From the NCBI GenBank assembly GCA_014729505.1, contig WJJS01000001.1, forward strand, positions 12,938 to 76,937: DNA of 64,000 nt, in the 5' to 3' direction. The position numbers and the translations under genes were made by a program. This DNA comes from Candidatus Woesearchaeota archaeon. Its GTDB lineage: Archaea > Nanobdellota > Nanobdellia > Woesearchaeales > ARS49. This document shows positions 1 through 64,000 of the stretch, one piece after another; position 1 is the first letter of the stretch; the number at the start of each line of letters is the position of its first letter. Under the pieces are notes generated by a model that saw only the letters and a program-made list of their open reading frames with translations, searched no databases and had not been told where the DNA came from.

Positions 1-2013
1 AATAACAAGACGACCAGTGCATTTATTTTCCATAACCTTCTCAGCCCGTAGTAACAATTTCTCAGCAAACAACGGACAATCAATAACAAGACTTTCAAAC
101 TCCCCGCCCTCGCCAGCAACATTAAGACCTCTCTTTTCATGTAACCGCTGCAACTGTTTCACATCATCTCTGGTAATACTCCTGCCAAGCCACGACTCAT
201 CAAGACCATCACCAGCAATAGCAGTAAACCACAACACAAAACCATGATCGAGCAATTCGCGCATCTGCACCTCTTGAGGCTTATGCCACAAAGGAGAAAA
301 CATCTTGAGACCGAGCTCGTCACAAATACGCTCGATACGATCGCGCTGATATGTAGAAAACAAGGCCCCCGTTACGATACCTTGAATACCATACTGCTCT
401 TTTGCCGCACGAATAGTATGTTGCAGATCCAACAATTCCTTTTCCTTTTCACCAATAGTATTACCAATAACAAGAGGCAGACCCATTGATTGAGCCTGAA
501 GTGTTGTCAAATCAATAGTTGGCGTATGAAACATGAACGAATCAGGATTAGATGATTTCATCGTTATCAAACACGTCAACTCATAATTCTGCCTTTTCAT
601 AACATAAGCGGCATACGTACTGTCTTTACCTCCGCTAAATAGAACACCAAGCTTAACATTATGAGAAGGATAGAACTGAAGAAGATATTGTGACTTTAAG
701 AGTCCCTGTCGTTTTGCAAGTTTACCAATCGCATGATCAATTTTTGAACCGTACTGAGCAGCAATTTTCTTACGAGAAGCAAACTCCTCGGGAACACCCC
801 ATTCGCGAGCAATATCTCTTAACAATAACTTAGTAAGATCTCCAGAAATCTTATACTCGCCAGGAACACGCAACACATACTCGACAAGCGAACGATCAAG
901 AAAAGGAAGACGCAATTCAAGATGCAAAGCCATCGTAATAACATCATCACGATATAAATCACGCTCATACATCTTCAACAAACCCCACACACATTCCTTG
1001 TTCACATCCAGAGCCTTTTTATGACGTTCATACCCTGCAAAAATCTCCTCACTACCAAGACCAGAAAAAACAACCTTGCAACCATCCTCTTTAGCCAATT
1101 CACAAGCAAGAAAAAAAGTCAGTGCAACACCAACCTTCACCACATTAGAATCCTCAATAAGAGGAACAATACGAGACAAATACTGTGGAATATCATCTCT
1201 AGCAAGCTCGCGGACTTTAAGAGGTACGTCAAGAGCACGGGCAGCCCTTATAGCAGCATCAAGATCCTTAGCATTCGCATCTTTGATAGCCGCAGTGTAC
1301 AACGTGACTTCATGTCCATGATCCTTGAAATATTTAGCAAGAACAGTGCTATCCAAGCCACCACTAAACAACAATCCAATTTTTTGATGAGGAATTCGCT
1401 TTTTAATAGCCTCATCGAGCAAAGCTGCAGTTCTTGATTTAATACACTCATACGATTCAGTATGTTCGGGAAGATGCGTGACAAAAGAACGTTGTTGCCA
1501 AGAAACCGTATGAGAAGACACCTCAAAGAAAAGCAGTTGGCGAGGAATGAGTTCCTGCACATTTTCATACCCGAGATTCTCGAGCACTTTTTTTTCAGAA
1601 GCAAACGCAAAGACCTCGGTCGTATACACATACCACAATGGTTTGACACCAAACAAATCACGAGCAAGTAATAGTTGACCATCCCTTAGATACGCAAACG
1701 CAAAGACGCCGTCAAGAGAGGAGAGACACTCCTGACCGGACTCGTCGAGTACTCTGAGAAGAGCCTCCGCGTCATTTGCAGCATCAAGAACCAGTTCTTT
1801 CCAATTATAAATCTCACAATTAGCGACAAGCGTTCCACGACCAGACAAGGGCTGAGCAACATGATCAACAACAGCATGCAACGTATGACCAAGACAGCCG
1901 CCAGGCACCGGCTTCAATGCCTGTCCATCACGACCCCTCTCTTTAAGCAAACAAAGCGCTCTGCGTACCTGGGACTCTGCAGACGGGCCAAAAATACCTA
2001 CAATACCACACAT
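1..2013 (-). CDS. asnB: Glutamine-hydrolysing asparagine synthetase (AsnB) fused in-frame to a Dph6-like (MJ0570-family) PP-loop ATPase domain. The 3' end runs off the window start, so the CDS is partial.
   Basis: The minus-strand N-terminus reads MCGIVGIFG (Ntn Cys2). The AsnB PP-loop LFSGGLDSTVLA is near 1340-1375, and GLGSEEIFAGYERH and RDDVITMALHLELRLPFLD motifs follow. The same frame then continues without a stop or an internal start codon into NVKLGVLFSGGKDSTYAA ... VAGEGGEFESLVIDCPLF, which are diphthine-ammonia ligase-like motifs. I found no stop codon down to position 1. The ORF is absent from the supplied track, presumably because its stop lies outside the window. Confidence 0.6.
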   Translation of the reverse strand, partial: MCGIVGIFGPSAESQVRRALCLLKERGRDGQALKPVPGGCLGHTLHAVVDHVAQPLSGRGTLVANCEIYNWKELVLDAANDAEALLRVLDESGQECLSSLDGVFAFAYLRDGQLLLARDLFGVKPLWYVYTTEVFAFASEKKVLENLGYENVQELIPRQLLFFEVSSHTVSWQQRSFVTHLPEHTESYECIKSRTAALLDEAIKKRIPHQKIGLLFSGGLDSTVLAKYFKDHGHEVTLYTAAIKDANAKDLDAAIRAARALDVPLKVRELARDDIPQYLSRIVPLIEDSNVVKVGVALTFFLACELAKEDGCKVVFSGLGSEEIFAGYERHKKALDVNKECVWGLLKMYERDLYRDDVITMALHLELRLPFLDRSLVEYVLRVPGEYKISGDLTKLLLRDIAREWGVPEEFASRKKIAAQYGSKIDHAIGKLAKRQGLLKSQYLLQFYPSHNVKLGVLFSGGKDSTYAAYVMKRQNYELTCLITMKSSNPDSFMFHTPTIDLTTLQAQSMGLPLVIGNTIGEKEKELLDLQHTIRAAKEQYGIQGIVTGALFSTYQRDRIERICDELGLKMFSPLWHKPQEVQMRELLDHGFVLWFTAIAGDGLDESWLGRSITRDDVKQLQRLHEKRGLNVAGEGGEFESLVIDCPLFAEKLLLRAEKVMENKCTGRLVI

Positions 2014-2054
2014 ACCACAAGAACAGAAAAAACGGTTTAAAAAACCTCTGACAA

Positions 2055-3866
2055 TTATAGATTACTGCGCTCAAGAGCAAGATTATGCGCTTTGATATAA
2101 TTCTCAACAAAATGCTTCCAATCCGCAGTCTCGGCGAGCTTTTTTGCACTAATGCGGTTCTCTGTACGTTCATGCTTTGACAAATGAGCAAAATCGTACA
2201 TGACATCAGTGAGTTTTTGAATCGCCAACTCCTCAGATTGTTTACGAGGAATCACAAAAATACCAGGAAAACGACCCTTAGCCTTGTCCTGCACGTACGA
2301 GCCAAAACCGGCCACGTCAGTAGTAACCGCGCTTACCCCAAGAGCACTAGTCTCAAGAGGAGTATAGCCCCAGGGTTCATAAAATGAGGGAAAGATACCG
2401 AGATTTCCGGCATTCAATGATTCTCGATACGTCAAATCCAACAAACCATCCGCACCCGTCAGATAAATCGGGTAGAACACGACCTTTACAGGATCATCCT
2501 CGTCATTAGCAAGACCTTCTTGACCAAGCATTGATAGAATAGGATCGGACTCTTCATGGTACAAATCATGAGTAGCCACCGGCGGTTTTCCCGACTGTTT
2601 TAGGCGACGAATCTTCACTTTCAAATCCTGCAACAAATCCTTATCAAAAATATTCTCCTTAGAAATTTGCTTTCCAGACACCAGCAAGTACGTTAAAGTA
2701 TTGCGTAACTCCTCGCCGAGATCATCAATATCATCCTTAATATCAAAAAAGTGAGAACGATTCTCCAACAATTCTGATTTAATGCTCTTCATACCGGCAG
2801 GAACCCAAAAGAACGTGATGATTGTCTTATTGGTTTTTTCCTTTTTGAGCCTCTCATTAAGACGGCTCAAGGACTTAATCAGCACATCAATACCCTTATC
2901 ATGAAACTCGTACCTTCCAGCGATAAAATAAATCAGCGTGTTTTCCAAATCAAACTCGTAATAAGGAAAAAAATAGTACATAAGAAACGTATGAATGCGT
3001 TGCTTAAAGATACGATGACGCACAGCAGATTCATCAAGAGTGGGAAACTTCGCAAAATCAAGACCATTTGTCACAATCACGTCGGGTTTTCTACCCAAAA
3101 ACTTCTCAGCCTCGGCACCAGTAATCGCACTAACAGTCGTAAACACATCAGCCTCACGAGCACAAATACGCTCCATCTGCACCTTTGCCCACAAGCCAGG
3201 ACCATGACGCTGCGCTTCACTTGGAGAAATAGAATCAAGCTGGTAAATATCCACTTTATTTGTTGCAAGAGTCCTGCCAAGCATAGTAGCATGAGTGGTG
3301 AATACGGATCCAAGAGGGACATTTCTGTCTTTACAATAGAGTAAAGCCGCACCAGACATCCATTCATGAGTATGCAACACTGTTTTTTTGTTGAAGATAC
3401 CGGTCAATTCCTCAACAACACGACCAACCGCCCAGGCCCACACGACAGGCTCATCAAAATCGTGATACTGCGTCGACAAAGAATCAAGCTTGAAACGCTC
3501 CCATAACAAGGTTTTTATCTCATTATTCTTATACTGGAAATCAGTATAATCAACAAGCATAACCTTAGGGGTGCCCTTAATCAACCATTGACCAGTATGC
3601 ACTTCAATGCCGACTTGTTTTAACCGTTCAAAGCAATCTTTGCACTGTTCGGGTACGGGGGTCTCCTCAAAAATACCGCGCAATTTATCAGGAAAATACG
3701 GTCCGATAAGGTAATAATTCTCATAATTCTCCTGCATAGAAGGAGCTTTAGACGTGACAACAGTGTAGATACCGCCAACTTTATTGCACACTTCCCACGA
3801 CACTTCAAAGAGAAGATCAGCACGAGGATCCATACGCTCATTCACGACTGCCGCGTATATAAACAT
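2055..3866 (-). CDS. Glycogen synthase, eukaryote-type glycosyltransferase family GT3
   Basis: The N-terminal motif FEVSWEVCNKVGGIYTVVTSKAP...YYLIGPYF matches the GT3 glycogen synthase signature EVAWEVANKVGGIYTV. The protein is 603 aa. Confidence 0.75.
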   Translation of the reverse strand: MFIYAAVVNERMDPRADLLFEVSWEVCNKVGGIYTVVTSKAPSMQENYENYYLIGPYFPDKLRGIFEETPVPEQCKDCFERLKQVGIEVHTGQWLIKGTPKVMLVDYTDFQYKNNEIKTLLWERFKLDSLSTQYHDFDEPVVWAWAVGRVVEELTGIFNKKTVLHTHEWMSGAALLYCKDRNVPLGSVFTTHATMLGRTLATNKVDIYQLDSISPSEAQRHGPGLWAKVQMERICAREADVFTTVSAITGAEAEKFLGRKPDVIVTNGLDFAKFPTLDESAVRHRIFKQRIHTFLMYYFFPYYEFDLENTLIYFIAGRYEFHDKGIDVLIKSLSRLNERLKKEKTNKTIITFFWVPAGMKSIKSELLENRSHFFDIKDDIDDLGEELRNTLTYLLVSGKQISKENIFDKDLLQDLKVKIRRLKQSGKPPVATHDLYHEESDPILSMLGQEGLANDEDDPVKVVFYPIYLTGADGLLDLTYRESLNAGNLGIFPSFYEPWGYTPLETSALGVSAVTTDVAGFGSYVQDKAKGRFPGIFVIPRKQSEELAIQKLTDVMYDFAHLSKHERTENRISAKKLAETADWKHFVENYIKAHNLALERSNL

Positions 3867-3928
3867 TTAACACTCTTTATGAGTAATAAAATATTTCTGA
3901 ACATCTTTTTGTTCATCCAAGCATCTGT

Positions 3929-6550
3929 TCAGTATTTCCTGAACAGCTTCACGATTTCGCCGAAAATCAAAACACTGGACGCTACAGCAGCAGCAATCAT
4001 CCAATCCATAAATGAAAGCGGAATCGTCTCAAAAAGAGTATTGAAAATACCAAGATGCACACTTGCAATTTGCAAACCAAAACTGAGCAACACCGCACCA
4101 ATCAACCATTTGTTAGACCATAACCCTACCGTAAAAATTGATTTCGTCTCAGAACGCTGATTAAGCACGTTAAACAACTGGAAAAGAACCAAGGTAGTAA
4201 AAGCCATCGTTTGCGCATATGTTTTATTCACCTCAGGCTCGTACCATTCAAACACAAAAAGAGTGCCAGCCATCATCAAAAGGCCAATAAACAACATAAG
4301 ACCTGCCCTGCTCTTGTTAACAATCTTTTCATCAATATCGCGAGGCTTTCGCTCCATAACTCCCGGTTCTTTAGGATCAACACTTAAACTCGTCGCAGGC
4401 AATAAATCAGTGGCAAGATTAATCCACAAAATCTGTCTTGCAGTTAACGGATCAATAAGGCCGAGAAGCGTTGCCACAAAAATAGTCAAAATCTCGCCGA
4501 CATTGCTTGATAACAAGTATATGACAAACTTCTTGATGTTATCATAAATAACGCGACCTTCTTCAACTGCACGAACAATAGTTGCAAAATTATCATCGGC
4601 AAGAATCATATCGCTGGCCTGACGAGAAACATCAGTACCAGTGATACCCATTGCAATGCCAAGATCAGCCTTCTTTAAAGCAGGAGCATCATTAGCACCG
4701 TCACCCGTCATAGCAACAATATGCCTGTTCTTACGCAGTGCATCGACAATATGCAGTTTATCCTCTGGATTAACACGGGCATAAATACTAATCTTTTCAA
4801 CATCACGCGAAAGATTGATAGACTCAAGCTCTACACCCTCAATAGCCCTGCCCTCAAGACCAATCTGTTTACCAATCGCTTTAGCAGTACCGAGATGATC
4901 GCCAGTAATCATCACCACCTTGATACCTGCAGCATTGCACGTCTTAATTGCTTTTTTAACCTCCTCTCGAGGAGGGTCAATCATGCCCTGCAACCCAATA
5001 AAGATCATGCTCTTTTCAATATCATCATGACTCAATTCATCCTTGAACTCCTTATAACAAAAACCAAGAACGCGCAAAGCCTGACTGGTAAATTCATCAT
5101 TTGTTTCAAGAATATGATCCCGATCCTCTTTAGTCAGCCGACGAACCTTTCCATCAACCAACATATGAGTACAAAAACCAAGCACCACTTCAGGAGCGCC
5201 CTTCGTATACGCCGTCTTCTTACCTTCAAAAGTGGAATGAATCGTCGTCATACACTTGCGTTCAGAACTAAAATCGATTTCATCAACGCGCGTATTATCA
5301 GAACGCACCTTGTCAAGATCAATACCTGACTTTGCTGCACTGACCAATAAAGCACCTTCAGTAGGGTCACCGACAATACTATGACGGCCCTGCTCCACAT
5401 CAAGCTGGGCATTATTGTTCAACACTCCTGCACGCAATAACGTATCAAGAGAGGATGTCTCTTTGGAAAAATCACCCTTTGGTTCATAACCAGAACCAGT
5501 TACCTGAACCACCTGTCCATCAACATACAGTTTTTTAACAGTCATCTCGTTATGCGTCAGCGTACCCGTTTTATCGGTACAAATCACCGTACACGCGCCC
5601 AGCGTTTCAACACTTGGAAGCTTGCGCATCAACGCCTTCTTCTTAGCCATGCGCTGCACGCCAAGAGCAAAAGCAATAGTAACCACTGCAGGCAAACCCT
5701 CAGGAATAGCAGCGACTGCAAGGGCAACAGCCTTTTCAAACACTTCAAGAAGATTTTTACCCAACAACACATCAACGCCAATCATCACCATAGCGATCAA
5801 GACCACCGCAGCAGTAAGCTGATATGCCAGTTTCTTGAGATCCTTTTGTATCGGCGTGGGCTCGCTTTTTGTCTTTTTGAGCATAGTTGCAATCTTACCG
5901 ATCTCAGTACGCATGCCAGTAGAAGTGACAACCGCCTTGCCGTGACCGGCAGTAACTGTCGTGCCAGAAAACACCATATTCTTCTGATCACCAATAGACA
6001 AACGATCAGCAATTCTCTTCACATCCTTTTTAACAGGAACAGATTCCCCGGTCAAAGCCGCTTCCTGCGTTTGCACATTCACCGCATCAATAAGACGAGC
6101 ATCTGCAGGCACAATATTACCTGTCTCCAGCACAATAATATCGCCCTTCACCACTTCTTCAGCAGGAATTTCGCGCCGACGACCATCACGAATAACAATG
6201 GCCTTAGGACTCACCATCTTACGCAATGCTTCAATAGATTCCTCGGCCTTATACTCCTGCCAAAAACCAAACAACGCATTAGCAATAACAACAATTGTAA
6301 TAACGTAAAAATCAATAAACTCTTGTAAAAACAAAGAAATACCCATCGCTGCCAAGAGAATCCAGACAAGAGGACTTGTAAACTGATGCAAGAAGATCAC
6401 AAACGGACTTATCTTCTTTTCACGCTCAAGAGCATTTTTACCAAACTTTTGCAAACGCTCCTTAGCCTGAGATTGTGATAATCCTTCCTTAGAAGAAGCA
6501 ACCTTATCAAATACCTTCTCCAAAGGCAGTTGATACCACTCTTTTTCCAT
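3929..6550 (-). CDS. P-type cation-transporting ATPase (P2/Ca2+-type-like)
   Basis: Motifs [24 protein letters not shown] and [21 protein letters not shown] are present. The protein is 873 aa with multiple transmembrane segments. Confidence 0.9.
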
Positions 6551-6648
6551 ATCCTGATGTACGCGCTAATAATTATATAATAGTTTCTATACCTGCTCTG
6601 GCAGACGACAAAAAATTTATATGCGTTGCACGTAACCGTCTAATAAAA

Positions 6649-7491
6649 ATGGTGAATGCAAGCGACCTGCTCACAACAACATACGTAACCTGTGATGTAA
6701 ACGACAGAATCTCCTCATTATTAGGAAAAATGAAACGAGCACAGGAAGGAGCTGCAGTCGTAACAAAAAAAGGAAACTATCTTGGCATTGTACATCGCAG
6801 TGCATTTCTCGTCTCGCGAGCGCATGCCAGCGATACAAAAGTAGCAAATATTTACCAACGCCGAAGCAAAGCAAAATCAAACTTTTTTGTACCAACATTA
6901 TCACGCACTTCTTCACTGCCAGTCATGTGCAAACGCATGCTGCAAAGCAATTCACGCATGCTGCCCGTCATGGAAAAAGACCGACTAATAGGAGTAGTTA
7001 AAGATATGGAGTTACTTAAGGCGATAGCTCCAGATTTCTCATCAATACCTGCATTTGAACTGGCAAGCACAGATTCAATAACGGTGAGAGAAAACAACGT
7101 TATTTATGCGGCCATGACTGCTATGAAAAAACACAAGATCGGACACATTCCTGTAGTGGATAAGAACGGAAAACTGTTAGGAATCCTCAGCGGTTATGAT
7201 TATCTGGAAATGCACTTACACTCACGATCACGAATGCATCAGTCACGCAAAGGAACACATTCTGACTACAAAAACCGAGGATTTGATACGGGCGAAAAAA
7301 TAAGTCTTGGAGACTTACCAGTACGAGATTTTATGAGCGAAAAAGTAATCACTGCAACGCCGCGCACAACAATCGCACAATGCATACAACTCATGATAGA
7401 CAATAATGCGCACAGCATTGTTCTCACACGATACGACAAGCCAGTAGGAGTACTTACCTGTCACGATATATTTATTCACGCCGCTCAATAG
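6649..7491 (+). CDS. CBS-domain pair protein
   Basis: Repeated CBS-like segments are present, for example GHIPVVDKNGKLLGILSGYD. A TATA-like AT-rich stretch lies upstream at about 6600-6640. Confidence 0.65.
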   Translation: MVNASDLLTTTYVTCDVNDRISSLLGKMKRAQEGAAVVTKKGNYLGIVHRSAFLVSRAHASDTKVANIYQRRSKAKSNFFVPTLSRTSSLPVMCKRMLQSNSRMLPVMEKDRLIGVVKDMELLKAIAPDFSSIPAFELASTDSITVRENNVIYAAMTAMKKHKIGHIPVVDKNGKLLGILSGYDYLEMHLHSRSRMHQSRKGTHSDYKNRGFDTGEKISLGDLPVRDFMSEKVITATPRTTIAQCIQLMIDNNAHSIVLTRYDKPVGVLTCHDIFIHAAQ

Positions 7492-8320
7492 AAACGCCGG
7501 GAGTAAGAAGTTCCCGCGTAGATAAAGGACAGACAAACGAGGGCAACACTGGTTCTCCAGTACTTCGATTTTCAATTGTCGCGTCATGTCGTGATTGATC
7601 TCTTGAAAGAATGGCTCCGCGTGTTGCACGAAAATGAGTATACAAACGCGCAGCAAGTTCTTGCTCTGTAGGACCAACAATAGTATATTGTTGTCCATTG
7701 GACAATAAATGAACCTGCAACGGCATCTTATACGGCAAAACCAGTTCAGGACCATGAGCACTATTATCAAGATCCTGAGCAGACGCTGCAGAACCATTAG
7801 GATGCGAATGCCAGGTCAGTACATACTCGTGATTCGTTTGAGGACGACCATACGTGTGAGGCAAAATATGTTGACGAGCAACATGTTCAAGAACCTTACA
7901 ATCATCATCACTCCATTCATTTTTTGAAAGCAAAGGACGCGCTTTATCAATCGCTTCTACAACGCCAGTATTACCGGTACGCACGTGCACCCGGCGGGCG
8001 CGAGCAAACAGGCTCTTCATATTGTCAAGATGCTGTGCAGAACCCTCACGTAATTCATTGACATACTCGATCAAGTCAAGAAATTCATTACGCAAAGGAA
8101 CAACAATATAGCGTCCGTTACTCTCGCGGACAATACCGCCAGTTTCATACCCTTGTGTCAACTCGTGATTAGTCTGACTAAGCAAATCACTGCGTGTTTG
8201 ACTGTCCTCAAGCATTTGCATAACGCGAGGACGAATCTCGTCAAGAGAAATGGTGTGCTCGGGCGCGGTACAACCCGCAAGACCGGCCAGTACTATTGTT
8301 GCTAAACGTCGTCCACTCAT
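7472..8320 (-). CDS. Hypothetical lipoprotein with a lipobox and a possible JAMM-like HxH...S..D patch
   Basis: The N-terminus is MSGRRLATIVLAGLAGCTAP (lipobox LAGC). The internal WHSHPNGSAASAQD stretch resembles a metal-binding HxH motif but is imperfect. Confidence 0.45.
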   Translation of the reverse strand: MSGRRLATIVLAGLAGCTAPEHTISLDEIRPRVMQMLEDSQTRSDLLSQTNHELTQGYETGGIVRESNGRYIVVPLRNEFLDLIEYVNELREGSAQHLDNMKSLFARARRVHVRTGNTGVVEAIDKARPLLSKNEWSDDDCKVLEHVARQHILPHTYGRPQTNHEYVLTWHSHPNGSAASAQDLDNSAHGPELVLPYKMPLQVHLLSNGQQYTIVGPTEQELAARLYTHFRATRGAILSRDQSRHDATIENRSTGEPVLPSFVCPLSTRELLTPGVSIERRE

Positions 8321-8344
8321 AAAATATATATTGGGAAATATATG

Positions 8345-9133
8345 TTATAAAGGTTTCGGTGATTGGCGATACTGATAATAGAGTATTGCGCTGCCCGCGA
8401 TACACATAACGATATTGAACACCTGACCCAAGGTCAAACCAAGCAGACTTGGTTCGCCCACACGCAAAAACTCAGTACAAAAGCGAAACACTGCATATAA
8501 AATGAGCCAGATCGCAAGAAGACTTCCCGGACGAAGACCGCGATCACGCAAAAGCCACAGCACTACAAAAATAACAACATTATACGCGACTTCATACAAC
8601 TGGTTTGGATGACGAAACACCAATTGACCAAAAGCGTCAGTTTCACCACCAAAATTAACACCCCAGGGAAGCGACGTGACACGACCAAACAGTTCGCCAT
8701 TAATGAAATTACCCATCCTGCCAAAGGCTTGCCCAAGGGAAAGCGGCACAATCAAAAGATCGCCAAGCGAGAGCAACGATAAGCCAAAACGACGAGCAAG
8801 AATATACGCAGTAATAATCATCGCTACAAGAGAACCATGAAAACTAAGACCACCCTTCCAAATAGCAAGAATTTCAACAGGATGAGCAAAATAATAACCG
8901 GGCTGCCAAAACAGAACCTCAAACAGCCGCGCTCCAATAATCAACGCAACAACAAGCCAGACCATGAGCGAGTCCAACTGCTCAAGAGTAAGCGCAGTCT
9001 TTTCTTGACGAATACGACGACGAACATACCAGTACGCAAACAAAAAGGCCAAGACGTACATCACGCCATACCAATGAATCCTCAAAGGGCCAATACTAAT
9101 GAGGACCGGATCAATCGTGTGAATCCATACCAT
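8345..9133 (-). CDS. lgt: Prolipoprotein diacylglyceryl transferase
   Basis: ISIGPLRIHWYGVMYVLAF ... GRMGNFINGELFG matches the Lgt signature region. It is a polytopic membrane protein of 262 aa. Confidence 0.75.
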   Translation of the reverse strand: MVWIHTIDPVLISIGPLRIHWYGVMYVLAFLFAYWYVRRRIRQEKTALTLEQLDSLMVWLVVALIIGARLFEVLFWQPGYYFAHPVEILAIWKGGLSFHGSLVAMIITAYILARRFGLSLLSLGDLLIVPLSLGQAFGRMGNFINGELFGRVTSLPWGVNFGGETDAFGQLVFRHPNQLYEVAYNVVIFVVLWLLRDRGLRPGSLLAIWLILYAVFRFCTEFLRVGEPSLLGLTLGQVFNIVMCIAGSAILYYQYRQSPKPL

Positions 9134-9893
9134 ATGTAGCTAATGAAAAAAGACGAATAAATGATAAGAGCGGAAACAGCGCAAGACCAACAACAAATCC
9201 TGCAAAAGGACTTAACAGATTGACGCTATAGATAATGACCTGAGCGAAAGCAAGACTGCCGGCAATCACGACCATCATAGGAACAAAGAGTTTCCAACGT
9301 CGAAGCCCGAGACGAAACGCGTAACGCACATTCAAGGAACCATACGAAATAAGAGCGAAATACACAAGAGCGACAAGCAAGATATAGAACGGAATAAAAG
9401 GCCATACAGGTTTTGTCGTCGAAGTAAGCGATGCAATAAGAGTGTAGCGCAAATCAACATAGAGCAAAGCAAAAAACAACACAAGACCGGAGATAAACCA
9501 TGGCAGATTTACCAAAAAGAAACGAAGAAAAAACCTCTTGACTTCATACATAAGCAAGCGTCTAGACAAATGCCACGCCAAACCCTGAAGAACACCATAC
9601 ACGACGTAAGCAATCAAACCCGCAAGCAGCGTATATAGCACAAACCGCAGTACAAGAGGTTGCAAAGTGCTATGAGACACTAACGTCCACACACTAAACG
9701 AGTCAAGCTGTTGCAACACTTGACCGATACCAGTAGTCAGCGTAAAGGACAATTCCAGTAAACGATCAACAACAGGAGCAGTAGCAAAACCTAGCACAAA
9801 AAGAAAAGAGACATCAATAAGACCAAGAGCAAGCACCACTAACACATTGTTTTTCATCACTCGTGCAGTATAGTAAATACTCTTTTGTAACAT
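9111..9893 (-). CDS. Hypothetical polytopic membrane protein
   Basis: 260 aa and hydrophobic throughout. It is co-directional with lgt and overlaps it by 23 nt. Confidence 0.45.
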   Translation of the reverse strand: MLQKSIYYTARVMKNNVLVVLALGLIDVSFLFVLGFATAPVVDRLLELSFTLTTGIGQVLQQLDSFSVWTLVSHSTLQPLVLRFVLYTLLAGLIAYVVYGVLQGLAWHLSRRLLMYEVKRFFLRFFLVNLPWFISGLVLFFALLYVDLRYTLIASLTSTTKPVWPFIPFYILLVALVYFALISYGSLNVRYAFRLGLRRWKLFVPMMVVIAGSLAFAQVIIYSVNLLSPFAGFVVGLALFPLLSFIRLFSLATYGMDSHD

Positions 9894-9894
9894 A

Positions 9895-11898
9895 TTATTT
9901 CGAACTTTTGAGATACCAATTCCTCAAACGGACAACCTTATCAACAACAGAAGGATACATATAGAACTGACCATATTTTTTTGCAGTTTTACTCAGCAAC
10001 TTATCAAGCTCAAGCATTTTGTACATCACCTGAATAGCGTCCTTTTTGCGATCGTATCTAAACAATAATTTGACAAGTTCGACGCCATCATCAGGATGTT
10101 TGGTCAACTTGTAAAAAATCTCCGCGTGAGAAACAGCCTTATCAGGATCGCCCTTTTGCGCATACAGTATAGAGATTGCTCGATGATACTGGGCAATCCA
10201 GGGCTTCTTTTTATGAAACTCATCGAGCAACTGCATTGCCTCGTCTATTCTACCCTGCGCATGAAGAATCTCTGAGTGCGCATGAACAAGATCAAACTCG
10301 CGAGTCCAAGAAGGTGCTTTATCAAGCAAAGACAGTCCCTTTTTTGGTTTTCCAACAAACGCGAGCAACACTGCTTCCCACAAAAGAAGAAACTCATTAT
10401 GAGGCGCCCTCTTACGAGCTTGTTGTACCACTCGAAGAGCGCGATCGTGATTACCGACGTGACTTAACGCGTTTATCACATGCTCTTCATATTGAAGATC
10501 CTTCTTGTGATATGGCAATCCCCTCTCAAGATACGCCAAAGCCTTTTTTGCTTTACCGTCACTGCGAGCAATACGACTGCCAGTAAGATAGCCAGTCTGA
10601 TCCTTAGGATACCACTTGATAATTTTGTCAGCTATCGGATACGCTTTGCCAGGCTTACCGAAATGATCGAAATCTTCGAGAAGAACATACAATGCGCGAA
10701 AGTTTCTGGGAAACTTCATAAGGACTTTTTTTGCCAGATCGTAATACGAGGTCCAGTCATTGCATTTTCGCAGACACTCAAGAGCAGAAAGCCAATTATC
10801 CAGGGTAGGAGGTAAGGAAAGAAACACCTTAGCAGCTTCGCGAAACCGGCCGAGCTCACGCAAGCAGGTAGCCTTTGTTTCAAGCAACACTATTGAAGAA
10901 TACTGCTTTAACTTTTTGTTTATCTCCCGCAATTTCTCCCGTTCATTGCCCTGCGTAAACAAGACATGAGGGTACAATGATGGAAGTTTGTCAATCTCAG
11001 AAGCTCTCTTCGCATATTCATGCGCCTTTTTATTCTTGCCGATGGAGAAATACAACGCAGTCAATCGGTTACACACATCAGAATTTTCAGGTTGCAAGAC
11101 TGCAAGTTTTTCATAGTCAGCAATAGCTTTCTTGACTTGATCTGTTACCATAAACAAATCAGCTCGGGCAGTGAGAATGCCTTCATCAGGACCCATCAGA
11201 GATATTGCATGTGTAAGAAACTTCTCCGCTTCACTGAATTTTCCTTCGGCTTTAAGAGAATCCACATACACCACGTAATCATATTCTGCAAATGAAAAAT
11301 TCTCTGCAAACGCTTGAGCAAAAAACTTGTTGGCCTTTTTATGCTCATGATTGTCAAAATACCGGCGTGCAAGATCAAGAAGACTGCGTGCAAGACCAAA
11401 CTTACGATGAATTAACTTCAAGGTCTGCTTATACTTCTTGTCATTTCGAGCATAATAATACAGGTGAGCGAGATCTTCATAATGAGACACTTTAAATGGT
11501 TCGAGCTTGATGACTTTCTTCATCGCGCTAAGAGCTTTAGAACTGTTTGTTTCCCTAAACAACCAATACACACGAAGAGGCCAATACACATTATTTGGTT
11601 GCCTCCTCATATACCTACGCAAAAGCCTTTCTTCACCAACAGCGTCGTGAAGCTCCCTATAGACATCAACTTTACTTTGCATAACATCAATTTCTTCAAG
11701 ACCGCACTCTCTTGCTTTGTCAAGGATTGCCAAAGCCTCCTTTTTCTTTTTGAGCTTAGAGAGTAACTCTGCTTTTCTCTGCAAATACAAAGGATGGCGA
11801 GGATTCTTTTCCAAAGCTCTATTGACGATGCGAAGCTGTTGACTAGTTGGTAAGTACGGATTAACAAACGGGAACACGGAATAGGTACAAGTCTTCAT
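9895..11898 (-). CDS. TPR-repeat protein
   Basis: It contains many 34-aa TPR-like repeats rich in A, L, Y and K. The track ORF extends to 12060, but the N-terminal extension looks non-coding, so the probable start is the MKTCTYSVFPF ATG near 11898. Confidence 0.6.
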   Translation of the reverse strand: MKTCTYSVFPFVNPYLPTSQQLRIVNRALEKNPRHPLYLQRKAELLSKLKKKKEALAILDKARECGLEEIDVMQSKVDVYRELHDAVGEERLLRRYMRRQPNNVYWPLRVYWLFRETNSSKALSAMKKVIKLEPFKVSHYEDLAHLYYYARNDKKYKQTLKLIHRKFGLARSLLDLARRYFDNHEHKKANKFFAQAFAENFSFAEYDYVVYVDSLKAEGKFSEAEKFLTHAISLMGPDEGILTARADLFMVTDQVKKAIADYEKLAVLQPENSDVCNRLTALYFSIGKNKKAHEYAKRASEIDKLPSLYPHVLFTQGNEREKLREINKKLKQYSSIVLLETKATCLRELGRFREAAKVFLSLPPTLDNWLSALECLRKCNDWTSYYDLAKKVLMKFPRNFRALYVLLEDFDHFGKPGKAYPIADKIIKWYPKDQTGYLTGSRIARSDGKAKKALAYLERGLPYHKKDLQYEEHVINALSHVGNHDRALRVVQQARKRAPHNEFLLLWEAVLLAFVGKPKKGLSLLDKAPSWTREFDLVHAHSEILHAQGRIDEAMQLLDEFHKKKPWIAQYHRAISILYAQKGDPDKAVSHAEIFYKLTKHPDDGVELVKLLFRYDRKKDAIQVMYKMLELDKLLSKTAKKYGQFYMYPSVVDKVVRLRNWYLKSSK

Positions 11899-11953
11899 AG
11901 AGTAACACCTAAGTCGAGAAAAGTTTAAATAGTATAAAAACCATACTGTTTTC

Positions 11954-12124
11954 ATGGCCAAATTGACACTACGATGCACTTCATGCAACTGGAAATTCCG
12001 CAGAGTATACGAACCAAAACTGTGTCCTAATTGTGGCAAAGCCACCGTAGAAAAAGACAAACGTCAAGGCGCTTCTGACATTCTGCGAGAACTCGACGAG
12101 ATGCAGTCGGGTTTTGATCGCTAA
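11954..12124 (+). CDS. Small zinc-ribbon protein (CxxC...CxxC), 56 aa
   Basis: The sequence is MAKLTLRCTSCNWKFRRVYEPKLCPNCGKATVEKDKRQ.... It is below the ORF-track size cutoff and was found by manual translation. Confidence 0.45.
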   Translation: MAKLTLRCTSCNWKFRRVYEPKLCPNCGKATVEKDKRQGASDILRELDEMQSGFDR

Positions 12125-12159
12125 CTACATTCTTGTCTATTCTTTTTCAGAACACTATT

Positions 12160-13257
12160 CTACGACACTTCGTGAGTTTTGTACACCACATTAAGCGCAT
12201 CAAGATTGCGCAGCACATACATGCCATCATTTTCTACAGTGCCAAGATCACTCCATGTCGCCTGAATACCCTGATAGTACTGAGCCTCTTTATTGAACAA
12301 CACTGTTGGCGTAACGTTAATAGCATATCTTGACATCAAACGCTGACCATCAGGACTGGACACATCATAGGACACCTGACTCAAGAACACCATACCAAAA
12401 TTATCCTCAAAAATGGAAGTTACTGCGGAAGTATCAGAACAGGTCTCACACGTTTCATCAGTAAGAATAATCATAGTCGCTAATCCTCTCACGGTCTTTT
12501 CTTCACGATCAACATAGGGAGCAGGAGTATCACGAAGCACGTATTTACCATCTGACTCCACAGAACCAATACTCTGCCAGCCAGCACGAATAAACTCATA
12601 CTCAGAAGCATCATTTGAAAGAATAAGAGAAGGCGTTCTTGTAATATTATAATGATCAAGAAGACGCTGACCGTCAGCACTGGATGATTCAATCGTTTCA
12701 ATAGCTGAAAAGACCATCCCATTCAGTTCCAACTGCGAAAGCAAACGCTGAGTATCAAAACATTCAGGACAATTCTCATCCTCAAGAACAAGAGCAGTCA
12801 CCAAACCAAATACTTCGCCATCAAGATTAGAATACGGAACAAGAGAGTCAGACAAGACATAACCACTATCACTTTTTACAAACAAAGGAATCTGATCAAG
12901 ACGAGGATCAGCACCCTCAATAACAATAGCCGGCAATTTTTCAATAGAGAACTCCTCAATCAAAGATACTGCCTGGGCTTGCGTCTTATACTCCACTTCT
13001 TCAAAGACAAGACCTGCAAGTTCCAAAGCCTGAACAATCTCAGACGCGTTTACACACTGATCACAAAACGGTTGAATAACAGTTGCACGCAGTGAGGATG
13101 ATTCACTAGGCACAATGTCAATAACCGGTTCCTCGCCAGCGCGAGAAACGTAAAAAGACAAGATCACATTAGCCAACGTTGCAATAACAATCAAAACAAC
13201 GAGCAATACATGCAGCGTCGTCCACGGTGATTGCATCTTTTTTGCTGACATAGACAA
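12160..13257 (-). CDS. Membrane-anchored protein with three tandem thioredoxin-like CxxC repeats
   Basis: It has an N-terminal TM helix followed by three ~100-aa repeats, each with a CxxC pair (CDQC, CPEC, CETC). Each repeat also carries conserved G(M/L)VF ... DGQRL(L/M) ... Y(N/A)I..TP ... W..(I/L)G.VE.DG.YVL blocks. Confidence 0.6.
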   Translation of the reverse strand: MSMSAKKMQSPWTTLHVLLVVLIVIATLANVILSFYVSRAGEEPVIDIVPSESSSLRATVIQPFCDQCVNASEIVQALELAGLVFEEVEYKTQAQAVSLIEEFSIEKLPAIVIEGADPRLDQIPLFVKSDSGYVLSDSLVPYSNLDGEVFGLVTALVLEDENCPECFDTQRLLSQLELNGMVFSAIETIESSSADGQRLLDHYNITRTPSLILSNDASEYEFIRAGWQSIGSVESDGKYVLRDTPAPYVDREEKTVRGLATMIILTDETCETCSDTSAVTSIFEDNFGMVFLSQVSYDVSSPDGQRLMSRYAINVTPTVLFNKEAQYYQGIQATWSDLGTVENDGMYVLRNLDALNVVYKTHEVS

Positions 13258-13367
13258 AAACCATTAGAGGAGATATTTAAGTATTATCGTACTGCAGGCA
13301 CACTTTGCAATACCTATAAACAACCTGTATTGAAACATTTAAATAATCTGACGGACGAGAGACTCAT

Positions 13368-15044
13368 ATGGACCTGACAGATCTCATACGGGAACTGGCA
13401 CTGCGCAATGCCGCAAAATTTGGCAAAGCAAACGCTAACGCTGTACTGGGATCAGTACTCAAAGCACGACCAGAACAAAAACAACACATCAACCTTATCA
13501 AACAACACGTACAAGGCATTGTCAATGAAATCAACACTCTTGACAGCAAGACATTACAACAAGCAATCGCCGCGTTACCAGAAAAAGAAAAAGAAACGCC
13601 AAAAGAAAAAACACTCAAAGACCTGCCAAACGTCAGTAATAGTGTCATCATGCGCTTTGCACCATCACCCTCAGGACCGCTGCACATAGCACACGCTTAT
13701 GGACTCAGTCTGAATTATCATTATGCAAAGCGATACCATGGCACATTCCTCTTTCGCATAGAAGACACGAACCCAGAAAACATCTATGCGCCTGCATATG
13801 ATATGATGGTCGAAGATGCACAATGGCTTACGAATAACGGCATAGATCATGTCATCATACAATCAGACCGGTTAGGCCGGTATTATGACATTGCAGAACA
13901 ACTAGTCGACAAAGAGAAGGCATACGTTTGTACATGCAACAGCGATGAATTTCGCACACTTCTCTTCAAAAAAACAGCCTGTCCATGCCGCACGGCAGGA
14001 GTCAAAGAGCACCTTAAACGCTACGCAGCAATGTTTTCAAGCTACAAACCAGGAGAAGCCGTCTTACGAAGCAAAACAGATATCACACACAAAAATCCGG
14101 CCATGAGAGATTTTCCACTCATGAGAATAAACGAGCATCCACATCCGCGCACAGGCACAGAACACCGCGTTTGGCCACTCATGAATCTTGCAGTATTTGT
14201 CGACGACATGGATTACCACGTCACACACATCATTCGAGCAAAAGAACACCGTGATAATGCAGCACGACAAGAATTTCTCTACAACGCGTTTGACCATCCA
14301 GTACCAGTAACGCTCTTTGTTGGACGCATCAATTTTACTGATATGAAAGTTAGCTGTAGTGCAACAAAAGCAGCAATAGAAGAAGGAAAATATACGGGAT
14401 GGGAAGATATACGATTACCTTTTCTACGACCATTACGACGACGAGGATACCAACAAGAAGCATTTATGAAATACGCCATAGAGATAGGCATCAGTCAAGC
14501 AGACAAAACAGTCAAAAAAGAAGAATACTTCAAAACACTCAATGCATTCAACAAAGATATTATCGATGCACATGCGAACCGCTACTTTTTCTTGCACGAT
14601 CCCGTACCGGTACACATTACCGACGTGGAACAAAAAACAATAACAATAGCTCTACATCCCGATGTCAAAGACCGAGGACTGCGAACCTTTAAGATTAACG
14701 GACACTTTTTACTAGAACGAAAAGATGTAGAACAATTACCAGACGGATTGCACAGGCTCATGGACTGCCTGAACTTTATCAAAAAAGGACAACAATTCAC
14801 CTTTCATTCATTTGCCTATGACGTGTTCAAACAAGAAGGACAACACATACTCCACTGGCTACCAGCACAAGACACACAACAAGTAATTGTACACCAGCCC
14901 GACGGAAAACAATTACAGGGAGTTGGAGAAACAACATTACAGGAAGTAGAAATCGGATCACTCATACAGTTTGAACGATTCGGATTTGCACGACTGGACG
15001 CTCACACAAGACAAGCACTAGAATTCTGGTATGCTCACAGATAA
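13368..15044 (+). CDS. gltX: Glutamate--tRNA ligase (archaeal type)
   Basis: The class I HIGH motif sits in RFAPSPSGPLHIAHAYG. The protein is 558 aa. A TTTAAATA box lies about 25 nt upstream of the ATG. Confidence 0.9.
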   Translation: MDLTDLIRELALRNAAKFGKANANAVLGSVLKARPEQKQHINLIKQHVQGIVNEINTLDSKTLQQAIAALPEKEKETPKEKTLKDLPNVSNSVIMRFAPSPSGPLHIAHAYGLSLNYHYAKRYHGTFLFRIEDTNPENIYAPAYDMMVEDAQWLTNNGIDHVIIQSDRLGRYYDIAEQLVDKEKAYVCTCNSDEFRTLLFKKTACPCRTAGVKEHLKRYAAMFSSYKPGEAVLRSKTDITHKNPAMRDFPLMRINEHPHPRTGTEHRVWPLMNLAVFVDDMDYHVTHIIRAKEHRDNAARQEFLYNAFDHPVPVTLFVGRINFTDMKVSCSATKAAIEEGKYTGWEDIRLPFLRPLRRRGYQQEAFMKYAIEIGISQADKTVKKEEYFKTLNAFNKDIIDAHANRYFFLHDPVPVHITDVEQKTITIALHPDVKDRGLRTFKINGHFLLERKDVEQLPDGLHRLMDCLNFIKKGQQFTFHSFAYDVFKQEGQHILHWLPAQDTQQVIVHQPDGKQLQGVGETTLQEVEIGSLIQFERFGFARLDAHTRQALEFWYAHR

Positions 15045-15565
15045 GATTCTTCCAATTCCTTTATTTTATCCTTTAACAACTTAATATGCTTAGCAATATC
15101 TTTCATATCCTGAGCAGAATGCTCACCGGATTTTCTCTCTTCCTTATACTGTTTTTCCAACATCTCCAAACCTTCCTTAAGCTTGACCACTTCATACTTT
15201 TTAGGTTGAGTAACGGAGAAAATCTTTTCCTCAAGTTTTTTCAAACGCTTCTCACGATTCTCGCGCGTATCAAGATATCGAGACAATTTCTCCTGCAATT
15301 TATCAATCTTCATTAACAATTCATTATGTTCGCGTTCCTCCTGCATCTGGCGCGAAAGAATCTTCTTTTCATTCTCCAACGCTTCAGAAACAGTCGCTTC
15401 AAGCTGATGAATATCCTTTTCAAAAGTTTCAGGAGAAATAGTCTTCAGACGATTAATAGCCATACGAACCTTCTCACGAGAACGCTCGCGCTCTTCAAGA
15501 CGTTTATTGGATTGTCCTAAATAATACAAAAGCGTGCGAACCTTAGAAACATCAAATGCCAACAT
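15035..15565 (-). CDS. Coiled-coil protein, hypothetical
   Basis: 176 aa, heptad-rich and full of E, K and L, with no recognised catalytic motif. Confidence 0.45.
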   Translation of the reverse strand: MLAFDVSKVRTLLYYLGQSNKRLEERERSREKVRMAINRLKTISPETFEKDIHQLEATVSEALENEKKILSRQMQEEREHNELLMKIDKLQEKLSRYLDTRENREKRLKKLEEKIFSVTQPKKYEVVKLKEGLEMLEKQYKEERKSGEHSAQDMKDIAKHIKLLKDKIKELEESYL

Positions 15566-15566
15566 A

Positions 15567-15989
15567 TCACTTAGGAGGGGGAGGAGGAATATCGTTAGTC
15601 GTTACTTCAGGTTCTGGAGGTAGCGATCCAGACATGCCACCCTGCGTAATCGACTCATGAATATCAGTCAACGTAGGAGCAATCACTTCTTGAAGTACAT
15701 CAGTCATAGCACCAACCTGCTTTTCCAATCGATCAATACGATTAACCACTGGTTTAATCTTGTCAGCGAACAATAATCCACCCTCTTCAATATGAATTTC
15801 GCGCAACGCCTCTTCAAAAATGTTCAACAATTTCTCAATATTTCGATTCAACTCCACAATAGAAATATGCAATCGCTTTGTTGGCGTGATATCCATCTCT
15901 TTTAGCGATTCCAACTCTTTTTTGAGATCTGCAATTTCCTGGTGTGGAAGAAGTTCATAATGTTCGGTATCCTTAGCCATAACAGTCAC
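15567..15989 (-). CDS. Coiled-coil protein with a proline-rich C-terminus, hypothetical
   Basis: 140 aa, ending in ...DIPPPPPK. It is separated by 1 nt from the downstream coiled-coil gene. Confidence 0.45.
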   Translation of the reverse strand: MTVMAKDTEHYELLPHQEIADLKKELESLKEMDITPTKRLHISIVELNRNIEKLLNIFEEALREIHIEEGGLLFADKIKPVVNRIDRLEKQVGAMTDVLQEVIAPTLTDIHESITQGGMSGSLPPEPEVTTNDIPPPPPK

Positions 15990-16036
15990 CCTTTTTTTCC
16001 TTAATCAGGGGTAAACGCTATATAAACGTTTCGTCC

Positions 16037-16831
16037 CTATTTTCGCGTTGATTTCCTGCTTTTTTTCTTCGTTGCCTTCTTCTTTTTACGCGAAACAGAT
16101 TTTTTTGCGGTTTTCTTTACAGGTTTTTTTGCTTCTTTAGACCTGCCCGTTGATTTTTTAACATTTTTTTTACGCGCCTTGATCGAAGGAATAACCGGTT
16201 CTTCAGGTTCCACAAGAGGAGACTTACTGCGACGACGAGAACGCCAAGCGCCTACCATGATCATGATAAACACTCCAATGAGTACAATCATAAGAGCAGA
16301 AAAGAACGTCACGCCGGAGACTCCCTGAATGATGCCAGTAAAAAAATACCCTGTCCATGCAAGAGCAAACAGCACGTACAGTACCACCGCAATCGTCGCT
16401 ACCGCCTTGACCAAGAAGTCAGCAATCCTGCTTGACGGAAACATAAGCAAGATAGGCAACAATACCAAAACAAATGCGATAATAAGAAGAAAAAGCGATA
16501 CAATAAGAGCGACAACAAGGAAAAAAGACGTAACAGTCACATACGACCATGCAATAAGATGCTGCATATATGAAGCTTGAGCGCCAACAACGAGCGTTGT
16601 CACATACGTATATGCCGCAGCAAGAACCACACCAATAACACAGTATGACCAGCGAACTACAGCACGCGCAACAGGATGGGCAACGTCACGAAGACCTGCC
16701 TTAACAAAAGAAAACAACAACGCAGCAACAGCAATAATAATAGCGGATTCCCACAATACCGTAGAACTCACCGTTTGAGCGATATCATGAGGCCTCCACA
16801 ATAAGGAGAGAAAAGCATACCAGTCGATCAT
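16037..16831 (-). CDS. Polytopic membrane protein with a poly-Lys C-terminal tail
   Basis: About 6 TM helices are followed by KARKKNVKKSTGRSKEAKKPVKKTAKKSVSRKKKKATKKKSRKSTRK. Confidence 0.5.
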   Translation of the reverse strand: MIDWYAFLSLLWRPHDIAQTVSSTVLWESAIIIAVAALLFSFVKAGLRDVAHPVARAVVRWSYCVIGVVLAAAYTYVTTLVVGAQASYMQHLIAWSYVTVTSFFLVVALIVSLFLLIIAFVLVLLPILLMFPSSRIADFLVKAVATIAVVLYVLFALAWTGYFFTGIIQGVSGVTFFSALMIVLIGVFIMIMVGAWRSRRRSKSPLVEPEEPVIPSIKARKKNVKKSTGRSKEAKKPVKKTAKKSVSRKKKKATKKKSRKSTRK

Positions 16832-17517
16832 TTTTTATTCCTCTTTCTTACTTTACGAGTCCTGGTAGTATAAGTTTCTTTCGCTGCTGTCGCTCTACGA
16901 AAAAAACCAGAACCTCGCTCAAGAAGACGACCCCACACGCCACGAGCAGAACCGATCAGTGCTGCACCGATTACTGCAAACAATACAACAGCTGCAGAGG
17001 AAAAGCGACTGATCTCGTTTGCATGAGCAACAGAAGTAATATGAACGATCAAACCAAAAAGGAAGGAAACAAACGAAAAGATCCACGTACAAATGACGAT
17101 CCATCCAATTATTGAAGGCATTTTATCATTTTTAACTACTCCTCGATTTTCGAAGAATACATACGTCCTAAGAAACAGAAAGTAAAGACCTGCAAGGAGA
17201 ATACCATACACCCCGATAATCACTGTAACAGTCAACATTACATAGAGCAAAAAAGCCACATTGATCTGAAAATCCACCACGCCACTAAAAAGAGCGCTTG
17301 CCAGAGTGATATATACCCAGTATCCTAGAAGAAACGCTGCAGTAGCAGCAAAACGTACCGCCCTGGTCTTCAAAGAAATAAGGACTTCATGTTTGCGTTT
17401 TCCGCTGCCAAGCGCTGCAAGAGCGAGCAGAATCACCACACCAATAGAAATGGTGATGCCCTCAATAAAATGTGCGGGCGGCACAGCCACTGAAATGATA
17501 AAATCACTGAATGTCAT
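16828..17517 (-). CDS. Polytopic membrane protein with a basic C-terminal tail, possibly a paralogue of the downstream gene
   Basis: Hydrophobic, with a tail RRATAAKETYTTRTRKVRKRNKK. It overlaps the next gene by 4 nt. Confidence 0.5.
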   Translation of the reverse strand: MTFSDFIISVAVPPAHFIEGITISIGVVILLALAALGSGKRKHEVLISLKTRAVRFAATAAFLLGYWVYITLASALFSGVVDFQINVAFLLYVMLTVTVIIGVYGILLAGLYFLFLRTYVFFENRGVVKNDKMPSIIGWIVICTWIFSFVSFLFGLIVHITSVAHANEISRFSSAAVVLFAVIGAALIGSARGVWGRLLERGSGFFRRATAAKETYTTRTRKVRKRNKK

Positions 17518-17605
17518 AGTCTCTTTTTTATTGCAGGAAAAAGTTCAAAGTTATAAACTTTTCAGCGACAATTTTTTAAAGAATCCGATGAAAAAGCATC
17601 CGTAC

Positions 17606-17640
17606 GGGCCGGTAGCTCAACCTGGTAGAGTGCTCCGTTG
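17606..17640 (+). repeat. Direct repeat: duplicate of tRNA-Ala nt 1-35 (5' segment)
   Basis: GGGCCGGTAGCTCAACCTGGTAGAGTGCTCCGTTG is identical to 17730-17764. Confidence 0.85.
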
Positions 17641-17696
17641 CGATGCTTTCGCCCATCGACAGCGAGGTCCGATCTCACTTGCGTGAGATCCGACAG
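17641..17696 (+). repeat. Conserved ~55-nt hairpin element (copy 1), tRNA-associated
   Basis: CGATGCTTTCGCCCATCGACAGCGAGGTCCGATCTCACTTGCGTGAGATCCGACAG contains a 12-bp hairpin, TCCGATCTCAC/GTGAGATCCGAC. It matches 20053-20108 at about 85% identity. Confidence 0.7.
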
Positions 17697-17729
17697 TTTT
17701 ATGAATAGGTGTTTTTAGTATACGTTTAT

Positions 17730-17803
17730 GGGCCGGTAGCTCAACCTGGTAGAGTGCTCCGTTGGCTTCGGAGAGGCTGCGGGTTCAAATCCCGCTCGGT
17801 CCA
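17730..17803 (+). tRNA. tRNA-Ala (anticodon GGC), no intron
   Basis: Manual fold: acceptor GGGCCGG/TCGGTCC with G3:U70, D-arm GCTC-AACCTGGTA-GAGT, anticodon stem CTCCG/CGGAG with loop TTGGCTT, T-arm GCGGG-TTCAAAT-CCCGC and discriminator A. Confidence 0.85.
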
Positions 17804-17857
17804 TGGGTGGCCTTGACGCCCTTTTTTTGATCAAACTTTTTGTAAAAGTTTGCGGTT

Positions 17858-17879
17858 AGAGGCTGCGGGTTCAAATCCC
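17858..17879 (+). repeat. Partial duplicate of the tRNA-Ala 3' portion (variable arm plus 5' T-arm)
   Basis: AGAGGCTGCGGGTTCAAATCCC matches tRNA-Ala nt 44-65 but lacks the acceptor 3' strand. Confidence 0.7.
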
Positions 17880-18127
17880 TTCAGGCTCATCTTGAAACTG
17901 CTCGCGCAGTTTCGTGTTTTTTCACCTGCGATGAAATGCGGCACTCAACCAACTGCTGAAACCCCTCTCACACCATTCTTCAGACCAGTTCTCGACCACA
18001 CCATGGCCCGAACGGTGCGCTTGCTGCCTATAGTCGTCAACAACACGGTAGTTTTACCGGATCTTATCCTTCTTGTTTTACGATTTGTCCACAAGGTTTA
18101 TCAATGAGAGCGTGACAACACCATATT

Positions 18128-18754
18128 ATGGGGGCGTTACTCTTTGACTTTTGGGGAACATTGCTAGATCACGGCACGTACAGTCCTATTCGACAAACAT
18201 ACAAGATCATGCGACCACGCATGAGATTTGGTGATTTTGTTCCTCGATTCGAACAAGCTTTTATGACCGCCACATTCGAATCACAAGAACAGGCGTTTAA
18301 GGCGGCAGCAGAAGAACTCCACGTACGGCTCAAACCATTCATGGTTGACAAACTTATAGGTTTATGGAACAAAAGCCGTCTTCTCGCACAACCATACCCA
18401 GAAACATTTACTGTTCTTGAAGATCTCAAAAAAGAACACAAACTCGTCCTCTTGTCCAATACAGATTGTTTTGTAGAATCAGTGCTTAATAAATTTGAGA
18501 TAGAAAAATACTTCGATCTTATAGCACTATCATACCAAACCGGACTACTCAAGCAAGACGCGAAATCATTTGCATTAGTAGCAAAAAAACTGAAAATGAA
18601 AAAAAATGATCTCATCATGATTGGTGACAGCATGGAAACAGACATAAACGGAGCGGAACGCGCAGGAGTGCGAGCGATACTTGTAGATCGACGTGATCGA
18701 CGAGCACACGATCCAAAGATTGCAGATCTGACAGGACTCAAGGAGGTACTGTAA
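18128..18754 (+). CDS. HAD-superfamily hydrolase
   Basis: The N-terminus is LLFDFWGTLLD (motif I DxD-like) and the C-terminus is IMIGDSMETDINGAERAGV. Confidence 0.7.
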   Translation: MGALLFDFWGTLLDHGTYSPIRQTYKIMRPRMRFGDFVPRFEQAFMTATFESQEQAFKAAAEELHVRLKPFMVDKLIGLWNKSRLLAQPYPETFTVLEDLKKEHKLVLLSNTDCFVESVLNKFEIEKYFDLIALSYQTGLLKQDAKSFALVAKKLKMKKNDLIMIGDSMETDINGAERAGVRAILVDRRDRRAHDPKIADLTGLKEVL

Positions 18755-19161
18755 TGGACTGTTTGTTTTGCAAGATCGCGAAAAAAGAAATGCCAAGCGA
18801 AGTCCTCTACGAAGACGACGATATTTTTTGCTTCTTAGACATTAGGCCAATCAACAAAGGACACGCACTTATCATACCAAAACAACACCACGAAAACCTC
18901 TTTGATACGCCAGACGACTTGCTCAGCAAACTGATCATTACCGCCAAAAAACTAGGAAAGGTCATCCTGAACACCGTACAAGCTGACGGTCTTAATCTGG
19001 GCATGAACAACAAGCCAGCAGCAGGACAAGTAATTTTTCACACACACTTACATGTCATGCCGCGATTTGAAGATGACGGACATACACACTGGAAAGGAAA
19101 AGAAACAACAAAAACAGAGCGCGAAGCAGTAGCAGAAAAAATCAAAGAACAACTGCACTAG
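18754..19161 (+). CDS. HIT-family (histidine triad) protein
   Basis: CLFCKI at the N-terminus and HTHLHVMPR as the histidine triad. Confidence 0.8.
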   Translation: MDCLFCKIAKKEMPSEVLYEDDDIFCFLDIRPINKGHALIIPKQHHENLFDTPDDLLSKLIITAKKLGKVILNTVQADGLNLGMNNKPAAGQVIFHTHLHVMPRFEDDGHTHWKGKETTKTEREAVAEKIKEQLH

Positions 19162-19257
19162 CAAGAGCGCTATACTCCACATATTTCTTAAGTATACCTG
19201 CAGCTAAATGATAAAAATAGTCTGTGCGTTCTTTTTACTTCCATTCTTTTAAAAGAG

Positions 19258-19542
19258 GTGTTAATCGTGTCCCAAAAACAATTTACAACAGTATCGATCA
19301 TAGTCTTTCTCGTTTTGCTGAGCAGTACAGTACTCGCTATCTGCGATCAAACAATTGGAACATCAACAACGCTCAGTAGCGATATCGTGAACTGCAGCAC
19401 AACAAATGGGGTAACCATAAACTCGTCAAACGTCGTGCTGGATTGTGCAGGTCACACGATAATGAGCAATGGGACAGGTCTGCTCAATATTTACGGTGTG
19501 GAAGTAGAACCGGGATTAACAAATGTGACTATACAAAACTGA
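19258..19542 (+). CDS. Signal-peptide protein fragment, beta-helix-like start; possibly the 5' part of a disrupted surface protein
   Basis: A signal/TM segment is followed by CAGHTIMSNGTGLL, then a stop. Confidence 0.3.
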   Translation: MLIVSQKQFTTVSIIVFLVLLSSTVLAICDQTIGTSTTLSSDIVNCSTTNGVTINSSNVVLDCAGHTIMSNGTGLLNIYGVEVEPGLTNVTIQN

Positions 19543-19687
19543 AACATAAACGGATACTGCAGAACTACGCATTAATGGAGGAATTGTCAATATTAGACAA
19601 GGACGAAGCGTTAACGTAGATCTTGACAATGATAATAAAGCCGATCTGGTCATAACGACAACTAGCGTAGAGTACAGCACACTTGGA

Positions 19688-19936
19688 GTGACACTGAAAA
19701 AGTACGAAAAACCAGAACCGGTCATTACAGGAGAAGCCACGACAGAGGAACCAACAACAGAACCAGAACCTGAGCCGGTTGACGAACCAGTTGTGCAACC
19801 ACAGCCCGAACCTGAAAGCGACGAGCAAGCAGAGCCCGAACCAGAACCGCAACGTTCTGTTTTGCTTTACATCGTCATTGCAGGAGTAGGTTTAGTAGGC
19901 ATTGGCATTGTGGTGTGGTACTTATTCAAAAAATAG
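19688..19936 (+). CDS. PEPEP-linker plus C-terminal TM-anchor fragment; possibly the 3' part of a disrupted surface protein
   Basis: EPTTEPEPEPVDEPVVQPQPEPE is followed by LLYIVIAGVGLVGIGIVVWYLFKK. The frame is open from 19616 and the track start is a GTG. Confidence 0.3.
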   Translation: MTLKKYEKPEPVITGEATTEEPTTEPEPEPVDEPVVQPQPEPESDEQAEPEPEPQRSVLLYIVIAGVGLVGIGIVVWYLFKK

Positions 19937-20031
19937 AAGGCAGGAAAACCCCTGCTCATTTTTACTTTCTTTTTTCTCAAGAGTACAAAAACCTTTAAAA
20001 AAGACTTGTCTTCTCGAATATTCCAGAAGTA

Positions 20032-20046
20032 TGGTGGCGGAGTGGC
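20032..20046 (+). repeat. Direct repeat: duplicate of the tRNA-Met 5' end, including 4 nt of flank
   Basis: TGGTGGCGGAGTGGC is identical to 20132-20146. Confidence 0.8.
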
Positions 20047-20052
20047 ATATTC

Positions 20053-20108
20053 CGATGTTTTCCGCCATCGACACGGAGGTCCGATCTCGCTTGCGCGAGA
20101 TCCGACGG
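20053..20108 (+). repeat. Conserved ~55-nt hairpin element (copy 2), tRNA-associated
   Basis: CGATGTTTTCCGCCATCGACACGGAGGTCCGATCTCGCTTGCGCGAGATCCGACGG. Confidence 0.7.
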
Positions 20109-20135
20109 TAGTCAAGTAACACGAGTATCATTGGT

Positions 20136-20253
20136 GGCGGAGTGGCTTAGCCTGGTTAGAGCACCGCGCTCATAGGTCATACCTTTGAGCACTGAGCTTT
20201 CGAGCTATGACGAAGAAACGCGGGGGTCACGAGTTCAAATCTCGTCTCCGCCA
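20136..20253 (+). tRNA. tRNA-Met (CAT), elongator-like, with a 43-nt intron at 37/38
   Basis: Manual fold: acceptor GGCGGAG/CTCCGCC, D-arm GCTT-AGCCTGGTTA-GAGC, anticodon stem CCGCG with loop CTCATA|intron 20175-20217|A then CGCGG, variable GGGTC, T-arm ACGAG-TTCAAAT-CTCGT and discriminator A. Confidence 0.75.
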
Positions 20254-20396
20254 CTTTTTTATGGTGGGTGAGTGTAAGCGAACCCTCCTTTTTTTTCACA
20301 TTTTTCTCAAAAATTTGGTTTATTTTTTTGTCTTTGCCACTTTTTTTGTGCTGTTGAGCGTTAGCGAGGCGCACTTGTCATTTCACAGTACCATGC

Positions 20397-20759
20397 TCAA
20401 TCCTCAAAGGGATGAGAAAAAAGACGAAGATGCTGCTCAAGTTGGTGAGGATCCCAGATTTCAAGATGCGTAGAAAAAGGAATTATTTGACAGCGATTTG
20501 TCCACGGCCATGTTTCAGGATCGGGGAATCGCAGGTACGGATTGCAGACGACTTCATAGCGTTGCAGCACATCAAGATCAGGTGTTTGTTCAATGAGGTA
20601 TTCTTGATCTTTAGTAACAAGCAAGCCCATAACGAAAGCATCTTCAAGTACGCGGCATAACGTGTTGCGACCGTACCATCGACTGCATTCTTGAGGAAGC
20701 GCCAATTTATTATTACGATACGTGATAATGGGAGATAAGGGTATTGAGCGTCTTCGCAT
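20397..20759 (-). CDS. Hypothetical protein
   Basis: 120-aa ORF. An alternative overlapping frame (20483..20773) exists, so the call is weak. Confidence 0.3.
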   Translation of the reverse strand: MRRRSIPLSPIITYRNNKLALPQECSRWYGRNTLCRVLEDAFVMGLLVTKDQEYLIEQTPDLDVLQRYEVVCNPYLRFPDPETWPWTNRCQIIPFSTHLEIWDPHQLEQHLRLFSHPFED

Positions 20760-20866
20760 GACAATACAGACAAAAAAACGATTTATAAATGCCGCGATAA
20801 AAGGCCATTACAACCTAAACGTTTAAATAGAAAATTTGCCTAATTGGCAAAAAAGGAGGTGAATTC

Positions 20867-21232
20867 ATGGCAAAAAAACCATCAATGTGGAAGCAAGTAG
20901 GTAATTGGGCCTTTATAGGCGGTGTTATCCTTGCAGTAGTGATTGGACTATTTTCTAGTCAAGTCGGCAATCTTGGACCTACACTCACGACAGTACTCGT
21001 CATTTTAGGATTGATCGTAGGATTGCTCAATGTCCAACCAGACGAAGCACTACACTTTTTGGCAGCTGCAGTCTCAATTGTTGTCGTCGCAGAATTTGGC
21101 GGTGCAGGATTTGAGCAAGTACAAACAGTAGGACCTGCTCTATCAGGACTATTTATGTCGCTTAAGACGTTTGTCGTTCCGGCAACAGTCGTTGTGGCAT
21201 TAGCAGCACTCTTTAGTGTAGCACGAGACTAA
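20867..21232 (+). CDS. Small membrane protein, hypothetical
   Basis: 121 aa with 3-4 TM helices. A strong SD-like AGGAGGTG lies 7 nt upstream of the ATG. Confidence 0.55.
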   Translation: MAKKPSMWKQVGNWAFIGGVILAVVIGLFSSQVGNLGPTLTTVLVILGLIVGLLNVQPDEALHFLAAAVSIVVVAEFGGAGFEQVQTVGPALSGLFMSLKTFVVPATVVVALAALFSVARD

Positions 21233-21284
21233 GTCTCGTCTTTTTCTTTTTCTTTTCATAACATTTTTAAGGAGTATATTTGAC

Positions 21285-22355
21285 TTGCAGATCATGGTTT
21301 ATTCGCTAGTCAGACCGCTGCTTTTTCGCATGGACGCAGAAAAAGTACATCATCGCCTCGTCAGGTTAGGAACGATGCTCCAACAAGTTCCCCTCGTCTT
21401 GCCGGTGCTTCGCAGTATCTTCACGTATCAGCATCCCGCACTACACGTACAAGTGGACGGCGTAGCGTATGAAAACCCGATAGGGTTAGCAGCAGGTTTT
21501 GACAAAAACGGCGAAATACCTCGATTTATGAGCAGTTTTGGTTTTGGACACGTAGAAATAGGCTCTGTGACAAGTAAACAACACACAGGCAATCCAAAAC
21601 CGCGAGTGCATCGCGTAATAGAAGAACAAGCATTAGTTATCAATTATGGACTAGCAAATCACGGTGCTGCAACAGTAAAACGACGAATAGCAGCGTATGA
21701 TGAAAAGATGCCTATTGGAATTAGCATCGCAAAGACACCCCGCGTAGGAGGAGAACAAGGGATACGCGATTACGCACAATCATTTAGAGATCTATCCATG
21801 CATGGAACGTATACGACGATAAACATCAGTTGTCCAAATGTGGCAGACGGAGAAACGTATGGAGAGAATCCCCGATTATTGCGATCTTTATTGCAAACAC
21901 TCTCAAAAGAAAAAATCGTCTCACCCGTATATCTCAAACTCAAACCAGATTATTCGCACAAACAAATCGATGACATACTCGAGGTTATCAATTCGTTTCC
22001 GTTTGTAAAAGGAGTAATCATCGGCAATCTCACAAAAGAACGAAAAGGGGCAGTCGCGAAAAGAACAGAGTCGGGCGGTATCAGCGGAAAACCAACTAGA
22101 AACAAAAGCACAGCATTAATACGATACGTCTACAAGAAAACAAATGGTCAACTCACCATTATTGGGTGCGGCGGTATCTTTACTGCCCAAGACGCGTATG
22201 ACAAAATAACATCCGGAGCAAGCATGTTACAACTCATAACGGGCATGATCTATTTAGGACCTAGCACCATAAGAAACATCAATAAAGGGCTTGTTACACT
22301 GCTCGAACAAGACGGATTTAAAAGCATCACCGAAGCAACAGGTTCGCGAGCGTGA
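21285..22355 (+). CDS. pyrD: Dihydroorotate dehydrogenase (quinone), class 2
   Basis: The N-terminal membrane-association helix is followed by GLAAGFDKNGE and GFGHVEIGSVT.... The C-terminus is IIGCGGIFTAQDAYDKITSGAS. Confidence 0.85.
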   Translation: MQIMVYSLVRPLLFRMDAEKVHHRLVRLGTMLQQVPLVLPVLRSIFTYQHPALHVQVDGVAYENPIGLAAGFDKNGEIPRFMSSFGFGHVEIGSVTSKQHTGNPKPRVHRVIEEQALVINYGLANHGAATVKRRIAAYDEKMPIGISIAKTPRVGGEQGIRDYAQSFRDLSMHGTYTTINISCPNVADGETYGENPRLLRSLLQTLSKEKIVSPVYLKLKPDYSHKQIDDILEVINSFPFVKGVIIGNLTKERKGAVAKRTESGGISGKPTRNKSTALIRYVYKKTNGQLTIIGCGGIFTAQDAYDKITSGASMLQLITGMIYLGPSTIRNINKGLVTLLEQDGFKSITEATGSRA

Positions 22356-22413
22356 AAGAAAACCACGTTCAAATCCGTAAACTTCTTAACTGGGGCATTT
22401 TATGTGCATATAT

Positions 22414-22427
22414 GCCGACGTCGCATA
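22414..22427 (+). repeat. Direct repeat: duplicate of tRNA-Ser nt 1-14
   Basis: GCCGACGTCGCATA is also present at 22540 and 22756. Confidence 0.8.
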
Positions 22428-22437
22428 CTCTGCGTAT

Positions 22438-22462
22438 CGATGTTTTCCGCCATCGACACGGA
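22438..22462 (+). repeat. Partial copy (copy 3) of the conserved tRNA-associated element
   Basis: CGATGTTTTCCGCCATCGACACGGA matches the first 25 nt of the element at 20053. Confidence 0.6.
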
Positions 22463-22539
22463 CGCGCGGCATTCGCTATTGCTCAGCCCCGCAAGACACA
22501 AATCTTAAAAGGCAGTTCCTTTGTTACTCACTTATTCTT

Positions 22540-22718
22540 GCCGACGTCGCATAATCTGGTACGCTAAAAAACGCATTAGCGTTTTTGGCGCGCCGAAAAG
22601 CTTTGCTTTTCTCGCGTTGCGCCGGTCTTGAAAACCGGTTCCCTTGGGTGCTCGAAAATCTGCGATTTTCGGCACGTACAAAAGCTGACGCTTTTGTCCG
22701 TATCCCGTTTCAAATCCG
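22540..22718 (+). pseudogene. tRNA-Ser(TGA) pseudogene with two large insertions and a degenerate 3' end
   Basis: GCCGACGTCGCATAATCTGGTA, a 55-nt insertion, TTGCGCCGGTCTTGAAAACCGGTTCCCTTGGGT, a 52-nt insertion, then ATCCCGTTTCAAATCCG. The acceptor 3' strand is missing. Confidence 0.6.
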
Positions 22719-22755
22719 TAAACTTCTTAACTAGTGGCATTTCATGCGCATATAT

Positions 22756-22837
22756 GCCGACGTCGCATAATCTGGTATTGCGCCGGTCTTGAAAACCGGT
22801 TCCCTTGGGTATCCCGGTTCAAATCCGGGCGTCGGCG
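22756..22837 (+). tRNA. tRNA-Ser (TGA), class II with a long variable arm, no intron
   Basis: Manual fold: acceptor GCCGACG/CGTCGGC, anticodon stem CCGGT/ACCGG with loop CTTGAAA, variable arm TTCCCTTGGGTAT, T-arm CCCGG-TTCAAAT-CCGGG and discriminator G. Confidence 0.8.
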
Positions 22838-22891
22838 TTTCTATGACGCGAAAGCGTCATCCCATTTTTGAAGTAGTGATTTGAACCGGGG
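22833..22891 (+). repeat. Left copy of a perfect 59-nt direct repeat (last 5 nt of tRNA-Ser plus 54 nt downstream); att-like
   Basis: CGGCGTTTCTATGACGCGAAAGCGTCATCCCATTTTTGAAGTAGTGATTTGAACCGGGG is identical to 23742-23800. Confidence 0.85.
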
Positions 22892-23068
22892 CCAGTCAAG
22901 CTTTGCTTGACGTTGTCCTGGTTTCAAATCCGGGCGTCGGCGTTGTGGGCGCGTTAGCGCTCTTTTTTGTTGTTGTGATTTGAACCGGGGCCAGTCAAGC
23001 TTTGCTTGACGTTGTCCTGGTTTCAAATCCGGGTGTCGGCGTTGTGGGCGCGTTAGCGCTCTTTTTTT
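22843..23068 (+). repeat. Tandem repeat, ~99 nt x ~2.3. Each unit contains an inverted T-arm-like palindrome and ends with the tRNA-Ser 3' end sequence.
   Basis: The unit is TTGTGGGCGCGTTAGCGCTCTTTTTTGTTGTTGTGATTTGAACCGGGGCCAGTCAAGCTTTGCTTGACGTTGTCCTGGTTTCAAATCCGGG(C/T)GTCGGCG. GGGCGCGTTAGCGCTC followed by a T-run is terminator-like. Confidence 0.8.
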
Positions 23069-23135
23069 GATTGCTGCATCATTTCGAATCTAAACCATAA
23101 CCTTTATAAACTATGGCCACTATAGTAACTATAGT

Positions 23136-23336
23136 ATGCCAACAACTATCCAACTCAGCAAAGAAACCAAGAAGCTAATAAGCACGTTTGGTTCCAAAGA
23201 AGATACTTACGACACGATAATTAGAAGACTGTACAAATTAGCTGTTAAGGAGCAACTGAAAGAATTCTTGCTCTCATCAGAAGGAACAATGCCGATAGAT
23301 GAGGCGATTAAGAAAGCCAAGAAAAAATGGCAATAG
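23136..23336 (+). CDS. Small RHH/antitoxin-like protein (putative)
   Basis: 66 aa, MPTTIQLSKETKKLISTFGSKEDTYDTIIRRLYKL. It overlaps the next ORF by 10 nt. Confidence 0.4.
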   Translation: MPTTIQLSKETKKLISTFGSKEDTYDTIIRRLYKLAVKEQLKEFLLSSEGTMPIDEAIKKAKKKWQ

Positions 23337-23668
23337 TAGAGATTACGAAAACACTCTATGAACAGATAGATCGAAAATTCAAAGGAAAAAGTGTCAAAGT
23401 ATTACAACATTTGAAATCATTAGAAGAATCGCCAAAGAAAGGAAAACTCCTAGGAACCATAGGAGGAATAGTGATTAAAGAAGTAAAGTATGAAGGTTTC
23501 AGATTTTATTTCATCACCGACGGATTCAAACTCAAATATACCTCCTCTGAAGATCTTACCGACTTACTTTTGCGGGTTGTAAGAATGTCAGATAAGAAAC
23601 ATCAGCAACAGACTATCGACGAGATCAAACAGATTCTACTAACCATCGGTGTTGAAGGTTTGACTTGA
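23327..23668 (+). CDS. RelE/ParE-like toxin candidate (putative)
   Basis: KSLEESPKKGKLLGTIGGIVIKEVKYEGFRFYFITDG resembles the RelE/ParE core. This is sequence-pattern judgement only. Confidence 0.35.
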   Translation: MAIVEITKTLYEQIDRKFKGKSVKVLQHLKSLEESPKKGKLLGTIGGIVIKEVKYEGFRFYFITDGFKLKYTSSEDLTDLLLRVVRMSDKKHQQQTIDEIKQILLTIGVEGLT

Positions 23669-23741
23669 TAGCCTTCCTTGGCTTGATGTAATGCAAACCG
23701 CATGCACAGGTAAAAAATAACTCAAAAGAAGCCCAGAACCA

Positions 23742-23800
23742 ACCATACACCGGCGTTTCTATGACGCGAAAGCGTCATCCCATTTTTGAAGTAGTGATTT
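23742..23800 (+). repeat. Right copy of the perfect 59-nt direct repeat
   Basis: Identical to 22833-22891. Confidence 0.85.
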
Positions 23801-23854
23801 GAACCGGGGATCTTTGCTTGGCAGTATGCTGATGAAAATACGGCGTTTCAAGAA

Positions 23855-24286
23855 TTATATCAAACCAGTAATTGCTGCAGAGACAAAGAAAATGATGAGG
23901 AAAAAACCAAGCATAATCACATTTGCAGCGATCATGAACCCGAGCCAGACAAGACCGACAAGAGCGCCCTTACCGTAATCAACATGCAACATCCACGAAG
24001 GCAAAAGCAAATACAACGCGAGCTGTACGATCATACCAATAGCACTGATAATGATACTTGCAAACGAGCCCACATTCATAGCAAGCAATCCTATAAGAGC
24101 ACTGAACACGCCAAGAATCAGCGCAGGCCACAACGATTGCACATACGTTCGCGGCACATGAAAAATCTTCGCACTCAACCACAACAGCAAGGCACTAAGA
24201 GGAGTAAAGATAACAAAAACAACAAGAGAGACAATAAGTGTTCCAAGAAAACTCAGGTATGGCAGCTGAGGCTCAACGATCGTCAT
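23855..24286 (-). CDS. Hypothetical membrane protein
   Basis: 143 aa with 4 predicted TM helices. Confidence 0.5.
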   Translation of the reverse strand: MTIVEPQLPYLSFLGTLIVSLVVFVIFTPLSALLLWLSAKIFHVPRTYVQSLWPALILGVFSALIGLLAMNVGSFASIIISAIGMIVQLALYLLLPSWMLHVDYGKGALVGLVWLGFMIAANVIMLGFFLIIFFVSAAITGLI

Positions 24287-24382
24287 AGTAGTGGAAAGCA
24301 GACGTCACATAAAAACTTTGCTAGAGAACATTCTAGATCTATAACTATTGTACACTGCTCGAAAAACAATGAAGATCACGTT

Positions 24383-24625
24383 TCACTCGATATCCTCATC
24401 AGCTAACAACGCTGGTTCAGTAAAACCCTGCAGCATATCAAGAATCTGAATAATATAATCCTCGTCCACCTCAGTAAACTCATTACCCTGCATACTGTCA
24501 AGAAAATCCTGAAATAATTTAAAAATCTGAGCCTTTTTCATACCTTTCTCAGACAAATCAAGAACTACTTGCTGCAAAGCTTGCAGAGGGTCAGCAGAAC
24601 GAAGAGCGTTTTTTATTTGTCGCAT
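24383..24625 (-). CDS. Small acidic hypothetical protein
   Basis: 80 aa. Its ATG overlaps the S10 stop codon. Confidence 0.4.
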   Translation of the reverse strand: MRQIKNALRSADPLQALQQVVLDLSEKGMKKAQIFKLFQDFLDSMQGNEFTEVDEDYIIQILDMLQGFTEPALLADEDIE

Positions 24626-24948
24626 TAGACATCAATCATTTCGATTTCAATCTTTACAGATTCTGCGGGAATTTGAATACGCATAACGAGTCGCAAAGCG
24701 CGCTCATCAAGACCAAGATCGATTAATCGCTTGAAAATACGCATTTCATAGCGTTCCCACGTCGCAGTACCATCACCAGAAGTTGCCTTACGGGTAGTCA
24801 GACGAAGTTTCTTAGTAGGAAGAGGTACGGGCCCGCGCATTTCTGCACCGGTTTTTTCAGCTATATCAGAGATTGCCTTGCAGATATCGTTCAACTTGTC
24901 GATATCGATACTGGTTAGTTTTATTCGGGCCTTTTGCATGGTAAACAA
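24625..24948 (-). CDS. rps10: 30S ribosomal protein S10 (uS10)
   Basis: KARIKLTSIDIDKLNDICKAISDIAEKTGAEMRGPVPLPTKKLRLTTRKA. Confidence 0.85.
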   Translation of the reverse strand: MFTMQKARIKLTSIDIDKLNDICKAISDIAEKTGAEMRGPVPLPTKKLRLTTRKATSGDGTATWERYEMRIFKRLIDLGLDERALRLVMRIQIPAESVKIEIEMIDV

Positions 24949-24965
24949 AAAAATAAAAGGGCTAT

Positions 24966-26255
24966 TTAAGCCTTTTTAACAAGATCAACACAGACGCCAG
25001 CAGCGACTGTCTTACCACTGTCACGAACAGCAAAGCGGGACAATTTTGGATTGTCCTTTTGCGTCTCAATGACCAACGCTTGTACCGGCTTGAACTTGAT
25101 GATCGCAATGTCTCCATTCTTGACAAAATCAGGCTTTTCCTGAAGCGTCTCACCAGTAGCAGGGTTTAGTGTCTTTACGATCTCTGTTACTCTACACGCG
25201 ACCTGAGCCGTGTGAATGTGGAACACAGGTGTGTAGCCGATAGTGATCACAGATGGGTGATCCATTACCACTACTTGACCGGTAAACTCCGTAGCAACTG
25301 TAGGCGGATTGTCTGTATGTCCTAGCACATCTCCACGAGCGATATCCTTAATACCAATACCACGAACGGAGAATCCAACATTATCGCCGGGCAGAGCCTT
25401 TTGCATTTGCTGGTGGTGCATCTCAATGGACTTACACTCTCCAGTCACTCCCTTACCTTCACGACCAGGAGTTACAATAACCTTATCACCGACCTTCATT
25501 ACTCCAGTCTCAACTTTACCAACGGGAACAACGCCAATACCCTTGATGTTATACACGTCTTGCAAAGGCAAGCGGAGAGGAAGATCCGTAGGTTTTTCAG
25601 GAACATTCAAACTGTTCAATGCGTCAAGCAGTGTCTTACCCTGGTACCAAGGCATCTTGTCAGATTTCTTGACAACATTATCGCCTTTTAGAGAAGCAAT
25701 AGCAACAAATTGTACGTCGTCAACCTTCCAACCGGCTGTCGTTAGAGTCTTCTTGACATCTTCAACAACCTTCTTGAACTTGTCTTCAGAGTACTCAACT
25801 CCGCTGATATCCATTTTGTTAACAGCAACGATAAGCTGGCTAACGCCAAGGATCTTTGACAATCGGGAATGCTCAATCGTTTGAGCATTAACACCGTCAT
25901 TAGCAGCGACAACAAGCACGGCAGCATCCGCTTGAGATGTTCCCGTAATCATGTTTTTGACAAAATCCCTGTGTCCAGGAGCGTCAATGATCGTAAAATA
26001 GAACTTGTCTGATTTGAATTCTTTGTGCGCAAGATCGATAGTTACACCGCGCTCCTGCTCTTCCTTTAATCCATCCATAACAAAAGCAAACTCAAAACCG
26101 CCCTTACCGAGCTGTTCAGCTTTCTCTTTGAGTTTACGCATTGCTTGCTCATCAATGTTTCCACTATCGAAAAGCAATCGTCCAACCGTCGTGGACTTTC
26201 CGTGGTCAACGTGTCCAATGAACACGAGATTCATGTGTGGTTTATCTTCAGCCAT
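24966..26255 (-). CDS. tuf: Translation elongation factor 1-alpha
   Basis: [25 protein letters not shown] and NKMD motifs. The protein is 429 aa. Confidence 0.95.
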
Positions 26256-26346
26256 TGTAAGTTACCCCCTCTTCTCTTGAGTATACCTGAAAAGATTTTA
26301 TGACCCTATATAAATGTTACTGTTAATGTGAGATGCTCTTCTCGTC

Positions 26347-28515
26347 CTATTGCGCGTCGGTCAAACCCTTTCTCTCACGGATTTGTTTGACAACCTTGTC
26401 CTGCAATTCTCCTGGGAGCCGTTCAAAGACCTGATCGACGAGAGAACTGTTTCCACGACCGCCAGTCGCACTACGCAATTCTGAACTCCATCCAAACATC
26501 TCGGCGACAGGAAGCTTTGCACGAATCATCACCATAATATTCTCCTGATTCATATCAAGCAATTGTCCGCGTTTGTTACTGATCAATTTACTGACATCGC
26601 CCATATGCTCGACGGGAGCATCGATTTGGTGAATTTGCTTAGGTTCGTAAAGCACAGGAGTTGCCGCCATGATAGCCTGACGAATACCGTCGCGAACAGC
26701 AGGATACATCTGCGCAGGACCGCGGTGGATCGCATCCTCGTGAAGCTTTGCATCCATCAAAGAAACCTTCACTTTAACACAAGGCTCTCGCGCAACAGGA
26801 CCTGCATTCATAACATCTTCAAACATGTCAAGAACCATTTCCATAATCTCGTTAATCTGCACAATTCCTCTCGTCAAATCAAGAAAGACACAACCGTTAT
26901 GGATATCCTTAACACTCAATGCAACCTTGTTATCCCAACCGCAAGCAACAAGCACGTCACGCATTTCCAGATCTTTCTTTTTAACGCGACCTTCACTAAT
27001 CTTACCTTCTCTGATAGCATCAATAACTTCTTGTTCGAGAGGTTCAACCTTGAAGTACAACTTGTTGTGCTTATTAGGAGATTTTCCTTCAAAAGTATCA
27101 GATTCTCTTGTAACATTTTCACGATACACGACGATAGGAGGACTAGTTTTTACCTCAACACCCTTCTCAGACTTAATACGATTCTCAATAATTTCAAGAT
27201 GCAATTCTCCCATGCCGTGAATCAAGTGTTCGCCTGTCTCCTCATTGATCTCGACTTTAAGCGTAGGATCCTCCTTGACAACCATTCTCAACACTTCAAT
27301 AAGTTTTGGAAGATCGCTAGGTTTTTTTGCCTCAATAGCTTTAGAGACAACAGGCTCAAAAATGTGTGTGATCTCTTCAAAAGGCTCGGTAGGTTCTGTA
27401 GTAATCGTCTCACCAGGAAACGCTTTGACGCCAGCCAAACCAATAACATTACCAGCAGGACTACTCGGCACAATATCACGCTTTGCACCATTAAAGACAA
27501 AAACCTGCTGAATACGACTGGGCATCTTGGCGCGATTCAAATATACACTATCGCCTTTACTAATAGTGCCGGAAAAAATGCGACCACAGGAAATCTCACC
27601 AGCCTGAGGATCGACGACAACCTTAGTGATACAAATAAAAGTAGGCCCTTTTGGATTTGCTGCAAGAAGAGACTTGCCCTCCTCACTTTCAAGATCTCCC
27701 TTCCACAATTTAGGAATGCGATATTTTTGAGCCTGCGTAGGACTTGGATGATGTCGAATACACATGTTAAGAATCACTTCATGAATAGGTGCTTTTTTCT
27801 GCAAGACCTTATACGCTTCACCGCCCTGTTCATATGCATCAATAATATCCTTAAACCCAATATTATTTCTTTGCATATACGGAACTGAAAGTGCCCAATT
27901 ATGAAATGCACTGCCAAAAGCAACAGTACCATTTTGTACATCAACCTGCCACTCCTTCTTATATTCTGCAGGAGCAATGTTTGCGATAAGCTTATTCACT
28001 TCACCAATCACCTTCAAAAAACGCTCCTGCATTTTGTCAGGGGCAAGCTGCAATTCCTTTATCAAACGATCAACCTTATTGATGAACAAAACAGGCTTAA
28101 CACGCTCTTTTAGAGCCTGACGCAAAACCGTCTCGGTTTGAGGCATAATACCCTCAACAGCACACACAAGAACAATCGCACCGTCAATAGCGCGCATAGC
28201 ACGCGTTACGTCACCGCCAAAATCAACGTGACCCGGCGTATCAATAAGATTAATCAAATATTCCTTGCCATCAAACTGATGCACCATTGACACTGCAGCA
28301 CTATCAATAGTAATACCACGAGCCTTTTCATCCTCATGAAAATCAAGAGCGCAAGCCTTACCAGCGAGTAACTCACTCATCATGCCAGCTCCCGCTAAGA
28401 GATTATCAGAAAATGTAGTCTTACCGTGATCAATGTGAGCACAAGTACAAATATTACGGATTTGATCGGGCTTGCTAGAAATTTCTGCAACCCTTTCTGA
28501 CATCTTTTTAGCCAT
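26347..28515 (-). CDS. fusA: Translation elongation factor 2
   Basis: AHIDHGKTTFSDNLL and DTPGHVDF motifs. The protein is 722 aa. Confidence 0.95.
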   Translation of the reverse strand: MAKKMSERVAEISSKPDQIRNICTCAHIDHGKTTFSDNLLAGAGMMSELLAGKACALDFHEDEKARGITIDSAAVSMVHQFDGKEYLINLIDTPGHVDFGGDVTRAMRAIDGAIVLVCAVEGIMPQTETVLRQALKERVKPVLFINKVDRLIKELQLAPDKMQERFLKVIGEVNKLIANIAPAEYKKEWQVDVQNGTVAFGSAFHNWALSVPYMQRNNIGFKDIIDAYEQGGEAYKVLQKKAPIHEVILNMCIRHHPSPTQAQKYRIPKLWKGDLESEEGKSLLAANPKGPTFICITKVVVDPQAGEISCGRIFSGTISKGDSVYLNRAKMPSRIQQVFVFNGAKRDIVPSSPAGNVIGLAGVKAFPGETITTEPTEPFEEITHIFEPVVSKAIEAKKPSDLPKLIEVLRMVVKEDPTLKVEINEETGEHLIHGMGELHLEIIENRIKSEKGVEVKTSPPIVVYRENVTRESDTFEGKSPNKHNKLYFKVEPLEQEVIDAIREGKISEGRVKKKDLEMRDVLVACGWDNKVALSVKDIHNGCVFLDLTRGIVQINEIMEMVLDMFEDVMNAGPVAREPCVKVKVSLMDAKLHEDAIHRGPAQMYPAVRDGIRQAIMAATPVLYEPKQIHQIDAPVEHMGDVSKLISNKRGQLLDMNQENIMVMIRAKLPVAEMFGWSSELRSATGGRGNSSLVDQVFERLPGELQDKVVKQIRERKGLTDAQ

Positions 28516-28527
28516 AGTCTATCACCT

Positions 28528-28713
28528 TTACTTAGACGGTTTAAGCTTACGAGCTTCTGCCGTCCATTTAACATTACGAGGTTTGCGCTTGAGTTTTACA
28601 TGACTCTTCTCACACTTCCTTTTACAAAAGTGCAATTCCTTGCCATCGTTTTTTACAAACAACATGCCCGTTCCCGGAGGAATGGACATCCCACAAAAAG
28701 CACACGTAGCCAT
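28528..28713 (-). CDS. rpl24e: 50S ribosomal protein L24e
   Basis: MATCAFCGMSIPPGTGMLFVKNDGKELHFCKRKC. Confidence 0.85.
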   Translation of the reverse strand: MATCAFCGMSIPPGTGMLFVKNDGKELHFCKRKCEKSHVKLKRKPRNVKWTAEARKLKPSK

Positions 28714-28995
28714 CTACTTCCTCCCCCGACCGCCACGAGACAACGGACGAGCCTCAAGTTCAGTTTCACGAAGCATCAAAATATCATCGATTTGCACAGG
28801 ACCGCGCACATTACGACGAAGAACCTTATCCTTATCACGACCATCAAGGACACGACAACGTACTTGAATAGCCTCCCCACGAGTGCCTGTACGACCAATC
28901 ACTTCTTCAACACGTGCAGGAACAGCAGGGCTGAAGCGAACGCCGCCTTTTTTCTCTTCCTTTTGATCCTTACGCACTGGTTTTTTTGCTGCCAT
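28714..28995 (-). CDS. rps28e: 30S ribosomal protein S28e
   Basis: [59 protein letters not shown]. Confidence 0.85.
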
Positions 28996-28996
28996 T

Positions 28997-29329
28997 TTAC
29001 GCTGCCTTTAGATTTTGTTGGATTTCTTGAATAACCTTCTTAGCATCGCCCTCGGCGATAATTGCTACTGCCGCTGTAGACACCGGAAGACCGGCAGCAG
29101 TGCCAAGATCTTCCTTATTATCAATCTCGACACAAACAATATTCTTCTCCTTAGCAAGAAGAGGCAAATGCATCACAATTTCAGGTGGCGACACATTCTT
29201 TGCAAACGCTACAAGTTTAGCCGTACCACGCTCAAGAGCTTTTGTAACCTCATTTGAACCCTTCTTGAGTTTTCCTGTATTTTTTGCGATCTCAATCGCT
29301 TCCAAGACTTTATCGGTAAGTTCACTCAT
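28997..29329 (-). CDS. rpl7ae: 50S ribosomal protein L7Ae
   Basis: [46 protein letters not shown].... GGAGGGG lies 6 nt upstream of this ATG. The longer track ORF (to 29470) looks like a spurious N-terminal extension. Confidence 0.85.
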
Positions 29330-29463
29330 GATACCCCTCCGGAGATTAGAAACCTCCTCGGCCAAAGGCCTCATTGGATACCAATTTGAGCAAGACGGTG
29401 GTATATAAAAGTATCGTCTATAATCGAGAAGTATATAAACCAATTTTGTTTCATAAGGAACAC

Positions 29464-29703
29464 ATGGCAAAAAAGAGATGGAAAACAGTACTCATATACG
29501 TAGCATTCATATTTTTGGGACTATTGTGGGGAGTGATAGAAGAATTCTACATGGAACCAAGCAATGAAGAAAAACTCGACGAGTATATCTCTTGCGGTCT
29601 TGAAATGAACTGGTGCATAAACGACTGCTACGGAAACTTTGCATGCAAAGAAGACTGCATACAACAAAGAATTATTTGTGACAAAGAGACACTTGATCAA
29701 TGA
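29464..29703 (+). CDS. Small Cys-rich protein with an N-terminal TM anchor (paralogue 1)
   Basis: MAKKRWKTVLIYVAFIFLGLLWG... with 6 Cys (CG..C..C.....C...C....C). I chose an internal ATG start. Confidence 0.45.
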   Translation: MAKKRWKTVLIYVAFIFLGLLWGVIEEFYMEPSNEEKLDEYISCGLEMNWCINDCYGNFACKEDCIQQRIICDKETLDQ

Positions 29704-29963
29704 AAAAAAATATCATATTCATAGCTAGCGGATTGCTTCTTTTGTTACTATTTTTTATTGGCGCAAGCATATGGGCAACACATTATTTCGCCCAGAACAT
29801 TGAAAAAGAACTCGAAGGAGCCCGAGGATGTCGCACAAGTTTTGAACGATGCTACAACGAATGCACAGACTATATGCGAGAACAATGTGTACATACTTGT
29901 TTAAGTAACAGATATTTGTGTGAAGAAAGAACATTGGGTTGGGAAGCGCCGACGCCAGGGTAA
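29700..29963 (+). CDS. Small Cys-rich protein with an N-terminal TM anchor (paralogue 2)
   Basis: MKKNIIFIASGLLLLLLFFIGASIW..., then CR...C..C...........C..C. Same architecture as the upstream gene. Confidence 0.45.
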   Translation: MKKNIIFIASGLLLLLLFFIGASIWATHYFAQNIEKELEGARGCRTSFERCYNECTDYMREQCVHTCLSNRYLCEERTLGWEAPTPG

Positions 29964-29999
29964 TATTTAAATACTGACACAAGACGTTCAAAGAATTAC

Positions 30000-30107
30000 G
30001 CGCAGATAGTACAATGGCTAGTATAGCGGCCTTCCACTGCACGGCAGAAGCAAGCCGTTGATCCGGGTTCGAAAATGAATCTTTCATCGAATGTCCCGGT
30101 CTGCGCA
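30000..30107 (+). tRNA. tRNA-Gly (TCC) with two introns: 16 nt at 37/38 and 20 nt in the T-loop (59/60)
   Basis: Manual fold: acceptor GCGCAGA/TCTGCGC, D-arm GTAC-AATGGCTA-GTAT, anticodon stem GCGGC with loop CTTCCA|intron 30037-30052|A then GCCGT, T-arm CCGGG-TTCGAA|intron 30074-30093|T-CCCGG and discriminator A. Confidence 0.7.
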
Positions 30108-30111
30108 TTTT

Positions 30112-30614
30112 TTACTTTTTACAACGAGCATTGTTTTGTCTCCAAACGCAATATGCTGCATATTTTTCCTTCTTTATGTGGTGATTAAAACCGATGAGTT
30201 GGAAAAGTAAATAGTCTTTAGCTGGAATTCGTAGAGTAAAACAATGCTTGTGTTTTGGATTGGTCGAATATCTTGTGTGCCACGTAGAACTTATGCCTTC
30301 TGCAAGAAGCATTTGTTGAACTTGACGTCTTGCATCCTCGTTGGGATTATAGGCAATGATGCTACTTCTATAAACGGCACCCTCATCATCGAAGAACGCT
30401 CTTAACCCGTCCGCCTTAGAATTTTATCTTTTGTGATTTCTTTCGAGATTGTCCAAGGGCGATCAAGAGTATATCCAAGTTCACATATCTTCTCAAAAAG
30501 AAGTCGATTAGCTACTTGAAGGCGATGTTTATTCCTTCCAAAATAGATGTAGATTCCCGGCAAAACTTTTCGAACTGCCGCGGCTGCAGAACAGTTGAAC
30601 ATAGGAGCAGACAC
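30112..30614 (-). pseudogene. Frameshifted gene remnant (two ORFs, 30402..30614 and 30112..30401, in different frames); function unknown, possibly a mobile-element-derived fragment
   Basis: Manual translation shows the upstream ORF ending ...KDKILRRTG* and the downstream frame open from codon SKADGLRAFFDDEG.... It sits next to tRNA-Gly. Confidence 0.3.
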
Positions 30615-30889
30615 GGGCTACTACAAGGACTATATTGCAGAACCTGAAAATGTACGAAAGAAACTTGAAAAAGAAGCCGCAGAAAGGGTCTTACTGTTTC
30701 AAATCGCGTCTGAAGATGGAGCGGACATGAACCGGATAGATGGCGGAAAAATTGTACGTTTATATCCGGAAAAACCATCTCAAGAACAAGGATTTTTCTC
30801 GCGAGTATTGCACGATGCAAACACATTAAAGCCCAAAGCTTTATATAATAATTGATAATTTATACCTTATAATATAGGGGGGGAATAAT

Positions 30890-31126
30890 ATGCCATACGA
30901 TAAAAGTCTTGATAAACAGCTCTTTAGTGAGTCAGTAGAATTTGAAACCACGAGACTAACAGTTAGTGTATTCTCGTACAACGACGGAACACCAAAAATC
31001 CAGATCGCCAGAGAAAATAAGAACCGCGACGGAGAATGGCAGTTTGCAAAGCTTGGCCGCATGGTCAAAGCAGAAGCTGAAGCCGTCTTACCACTACTCA
31101 AGAAAGCGGTAGAATCACTCGATTAG
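30890..31126 (+). CDS. PC4/YdbC-like ssDNA-binding small protein (putative)
   Basis: LTVSVFSYNDGTPKIQIARENKNRDGEWQFAKLGRMVKAEAEAVLPLL resembles the PC4/DUF3276 pattern. Confidence 0.4.
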   Translation: MPYDKSLDKQLFSESVEFETTRLTVSVFSYNDGTPKIQIARENKNRDGEWQFAKLGRMVKAEAEAVLPLLKKAVESLD

Positions 31127-31470
31127 CGCGATAAGTGCACTTCAGTAGCATTGTCGCCAGATCCTATAACGACATAAACATCAGTACGTTCTTGATCGAA
31201 AAACACGGTGTACGGCAACGTTCCCCCATCAGATTGAAGAGCAGTCGTCGCGTAGCACATCGATTTATTCTTATATGCTGTCATACCCTGAATAACGGTT
31301 TTCACACCATCTTCAGTCGTTAATTCTCCTGCTTTACACCACTCCGTGGAAGGAGCGGATGGTGCAGTTATGACTCCAGCATTCTTGGAACTCGTCGTTT
31401 TCAGCGTTTGCTGACAAGCGCTCATCAACAATAAAGACACTAGGATCATCACTACACACAATCGTTTCAT
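31123..31470 (-). CDS. Small secreted or lipoprotein-like protein
   Basis: MKRLCVVMILVSLLLMSACQ is a signal peptide with a Cys after the hydrophobic core. Confidence 0.45.
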   Translation of the reverse strand: MKRLCVVMILVSLLLMSACQQTLKTTSSKNAGVITAPSAPSTEWCKAGELTTEDGVKTVIQGMTAYKNKSMCYATTALQSDGGTLPYTVFFDQERTDVYVVIGSGDNATEVHLSR

Positions 31471-31505
31471 GAACGAGCACCTGTATTTTCCAGTATATAA
31501 GTTTA

Positions 31506-32186
31506 ATGGCTTTGCTCATAAGGTATATAAGGGAAAGACACATCACTATAGCAAAAGAGATGGCCTTAGAAACATTTCACCACTATCAGCACCTGTATGA
31601 AGAATTCTTCAGTGTTCGATTCAAACCAATACCCATAGTTGATATTGTCGAAGACTACGACCTCGTCGCAGGAAGCGTGCGCATCCACGAAAACGCATCA
31701 CGATGGTACTTCTTCATCCCAGAACGACTCACCGAATGGGAACTCTTTGTACTGCTTGAAACAAAACAATGGCTCAGTCCCAACACAGAAAAAGTTGTTA
31801 TACGAAACAAGATAAAAGAATTGACAACAAGAAAAGGAATAGCTGAAGCGAGGGCACAACATTTGTACGACTTATTCATGCAAGTCACCTGTGGATATGG
31901 ATTACTCGAAGTATTGCTTGGCGATGCGAAACTCAAAGCCATACGCATTCACACACTCAACAAGGTAAGCACGGTAAAAGTTGACATTGAACACTACGGG
32001 GAATGTAACACGAACCTTCTATTTACCAAAGAATTTATTGACACACTCTCAAAAAAATTACGACACGAGCGATGCGCAGGACTCGAACCATGCTCTATTC
32101 GCATAGGCGATATCCCGGTTAGCGCGCACGTCAAAGACGAAGCAGGACAACACCTGCACTCAAGGACTATTAAAATAAAGAAATAG
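31506..32186 (+). CDS. Hypothetical protein
   Basis: 226-aa ORF with no recognised motifs. Confidence 0.35.
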   Translation: MALLIRYIRERHITIAKEMALETFHHYQHLYEEFFSVRFKPIPIVDIVEDYDLVAGSVRIHENASRWYFFIPERLTEWELFVLLETKQWLSPNTEKVVIRNKIKELTTRKGIAEARAQHLYDLFMQVTCGYGLLEVLLGDAKLKAIRIHTLNKVSTVKVDIEHYGECNTNLLFTKEFIDTLSKKLRHERCAGLEPCSIRIGDIPVSAHVKDEAGQHLHSRTIKIKK

Positions 32187-32199
32187 CAATGCTCAGCAA

Positions 32200-33807
32200 T
32201 CAGGACTCTGGCGGCATATTATGCTCGGTTTCTTGACCTGAAGCAATCACGTCATCAATGCGAAGAATCATCTGTGCCACTTCTGAAGCAGCTGTAATCG
32301 CCTGAGTCTTAATGCGCAGGGGCTCGATTACGCCAGCATCAAAACTGTTTACGATTTTACCCGCATGCACATCAATGCCAGCCTTTTTACTGCCAGCATC
32401 ATGAGCCGCTTTTAATTCGGTCAACACATCAATAGGATCAAGACCTGCATTTTCCGCAAGCGTCCGAGGAATGATTTCCAGTGATTGAGCAAAAGCCTGC
32501 ACAGCCAACTGTTCACGACCACTCAACGTTTCTGCATACACACGAAGACCTCGAGCAAGTTCTATCTCTGTAGCACCGGCACCAGTAACCACTTTACCAA
32601 GCTTGAGCGCAGCAGCAATATCACCAATAGCATCAGTCAACGCGCGTTTAGCCTCGTCAGCGATATGATCAGTTCCTCCGCGCACAAGAATAGAAACAGA
32701 CTTAGGATTAGTGCATTCAGTAACAAAAATCATCTCCTCACCAGCAATACGACGTTCAGTCACCTGGCCAGCAGCACCCAAATCCTCAGCACTCAAATCT
32801 TCAAGATTAGACACGACACGACCGCTAGTTGCAAGCGCCAACGATTCCATATCACTTTTCTTTACACGACGACAAGCAAGAATACCCTCCTTAGCAAGAA
32901 AATGCTGCGCAATATCATCAATACCCTTTTGACAAAACAACACCGACGCGCCAGTAGCCTTCACTTTAGAAACCATAGCACGGAGCATTTTCTCTTCTTG
33001 ATCAATAAACGCCTGCATCTGTGACGGATCAGTAATGGAGATCTTTGCATCGATCTCAGTATTTCGAATCTCAAAAGCTGCATCAACAAGAGCAACCTTC
33101 GCATTCTTAACAATTCTTGGCATCGACGGATGAACAGCTTCCTTTTCAATAATAATGCCTTCAATAAGTTCGCTGTCTTCAACACCGCCACCAGCCTTTT
33201 TCTCGATCTTTACATGATCATCATCAAACTCAAAAACGCCGTCTTTTTGTTCAGCAACACGAAGCACTGCACGAACGGCGATTGTAGAAAGTTTTTCCTG
33301 AGCAGATTCTGCACCCTTACCATTAATTGCAGTCATTCCAATCTTAATAAGCGTATCAGTATCATCTCGAGCAATATCATCAGCAAACTCTGCGAGCAAC
33401 TCATGAGCCTTAACCGTAGCCATGCGATAGCCACGAGCAATCACTGTTGGATGAATATCCTGATCAAGCAAATTCTCAGACTGTTTGAGCAGTTCACCAG
33501 CAATAACAACAGCAGTTGTGGTACCATCACCGATCTCCTCCTCTTGAGTTCTCGACACCTCTACAAGCATCTTCGCAGCAGGATGATTAACCTGCATCTC
33601 TTCTAGAATAGTCACACCATCATTAGTGATCGTAATCTCGCCCATACTGTCAACGAGCATCTTATCCATACCCTTAGGACCGAGTGTTGTACGAACAGCC
33701 TCAGCAAGCGCTTTAGCCGCAAGAATATTATTACGTTGTGCAGATCGTCCAGTCACACGCTGCGATCCTTCAGGCAAAATAAATATAGGTTGCATTTCTT
33801 TTGACAT
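32200..33807 (-). CDS. ths: Thermosome subunit (group II chaperonin)
   Basis: [30 protein letters not shown] and the GDGTTT ATP-binding motif. The protein is 535 aa. Confidence 0.95.
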
Positions 33808-33863
33808 ACTAATCCCCCGTGTATACCATCACTATCACTTTCTTTTAAACGTTTCGTCTGCCC

Positions 33864-35107
33864 ATGCAATGCAAAGACAATAATAAAGTTTATAGCAAAC
33901 GTCATGTTCTTACCAGTATGCGCGTTTTTGAAAGAGGGGAACTGAGACTCTTATGGCCGTTTTATGCCGATTATCTACTATCACAACTACTCTTTTTTGC
34001 ACCAGCGTTTTACATCGTGTATTTTCTGGATATTGGCCTGTCCTTGTTTCAGTTAGGACTTGTTATGGCTGCAGCACCACTGGCAGGTCTGCTCTTTGAG
34101 ATTCCAACAGGAGCCGTAGCAGATCTGTACGGGAGAAAATTTTCAGTCCTGCTAAGCTTTCTACTGGTAGCAGCAGGTTATTTGCTTCTCTTCTTCTTTA
34201 CAAGTATCCCAGCACTTATTGCCATTTTTGCGTTAATCGGATTTGCAGGAACATTCTGGTCGGGAGCAAAAGATGCGTGGGTTGTTGATCTTATAGGAAA
34301 AAGAAAAACATTACTCCAAATTATTTTGCAAAAGCAGATTTTCTCAGCAGTCTTGGACTAGTCATATCAGGCATCCTTGGAGCGTTCATTGTTGAAGTCA
34401 TTGGCCTACGATCCATATGGTTATTTGCTGCAGGTGCGTACGCGATATCATTTGTAGTTCTACTCACAGCCCCTGAACGTTATCGCAGACGACACACTTC
34501 ATTTAGTCGAGCTCTTAAAACTGTAACACAACAAAGCGGGGATGCGTTACGATACTGTCGAATGCACCACATACTTTACGCATTTTTCATTGCAAGCGCT
34601 CTTTGGCTTATCGCAGGAGCAATAGGAGGAGTCATGGCATGGACACCCTTTCTTATCGAACTTGGTTTTGCAGAACAACACTTTGGCTACTTGTGGAGTG
34701 CGATGGCCGTAGTACAAATGATGGGACTTGCCATCTCACAATTCGCTCTAAAAACGATCTCGTCTCGAAAAGTGATCATTGTTGCCCAGTCATTGTTTGC
34801 TGCAACTCTCCTTGCCGTGTATTGGGTATCTTCACTGCCGTTTGCGTTGTTACTGGTACTGTTTAGCATCTTATTTGCCTCAGCAAAAGCACCTTCATTA
34901 AACGTGTTCTTTCATCGGTTTACTCCTTCATACATGAGAGCAACCATCGGTTCAGTCAAGGCAACACTCGGCGCAGCTATAGCCATACTCATGATGCCGA
35001 TTTCAGGACATTTTATTGACACTATAGGTGCTCAAAACGCATTATTTAGCGCGGGACTTGCATTACTGCCTGCAGTAGGGATATACCTGCTAATGAAAGA
35101 ACACTAA
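33864..35107 (+). pseudogene. MFS transporter interrupted by a frameshift in an A-rich run near 34296-34310 (pseudogene or sequencing error)
   Basis: The N-terminal-half ORF (to 34361) and the C-terminal half (the frame is open from 34289) are both polytopic. The second frame reads ...LSSLGLVISGILGAFIV, continuous with the 34562 ORF. Confidence 0.6.
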
Positions 35108-35133
35108 ATCTTTAAATAGTTCCTTTCACTGAT

Positions 35134-36117
35134 TTGACCAAAAAGAGAATGTATGATATCATTACTATAGGATCCGGTACTGTCGACGTATTTGTAGAAA
35201 CAGAAGACAAGCAAATAGTGCCGCACAACAATCATCAAGACGTTTGCTATCACATCGGGGACAAAGTACTCATCAAACGATTGCAGCACAGCACCGGTGG
35301 CGGAGGAACAAACAGTGCTGTAGGATTCTCGCGTATGGGACTCAACACTGGCTGGATAGGTCAAGTAGGCCAAGACGCGAATATGCACTATATTATGGAA
35401 ACGCTGCAACAAGAACGCGTCACCTTTCTTGGCAACTGTTCAAAGGGTATGAGCGGTTACAGCGTTATACTCGTCGGACTGCGAAAAGACAGAACGATAC
35501 TTACCTACAAAGGAATCAACAATATGCTTGCCGTAAAGGACAAGGATCTCAAACAATTGAAAACGAAATGGTTCTATTTCTCATCAATGATGGACAAAAG
35601 CTTACGCACGCAAAAAAAGATAGCACAACACGCTAAGAAAAAAGGCATACGATATGCGTACAATCCGAGCTGTTACCTCGCAGAAAAAGGAATGAGAGTG
35701 CTCGGACCCATTGTACGAGGAGCCACAGTGCTTGTAATGAACGCACAAGAAGCAGCATACTTGCTTGACACTTCGCCACAACAAAAAGCAGAGAATGCCA
35801 GAGCACTCACCAAGTACGGCCAGTACGGTATTGTCACCGACGGGCCGCGGGAAGGCTATGCAAGCGACGGTACTCATCTGTACGTGTGGAAACCACGAAA
35901 AGCAAAAATCGTCGAAACAACAGGAGCAGGAGACAGTTTTGCTGTTGGAGTTGTCACAGGCATTATCAAAGGCATGACCCTAGCACAATCACTACAATTA
36001 GGCTATGCAAATGCAGTTTCAGTACTCGGAGAGATCGGTGCAAAAAACAACTTGCTCACATATCGTAATGCTCGACGAGAACTAAGGGAACATCCAGTGA
36101 GGGTAAAACGAATATGA
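35134..36117 (+). CDS. PfkB-family carbohydrate or nucleoside kinase
   Basis: GGGGTNSAVGFSRMG and the C-terminal TTGAGDSFAVG motif. Confidence 0.8.
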   Translation: MTKKRMYDIITIGSGTVDVFVETEDKQIVPHNNHQDVCYHIGDKVLIKRLQHSTGGGGTNSAVGFSRMGLNTGWIGQVGQDANMHYIMETLQQERVTFLGNCSKGMSGYSVILVGLRKDRTILTYKGINNMLAVKDKDLKQLKTKWFYFSSMMDKSLRTQKKIAQHAKKKGIRYAYNPSCYLAEKGMRVLGPIVRGATVLVMNAQEAAYLLDTSPQQKAENARALTKYGQYGIVTDGPREGYASDGTHLYVWKPRKAKIVETTGAGDSFAVGVVTGIIKGMTLAQSLQLGYANAVSVLGEIGAKNNLLTYRNARRELREHPVRVKRI

Positions 36118-37028
36118 TTATATCACTCAAACGTATGCTTGCACAAGCGAACAAGAAAAACTACGCTGTTGGCGCGTACAACATCAATAACATGGAATTT
36201 GTCCAAGCAGTTGTCAGCGCAAGCGAAAAAATGAACAGTCCAGCAATAATCTCGACAACAGAGGGAGCAATACGTTACGCAGGCATGCCATACCTGAAAA
36301 CGCTCGTCTACACGGCAGCAGCACACACAAAAATACCTATCACGTTTCATCTCGATCACGGAAGAGATTTTACGGTGATCAAACAAGCGATAAAAGCGGG
36401 ATACTCCTCAATAATGTATGACGGCAGTCATCTGCCTTTCAAAGAAAATGTTCGCAACACTGCAAAAGTCGTGCGATGGGCGCACAAAAAAGGAGTCAGC
36501 GTTGAAGGAGAACTAGGAACTATAGGTGGTGCAGAAGATCTCGTCAGTTCAAGAGAAATTATCTATACCGATCCAGACACTGCAAAAGAGTTCGTCGAAA
36601 AAACAGGAGTTGATGCACTCGCAATTGCTATTGGGACCAGTCACGGCGCGTACAAATTTTCAAGCACACCAACACTTGATATTGCGCGCCTCAAAACAAT
36701 AAAAAAACTCACTAAACTACCGCTCGTACTGCACGGCGCAAGTGAAGTACCACAATATCTGGTACGACAAGCGAACCGCTATGGAGCAACACTTGGCAAA
36801 GCTCGAGGAGTGCCAGACGCACAAATACGACAAGCAGTCAAGCACGGCATCAATAAAGTCAACGAGGATACGGACTTGCGCTTAGCATTTCTAGCCTCAA
36901 CTAGAAAAACACTCGTAAAACAACCAAGCGTATTTGATCCGCGAAAAATCCTTGGACCCGCACGAGATTACGTACAAAAAATCGTCGAGGATCGCATCAA
37001 ACTTTTAGGGAGTAAAGGTAAAGCATGA
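36114..37028 (+). CDS. fba: Class II fructose-bisphosphate aldolase
   Basis: NINNMEFVQAVV...HLDHG.... Confidence 0.8.
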   Translation: MIISLKRMLAQANKKNYAVGAYNINNMEFVQAVVSASEKMNSPAIISTTEGAIRYAGMPYLKTLVYTAAAHTKIPITFHLDHGRDFTVIKQAIKAGYSSIMYDGSHLPFKENVRNTAKVVRWAHKKGVSVEGELGTIGGAEDLVSSREIIYTDPDTAKEFVEKTGVDALAIAIGTSHGAYKFSSTPTLDIARLKTIKKLTKLPLVLHGASEVPQYLVRQANRYGATLGKARGVPDAQIRQAVKHGINKVNEDTDLRLAFLASTRKTLVKQPSVFDPRKILGPARDYVQKIVEDRIKLLGSKGKA

Positions 37029-37465
37029 AGGTTATACTAGGAGCAGATCATGCAGGATTCGCACTCAAAGAACACCTAAAAAAATACTTGAGCGCAAAAG
37101 GATACGACGTAATTGATCTTGGTGCAACAGTTCTCAAACCACGCGATGATTACCCAGACTATGCTGCTCGAGTTGCAAAACGCGTCGTAAAGCATAACGA
37201 ACCAGGCATTCTGGTGTGCGGCAGTTCTGAAGGCGTCTGCATTGCAGCAAACAAATTCAAAGGCATACGAGCAGTCTCGGCATGGTCAAAAAAAGTAGCA
37301 AAACTATCAAGAGAGCACGATAATGCAAACATACTCTGCTTATCAGGGTGGTTGCTCAGTAAAGAAAAGGCAAGCGGTATAGCTGACACGTTCTTAAGCA
37401 CGGCTTTTTCTAAGGAACCACGGCATGTCCGCCGTCTCAAAAAGATCGAAAAACTAGAACAATGA
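37025..37465 (+). CDS. rpiB: Ribose-5-phosphate isomerase B
   Basis: MKVILGADHAGFALKEHLKKYLSAKGYDVIDLG and GILVCGSSEGVCIAANK. Confidence 0.8.
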   Translation: MKVILGADHAGFALKEHLKKYLSAKGYDVIDLGATVLKPRDDYPDYAARVAKRVVKHNEPGILVCGSSEGVCIAANKFKGIRAVSAWSKKVAKLSREHDNANILCLSGWLLSKEKASGIADTFLSTAFSKEPRHVRRLKKIEKLEQ

Positions 37466-38088
37466 TACGCGTCATCCCCGCAGTCAATGCCACAACAATG
37501 CTGGCTTTACGAAAAAACATCTCAATCGCAGAAACACTCAGTCCACTTATTGACGTCGATATTTGTGATGGAAGATTCGTCGCGCGAAAAACGGTTTCCT
37601 TAACTCAATTACGAGGTCTGACAACAAAAAAGTTGAGCATTGATTATATGGGTCAACATCCAGCACGTGCGTTTGTTCGACTGCCAAAAAACACGTATCG
37701 TTTTGTGTTCCACGTCGAGGTAGCCAATGATATCGATGCTCTTATACGACGCTGTAAAGCACATAAGATCATTGCATCAATAGGATTGAATCCCGAGACT
37801 CCTGTTTCGAGTATCGCAAAGTATCTGGGTAAAGGAGTGCAGGTTCATCTCCTCACAGTACATCCAGGAAAAAGCGGACAAGAACTCATCCCTTCAGTAT
37901 TGCAAAAGGTGCGAAAGATCAAAAAGATACGGGAAGACACAAGGATTGGTATTGACGGAGGAGTAAACCTCAAGACCGCGAAACTGATCAAACGATATCC
38001 GCTCAACTATGTCTCAGCAACGTCAGCAATCTTTGGCGCAAAAGACCCAAAGAACGCGTTTAGGGAACTTAAGAAGGCGCTCAACTAG
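37462..38088 (+). CDS. Ribulose-phosphate 3-epimerase-like TIM-barrel protein
   Basis: IDVDICDGRFV ... GIDGGVNLKTAKLIKRYPLNYVSATSAIFGAKDP follows the Rpe pattern. The exact family is uncertain. Confidence 0.55.
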   Translation: MIRVIPAVNATTMLALRKNISIAETLSPLIDVDICDGRFVARKTVSLTQLRGLTTKKLSIDYMGQHPARAFVRLPKNTYRFVFHVEVANDIDALIRRCKAHKIIASIGLNPETPVSSIAKYLGKGVQVHLLTVHPGKSGQELIPSVLQKVRKIKKIREDTRIGIDGGVNLKTAKLIKRYPLNYVSATSAIFGAKDPKNAFRELKKALN

Positions 38089-38127
38089 ATTTTTTTTCCT
38101 TTTTCGTATATGTGAATGCAATTAACA
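38087..38127 (+). repeat. 41-nt direct repeat (copy 1), a duplicated ferredoxin 3'-end remnant
   Basis: TTTTTCCTTTTTCGTATATGTGAATGCAATTAACAGGAC is identical to 38219-38259. On the - strand it encodes a remnant ...PVNCIHIYEKGKKI*. Confidence 0.75.
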
Positions 38128-38209
38128 GGACGAGCATTCTGCCGCTGTTTTTGCCCAGCGGTTGCAATGCGTGACGCTCGGCTTTGCCTCGATCACGCAG
38201 TTAGAATTT

Positions 38210-38467
38210 CTAGATTCTTTTTTTTCCTTTTTCGTATATGTGAATGCAATTAACAGGACAACACTCTGCGGCGTCCATATTATCTTTGAGATCATCGAGT
38301 TCGAGATGTTCTTCAAGACCGACCTTTTTGGCTCCCTTCAAATCAACTTTGCCATCATCACTTATCGTCCAAAATTCTTCAGCAATAGCAGTACAACTAC
38401 CACAACCAATACATTCAGAACGCTCATGAACAATCCTGAACTTTTTATCTTTGTTTTTCTCAGGCAT
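38210..38467 (-). CDS. 4Fe-4S ferredoxin
   Basis: ECIGCGSCTAI plus AECCPVNC. The protein is 85 aa. Confidence 0.75.
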   Translation of the reverse strand: MPEKNKDKKFRIVHERSECIGCGSCTAIAEEFWTISDDGKVDLKGAKKVGLEEHLELDDLKDNMDAAECCPVNCIHIYEKGKKRI

Positions 38468-38492
38468 AGCAACACTCCCGAAATATTACTTT

Positions 38493-38732
38493 TTAATTGT
38501 TTCGCCAGACATGAGTAATGGCGCCAAGCGTATTGAGCAACAGCACAAGACTAGAGAGAAACAGCAATGCAAGAGCGATCATCAAAAACATCTCATCATC
38601 GACGTACAACCCCTGAAGAACTAAGGTTCCTTTCTTGAGCAAAAAAATAACTGCTGATGCTACTAAGGAAAGAATGCCGAGAATAAGCGAGAGTACCTCT
38701 CTAAAAATGCTGCTGTTCTGTAACAAGGTCAT
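38493..38732 (-). CDS. Small membrane protein, hypothetical
   Basis: 79 aa with 2 TM helices. Confidence 0.4.
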   Translation of the reverse strand: MTLLQNSSIFREVLSLILGILSLVASAVIFLLKKGTLVLQGLYVDDEMFLMIALALLFLSSLVLLLNTLGAITHVWRNN

Positions 38733-38826
38733 AAGACTGAGAAGACAAGGACAACATATAAATTTTGCTTATCCTTATTGAGTAATCAACAGCAAGATTA
38801 AATACTATTATCCCATCGCGGTACGC

Positions 38827-39483
38827 ATGTGTGGCCGCTACGCAATAGTCCAACAAAAAAACGATCTTGAAACATTCTATGACGCCAACATGAAAGCAGC
38901 ATGGAAACCGCGATACAACGCAGCACCCACACAAGAATTACCACTAGTGCTTGACGCAGATCCTGCGCATATCGTAGTCGCTCGATGGGGACTTATTCCT
39001 TTTTGGGCAAAAGACGACAAGATAGGAGCACGACTCATCAACGCACGAAGCGAAACTGTGGCAGAAAAACCGACTTTTCGAACATCGTTTAAGAAACGAC
39101 GATGCCTCATTCCCGCTACACATTTTTACGAATGGAAGAAAACAACAAGCATCAAGAAACCATTTGCAATTCATCTGAAGTCAAAAGAGTTGTTTTCATT
39201 TGCAGGACTGTGGGATGAATGGAAGAGTTCTAAAGGAGAATTGATTCGCACGTTTACAATATTGACGTGCGGTCCTAACAGTGTAATGAAAAAGATCCAT
39301 GATCGCATGCCGGTCATACTCAAAAAATCTGACGAAGAGGCGTGGATGAATCCTACGAGCTCAGAGACTGCACTGCAGAAGTTGTTGAAACCTTTTTCAT
39401 CGTCGCAACTCGTCGCGTACGAGATCAGCACGCTTGTCAACTTGCCGACAAACGACAACCCTGCAGTAGTACAACCAGTCTAA
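38827..39483 (+). CDS. SOS-response-associated peptidase (SRAP/YedK/HMCES family) abasic-site processing protein
   Basis: The N-terminus is MCGRYA (Cys2 nucleophile). The protein is 218 aa and matches the DUF159 pattern. Confidence 0.8.
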   Translation: MCGRYAIVQQKNDLETFYDANMKAAWKPRYNAAPTQELPLVLDADPAHIVVARWGLIPFWAKDDKIGARLINARSETVAEKPTFRTSFKKRRCLIPATHFYEWKKTTSIKKPFAIHLKSKELFSFAGLWDEWKSSKGELIRTFTILTCGPNSVMKKIHDRMPVILKKSDEEAWMNPTSSETALQKLLKPFSSSQLVAYEISTLVNLPTNDNPAVVQPV

Positions 39484-39535
39484 TCTCTACATTCTTTCTC
39501 ACAAGTCACAAGACACGACTTCGCAGCGCTTTTTA

Positions 39536-40006
39536 GTGACTACGCTTTTGTTTTTTGTCATGGGGTTATTAGGGGTGCGAGGAGAACAACGTATCATCAA
39601 TGATCATATTCTCTACTATGCCGTTTATCACACGCCGTGTTTATTGATCGACGCAGCAAACTGTGCAAACCCACACAAACTATATCCTCTGGCACGTGAA
39701 GAACAACTCTACAACATCCACGTTATTGAAGTCGAACTACTCTACGTTTTTCGCGACGTCCTACTGCGCTGTCACCGCTTTGCACAACAACGAGCAGTGC
39801 GCCACATACTCCTCACGACATTCAACCAACTCTTTCACTATCAAGACGCCAAAGAAAACGACAACATCCACGAACATGCATGGGAATTGCTGCGCACACT
39901 AGGACAACGCTATGACGTACGCGTCGGCATACATCACCGTCACGAAGCGCGCGCAAGACGATTTTGTGACGCGATCATTACGCAGCACTCTCTGGCGGGA
40001 TATTGA
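39536..40006 (+). CDS. Hypothetical protein
   Basis: 156 aa and His-rich, with no recognised motifs. Confidence 0.35.
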   Translation: MTTLLFFVMGLLGVRGEQRIINDHILYYAVYHTPCLLIDAANCANPHKLYPLAREEQLYNIHVIEVELLYVFRDVLLRCHRFAQQRAVRHILLTTFNQLFHYQDAKENDNIHEHAWELLRTLGQRYDVRVGIHHRHEARARRFCDAIITQHSLAGY

Positions 40007-40009
40007 ATT

Positions 40010-40324
40010 ATGGGACATACCGTATGGAGCCAACGGATGAATGCAGAGCGCATCATCACAGAACTACTTCGTTACAAGAAAGCATTGCGAAGCGAACAAC
40101 AAGCACTGTTTGACGAATTACTGAAACGATCCATGAATCATCTCGGTACCATAAGTTACGCAAACAGCATGCACACCTGGGCATTACTGCTCTTATCAAT
40201 ACTACTAGAACAAGAACAACGCATAAAGAAACTAGAACATGTGGTTAATAGATACCTATCAAAAAAAGAACAAGATCGTCGTGTGGCTGAAAACGAAAAC
40301 GACGAATATGCATCGAACCTATGA
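40010..40324 (+). CDS. Hypothetical protein; 3' end overlaps the polymerase gene start, so the extent is uncertain
   Basis: 104-aa ORF that overlaps 40239..42794 by 86 nt in another frame. Confidence 0.3.
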   Translation: MGHTVWSQRMNAERIITELLRYKKALRSEQQALFDELLKRSMNHLGTISYANSMHTWALLLLSILLEQEQRIKKLEHVVNRYLSKKEQDRRVAENENDEYASNL

Positions 40325-42794
40325 GTACTCTGTCACACTCTACGCACACGAAGATGCACGAGAATTCCTTACAACGAACAAGATTGCTTTTACAGAACAA
40401 CTCAAAAAAGATCCTTTTCGCAACAAGAAACATGTTCTTGCCATAACGTTATCATGCGAACGACTCGCACCATTTGTAAGATGGTTTGAACTCGGCACCA
40501 AACACCGCATACCGCTTTACAATGCAGATATCACGCCGGAACAACGCTTTCTTTACGAGAACAAGCTAGTACCGTGCAGCAACGTGCGAGACGTTGATGG
40601 GAGACTTGTACACGTCAACGAATCCGCACCACCGCTAAGCACTGTTCATTTGCGATGCGCCACACAAGGACCTATTACACGATTAGAATACCAGGATCAC
40701 ACTATCGTAGGCGAGGAACGAGAAGTACTCGCGCATTTTACGCAACGCTTCAGACAGGACGATCCAGATGTACTACTTATGCGACGAGCATACAAAGCAG
40801 TACCACATCTCTTTGAACGGTTACGTGCGAACGGATTGCACGTGCCTTTTCATCGATGGGATGAGATACCGCTGCGCCACCGCGGCGGCAAGACACACTT
40901 CAGTTACGGAAGAGTATATTATCAAGATCACTCGTTTCAACTGCGAGGACGATTACTCGTTGACACGGCAAGCAGTGTAGGATCAACATGCTCTGTACCT
41001 GCAATCATCGAACTTGCACAGCTCACAGGCACTCGATTCCAACGCGTAGCAGCACGCAGTTTCGGTGCCTCATTTCAACTTCAACTCGTCAAAGAACTGC
41101 TCGCCCAAGATCTGCTTGTGCCATACAAGGAAAAACCCTTTGATGAACCGCTGCGCATGACAGAGTTATTCGACGCAGACAGAGCAGGACATACCTTTGA
41201 TCCTCAACTAGGATTTCACAATGATGTTGTAGCAATAGACTTCTCAAGCATGTATCCATGGATCATCCACAACTACAACATCAGCGCAGATACCATACTC
41301 ACAAAAAAAGGAAAGAAGACCAAGATTCCTGCAGTACCAATTGATGTAACCACACAATATCAAGGAGTGATACCAAAAGCAATCAAACCATTGTTAGATC
41401 GACGCATGTACTACAAAAAACATCCGACGCCGGAAAACAAACGACGAGCAATAGGACTAAAAACACTGCTCGTGACCTGTTATGGTTATCTGCGATTTCG
41501 CGAATTTAAAATGGGACTTGCCACATCACACATGGCAATTTGTTCATACGCGCGAGAACTCCTCCTACAATCAGCAACGCTTGCAGAAGAACAAGGCTTT
41601 CGCGTCATTCACGGCATCATCGATTCACTCTACATATCAAAAAAAGACATTACCACAACAGAAGTCGAAACATTTCGAAAAGAACTAGAACACATGAGCG
41701 GTATACCCGTTGCCTGCGATGGCATCTTCAAATGGATCGTGTTTCTTTCACGACGACATGACAACACTGTCGGAGTGCCGGCCCGTTATTTTGGCGCATA
41801 TAAAAATGGTGGCATTAAAGCAAGAGGTATTGAAGTACGACAATCGAGTGCGCCGCTACTTATACGACGATTCCAACAAAACGTGTTAGAAGAGCTCGCA
41901 GCGTTTTCAACGAAAAGAGCGATACAGGATCACTTGCCACAAGTCATGAAACGCGCACGAGCAGTCCTGCACGATCTGCCTGCGACGCCACGAGAAGAAC
42001 TGTGTTGCAGAATACGCATCAGTAAGACCACGTATTCTCGAAACATTCCACAACGGCAAGTGATACGCTTGTTAACACAACAAGGGAGAGACATTATCGC
42101 TGGACAGGTCATACGGTTCTGGTACAGTGCGAATGGACCGTTACTAGTCGATATGACTGGAAGGCCAGACTACAAAAAATATCGCGATTTGTTATTACGC
42201 GCAATACACTCAGTGTACCAGCCTTTCGGTTATACTACCAAACAACTACAACACCTCCTATTAGACGAATATCAAAGCGTTCTGCAAGATTTTGCGCGAC
42301 AACAGATCCGCTACGAATACGTGCCTATGAAAAAACACTATGCACAAAAACGAGGACTGTCAGAGAGAATCCTGCGACAACGACTGGAACGACAAGGATG
42401 GACGGTGTGGCGCGGCGGCAGCATACATATTACTCGTTATGAAGAACTGTATCCCAACGTACGACGAAAGTACGAATTACTCATCCGTCTGCTTGACGAT
42501 CATAAGCCAGACACAAAAGAAATACTGCAATATTATTGCATGATACAGCACGGCATGCCAGATTTTCTCTGCTACAAAAATGGACGATTCAAATTTGTTG
42601 AATGCAAATTGCAATACGAGCAATTAAGTCATCGACAAAAACGCTGCATTATGAAGCTACAAGACCTGGGATTTGATGTGGAAGTTCACAAACTCGTTGA
42701 CAAACGCACAAAAATGAGAGAGGCACTAGTTGACATGTTTACCAATTGCAAAATAGTACGAGAACGACAACTAGCCCTACTCTCAACATGGTGA
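40239..42794 (+). CDS. Divergent family-B DNA polymerase (exonuclease-dead, motif C degenerate; PolB2/Dpo2-like) fused to a C-terminal PD-(D/E)xK Hjc/VRR-NUC-like nuclease domain
   Basis: The PolB N-terminus is WLIDTYQKKNKIVVWLK.... The exonuclease region is present but Exo I reads LRCAT, not FDIET, and Exo II has no YN..FD. GRLLVD and motif A DFSSMYPWII are present. Motif B is K..LVTCYGYL, the KxY region is YFGAYKNGGIKARGIEVRQSS, and motif C is IHGIIDSLY (vs YGDTDS). The C-terminal domain reads ERILRQRLERQGWTVWRGG ... GMPDFLCYKNGRFKFVECK (D...E-x-K). Confidence 0.65.
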   Translation: MWLIDTYQKKNKIVVWLKTKTTNMHRTYEYSVTLYAHEDAREFLTTNKIAFTEQLKKDPFRNKKHVLAITLSCERLAPFVRWFELGTKHRIPLYNADITPEQRFLYENKLVPCSNVRDVDGRLVHVNESAPPLSTVHLRCATQGPITRLEYQDHTIVGEEREVLAHFTQRFRQDDPDVLLMRRAYKAVPHLFERLRANGLHVPFHRWDEIPLRHRGGKTHFSYGRVYYQDHSFQLRGRLLVDTASSVGSTCSVPAIIELAQLTGTRFQRVAARSFGASFQLQLVKELLAQDLLVPYKEKPFDEPLRMTELFDADRAGHTFDPQLGFHNDVVAIDFSSMYPWIIHNYNISADTILTKKGKKTKIPAVPIDVTTQYQGVIPKAIKPLLDRRMYYKKHPTPENKRRAIGLKTLLVTCYGYLRFREFKMGLATSHMAICSYARELLLQSATLAEEQGFRVIHGIIDSLYISKKDITTTEVETFRKELEHMSGIPVACDGIFKWIVFLSRRHDNTVGVPARYFGAYKNGGIKARGIEVRQSSAPLLIRRFQQNVLEELAAFSTKRAIQDHLPQVMKRARAVLHDLPATPREELCCRIRISKTTYSRNIPQRQVIRLLTQQGRDIIAGQVIRFWYSANGPLLVDMTGRPDYKKYRDLLLRAIHSVYQPFGYTTKQLQHLLLDEYQSVLQDFARQQIRYEYVPMKKHYAQKRGLSERILRQRLERQGWTVWRGGSIHITRYEELYPNVRRKYELLIRLLDDHKPDTKEILQYYCMIQHGMPDFLCYKNGRFKFVECKLQYEQLSHRQKRCIMKLQDLGFDVEVHKLVDKRTKMREALVDMFTNCKIVRERQLALLSTW

Positions 42795-42882
42795 TTTTTA
42801 TCACCGAACGGTGTCGGCCTACTCGTGTCTTTCTTACGAATTCTTTTTATAGAAAGAATGATTTAGATACGGTGGGGGTATA

Positions 42883-43659
42883 ATGCACAAAGCATTAACG
42901 ATAGTATTGCTAGGAATTCTTCTAGTTGGATGCTCAACAACACTAGACACGTCGTCGACAAATCCGCCAACAGCGCCGCACTCAACTTCAAGTCCTCCAA
43001 CAACACAACACCCCGCAACAGAGAACAATTCACAACACACCACAACACAAAATGATTCACAATATCCGACAACGCAGAACGATTCACAACACACGGCAAC
43101 CAATGACTACGTTGCGGGACGAGAACTCTTCAAACTACAACGGGATTCAGACAGTGCACTGGGACAACGAGTAACAGACTTTTTCCCACTTCCTGCAGGA
43201 GCAGTTCTTGTCGAGACAAGACATTTTGGAGCGCAACAATTCAAAGCAAATCTTGTATCAAAAACAGGAGACATATTTCCTTTAGTCAATGATGAAGGAT
43301 ACATTCTTACCACTACGCTGCACTCTTTTGCGGCAGGCCAGTACCTGCTAGACATGATCATCAATGGCGAAGTTACCTTTATCATACGAACACCGGACAT
43401 AGAAGAAGCAACATCATGGAGCGGAGCCGGCAAGAAGTTCACCCCCTTCTTTACACTTTCAGGAACCAACACCTTTGAGATGTCGTTTCAAGGAAATGGA
43501 TTATACATCGTGTCACTATACAATCAAGCAGGAGAACGCATCGCCGTACTTGCACAAGGCGACACCACAGAAAAAACAAACACTGACGTAACCGTACCAC
43601 AAGGACTCTATCTGTTAGGTATAGAATCAACAGGAGTCTGGGACATACAACTCAAATAA
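42883..43659 (+). CDS. Lipoprotein with a Thr/Gln-rich repeat linker
   Basis: MHKALTIVLLGILLVGCSTT (lipobox LVGC) and repeats TTQNDSQ(Y/H)(P/T)TTQNDSQHTAT. Confidence 0.55.
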   Translation: MHKALTIVLLGILLVGCSTTLDTSSTNPPTAPHSTSSPPTTQHPATENNSQHTTTQNDSQYPTTQNDSQHTATNDYVAGRELFKLQRDSDSALGQRVTDFFPLPAGAVLVETRHFGAQQFKANLVSKTGDIFPLVNDEGYILTTTLHSFAAGQYLLDMIINGEVTFIIRTPDIEEATSWSGAGKKFTPFFTLSGTNTFEMSFQGNGLYIVSLYNQAGERIAVLAQGDTTEKTNTDVTVPQGLYLLGIESTGVWDIQLK

Positions 43660-43671
43660 TTCCAACTACTT

Positions 43672-44157
43672 CTAATTAAGAGCGACAATCGCCGTATTAA
43701 GAAGAGTGGCAAACAAAACCCAGAACGCATAAGGAAGCAACAACCACAACGTGACCTTATTCACACGATAAAATGCGCTTATCATACCAACAATCGCGCC
43801 GTTGAGCAGAATAATGTCAACCAGCGCCGCCAAAGGATTCTGCAAACCAAAAAATAAGATACTCCATAACATATTAAGAACCCAATGAGCTGCAAACCAG
43901 TACGACGCGTTCTTATCAGGCCAGACAAGATAGAGTGCAATACCAATAAGCGTGAATAAGGTAAGCCACACCGGGCCAAACAACCATGAAGGAGGTTGAA
44001 ATGCGGGAAAGGTCAATGTCAAATACCACGTTCTCACACTACTCGCGGTAAAAAAACTTCCAATAAATCCCGCTGCATGGGAGATAAGCAAGCACAGAGC
44101 AAGAGTACGCCATCGCATACGTATAAGAAAGCTCCAGAGTTTTTTAAGATTATGCAA
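43672..44157 (-). CDS. tspO: TspO/MBR family tryptophan-rich sensory protein
   Basis: 161 aa with 5 TM helices and Trp-rich TspO-like motifs. Confidence 0.7.
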   Translation of the reverse strand: MHNLKKLWSFLIRMRWRTLALCLLISHAAGFIGSFFTASSVRTWYLTLTFPAFQPPSWLFGPVWLTLFTLIGIALYLVWPDKNASYWFAAHWVLNMLWSILFFGLQNPLAALVDIILLNGAIVGMISAFYRVNKVTLWLLLPYAFWVLFATLLNTAIVALN

Positions 44158-44209
44158 CAGTAGATTTTTATGTACAAAGACGCTTTACCACCAAAAAAAA
44201 GAGGAAGTC

Positions 44210-44617
44210 ATGGCGTACAACATTATTTACAGAGGATCCCCATCGTTTCGAGGATACCTCGTCTGGTTTATCGTAGCGTTCTCGCTCATTGCGCTAGGCT
44301 ATGTCGTACACCCGTTACTCATACTCTTATCCCTGCCCTTCTTCATGATACCCCTCATCGACAAATTACGACACACCTACATCATTGCCACAAACGAAAT
44401 AGTGCAACGCACAGGCATAATCCGCACGGTTACACAATCAGCAACATTTAAACACATTACAGGCTTAACAGTACACCAAGGAATAGCGGGAAAAATACTT
44501 GGTTATGCAACAATAACGATCGACACTTCAGGCGGAGCAACAAACAAAGAATTCAGCTGGAAATTCGTAAGAAAAGCACACGATATCAGCATGATGATAC
44601 GCAAAAAAATACAATAA
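44210..44617 (+). CDS. Membrane protein with a bacterial-PH-like (YdbT/DUF304-type) domain
   Basis: Two N-terminal TM helices are followed by YIIATNEIVQRTGIIRTVTQSATFKHITGLTVHQGIAGKILGYATITIDTSGG. Confidence 0.45.
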   Translation: MAYNIIYRGSPSFRGYLVWFIVAFSLIALGYVVHPLLILLSLPFFMIPLIDKLRHTYIIATNEIVQRTGIIRTVTQSATFKHITGLTVHQGIAGKILGYATITIDTSGGATNKEFSWKFVRKAHDISMMIRKKIQ

Positions 44618-44659
44618 TATTTTATACTGAGACAGTACCAAAAATTTTGAGGTGATACC

Positions 44660-44854
44660 GTGTTAGAAAACCATGTCTATAATCTAATGCAGCAACTCGT
44701 TGAAGAACACAAAAGTCTGTGGCGCATCAAGAAATTCTACACCAAAGATGCGGGAAAGTGCAAAGATTGCAAAGCGTTTTGGGCAAAAATGAAAAAAGAC
44801 AAAGAAGACCATATCAAAGAACTGCGAGGCCTTATAAAGAAACACCTGAAATGA
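44660..44854 (+). CDS. Small hypothetical protein (64 aa)
   Basis: Its stop overlaps the ATG of the next gene (ATGA). Confidence 0.35.
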   Translation: MLENHVYNLMQQLVEEHKSLWRIKKFYTKDAGKCKDCKAFWAKMKKDKEDHIKELRGLIKKHLK

Positions 44855-45369
44855 TTGATTTTTCGCGAGTACCGGATCTGGCACGAGATCCATCGTACTC
44901 CTTTTTACTTCTCACGACACAACAGTCATCACTGCAACTTCCAAAACAACGTACCGCATATCTAGGACTACTCATTCCAGTAACAGGAAATGCCATACGC
45001 GTTGAAGAAACACTCGTCGGTATTTTATACCTGGGGCCAGAAGACGTGCGCATCAAAAAACTCTTACCATCAAACGAAAAAGAAGAACAACAACTGCAGG
45101 AAATAACACACGCCATAGAAGAAACACTAAACGAAAACAAGACGTTAACTATACCACAGGACCTGCTGCTTTTTCTCACAACACAAGAAGCACAAGCAGG
45201 ATATCCTATGAACCGAGTAGGAGAAGAACTACAGTACGAAGGGACGTTTCCTACGAGATTATGGTACGTGGCAAAAGAAGAAAAAAATCCGCCAGTATAC
45301 ATAGCCATACAAAGCACCATTGGTGGAGAATACGTAGGAATATTTATTGCAACGCGACCACGAACCTAG
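44851..45369 (+). CDS. Hypothetical protein
   Basis: The start was chosen at MIDFSRVPDL, overlapping the upstream stop. The longer track ORF from 44719 overlaps the upstream gene. Confidence 0.4.
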   Translation: MIDFSRVPDLARDPSYSFLLLTTQQSSLQLPKQRTAYLGLLIPVTGNAIRVEETLVGILYLGPEDVRIKKLLPSNEKEEQQLQEITHAIEETLNENKTLTIPQDLLLFLTTQEAQAGYPMNRVGEELQYEGTFPTRLWYVAKEEKNPPVYIAIQSTIGGEYVGIFIATRPRT

Positions 45370-45794
45370 AGAAAACGCGTAATACGATCAATCAAACGCT
45401 TCATAACCTTCTCAGAAAGAACACGATTACTCTCCTTAGGCAAACCCTTGAACTGTTCATCAACAAAAGATTCACCTTCAAAAGACACTTCATTCTTATA
45501 GCGAGGAATAATATGAAAATGAAAATGACGCACACTATTGTTAGTCTGCATGTAATTAAACCAATCAGGATGAAACGCTTGTTGTAACGCAGATTCAATC
45601 CTTTTAAGAATGCGAAACGCTTCAATCAGCTCTTCTTCACAAAGAGAAGTGAACCCTTCCTTATGCTCCTTATGAACCAAAACACTAGCCCCGGGAAGAA
45701 ACTGACTAAGATTTAAACGAAACACCCAATTACCAAAATCCTTGACAAAAGTAATATCTTGCTTGTTTCTCAATTGACAAAAGATGCAGGTCAT
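45366..45794 (-). CDS. HIT-family protein (second copy)
   Basis: MTCIFCQL...HFHFHIIPR. The start was chosen at the internal ATG. Confidence 0.7.
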   Translation of the reverse strand: MTCIFCQLRNKQDITFVKDFGNWVFRLNLSQFLPGASVLVHKEHKEGFTSLCEEELIEAFRILKRIESALQQAFHPDWFNYMQTNNSVRHFHFHIIPRYKNEVSFEGESFVDEQFKGLPKESNRVLSEKVMKRLIDRITRFL

Positions 45795-46024
45795 GGGATA
45801 GTAGAAAGAGAAAAACAATAAATAAGTTTTGAATTCATTTTAGCGCAGTAGTACCTATGAGATCTACTTCCATATACAATTCTTCCTGTCTACCGATTAC
45901 AGAAATCGTCTTTTTCTCTATACTACTCATTTTGCTACAGTACTGCCAATGCAGGACTACTTTCGAAAGCCCAAGGTATGTTCAACGGGATTGCAGTACT
46001 AACGTTATTATCGTTGAATAAGAA

Positions 46025-46106
46025 TCCCCGCCCCCGGACTCAGCGTTAACCTGCGGTTAACTGGCTGCAGAAAACACTTCGTGTTTTTGCAGTGAACCAG
46101 GAACCT
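46025..46106 (-). repeat. Partial duplicate of the tRNA-Tyr 3' portion (variable arm to 3' end) with a 50-nt hairpin-rich insertion in the T-loop
   Basis: The minus strand reads AGGTTCCTGGTTCA, then a 50-nt insert, then AGTCCGGGGGCGGGGA. Perfect palindrome TGAACCAGGAACCTGGTTCA is on the plus strand at 46093-46112. Confidence 0.65.
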
Positions 46107-46144
46107 GGTTCAAGCCTTGTAAGATATTGTTTCCAAAAAGAAAA

Positions 46145-46268
46145 GTCCCCGCCCCCGGACTTGAACCAGGAACCTCGCGGTGACGGCTGACTCGCCTTCA
46201 CGTCTCGAGCGTTGCTCGGAATCAGTTGAGTTTCTACAGCCGCGCGCTCTACCATTGAGCTAGGCGGG
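46145..46268 (-). tRNA. tRNA-Tyr (GTA) with a 51-nt intron at 37/38
   Basis: Manual fold on the minus strand: acceptor CCCCGCC/GGCGGGG (C1:G72, archaeal Tyr identity), D-arm GCTC-AATGGTA-GAGC, anticodon stem CGCGG with loop CTGTAG|intron|A then CCGCG, T-arm CCTGG-TTCAAGT-CCGGG and discriminator A. Confidence 0.75.
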
Positions 46269-46346
46269 GATAGACGAGAAAAAAAACTACGGGGTTTAAA
46301 AGGGTTTTGGACGAAAAGACATAAATATCCCTTGCTTTGAGCCTTT

Positions 46347-46664
46347 TTGATCATGACACCTCTCGATTATCTGGCAGTCTTTGAAGAACTTCGACGATAC
46401 GACGATGATCTTCCTAATAGAGAATTTGATGACTGGCATCCGTCATGGCCCAAACTGAAAGGCAGAGGCAATTCAATAGTGGGGTTACTACTCTATTTGC
46501 ATTTAGGACAAAGGCAGGGTTTGTTTGGAGATGAAGTAGAAGGTTGCCTTAGGCACGAATGGAGTGTGAAATCAGGACGTTATACGACGCCAGAAGAGAT
46601 AAAGTTGATCAACAGAACCTTAGACTATGTTATAGAGTATCTGCGAGAAACTACTTCACGATAA
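46347..46664 (+). CDS. Hypothetical protein
   Basis: 105-aa ORF. Confidence 0.35.
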   Translation: MIMTPLDYLAVFEELRRYDDDLPNREFDDWHPSWPKLKGRGNSIVGLLLYLHLGQRQGLFGDEVEGCLRHEWSVKSGRYTTPEEIKLINRTLDYVIEYLRETTSR

Positions 46665-48057
46665 ACTGCGCTTTATTTGACTGTACAGAGCCCTTCTTGT
46701 CACCAGCACTGAAATGAACAATGATAGGATCGAGCGTGATTGTTCCAATCATTTGCACACGACTGCGAATCTTATACGTGACAAAGACTTCTTGACGACC
46801 TTCAACATTTTTGAATTCCCACTTAATACGAGTGCCAAGCGTGTCATGAGTGGACTTACTCTTCAAGGTCGCAACAGCAGAGGGTTTAACATGTCCAGGA
46901 CCGAATTCGCTTAGCACTTCAAAGACCTTTGGCACTTTTTCCACCAAGGAAATATCAACAGGAGAACGCGATCTATTGCGCACCTGTACATGAATAGAGA
47001 GCTCCTTACCACCATGATGGCGACGAATATTCTTCTTGACGACAACAGGAGCGCGAAACATATAATACGCTCCAAGCGCCAGTAACGCGATAATAATGAA
47101 AATAAGAATAGGCCAGTAATTTTTTGAGACCACAATAGTCTTGGATTCTTCAGGATCTAACTGAACAGTCCACACATACACACCGTCTTCTCGCTCAACT
47201 GAAGGCTCAGTCGATGAAAATAAGTTATCAAACCAGCTAACATCAAAACGATACGTATGACGCTTCACATCATTACCATTGTTTGTAAGCGTCACCACAT
47301 CGCGTGTTCGCAAAAATGATGAAGAGGATTGCAACTCTTCGGCTACCTCGCCGTATTCTGCCACTCTAAAAGCAACAGGCGAAGCTTCCATGCGAATCGT
47401 ACGATTCTCGTGTTCAGTAACCAGTGTTGCGCGCAGTTCATCCTCTTGAGGACGAAGGTCAGGATCGAGATCTGCAGTAAACGTGACTGTTTTTGTCTCG
47501 TCAGGACCCAACGTTACCGCGTGCTGGGCATTAATCAAATTACTGCGCACGTACAAGGTCATTTCAGTGATGTTACGTGGGTTCAAGTTTTCCATTTCAA
47601 GAGAATATGTTATGGGTTGTCGAGGATCAACAGACTCGGCAATATGTACTGTGGAACGCACTGAAGGCGTATACAAACGAGGAGTATCCACTAGCGGTTT
47701 CAAACCGACTAGAGGAGTCTCTTTTTTGACAACGCCAAATTGTCGGGCACTAAACGTGATAGGAATAAGATAAAATGCAGGATCATCAACATGCACTTGA
47801 CGAATACGCAATTTTGTAGTTAAACCCTGCGGCGGAACCCGAAGAACGTCTTTTGTAGAGACATCCCAGCGAATGTCAAGGGTGTACATAGTAATATAGA
47901 CCGTTTCACTCGAGTCATGAGTAATAGTCATATCAAATTCTGCAGTTTCATTCATGCGGATCGAGCGTTCATCAGGAGAAATCTGCACATCAAAAGAAAA
48001 CGCAGCAACACCAAACGCGCACAACAACAAGATGACCAATACAGTAATTCGTTTCAC
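46651..48057 (-). CDS. Surface or membrane-anchored protein, hypothetical
   Basis: An N-terminal signal peptide and a C-terminal TM segment WPILIFIIIALLALGAYYMF. The protein is 468 aa. Confidence 0.5.
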   Translation of the reverse strand: MKRITVLVILLLCAFGVAAFSFDVQISPDERSIRMNETAEFDMTITHDSSETVYITMYTLDIRWDVSTKDVLRVPPQGLTTKLRIRQVHVDDPAFYLIPITFSARQFGVVKKETPLVGLKPLVDTPRLYTPSVRSTVHIAESVDPRQPITYSLEMENLNPRNITEMTLYVRSNLINAQHAVTLGPDETKTVTFTADLDPDLRPQEDELRATLVTEHENRTIRMEASPVAFRVAEYGEVAEELQSSSSFLRTRDVVTLTNNGNDVKRHTYRFDVSWFDNLFSSTEPSVEREDGVYVWTVQLDPEESKTIVVSKNYWPILIFIIIALLALGAYYMFRAPVVVKKNIRRHHGGKELSIHVQVRNRSRSPVDISLVEKVPKVFEVLSEFGPGHVKPSAVATLKSKSTHDTLGTRIKWEFKNVEGRQEVFVTYKIRSRVQMIGTITLDPIIVHFSAGDKKGSVQSNKAQFIVK

Positions 48058-48106
48058 AAGACTACCTCTTTACTGTTAGGTACATGATTCATTTATATAA
48101 ACATTT

Positions 48107-50149
48107 CTACTGTAAGCGACTGACATTCTCATATTTCGAGATGGACACTACATGATCTGCAAAACTCTCAATCTTTCGCTCATGACTTACAATAATTACT
48201 TGGTCAAGCTCAAGAGAGTCAAGGACCTCGCGCAAACGATCAAGCTGCTGGGACGAAAAACCATCGGTGGGCTCGTCAAGAATCAGCACATCCCTCGTCT
48301 TAATAGTAGTAATCAAGTTATTAATGACCTTAGTTAGCGCAAGACGATACGCGAGCGCACAAGCGGTACGCTCACCGCCACTCAAATTATCAATCGTTGT
48401 CTCATAACCATTTTGCTCAATAATAGGTGTGAACTCATCATCAAGACGTGCAGAAAACAAATCATCATCAACAAGAGCCGCAAACCACTCGGCAAACAAA
48501 TCATTAAAATTGTGATAAATACGCGCTAACACCTGCTTTTCAATATCCTGCATGAGCGGAATAAAATAACGCGACAACCAGTCACGCGTTTGAGAAACAT
48601 AACGCATCTTCTTTTGAGCCTTCACCTTTTCCTCGATCTCCTTATCAAGCGAATCAATTGTTTGAGAGAGAAGATCAGCTCGCTGAGCAAGCGCCGCAAC
48701 ACGCGCATGCAATTCCTGAAACGCACTAAGAGCAGTATCAAGACGTTTTTTCACCTCCTGCATCGCTTCAGGAACACCAGGAGTAATACGTTGACGCAAA
48801 AGTGCCAGTTCGTTCTTATGATCTTTTTCCAAGGTCATGAACTTCTCCAAGCGGGACTTCAATGTGAGAAGTTCCTTTTCTTGCTCTTGGCGCTGCGCAA
48901 CCTTTGCACGAACTTGCGCTTGAGCCTTTTCCTTTTCAAACATTTCTTGCAGCGCGGACCGAATATCCGAACACCTTTTTTCCAACTGTTCTTTTTGCTC
49001 CTTTTGCGACAATATCTTATCCTGCATACGCTGCAATTTTTGAGACTCCCGCTCAGCAATATTTTGCTTATGCTCTACAGACACGTTCTGCAAACAAGTC
49101 GGGCACTGAGACAAATTATTAATCGCCTGCTTCAACTCCTCGCTCTGCGAGATATGAGTACTACACACGGTGAGTCGCTCACGCACAGATGTTAATTCCT
49201 GCTCGACACTCTTTTGCTCCTCTTCGATCTTTTTGCGCTGCTCAGCAAGCTTCTCCTCGGTCAAGTGAGGCTCCAAAGGCACAGACACTGCCTGTGTCAA
49301 CACCGCGATACGAGAACGAAGATCCTCAGAAAATTGCGAAGTCTGAACGCATTTCTCTTCGAGAAGACGAATTTTTGTAATAAGTTCTTGTTGTTCTTTT
49401 GCAACGCGTTCCCTTTCTGCCACTTCCTTTTTTATCGTCTCAACCACTTGAAACGCAGAATCCTTTTGCGCCTTGACATCACGAAGCGATGCGATAGTGT
49501 GCGCATGATCCTTCTTCTTTTCTTGGAGTCCTTGTTGTTTTACAACAATATCCTTTGTAAACCCTTCAAGGTTGCGCTGCTTGTCACGAAGCGTGCGCAG
49601 GTAAGGCTGCGCATTATCACAAATACGCTTATACTTGTCAATATCAAAGATCTTTCGAAGCACATTAATCCTTGTCTCAGCACTCTCAGTCAAAATCCGC
49701 TTCATCTGCTCTTGAGGAGTATAAACCGTATACCGGTAAATCAACGTTTTACTCTTTGTCAGCATATCTTGAGGGTAGCCAAGCAAGTCAAGAATGCGCA
49801 CCTTGAGTTCAGTAGGAGTCAAATTATGCACGACACCATCAATAATAAGCACGCCTTCATCTTGATCAACAGTTCCTCGAGACGCTTTTAGAGATCGCTT
49901 GATAAACACATGCTGACCGTTCACGTTGAACTCGAGCGTCACAGATCCCTTTTTTGTACCATGACGAAGCAAAGCATTACCTGATAACATACCCCGAAGA
50001 ATGCCAAACAATGAAAACTCAATTGCGAGAAGAACCGTAGATTTGCCAGCACCAATATCGCCCTGCAACAATACCTTTCCTTGAGAAAATGATAACTTCT
50101 CATTAACATAAGAACGGATATTTTCCAGTTGTAAAGAGAGCAATCGCAT
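48107..50149 (-). CDS. rad50: DNA double-strand break repair ATPase Rad50
   Basis: Walker A QGDIGAGKST, a long coiled coil with zinc-hook CPTC, signature LSGGERTACALAYRLAL and Walker B ILDEPTDGFS. The start was chosen at MRLLSLQLENIRSY. Confidence 0.85.
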   Translation of the reverse strand: MRLLSLQLENIRSYVNEKLSFSQGKVLLQGDIGAGKSTVLLAIEFSLFGILRGMLSGNALLRHGTKKGSVTLEFNVNGQHVFIKRSLKASRGTVDQDEGVLIIDGVVHNLTPTELKVRILDLLGYPQDMLTKSKTLIYRYTVYTPQEQMKRILTESAETRINVLRKIFDIDKYKRICDNAQPYLRTLRDKQRNLEGFTKDIVVKQQGLQEKKKDHAHTIASLRDVKAQKDSAFQVVETIKKEVAERERVAKEQQELITKIRLLEEKCVQTSQFSEDLRSRIAVLTQAVSVPLEPHLTEEKLAEQRKKIEEEQKSVEQELTSVRERLTVCSTHISQSEELKQAINNLSQCPTCLQNVSVEHKQNIAERESQKLQRMQDKILSQKEQKEQLEKRCSDIRSALQEMFEKEKAQAQVRAKVAQRQEQEKELLTLKSRLEKFMTLEKDHKNELALLRQRITPGVPEAMQEVKKRLDTALSAFQELHARVAALAQRADLLSQTIDSLDKEIEEKVKAQKKMRYVSQTRDWLSRYFIPLMQDIEKQVLARIYHNFNDLFAEWFAALVDDDLFSARLDDEFTPIIEQNGYETTIDNLSGGERTACALAYRLALTKVINNLITTIKTRDVLILDEPTDGFSSQQLDRLREVLDSLELDQVIIVSHERKIESFADHVVSISKYENVSRLQ

Positions 50150-50195
50150 AGTAAGAGGAAGAGGCAAAAGAGTATATAAGCACTGTTGGCGAGAA

Positions 50196-51122
50196 CTATA
50201 TATCTTTTGGCACCACAAACTGTCTATGGTGTTCAAGAGCAGTAATGAAGCGTTTTATTCTGTCAATACTAAGGTCTGATTGTCCAAACTGTCGACGAAG
50301 AGTCACCGACAAGACCGTGCCGCGCTCGTAACGACAGGTACTAGTATCAGTGAAAAAATAGTACTTGCCGTTAATCTTTTTTAGAGCGATAAGATGATGA
50401 TGTGCGCCATCCTTACAAAGCCATATCGGTCTTTTATGATTAAGATCAGAATACCACTGCGTAATTGAATCAACAACAACGTCGAGCTTCACTTTTTGAA
50501 CCTGTTGCAGGGTCTTAAAGAATTTTGGAGCGTGCTTTCTAATAGCTGCACGATTTCTTGTGTTCATGGCCCTAGAAAGAGCACAGGCAGCAGAACAAGG
50601 AGTGTGAGAGATAAAAGGAAATTTTCTCATCAGTTTCTCACGACGGGAAAAATACTCGTAATACGAATATTTCTTTTCAAGATACTTCTCTTCTTGCTCA
50701 CGAATAAACTCCCGAACACAACAAGCAGGATACCCATACAGTTTGCCAGCAATTTTATGAGCTGCTGTTTGACGGCCGCGCTTTATTTCAGACAAATAGT
50801 TCTCAAAAAGCTTTTTCTGCTTTTTTGAAGAAAAAACGTCAAAACCGTACCACGTACCTGCCATTTCCCACTCAATAATATTCTTATGAATACGCGCAAT
50901 CTGTTCAAACGATTTAGGATGGCTCACAGAGAAAAGACAGTTATTTTCCTGCAGATGAAACTGGAAATGCCTGCGCTCATCCAAAGTTGTGGGCGTGATA
51001 CGAAACTGAAGATAGGTAGCAGGCTTTAAACCTGCGGCAAAAAGAAGCAAACGCATACGCGCAGCAGTATCAAGGGCAGGCGTATCCTCTGCAAAGTCAA
51101 GAAACCTCCTCTTTTTATCCAT
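50196..51122 (-). CDS. Hypothetical protein immediately upstream of rad50 (not a recognisable Mre11)
   Basis: 308 aa with no metallophosphoesterase motifs. It contains YGYPACCVREF. Confidence 0.4.
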   Translation of the reverse strand: MDKKRRFLDFAEDTPALDTAARMRLLLFAAGLKPATYLQFRITPTTLDERRHFQFHLQENNCLFSVSHPKSFEQIARIHKNIIEWEMAGTWYGFDVFSSKKQKKLFENYLSEIKRGRQTAAHKIAGKLYGYPACCVREFIREQEEKYLEKKYSYYEYFSRREKLMRKFPFISHTPCSAACALSRAMNTRNRAAIRKHAPKFFKTLQQVQKVKLDVVVDSITQWYSDLNHKRPIWLCKDGAHHHLIALKKINGKYYFFTDTSTCRYERGTVLSVTLRRQFGQSDLSIDRIKRFITALEHHRQFVVPKDI

Positions 51123-51199
51123 GATCAGTGGTACGACAACGCAGTATATATTTGTTTTGGACCAAAAAGTTTAAGAATCCATTAAAAATCAATTGTCAC

Positions 51200-52063
51200 A
51201 TGAAATTTCTCGCCATCGGTGATCTGCACGGCGCCATACCAAAGATTCACTTCAAGAATTTTCAGGCGGTTATTGCGCCAGGAGACTTTTGTTCAGATGC
51301 ACCACGACAATACATGTTTCAAGCATTACAATATAATTTGTCACATCCCACAAAAAAAGAAAAACAATGGTATGATATTGTAGGCAAACGCAAAGCAAAA
51401 GCAATGATTGAACAAAGCCTTGCAGACGGCAGAGTCATAGTAGAACGACTCAACGCTCTGAACGTACCTGTATATGTCGTACCAGGAAACTGGGACTGGA
51501 CACCAAAAGATGACAGCGATTGGCATTATTACAGAAAGCATCACTGGACAGCACTTCTTGAAGGATTAGAAAATATAATCGATTGCCATCATCGCCTCGT
51601 CGATGCAGGAACATTTGATATCATAGGACACGGCATTATTTCAGGACCGGAATATCCGCAACACAAAAAAGATCAACAACAACTCACTGCAAAACAACGA
51701 AAAGAAAAACGACGCGAGTACGACAGACAATATCGCAAACTGGACCGTTTATTTCAGCAATCACAAAAACCAGTACTTTTTATTTCTCACAATGTGCCTT
51801 ATGGCACGCCATTTGACAAGATCAACAATCCGTCCTCGCCACGAGACGGAGAACACGTAGGGTCAGTACTTGCAAGAAGAATGAGTCTCAAATATTCGCC
51901 GCTGCTAGGCATCGCAGGACACATGCACGAATATTTTGGCAAGTGCAGACTTGGAAAAACAACGTGGATTGATACCGGTTTTGGCTCAGATGTCAATGTA
52001 GCAATTGACGCAGCACCGCGAAAAATCCGTAAGATAGTTTTCAAAGGGAACACTGCAGTATAA
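51200..52063 (+). CDS. Calcineurin-like metallophosphoesterase (Mre11/SbcD-related fold); motif III is GNWD, not GNHD
   Basis: LAIGDLHG, APGDFCSD, VVPGNWD and GHMHEYFG motifs. It is divergent to the rad50 operon. Confidence 0.55.
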   Translation: MKFLAIGDLHGAIPKIHFKNFQAVIAPGDFCSDAPRQYMFQALQYNLSHPTKKEKQWYDIVGKRKAKAMIEQSLADGRVIVERLNALNVPVYVVPGNWDWTPKDDSDWHYYRKHHWTALLEGLENIIDCHHRLVDAGTFDIIGHGIISGPEYPQHKKDQQQLTAKQRKEKRREYDRQYRKLDRLFQQSQKPVLFISHNVPYGTPFDKINNPSSPRDGEHVGSVLARRMSLKYSPLLGIAGHMHEYFGKCRLGKTTWIDTGFGSDVNVAIDAAPRKIRKIVFKGNTAV

Positions 52064-52123
52064 AACGCCCCAACTTTTTTATAGATCCAGACCTCCAAAG
52101 AAAAATAAGATAAAAAAACACAG

Positions 52124-52525
52124 GTGAAGCTAATGAAACTCGATAAGAAACACGAAATTGCACTTCAAGAAGTCGCAGACGCGCATTTTGCTCTTCAACA
52201 GCGATTAAACGAAATCGTCTTTTTAGAAGGTGCAAAACTCTTTGAACCAATAAAAGACATGAGTCTTGATCCGGGCGACATCGTCAAGATTGAAAACCAA
52301 CTCTTTAAACTCCTCGAACAGTACCCTGAATTCAACGGATACCTTGATGCAAGAAAAAAAGCACTGCCCGCCATGCTCGATTTAATGACTAAAATGAAAA
52401 AGGCAAAAAAAGACGATTGGAAACAACTTGTCGAGACAGAACTGGGATTGGAGATTTCTAAAGGAGTACGACTCATGGCAAGCAAAATGGGCATCTCCTA
52501 CGGTTCAAAAGTGTACATCCAGTGA
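52124..52525 (+). CDS. Hypothetical protein
   Basis: 133-aa ORF. Confidence 0.35.
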   Translation: MKLMKLDKKHEIALQEVADAHFALQQRLNEIVFLEGAKLFEPIKDMSLDPGDIVKIENQLFKLLEQYPEFNGYLDARKKALPAMLDLMTKMKKAKKDDWKQLVETELGLEISKGVRLMASKMGISYGSKVYIQ

Positions 52526-53574
52526 AACGAATCGTAGTTGTTGGCGGCGGATTTGCAGGAGCATATATCTGCAAAAAACTCGAAAACGCATTCGATGTCA
52601 CACTCATCGATACAAAAAACTATTTCGAATTTACGCCTTCCATTCTGCGATGTTTAGTTGAACCAGACCATCTACGAAAAATACAAGCACTGCACAGAGA
52701 GTATCTTGCAAAAACCACTGTATTGCAGGACACGGTTATTTCCATACCTCAACTGGAATGCAAAAAAAACCGTGAAGTACGTACAAACTCACAAACGTAC
52801 GGTTACGATTATCTCGTACTCTGCACAGGATCATCGTATAGTCTGCCAATAAAAGACCGAGAAGTCATAGCGGCAACGAGAGCAGAAGAACTAACACGTT
52901 ATCATCGCAGGCTTGAAAAATCAAAAAGTGTTCTTGTCATTGGAGGAGGACTTGCAGGTGTTGAAATGGCAGCAGAACTCTGCACTGTCTTTGCAGATAA
53001 AGCAATTATTCTGGCAGACTCCCATAACGTCCTAATGAGTCGCGCACCAAAAAAAGCACAACAATACGCACAACGATTTTTAGAAAAATACGACGTAGAA
53101 CTTATCTTTGGAGAACGAGTAAAGGAACACAAAAAAGGAGCATTCATCTGTGAGAGCGGCCGCCGCATTAGCGCAGACTTTGCCATACTCTGTACAGGCA
53201 TCAAGCCAAACTTTGATTATCTAAAAGAACACAAAAAAGTGCTGAGCAAACGAAAATATGTCAACGTCAAAGACACACTACAAATCAAAGGACACCCATG
53301 TATTTTTGCAGCAGGCGATATTACGGCAATAAAAGAAGAAAAAACAGCACAAAACGCAGAAGAACACGCAAAAATTGTGGTCAAAAATATTATGAACCTG
53401 GAAAAAGGCGAAACATTACAGCACTACGAGTCCAAGAAGCGCACAATGGTCATCAGTCTTGGAAAACATAATGGAATACTGATCAAGAAAAAATGCGTCT
53501 GGACAGGACTACTGCCAGGACTTCTCAAACGAGCAATAGAGAAAAAAACAATGTGGCGTTATCGATATTTGTAG
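52522..53574 (+). CDS. FAD/NAD(P)-binding oxidoreductase, NDH-2 or pyridine nucleotide-disulfide family
   Basis: RIVVVGGGFAGAY at the N-terminus and VLVIGGGLAGVEMAAEL as a second Rossmann motif. Confidence 0.7.
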   Translation: MKRIVVVGGGFAGAYICKKLENAFDVTLIDTKNYFEFTPSILRCLVEPDHLRKIQALHREYLAKTTVLQDTVISIPQLECKKNREVRTNSQTYGYDYLVLCTGSSYSLPIKDREVIAATRAEELTRYHRRLEKSKSVLVIGGGLAGVEMAAELCTVFADKAIILADSHNVLMSRAPKKAQQYAQRFLEKYDVELIFGERVKEHKKGAFICESGRRISADFAILCTGIKPNFDYLKEHKKVLSKRKYVNVKDTLQIKGHPCIFAAGDITAIKEEKTAQNAEEHAKIVVKNIMNLEKGETLQHYESKKRTMVISLGKHNGILIKKKCVWTGLLPGLLKRAIEKKTMWRYRYL

Positions 53575-53901
53575 TAACAGTAGTTTTTTTTTTCGAGAAT
53601 ACAGGTTGTTGCGTTACAGGTTATACCTCAAGCCAGTACCAGAATTTTCTACCGTAGCGCTTATCGCAGCCCTGATGGTAGTTGTTGGAGGTTTCTTGAT
53701 AGTAAGGCGGCAAGCTTAAGGATTTTGGCCTAATCCGCTCAATTTTGGCCCGTTATCACCAACTAGGCCTTAAAAAGGGTAAGATTTATAAACCCCCTCA
53801 AGTTTTTTTGGAAAAAATGGCGGGTAGACATAATTCTCACTGAACTGCAAACTATGTGAGTGAGACGTCTATCACACGTGAGGAGTCATAATGACCCTTG
53901 C

Positions 53902-54025
53902 GCCCTGGTAGTGTAGTGGCCTATCATGAAGCCCTGTCGAGACGAAAACCGTCGCATAAAGGCTTCGACCCGGGTTCAAAGACGGCGTCGGGTTAACCGA
54001 TCCGCTGAAATTCCCGGCCAGGGCG
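53902..54025 (+). tRNA. tRNA-Asp (GTC) with two introns: 20 nt at 37/38 and 30 nt in the T-loop (59/60)
   Basis: The exons read GCCCTGG TA GTGT AGTGGCCTA TCAT G AAGCC CTGTCG|...|A GGCTT CGAC CCGGG TTCAAA|...|T CCCGG CCAGGGC G. They are near-identical to a typical archaeal tRNA-Asp. Confidence 0.7.
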
Positions 54026-54063
54026 TGTGCTCAGCATCCAGCATGCTGGGAGTATACAACAAA

Positions 54064-54179
54064 GGGCCGGTAGCTCAGCCTGGTAGAGCACCTGACTTTT
54101 ATGAAAGTCAAGGACATCAGGTGGTCGCGAGTTCAAAACGATCCCGCGTATGCGGTTCGTGAACGTCTCGTCCGGCCCA
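54064..54179 (+). tRNA. tRNA-Lys (TTT) with two introns: ~14 nt at 37/38 and ~28 nt in the T-loop (59/60)
   Basis: GGGCCGG TA GCTC AGCCTGGTA GAGC A CCTGA CTTTTA|...|A TCAGG TGGTC GCGAG TTCAAA|...|T CTCGT CCGGCCC A. Confidence 0.65.
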
Positions 54180-54187
54180 TTTTTACT

Positions 54188-54433
54188 ATGGCAAAAACAA
54201 CCTTCGACGTATCCAAACACGTGCTTGTACCAAAGCACAAAAAGGTGAGTGAAAAGGAGAAAAAAGAATTACAAGAGCGATACTCCCCCTCACTAAAAGA
54301 ACTGCCGCGCATCCTACAAAACGATCCTGCAATACAACATCTCGACATCAAAGAGAACGACGTTATCAAGATCGAACGCAAAAGCATGACTGCAGGAACG
54401 ATCACTTTCTATCGGAGGGTATCGAATGGTTGA
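54188..54433 (+). CDS. rpoH: DNA-directed RNA polymerase subunit H (Rpo5)
   Basis: MAKTTFDVSKHVLVPKHKKVSEKEKKELQERY...DVIKIERKSMTAGTITFYRRV. The track ORF start at 54101 overlaps tRNA-Lys, so the ATG at 54188 was chosen. Confidence 0.8.
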   Translation: MAKTTFDVSKHVLVPKHKKVSEKEKKELQERYSPSLKELPRILQNDPAIQHLDIKENDVIKIERKSMTAGTITFYRRVSNG

Positions 54434-55910
54434 TCAAACACGACTCATTTTACAAAAATTCTTTGAAGAACACAGCTTTGTAGAAAGCGATATTGAATCA
54501 TTCAACCAATTCGTTGACCAACAATTACAGGAAATCATTGACGAAAACAGAGTAATTGAACCTGCGATTATCCCACCGAACGTTGAAAGCTTCAAAATAC
54601 GACTCGACAAAGTATGGGTAACAAAACCAGAAATTACCGAAGCAGACGGCTCGAAACGAATGGTTTATCCGCAAGAAGCAAGACTTCGAAAACTCAGTTA
54701 CGCAGCACCCATCTATCTGGAGATAAGTTCTCACATCAATGACGTACAACGAGAAACGTTTACGACACAAATAGGCAACCTGCCCATTATGCTCAAGAGC
54801 AATTACTGCCACCTCAATAGGTTAAACAGAGACGAACTCTTTGCCAAAGGAGAAGATCCTGATGATCCTGGCGGATACTTCATTATCAACGGTACAGAAA
54901 GAGTACTCGTCAATATTGAAGACCTGGGAGCAAACCGTTTTCTCGTCGAGCGTACGGGAGGAGTATCAAAATACACCGGCAAACTATTCAGTGAAGCGGG
55001 ATCGTACAAAATACCTCACATGATCGAAAGACTCAAAGACGGCATCTTCTACCTCTCATTTACACGAGTAAAACGCATACCGCTGATACTCGTACTCAAA
55101 GCTCTTGGTTTGACAAAAGATGAAGATATCGTACGAACAGTCTCAGACAAAAAACAATACGATGAAGTCCTCATTAACATTTTCGAATACGTCGGTGTAA
55201 AAAATGCAGAAGACGCAATCGATACAATGGCCAAAAAAATTGGCATCACACAAACAAAGGACATACGATTACAACGCATGAGCGAAATCATCGATCGATT
55301 CCTCTTGCCACACCTAGGAACAGAAAAAAGCGACCGCATCAAAAAAGCACATAACTTATGCAAAATGGTGCGCAAGTTTATCGATGTATCAAATGGCAAA
55401 ATGCGAACAGATGACAAAGATCATTATCTCAATAAACGAGTAAAAATGAGCGGCGATCTCCTGGCAGATCTATTGCGCACAAACATCAAAGTACTCATCA
55501 GCGATCTGCTTTACAACTTTCAGCGCATCGTCAAAAGAGGAAAATTTCCAAGCATCAAAGTAATCATCAGAGACCAACTACTCACCATGAGAATATACGG
55601 AGCGATGGCTACAGGAAACTGGGTTGGGGGACGAAAAGGAATAAGCCAACGAATACAACGAACAAACCATCTCAACACCATCAGCTATCTTCAAAAGGTA
55701 GTATCACCACTTTCAACATCACAGGAAAACTTCCTAGCACGTGAACTTCATGCTACACATTTAGGACGACTCTGTCCAAGTGAAACGCCGGAAGGAACAA
55801 ACATCGGGCTACGAAAGAATCTAGCACTACTTGCTTCTGTAAGTAAAGAAGGCAATGAAGAAGAAGTGCACAAAGCATTGCAAGGATTAGGGCTGCGAGG
55901 TTTTGAGTAA
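54426..55910 (+). CDS. rpoB2: DNA-directed RNA polymerase subunit B'' (Rpo2 N-terminal part)
   Basis: 494 aa. Its start overlaps the rpoH stop. Typical B'' N-terminal motifs are present. Confidence 0.9.
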   Translation: MVDQTRLILQKFFEEHSFVESDIESFNQFVDQQLQEIIDENRVIEPAIIPPNVESFKIRLDKVWVTKPEITEADGSKRMVYPQEARLRKLSYAAPIYLEISSHINDVQRETFTTQIGNLPIMLKSNYCHLNRLNRDELFAKGEDPDDPGGYFIINGTERVLVNIEDLGANRFLVERTGGVSKYTGKLFSEAGSYKIPHMIERLKDGIFYLSFTRVKRIPLILVLKALGLTKDEDIVRTVSDKKQYDEVLINIFEYVGVKNAEDAIDTMAKKIGITQTKDIRLQRMSEIIDRFLLPHLGTEKSDRIKKAHNLCKMVRKFIDVSNGKMRTDDKDHYLNKRVKMSGDLLADLLRTNIKVLISDLLYNFQRIVKRGKFPSIKVIIRDQLLTMRIYGAMATGNWVGGRKGISQRIQRTNHLNTISYLQKVVSPLSTSQENFLARELHATHLGRLCPSETPEGTNIGLRKNLALLASVSKEGNEEEVHKALQGLGLRGFE

Positions 55911-57716
55911 ATGGCAACAGAAGTATTTCTCAACGGAAAATATGTCGGTACCGTCGACAATCACAGGGATTTTTTAGACTCGCTCAAGACAGAACGACGA
56001 CGAGGAGCAATCAGTAACAACGTCAATGTACAATACGAAGAACACCTTGATCGCATCCATGTGGAAACCACCAGAGGTCGAACGAGACGACCACTCATCG
56101 TTGTACAAGACGGAAAAAGTCTTATCACCGATGAGATAATCCAACAACTGCAAAAAGGAGAACTCACCTGGAATAATCTAGTGGAGAAAGGTATTATCGA
56201 ATACCTTGATGCAGCAGAAGAAGAAAACGCACTCGTAGCGTTTTACGAAAGAGAACTCACACCATCACACACCCACCTGGAAGTCTCACCATTAGCAATG
56301 TTTGGACTTGTCACATCAATGGTTCCCTACGGCAATTTCAGTCAATCAGCACGATTACTCATTGGAGCAAAAAATCAAAAATACGGAATAGGACTGTACA
56401 CGGCAAACTATCTTCACCGTCTAGATATGGATGTCAATATTCTTCACTACCCGCAAATGCCCATAGTACAATCACTCACACATGGCATATCACGAAATGA
56501 AAAACACCCTGCAGGGCAAAACGTTGTCGTCGCAGTCATGAGCTACAAAGGATACAACATTGAAGACGCAATAATCATCAACAAAGGCAGTGTCGATTTC
56601 GGCTTTGCACGATCTACCTATTTTCGACCGGCAGTTGCAGAAGAACTACGCTACAGCGGAGGACTCACAGACCAGGTCAGTGTGCCGGACAAAGAAGTCA
56701 AAGGCTACAAGTCAGAACGCGATTATCGACATTTAGAAGATGATGGAATAGTATATCCAGAAGCGGTTGTCGGACCAGAAGATGTCATTATCGGAAAAAC
56801 AAGTCCGCCACGATTCCTTTCCTCGCTCGACGAGTACAGCCTTGCAGGAAACATACGACGTGAAAGCTCAGTAGGTCTTAAACACGGAGAAAACGGCGTG
56901 GTCGACTTTGTTGTGCTTACAGAAAACGGAGAAGGAAACAAACTCGTACAAGTCAGACTGCGCGATCAACGATTGCCAGAAATCGGTGACAAATTCACAA
57001 GCCGCGCAGGACAAAAAGGAATAGTCGGACTCATTGTTCCAGAAGCGGATCTTCCTTTCACATCAAACGGTATGACGCCAGACATTATCTTCAGTCCACA
57101 CTCCATACCCGGACGTATGACCGTATCACACTTACTGGAAATGCTCGGCGGAAAAACAGGAGCTCTTGGAGCGCGAAAAGTTGATGCAACATCCTTTAGT
57201 CCAGAACCGGAAGAGCGCATACGACAAGAACTGCTCAGTTTAGGATTCCGTGAAGACGGCACAGAAACACTCTACAATGGTCAGACAGGAGAACGCATAC
57301 AAGCAAAAATCTATGTCGGCTCCATGTACTACCTAAAACTACGACACCTCGTCGCAAACAGAATACAATCACGTGCAAGAGGACCAATACAACTCCTTAC
57401 AAGACAACCAACAGAAGGACGTGCAAAAGAAGGAGGACTTCGACTGGGAGAAATGGAAAAGGACACGCTTGTTGCTCACGGTGCATCACTACTCCTCAAA
57501 GAACGATTTGACTCTGACCAAACACTTGTACCAGTCTGTGAAAGCTGCGGAGTCATAGCAATTCATGACAGTGTAAAAAACAAACGACATTGCCCAATCT
57601 GCGGAGAAGGAGTCGAAGTCTCAGATATCGAGATAAGCTATGCATTCAAACTCATACTGGACGAATTCAAAAGCCTAGGATTATATCCAAAAATGATATT
57701 GGAGAGTAAATACTAA
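55911..57716 (+). CDS. rpoB1: DNA-directed RNA polymerase subunit B' (Rpo2 C-terminal part)
   Basis: 601 aa. GDKFTSRAGQKG motifs and the C-terminal zinc ribbon CESCG...CPICG. Confidence 0.9.
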   Translation: MATEVFLNGKYVGTVDNHRDFLDSLKTERRRGAISNNVNVQYEEHLDRIHVETTRGRTRRPLIVVQDGKSLITDEIIQQLQKGELTWNNLVEKGIIEYLDAAEEENALVAFYERELTPSHTHLEVSPLAMFGLVTSMVPYGNFSQSARLLIGAKNQKYGIGLYTANYLHRLDMDVNILHYPQMPIVQSLTHGISRNEKHPAGQNVVVAVMSYKGYNIEDAIIINKGSVDFGFARSTYFRPAVAEELRYSGGLTDQVSVPDKEVKGYKSERDYRHLEDDGIVYPEAVVGPEDVIIGKTSPPRFLSSLDEYSLAGNIRRESSVGLKHGENGVVDFVVLTENGEGNKLVQVRLRDQRLPEIGDKFTSRAGQKGIVGLIVPEADLPFTSNGMTPDIIFSPHSIPGRMTVSHLLEMLGGKTGALGARKVDATSFSPEPEERIRQELLSLGFREDGTETLYNGQTGERIQAKIYVGSMYYLKLRHLVANRIQSRARGPIQLLTRQPTEGRAKEGGLRLGEMEKDTLVAHGASLLLKERFDSDQTLVPVCESCGVIAIHDSVKNKRHCPICGEGVEVSDIEISYAFKLILDEFKSLGLYPKMILESKY

Positions 57717-60406
57717 TGCCAGAAGAAGTCAAACCGGACGAAGAAGTAAAAACTGAAGACACTGAAGACTCAGAGGTTGATGACGAAGAACAAAAAAACA
57801 TCCTTCGAGAATCACTCTCACGAGAACGAATGGAAGGACTGCAGCGTCACGTCTCAAAGAAAGTTAACAGCATAGTCTTTGGGATACTCAGTCCGAAAAT
57901 GATTCGAAAAATGGCAAGTGTCAAAGTAGTCACACCAGAACTCTACGACAAAGAAGGATATCCTGTCGACGGCGGACTCATGGACGTGCGTTTAGGAGTC
58001 ATTGATCCTGGACTGCGCTGCAAAACCTGCGGCAGCAAACTCAAGGAATGTATCGGACACTTCGGATACATAGAACTGGCACGACCGGTCATACACATCA
58101 GTTACATCAAAATCGTCTATTTACTATTACGAAGCACCTGCGGCGACTGTGGACGAGTCCTCATACCAGAAGATAAGATCCGCAAATACTCGAAATATCT
58201 CGAACGCATCGAACAACAAGAAGGAATCGCTGCAAAACGAAACGCCGTCAAGGAAATCGTCGACACATTCAAAAAAGTCAACAAATGCCCGCACTGCAGT
58301 GCAAAACAAGAAAAAATCGTTTTAGAAAAACCAAGCACATTTATCGAAGGAGAAAAAAGACTCACGCCAATAGATGTACGCAGTCGCTTAGAAAAAATAC
58401 CTGATGAGGATCTGCCACTTTTTGCAATCAACCCTGAAATGGGACGGCCAGAATGGTTAGTACTAACAATACTTGCAATACCTCCAGTAACAGTGCGCCC
58501 GTCAATAACACTGGAGAGCGGGGAGCGAAGCGAAGACGATCTCACACACAAATTAGGAGATATCGTCCGTATAAATCAACGATTATTTGAAAACATCAAT
58601 GCAGGAGCGCCGGAAATCATTATCGAAGACCTATGGGATCTATTACAGTATCACGTGACAACATTCTTTGATAACGGCGTAGCACAACTACCTCCGGCAC
58701 GTCACAGAAACGGACAACCACTCAAAACAATAACGGAGCGTATTAAGAGTAAAGAAGGACGAATACGCCGAAACCTTGCAGGTAAGAGAACTAATTTCTG
58801 TGCAAGAACTGTCATCAGCCCGGATCCAATGCTTAAGATCAACGAAGTAGGAGTGCCAAAAATCATGGCTAAAAAACTCACAGTTCCAGAAGTGATCAAT
58901 GAATGGAACATGGCGTACCTCAAGAAATTCGTTGAAAACGGTCCAGACAAATACCCAGGATCAAACTATATCATCAGACCTGACGGTAAACGAAAAAAGA
59001 TTACAGACGAAACAAAAGAAGCAGCACTAGAAGAATTGCAACCGGGTTACATCGTTGAACGACATCTTCTCGACGGTGATGTTGCGTTATTTAACCGCCA
59101 ACCTTCACTGCACAGAATGTCAATGATGTGCCACAAAATAAAAGTGCTGCCTTACAAAACATTGCGATTAAATCCTGCAGTATGTGCACCATACAACGCA
59201 GACTTCGACGGGGATGAGATGAACCTGCACGTACCACAAACAGAAGAAGCACGAGCCGAAGCAGAAATACTCATGGATGTACAAACACAACTCATCAGTC
59301 CGGGTTATGGACGAAGTGCTGTTGGCTGTATTCATGACGGAATTTCAGGAAACTATGTGCTAACAAAAGATCTGGAATTTGATCGACAAACAGCAATAGA
59401 CATTCTCAGTTCCATTGGATACTTTGACTTTTCAAAATTACCACACAAGAAAAAAATAAGCGGAAAAGAAATATTCAGCGCACTTTTACCAAAAGATTTC
59501 AATTATGTAGGAACAACAAAACAAGGAGAAAAAGTGACGGTACGCGACGGACAAATCATTGAAGGAGTAATGGACATAAAAGCAATCGGCGGAGAAGGAA
59601 ACGGAGATCTTCTGCGACTATTGCACAAACAATATGGTCCGGCAGCAACAGTAGAAATGTTGCACTACATCTTTAAGCTTGGCATCGAAGTACTTCTTCG
59701 CACCGGTCTCACAAGTGCTATCGGCGATGTTGATCTGCCACCATCAGCTCGAAAAGAGATCAATGAACTGCTTACAAAAGCAGAAGAGGAAGTGCAAGGT
59801 TTTATCGACGCATACGAAGCAGGAACACTCGAAGCATTTCCAGGACGAACAGTCAAACAAACACTGGAATTAAAGATCATCCAGGTTCTCAACAAAGCAA
59901 GAAACGGCTGCGGTAATGTAATAAAGAATAATGTGCATGAAAACTTCAACAGTCACGTTCTTATCAATAGCGGAGCTCGAGGAAACATACTCAACGTTGT
60001 ACAAATGTCTGCTTGTGTAGGACAGCAGGCACTGCGAGGAAGCAGAATAGACAAAGGCTACTCGGGACGAACACTGTCGTGCTTTAAAAAAGGAGATCTC
60101 TCGCCGGCAGCAAGAGGTTTTGTACGCACAGGATTCAAAAACGGACTCAACCCAAAGGAATTCTTTTTCCACGCGATTACAGGAAGAGATGCACTGATGG
60201 ATACTGCGCTTAGAACGCCAAAATCCGGATACCTTTATCGACGATTAGCAAATGCCCTGCAAGATCTACGGGTTGAATATGATAATACCGTACGCGATGC
60301 AAACGGCATGATTATCCAATTCGAATACGGTGAAGACGGCATTGACGTTTCGCGAAGCGAAAGCGGAACAATAGATGTTAAACGCATAGTGGAGTTGATC
60401 AAATAA
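57716..60406 (+). CDS. rpoA1: DNA-directed RNA polymerase subunit A' (Rpo1N)
   Basis: 896 aa with the NADFDGDEMN catalytic motif. Confidence 0.95.
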   Translation: MPEEVKPDEEVKTEDTEDSEVDDEEQKNILRESLSRERMEGLQRHVSKKVNSIVFGILSPKMIRKMASVKVVTPELYDKEGYPVDGGLMDVRLGVIDPGLRCKTCGSKLKECIGHFGYIELARPVIHISYIKIVYLLLRSTCGDCGRVLIPEDKIRKYSKYLERIEQQEGIAAKRNAVKEIVDTFKKVNKCPHCSAKQEKIVLEKPSTFIEGEKRLTPIDVRSRLEKIPDEDLPLFAINPEMGRPEWLVLTILAIPPVTVRPSITLESGERSEDDLTHKLGDIVRINQRLFENINAGAPEIIIEDLWDLLQYHVTTFFDNGVAQLPPARHRNGQPLKTITERIKSKEGRIRRNLAGKRTNFCARTVISPDPMLKINEVGVPKIMAKKLTVPEVINEWNMAYLKKFVENGPDKYPGSNYIIRPDGKRKKITDETKEAALEELQPGYIVERHLLDGDVALFNRQPSLHRMSMMCHKIKVLPYKTLRLNPAVCAPYNADFDGDEMNLHVPQTEEARAEAEILMDVQTQLISPGYGRSAVGCIHDGISGNYVLTKDLEFDRQTAIDILSSIGYFDFSKLPHKKKISGKEIFSALLPKDFNYVGTTKQGEKVTVRDGQIIEGVMDIKAIGGEGNGDLLRLLHKQYGPAATVEMLHYIFKLGIEVLLRTGLTSAIGDVDLPPSARKEINELLTKAEEEVQGFIDAYEAGTLEAFPGRTVKQTLELKIIQVLNKARNGCGNVIKNNVHENFNSHVLINSGARGNILNVVQMSACVGQQALRGSRIDKGYSGRTLSCFKKGDLSPAARGFVRTGFKNGLNPKEFFFHAITGRDALMDTALRTPKSGYLYRRLANALQDLRVEYDNTVRDANGMIIQFEYGEDGIDVSRSESGTIDVKRIVELIK

Positions 60407-61533
60407 TGGTACATAAAGATCTCGAAGAATACGCAGGCGTATTACCGCCAAAACTCCTAGAAGAGATTGAAGAACAGGCGCCTGCAAGCAAGCGAAAAAA
60501 AGTCGGACAAATCGTTTACGATGAGTACATGAAAGCGCGAGTAGATGCAGGAGAAAGCGTAGGTCTTATCAGTGCTGAATCAATAGGAGAGCAGGCAACA
60601 CAGATGACGCTTAACACCTTCCACTTTGCAGGAGTCGCAGAAATGAACGTCACCATGGGATTGCCTCGAATCATTGAAATCCTTGACGCGAGAAAAGCAA
60701 TCAAAACACCAAAAATGGAAATTTATCTTAACAGTCCTTACAACAAAGGAAAGGACATCAGACAAATAGCGCTCTCAATCAAAGATACCAGACTGGGAGA
60801 ACTGGTCAGCGAGTATGCAATCAACATCTTTGAATTCGTCATCGACATCCATCTCAATGCAGAAAAGATGCAACTGCTAAGCCTAACACCTGCAAAAATA
60901 AGCAAGCTCCTTGACAAAGCACTGGGAAAAGTCACCAAAATAACAGATGCAGGAGAAAACAAAATTTCACTGCAACTCAAGGCAAAAGAAGACCGCAATC
61001 TCAACACACTCTACAAACTCAAAGAAAAAATAAAGGATGTACACGTAAAAGGAATCAAAGGCATACGACAAGTCCTGCCAGTACGACGACAAGATGAATT
61101 CATCATCATCACCGCAGGAACAAACCTGAAAAAAGTCCTCGCCCTTGAATTTGTTGATCCAACACGAACTATCACCAATGACGTTCACGAATTTGCAAAA
61201 GTGATGGGCATCGAAGCTGCACGACATTTGATCATTGAAGAAGTCTACCGCGTAATCGAAGCACAAGGATTGAGCGTGGATATCCGCCACATCATGCTTG
61301 TTGCAGATACCATGTGCGTGACAGGAGAGATCAAAGGAATAACGCGATACGGTGTTGTAAGCGAAAAATCAAGCGTGCTTGCACGAGCATCCTTTGAAAC
61401 GCCAATAAGACACCTCATCAATGCAGCATTACTCGGAGAAGTCGATAAGCTTAATAGTGTTGTTGAAAATGTCATGCTGAACCAGCCAGTACCCATAGGA
61501 ACTGGACTACCACAACTACGAGTCAAGGAATAA
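60406..61533 (+). CDS. rpoA2: DNA-directed RNA polymerase subunit A'' (Rpo1C)
   Basis: 375 aa. Its start overlaps the rpoA1 stop. Confidence 0.9.
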   Translation: MVHKDLEEYAGVLPPKLLEEIEEQAPASKRKKVGQIVYDEYMKARVDAGESVGLISAESIGEQATQMTLNTFHFAGVAEMNVTMGLPRIIEILDARKAIKTPKMEIYLNSPYNKGKDIRQIALSIKDTRLGELVSEYAINIFEFVIDIHLNAEKMQLLSLTPAKISKLLDKALGKVTKITDAGENKISLQLKAKEDRNLNTLYKLKEKIKDVHVKGIKGIRQVLPVRRQDEFIIITAGTNLKKVLALEFVDPTRTITNDVHEFAKVMGIEAARHLIIEEVYRVIEAQGLSVDIRHIMLVADTMCVTGEIKGITRYGVVSEKSSVLARASFETPIRHLINAALLGEVDKLNSVVENVMLNQPVPIGTGLPQLRVKE

Positions 61534-61793
61534 TGGATAACGAAGAAATACGAAACCTGTTTAAAGACGGCAAACTCGTTATAGGCACTGATAGAGTACT
61601 CAAAGGAGTGCGCGAAGGTACCATAACAAAAGTCATTGCTGCAAAAAACTGTCCAGAAGAAACGCTCAAAGAACTTGCACATTACAAAAAGCTAACTACT
61701 ATCGATATAGAACACTCAGACCTTACAAACGAACAACTTGGCGTACTGTGCAAGAAACGCTTTTCTATAGCTCTTATCGGCGTACTTGCATGA
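61533..61793 (+). CDS. rpl30e: 50S ribosomal protein L30e
   Basis: 86 aa, LVIGTDRVLKGVREGTITKVIAAKNCP. Confidence 0.8.
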   Translation: MDNEEIRNLFKDGKLVIGTDRVLKGVREGTITKVIAAKNCPEETLKELAHYKKLTTIDIEHSDLTNEQLGVLCKKRFSIALIGVLA

Positions 61794-62227
61794 AACGCAT
61801 ATTCGACACCCAAACCATGCAAGTAATGCGTATGTTTGAACAGATAACACACGCGAATCTCAAAGACTGTTTCACCGAAGACGAGATACAATATTTTATC
61901 GTCGAAGAACACCAAATAGGCAAAGCAGTTGGAAAACAAGGGCGCAACCTCAAAAAATTAGAGAAAGCTTTAAAAAGGAAAGTCAAAATCGTTGAATACA
62001 GTAGCGATCTTGCGACATTTGTTCGCAATCTCTATTATCCTACCAAGATAGAAGATATCGTCGTGGAGGAAGAGACAGTAACCATCATGCCAGCAGATCT
62101 GCAGGCGCGAGGATACCTGATCGGGCGTGGCGCAAACACGCTTAGACGAATCGAACGGATCGTACAACGCTACTTTGATATTAAAGAAATTAAAATCGCA
62201 CCATGGTCAAAAAAGCAAGAGGCTTAA
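61790..62227 (+). CDS. nusA: Transcription elongation/termination factor NusA (archaeal KH-domain type)
   Basis: [19 protein letters not shown] and [20 protein letters not shown] motifs. The ATG overlaps the L30e stop, and the track alternative start is 61748. Confidence 0.8.
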
Positions 62228-62640
62228 ACGCAGGCAGCAAATTACGACAGCGACGAGAACGATTCCGCTGGAGTCAAAAAACATGGGTACGAAAATTTTT
62301 GGACCTGAAACGAAAATCCGACCCTCTGGAAGCTGCACATCAAGCTAAAGGTATTGTTCTTAAAAAAGTGCAAGTAGAAGCAAAACAACCAAACTCAGGT
62401 CTTCGAAAATGTGTCAGAGTACAATTGACGAAAAACAGCCGACAAGTCACTGCAATGCTTCCAGGAGACAAAGCAAAAGATTTTGTTGACGAGCACGACG
62501 AAGTCATCATCCAATGTATTGGAGGAGCAAAAGGTCGGGCAAAAGGAGATCTTGGAGGAGTGCGCTGGGAAGTAACACATGTTAACGGACAAAGCCTCAA
62601 GGATTTGCGCAAAGGAAAGATAGAGAAGGCAAGAAAATAA
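62203..62640 (+). CDS. rps12: 30S ribosomal protein S12 (uS12)
   Basis: [29 protein letters not shown]. Confidence 0.9.
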
Positions 62641-63236
62641 TGGATATACTCGTGTTTGACAAATGGAGTGCAAAAGATCTGGCAGTTGAAGATCCAGGTC
62701 TGCAACGATATATCACACTTGATCCTGCGTATCGAAGCAAGACAGGAGCGCGATACGGCGGCCGACGATTCTACAAATCAAAAATCTTTATTGTAGAACG
62801 CTTAATCAACAAACTCATGGTACCGGGACATCGGGGGAAAAAACACAAAATCACGAGCGGACATGTCACAGGCAAAGCAGCAAATGCACGACGCATCGTC
62901 GAAGAAGCATTCGAACTCGTTGAAAAACGCACAAAAAAGAACCCTGTCGAAGTCTTTGTCAAAGCACTGGAAAACGGAGCTCCACGAGAAGAAATACTCA
63001 CGATCGAGTACGGTGGTGCCAGATATCCAAAAGCAGTAGATGTAGCACCACAACGACGCGTTGATTATGTACTGCGACTCCTCGTCCATGGATCGTTTGA
63101 CCGCTCCTTTAACAAAAAGAAAAGCATGGCACAAGCACTGGCAGACGAAATCGTCGCAGCATATTCTATGAGTGCAGACAGTACTGCTATTTCCAAAAAA
63201 AACGACGTCGAACGACAAGCAGACAGCAGCAGGTAG
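62640..63236 (+). CDS. rps7: 30S ribosomal protein S7 (uS7)
   Basis: 198 aa and S7-like throughout. Confidence 0.85.
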   Translation: MDILVFDKWSAKDLAVEDPGLQRYITLDPAYRSKTGARYGGRRFYKSKIFIVERLINKLMVPGHRGKKHKITSGHVTGKAANARRIVEEAFELVEKRTKKNPVEVFVKALENGAPREEILTIEYGGARYPKAVDVAPQRRVDYVLRLLVHGSFDRSFNKKKSMAQALADEIVAAYSMSADSTAISKKNDVERQADSSR

Positions 63237-63282
63237 TTGTCCGATCAGTAGTTTTTTATAACACAGAATACTCAATGCACAT

Positions 63283-64000
63283 ATGAAAAGAGGTCTTATA
63301 CTGGTAGTATTGCTCTGCGTTCTCAATATTGTTATAGCCGAGACTACAGGCGGCACTACAGAAACAGGCCACTTCAGTCAATCAGGACAACTCCTCAACA
63401 TCAATGATCAAGATAATGACGGGGTAGTTGATAGCAGCGATCGTTGCCAAAACACGAGAGAAGAATCAGTAACCCTGCAAGGATGCGCAGAAGAACAACT
63501 CCTTGAAGAAGCACGCTTTACCGTTCCCCTCACAGAAGGAGTAAACGAGATCGCACCAGAAGACACCATTGGTACGGTTCCAGAAGATTTCACCGTTATC
63601 ATCATCAAAGAAGGAGACTTCTACACCCTACACGTTGACAGTCTGGACAATGAACCACTACTGCTAGAAGAAGGAAAAACCATACGAGTACACAGTGTCA
63701 CACATACCGTTGCATCCATTGCTGAAAATGCAGTAGAATTTTCATGGGAATACGCGCCGGACTTCACCCCACATTCATTGTGTCAACAAGTGTATCTCAC
63801 CTACTTGCCCATTTCAACAACAGAAGTACTGGCGCATCCCACCTGCTACGTTCAAGATGGAAAGGAACTCATCGTATACACTACAAAAATCACGTGCACG
63901 CACCGCGTTACTGACACGGTTATTCTCAGTGATGATCGGGCATGCGAACTTGCAGGACTAGGAACTGCATGCATGCGAAACGAACAATGCAGTACAGGTT
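63283..64000 (+). CDS. Secreted hypothetical protein (partial; continues beyond the window end)
   Basis: MKRGLILVVLLCVLNIVIAETTGG is a signal peptide. The frame stays open to position 64000 (manual translation). It is not in the ORF track because no stop lies in the window. Confidence 0.5.
   Translation, partial: MKRGLILVVLLCVLNIVIAETTGGTTETGHFSQSGQLLNINDQDNDGVVDSSDRCQNTREESVTLQGCAEEQLLEEARFTVPLTEGVNEIAPEDTIGTVPEDFTVIIIKEGDFYTLHVDSLDNEPLLLEEGKTIRVHSVTHTVASIAENAVEFSWEYAPDFTPHSLCQQVYLTYLPISTTEVLAHPTCYVQDGKELIVYTTKITCTHRVTDTVILSDDRACELAGLGTACMRNEQCSTG

Follow-up and report, generated by a model that had tools for sequence, protein, structure and literature searches.

Position 59/60 is a listed non-canonical site of tRNA introns (PMC4090602), and introns bounded by bulge-helix-bulge (BHB) motifs are known in T-loops (PMC3241643, PMC6379350). 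Canonical and relaxed BHBs have both been found in anticodon, D-, and T-loops (PMC6379350, PMC3241643, PMC5829648), and archaeal EndA recognizes the BHB at any location (PMC6379350, PMC3241643). Relaxed motifs, for their part, require a broad-specificity (αβ)2 or ε2 EndA (PMC6379350, PMC3241643, PMC5829648). Multiple-intron tRNAs are a well-known trait of Thermoproteales, which carry 0.84 introns per tRNA gene versus 0.21 for archaea overall (PMC8450103), and in the DPANN genomes surveyed by Kaneta et al. (2018) an α4-type EndA with an "L3" loop goes with more disrupted tRNA genes (PMC5829648). Here, we describe three tRNA genes (Asp, Lys, and Gly) that are each interrupted at 37/38 and again at 59/60, within a 64-kb stretch of DNA that was analyzed as a whole and is called the window below. 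We consider it very probable that all three are functional tRNA genes interrupted by introns, that their host is a Woesearchaeota-like DPANN archaeon, and that each precursor has two BHBs, with predicted splicing at both.

The structures of the three genes are given in Table 1 together with the other tRNA genes of the window. The initial annotation had proposed a canonical 37/38 intron in tRNA-Asp and tRNA-Lys, and both were borne out, with a cloverleaf after splicing. It had also placed an insertion of about 28 to 30 nt in the T-loop of both genes, between positions 59 and 60; the site held, as did the length in tRNA-Lys, but the tRNA-Asp insert measures 31 nt. The 20-nt intron that it reported at the same site of tRNA-Gly was recovered as well, and this gene has a 37/38 intron that had gone unmentioned. 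After removal of the introns, the T-loops read UUCAAA/U in tRNA-Asp and tRNA-Lys and UUCGAA/U in tRNA-Gly (the slash marks the junction). According to spliced alignment and in-silico splicing, the junctions of tRNA-Asp and tRNA-Lys are dictated by the cloverleaf, there being no equivalent shifted 59/60 junction, and spliced alignment reproduced the exon and intron coordinates of tRNA-Asp. The exons of all three genes are colinear within 108 to 124 nt, which sets them apart from split or permuted genes. tRNA-Asp and tRNA-Lys are probably cotranscribed; a T-run is absent after tRNA-Asp and present after tRNA-Lys; downstream of the latter lie rpoH, a split rpoB, and rpoA′/A″. tRNA-Gly is preceded, at a distance of about 32 nt, by a TATA-like box and is followed by a T-run. 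The 90 nt upstream of tRNA-Asp have an unusually stable predicted fold (z = −3.25). Neither tRNA searches nor a BHB scan found a further Asp, Lys, or Gly tRNA gene in the 64-kb window.

Table 1. Interrupted and uninterrupted tRNA genes of the window, and the adjoining rpoH gene
Feature	Coordinates	Strand	Details
tRNA-Gly(TCC) gene	30000-30107	+	exons 30000-30036, 30053-30073, 30094-30107
Gly intron 1	30037-30052	+	16 nt, 37/38
Gly intron 2	30074-30093	+	20 nt, 59/60
tRNA-Asp(GTC) gene	53902-54025	+	exons 53902-53939, 53960-53980, 54012-54025; CCA not encoded
Asp intron 1	53940-53959	+	20 nt, canonical 37/38
Asp intron 2	53981-54011	+	31 nt, T-loop 59/60, TTCAAA-intron-T
tRNA-Lys(TTT) gene	54064-54179	+	exons 54064-54101, 54116-54137, 54166-54179; T-run after gene
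Lys intron 1	54102-54115	+	14 nt, 37/38
Lys intron 2	54138-54165	+	28 nt, 59/60
rpoH (Rpb5 C-terminal domain)	54188-54433	+	leads rpoH-B″-B′-A′-A″ operon
tRNA-Ala(GGC)	17729-17804		intron-free
tRNA with CAT anticodon (Met or Ile2)	20136-20253	+	43-nt 37/38 intron, 20175-20217
tRNA-Ser(TGA)	22755-22838		intron-free
tRNA-Tyr(GTA)	46146-46269	-	52-nt 37/38 intron, 46182-46233

Standard tools do not see these genes. Run on the window, default ARAGORN and the Rfam tRNA model at its gathering threshold each missed all three, and with a permissive Rfam threshold tRNA-Lys gave a partial match of 25.4 bits that skipped both inserts, tRNA-Gly one of 13.5 bits, and tRNA-Asp nothing. Deleting the 37/38 insert alone yielded no tRNA in any of the three genes, while deletion of the 59/60 insert alone let ARAGORN call an intron-containing tRNA in each. 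With both inserts deleted, ARAGORN returned perfect cloverleafs of 73 nt (Asp), 74 nt (Lys), and 72 nt (Gly). A SPLITS-like scan of the whole window, in which all BHB candidates with a score of 7/8 or more were deleted and ARAGORN rerun with its intron search, recovered all three genes along with two weak matches, at 39059-39176(-) and 22303-22485(-). We regard the latter as false, as both fall within ORFs or overlap them and such matches are as frequent in five dinucleotide-shuffled windows, where the same scan gave 0 to 2 spurious matches each. Asp, Lys, and Gly tRNA genes are essential, and default ARAGORN and the Rfam tRNA model are blind to them here. Finders lacking a BHB-aware intron search thus under-count the tRNAs of DPANN archaea, and completeness estimates built on such counts drop as well.

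BHB motifs were modeled at each junction, as the initial annotation had recommended. Every junction was scored against the archaeal BHB geometry, in which a 4-bp central helix (H) is bordered by 3-nt bulges, cleaved behind their second base, and flanked by an outer (h) and an inner (h′) helix. The register was exact at 6/6 junctions. The H helix is complete (4/4) in every intron except the 37/38 intron of tRNA-Asp, which has 3/4; h, which is the T-stem or the anticodon stem, was paired 2/2 in all six, and h′ 2/2 in five of the six. Both introns of tRNA-Lys and both of tRNA-Gly form a strict BHB with 8/8 scored pairs, including both 3-nt bulges at 59/60, and each intron of tRNA-Asp scored 7/8. 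At 59/60, the T-stem serves as h, bases U54-U55-C56-R57 pair with intron positions −3 to −6, and an intron hairpin supplies h′; the 5′ bulge is made of A58-A59 and the first intron base, and the 3′ bulge of the last two intron bases and U60. In tRNA-Lys, H is UUCA:UGAA, the bulges are AA/A and CG/U (the slash now marking the cut), and h′ runs CGA:UCG and then CCGC:GCGG. In tRNA-Gly, H is UUCG:CGAA, with G57 paired to C, so that the pair covaries relative to tRNA-Asp and tRNA-Lys. The 59/60 motif of tRNA-Asp pairs U54U55C56A57 with UGAA (4/4), has bulges AA/G and AU/U, and opens h′ with a mismatch (A·C) followed by three pairs. Its 37/38 motif has a C32×U mismatch in H, bulges CG/A and AA/A, and GACG:CGUC as h′. 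Considering only the pairs not dictated by the tRNA itself (H and h′), 34/36 were standard over the six introns (P ~8e-13 at 0.375 per pair).

In unconstrained minimum free energy (MFE) folds, h and h′ form and H is paired only in the Gly 59/60 motif, the other five motifs having an internal loop in its place. An open H helix is usual for BHBs in such folds, and thermodynamics alone does not predict the BHB motif. When both BHBs were forced in one fold, the cost over the MFE was +3.9 (Asp), +5.1 (Lys), and +1.8 (Gly) kcal/mol, and the acceptor, anticodon, and T stems remained intact. Each precursor therefore accommodates two independent, non-overlapping BHBs, at 37/38 in the anticodon arm and at 59/60 in the T-arm.

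Altogether, the window has 7 tRNA genes with 8 introns (1.14 per gene), three of them at 59/60. The relaxed motifs that it contains are confined to the canonical 37/38 position, in tRNA-CAT and tRNA-Tyr: the former has an h′ of 6 bp and pairs H only 2/4, and the latter pairs H 3/4 and is devoid of an in-register h′. ARAGORN had called a "Ser-CGA" at 20136, a miscall for the gene whose anticodon is CAT. The long tRNA-Tyr intron was considered as a possible C/D-box RNA, which was rejected, as an Rfam match and a 5′ C box are both absent. The long tRNA-Tyr introns of relatives have GGATGA...CAGCTGA-like pieces in common, and the copy in the window matches no Rfam family. Several of these genes are also accompanied by partial copies of themselves. 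The 5′ 34 nt of tRNA-Ala are repeated at 17603-17640 and its positions 42 to 63 at 17858-17879, and positions 44 to 57 of tRNA-Tyr recur at 46093-46106 and 58 to 73 at 46025-46040, the copies being 52 nt apart. tRNA-Ser is flanked by 2.1 repeats of a 99-nt unit (22865-23067); in each complete unit the 3′ end of tRNA-Ser is copied, and a hairpin and a T-run come after it.

We then looked at the orthologous genes of relatives. A search of a species-representative genome collection with RpoB″ gave 58 rpoB loci (best identity, 75%); those with a phylum label come from Woesearchaeota, Nanoarchaeota, or Nanobdellota metagenome-assembled genomes, and some records are labeled "archaeon" alone or, doubtfully, "Methanosarcinales". 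Judged by these matches, the host of the window is a Woesearchaeota-like DPANN archaeon. The mature tRNA-Asp and tRNA-Lys sequences of the window were spliced-aligned to the 3-kb region preceding rpoB at every locus, first with a plain cost and then with a BHB-aware one, and rpoH served as the synteny anchor for locating the orthologous pairs. Orthologues were found for Asp in 41 of the 58 loci and for Lys in 49, and the gene order Asp-Lys-rpoH is conserved across relatives. In the closest ones (L001, L002, and L054), an Asp gene is absent within 3 kb upstream of rpoH. Exons are strongly conserved, with 58 to 73 of 73 to 74 positions identical across the clade. Among the 41 Asp genes, 26 have an intron at 59/60, 17 at 37/38, and 6 in the D-loop, one has an unresolved T-loop insert, and 6 are intron-free. 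The 49 Lys genes include 16 with an intron at 59/60, 26 at 37/38, 23 in the D-loop (19 of them at 19/20), and 4 at 30/31, with 7 free of introns. There are at most 3 introns in a gene and on average 1.32. The 59/60 introns amount to 42 orthologous cases of 13 to 75 nt. The D-loop introns at 19/20 have a weak outer helix and make use of conserved D-loop bases.

Pairing across the 59/60 junction was assessed in 45 fixed-frame T-arm constructs (alignment A1), in which the T-stem is 100% paired, H 96.5%, and h′ 62%. The pair between base 57 and intron position −6 is A:U in 23, G:C in 12, G:U in 3, and unpaired in 5. Its covariation score of 0.368, computed on sequences that are phylogenetically related, compares with 0.146 ± 0.015 after shuffling (0/500 shuffles reach it) and 0.04 to 0.13 with slid partners. 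The relatives' junctions were chosen by the BHB-aware aligner, which is a bias towards structure, and the plain aligner had already assigned 59 to 22 junctions of Asp and 6 of Lys. Most of the remaining T-loop introns, above all those of Lys genes whose loop reads UUCG, were assigned by it to 56, where they scored poorly as BHBs, and these shifted to 59 only under the BHB-aware cost. Intron sequences drift faster than their surroundings: between genomes whose exons are 99 to 100% identical, orthologous introns are only 81 to 89% identical. Since structure is conserved while sequence drifts, length varies, and presence differs among orthologues, the 59/60 inserts are best read as spliced introns, and expanded loops, pseudogenes, and assembly artefacts were rejected on the same observations. 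The initial annotation, which had preferred introns to expanded T-loops, is upheld on this point by the variable lengths, by the orthologues that have no insert, and by the 57:−6 covariation.

From what is known of archaeal tRNA processing, EndA would cut both bulges of each BHB, that is, at four sites per precursor, and an RtcB-type ligase would presumably join the three exons. No tRNA_int_endo (EndA) or RtcB domain was found among the 58 ORFs of the window. As modeled, the T-arm BHB ties up bases 54 to 57 and holds 58 to 60 in bulges, and formation of the T-loop and its docking onto the D-loop to build the elbow would be possible only once the 59/60 intron is gone. Addition of CCA would be post-transcriptional, because none is encoded. 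T-loops almost always contain UUCR. An insert with YGAA-NN at its 3′ end would accordingly be expected to give a legal BHB at 59/60 of any tRNA, and we propose that the site recurs because the conserved T-loop UUCR supplies half of the BHB helix.

The T-loop site could also be taken as the sign of a lineage-specific EndA with relaxed or unusual recognition, to which the 59/60 inserts would owe their splicing, as the initial annotation had concluded from the position. The literature does tie non-canonical and multiple introns to EndA with extra loops, e.g., the "L3" loop that α4 enzymes carry in several lineages of DPANN (PMC5829648), and the relaxed motifs of tRNA-CAT and tRNA-Tyr, as well as the weak outer helix of the relatives' 19/20 introns, point in the same direction. 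However, intron position does not demand relaxed specificity (PMC6379350, PMC3241643), the hBHBh′ at 59/60 is strict or nearly so in all three genes, and the window's relaxed motifs are those of the canonical position, which defeats the argument from 59/60. Because the 59/60 BHBs are strict, a relaxed EndA is not needed there, and we find this reading doubtful; given the relaxed 37/38 motifs, the host may still need some EndA tolerance. An unusual intron position and a relaxed endonuclease, which are often merged, are thus separable ideas. The initial annotation had further suggested spread by a common mechanism. One version would derive the three 59/60 introns from a single mobile intron by recent spread, as in Thermoproteales, which would agree with a site shared by three of the seven tRNAs of the window and by many relatives, and with an exon-pairing YGAA that would suit any T-loop. 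One weak likeness even crosses positions, between the 59/60 intron of Lys in L020 and the 19/20 intron of Lys in L045 (~70% identity). Nevertheless, the six introns of the window show no pairwise similarity (15 pairs; z ≤ 1.1, p ≥ 0.18 against shuffles) and, beyond YGAA, none to the introns of relatives, and, of the 33 intron pairs at least 70% identical among relatives, 27 match a gene's intron to the one at the equivalent position of that gene in a close genome, a pattern that points to vertical descent. Recent spread is therefore unsupported and in our judgment improbable, an older transposition behind the 59/60 introns being possible, and recurrence at this site is better explained by the conserved UUCR.

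Two further readings were weighed. If the inserts were retained, the genes would be pseudogenes or would encode tRNAs with enlarged T-loops, which would fit the failure of standard finders to call them. We hold this to be extremely unlikely: the exons are strongly constrained around inserts of 13 to 75 nt that are missing in some orthologues, BHB pairing is kept with covariation, the Asp-Lys-rpoH synteny is maintained, the window has no other Asp, Lys, or Gly gene, and a T-loop locked in a helix could not make the tRNA elbow. Disrupted tRNA genes have also reportedly been viewed by Randau and Soll as a form of protection, and T-loop introns might then persist by breaking the tRNA 3′ attachment sites of integrating elements. 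In the window, the genes flanked by partial self-copies (Ala, Ser, and Tyr) have no T-loop intron, and the three with 59/60 introns are free of such copies; tRNA-CAT is likewise without them. Yet the contrast is one of 3/4 versus 0/3 (p ~0.11), no integrase turned up beside the tRNA fragments, and the 3′ end is duplicated in 3 of the 90 Asp and Lys orthologues, two of which carry a 59/60 intron. Duplications are thus not fewer where T-loop introns are present, and we discarded the idea as unsupported in the 90 orthologues and give it little credence for the window. Splicing of both introns from functional Asp, Lys, and Gly precursors remains the reading that we favor.

The 59/60 introns of these three genes belong to an already-known type, and no new kind of system is opened by them; the increment here is descriptive. 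It consists of a comparison, across relatives, of a T-loop hot spot for introns that lies outside Crenarchaeota, with 42 orthologous 59/60 introns, their covariation, and their presence or absence from one relative to the next. In this sample of two gene families and one window, 59/60 looks like a dominant intron site of the clade. We would tentatively go further, at somewhat less than even confidence, and suggest that Woesearchaeota may match or exceed the intron load of Thermoproteales, with introns concentrated at 59/60 and 19/20, where they would pair with loop bases that are conserved across the tRNAs analyzed and normally form the elbow, as "universal-site" introns fit for any tRNA, and would be handled by a simple α4-type EndA with the DPANN L3 loop. 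If true, this would represent a second independent proliferation of tRNA introns and a test of what limits intron position.

Among described systems, one likeness is to the T-arm introns of nucleomorph and red algal (C. merolae) nuclear tRNAs, which share the T-arm site and sometimes occur 2 to 3 per gene, but are eukaryotic, measure 3 nt in some cases, follow recognition rules that are partly unknown, and are unrelated by descent (PMC4090602). Relaxed BHB/BHL introns (hBH, HBh′), in which a bulge or flanking helix is missing or disrupted, are cut only by (αβ)2 or ε2 EndA (PMC3239211, PMC3488258, PMC6379350). They often lie at non-canonical sites, and tRNA-CAT and tRNA-Tyr have relaxed motifs here as well; unlike them, the 59/60 introns of the window are strict, with both bulges, both flanking helices, and 7 to 8 of the 8 scored pairs. 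As far as the families of transposed introns in Thermoproteales (Fujishima et al., 2010) are recounted in PMC4090602 and PMC4033280, they resemble the present case in affecting several different tRNAs at one non-canonical site, and in these accounts they are defined by near-identical introns across different tRNAs, which are absent among the introns of the window. The intron load is high here too, at 1.14 per gene in the window versus 0.84 in Thermoproteales (PMC8450103). The disrupted tRNA sets surveyed by Kaneta et al. come from the same superphylum, one Woesearchaeota genome included (PMC5829648). That survey likewise found multiple-intron tRNAs and incomplete sets from standard predictors; it reports per-genome proportions and not sites (PMC5829648). 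A further match is with the 59/60 introns of Crenarchaeota, especially Thermoproteales, and of Nanoarchaeota, which have the same site, the same hBHBh′ architecture, and a 37/38 co-intron in the gene (PMC4090602), and which, like those described here, are short, variable, and non-coding (PMC4090602). Unlike in those cases, the host here is a Woesearchaeota-like DPANN archaeon, and 59/60 is a dominant site, in 3 of the 7 tRNA genes of the window, 26 of the 41 Asp orthologues, and 16 of the 49 Lys orthologues.

Three tRNA genes of the window that have no T-loop intron, those for tRNA-Ala, tRNA-Ser, and tRNA-Tyr, are flanked by partial copies of themselves. The upstream copy of tRNA-Ala corresponds to the first 34 nt of the gene, up to position 34, lies 124 nt upstream, and is divergent beyond that point. 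Its anticodon would read GCG and its acceptor stem would be an Ala one containing G3:U70, so this copy is probably non-functional. The downstream copy covers positions 42 to 63, is located 86 nt downstream, and falls within a T-arm-like hairpin. These partial copies could be scars of recombination or integration, or else tRNA-derived elements.

The repeat found next to tRNA-Ser comprises 2.1 copies of its unit with 96% identity. In each full unit, an ACCGG strand together with a 7-bp variable-arm hairpin and a T-arm gives the appearance of a class II tRNA 3′ half, and the acceptor 3′ strand of the unit is that of tRNA-Ser itself, with a single mismatch in one copy. A GC hairpin and then a T-run are found 3′ of this tRNA-half-like part. 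The second copy of tRNA-Tyr lies 38 nt beyond the end of the gene, and its positions 57 and 58 are separated by a 52-nt segment containing two hairpins. No bulge-helix-bulge (BHB) motif was found in register at this split, and the copy may represent an att-site-like scar.

Features in and around tRNA genes of the window
Feature	Position	Strand	Context
tRNA-Ala gene	17729-17804		Partial self-copies at 17603-17640 (upstream) and 17858-17879 (downstream)
tRNA with anticodon CAT (Met or Ile2)	20136-20253	+	43-nt 37/38 intron
Tandem repeat, 99-nt unit	22865-23067		Downstream of tRNA-Ser (22755-22838)
Second copy of tRNA-Tyr positions 44-73	46025-46106	-	Downstream of tRNA-Tyr
tRNA-Tyr 37/38 intron	46182-46233	-	Counterparts in L015, L020, L023, L026, L029, L045, L058
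TATA-like box GATTTATAAACC	about 53784-53795		Upstream of tRNA-Asp
Two-hairpin segment, about 90 nt	53812-53901	+	Between TATA-like box and tRNA-Asp
Perfect 12-nt palindrome CCAGCATGCTGG	54039-54050		In 38-nt tRNA-Asp/tRNA-Lys spacer

The two-hairpin segment preceding tRNA-Asp folds with a minimum free energy of -25.3 kcal/mol (z = -3.25), a value equalled by none of 200 shuffled sequences, and no family was matched in an Rfam search of 53800-54300. The segment may serve as a structured 5′ leader, or it may be a co-transcribed small RNA.

Among tRNA-Lys orthologues from the 58 related rpoB loci (L001-L058), 19 of 49 contain a D-loop intron at 19/20, in which the D-loop bases GCCU contribute to the 4-bp central helix of the BHB and the bulge holds G18-G19. 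An intron at 30/31 is present in 4/49, and the window's tRNA-Lys carries neither. The Ser-CGA identity given by ARAGORN to the tRNA at 20136-20253 is a miscall, as its anticodon is CAT. The BHB of its intron has a 6-bp inner helix and in-register bulges on both sides but is relaxed, as only two of the four central-helix pairs form.

Two protein-coding observations were also made. In an ORF at 40239-42791 (+; 851 aa), a family B DNA polymerase domain occurs together with a VRR-NUC nuclease domain at the C-terminus. The halves of an MFS transporter occupy two ORFs (33864-34358 and 34562-35104, +) separated by about 200 nt; the gene may be split or frameshifted, or it may be a pseudogene.

The 37/38 intron of tRNA-Tyr is long both in the window and among the relatives (52 to 61 nt), and a segment close to its 3′ end pairs with its 5′ end; the L045 gene has an additional 34-nt T-loop insert. 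A 5′ C box is absent from these introns, and the window's intron matched no Rfam C/D family. Most of them contain GGATGA or GTGATGG followed, after 8 to 12 nt, by CAGCTGA, motifs that resemble pieces of a k-turn or of C′/D boxes.
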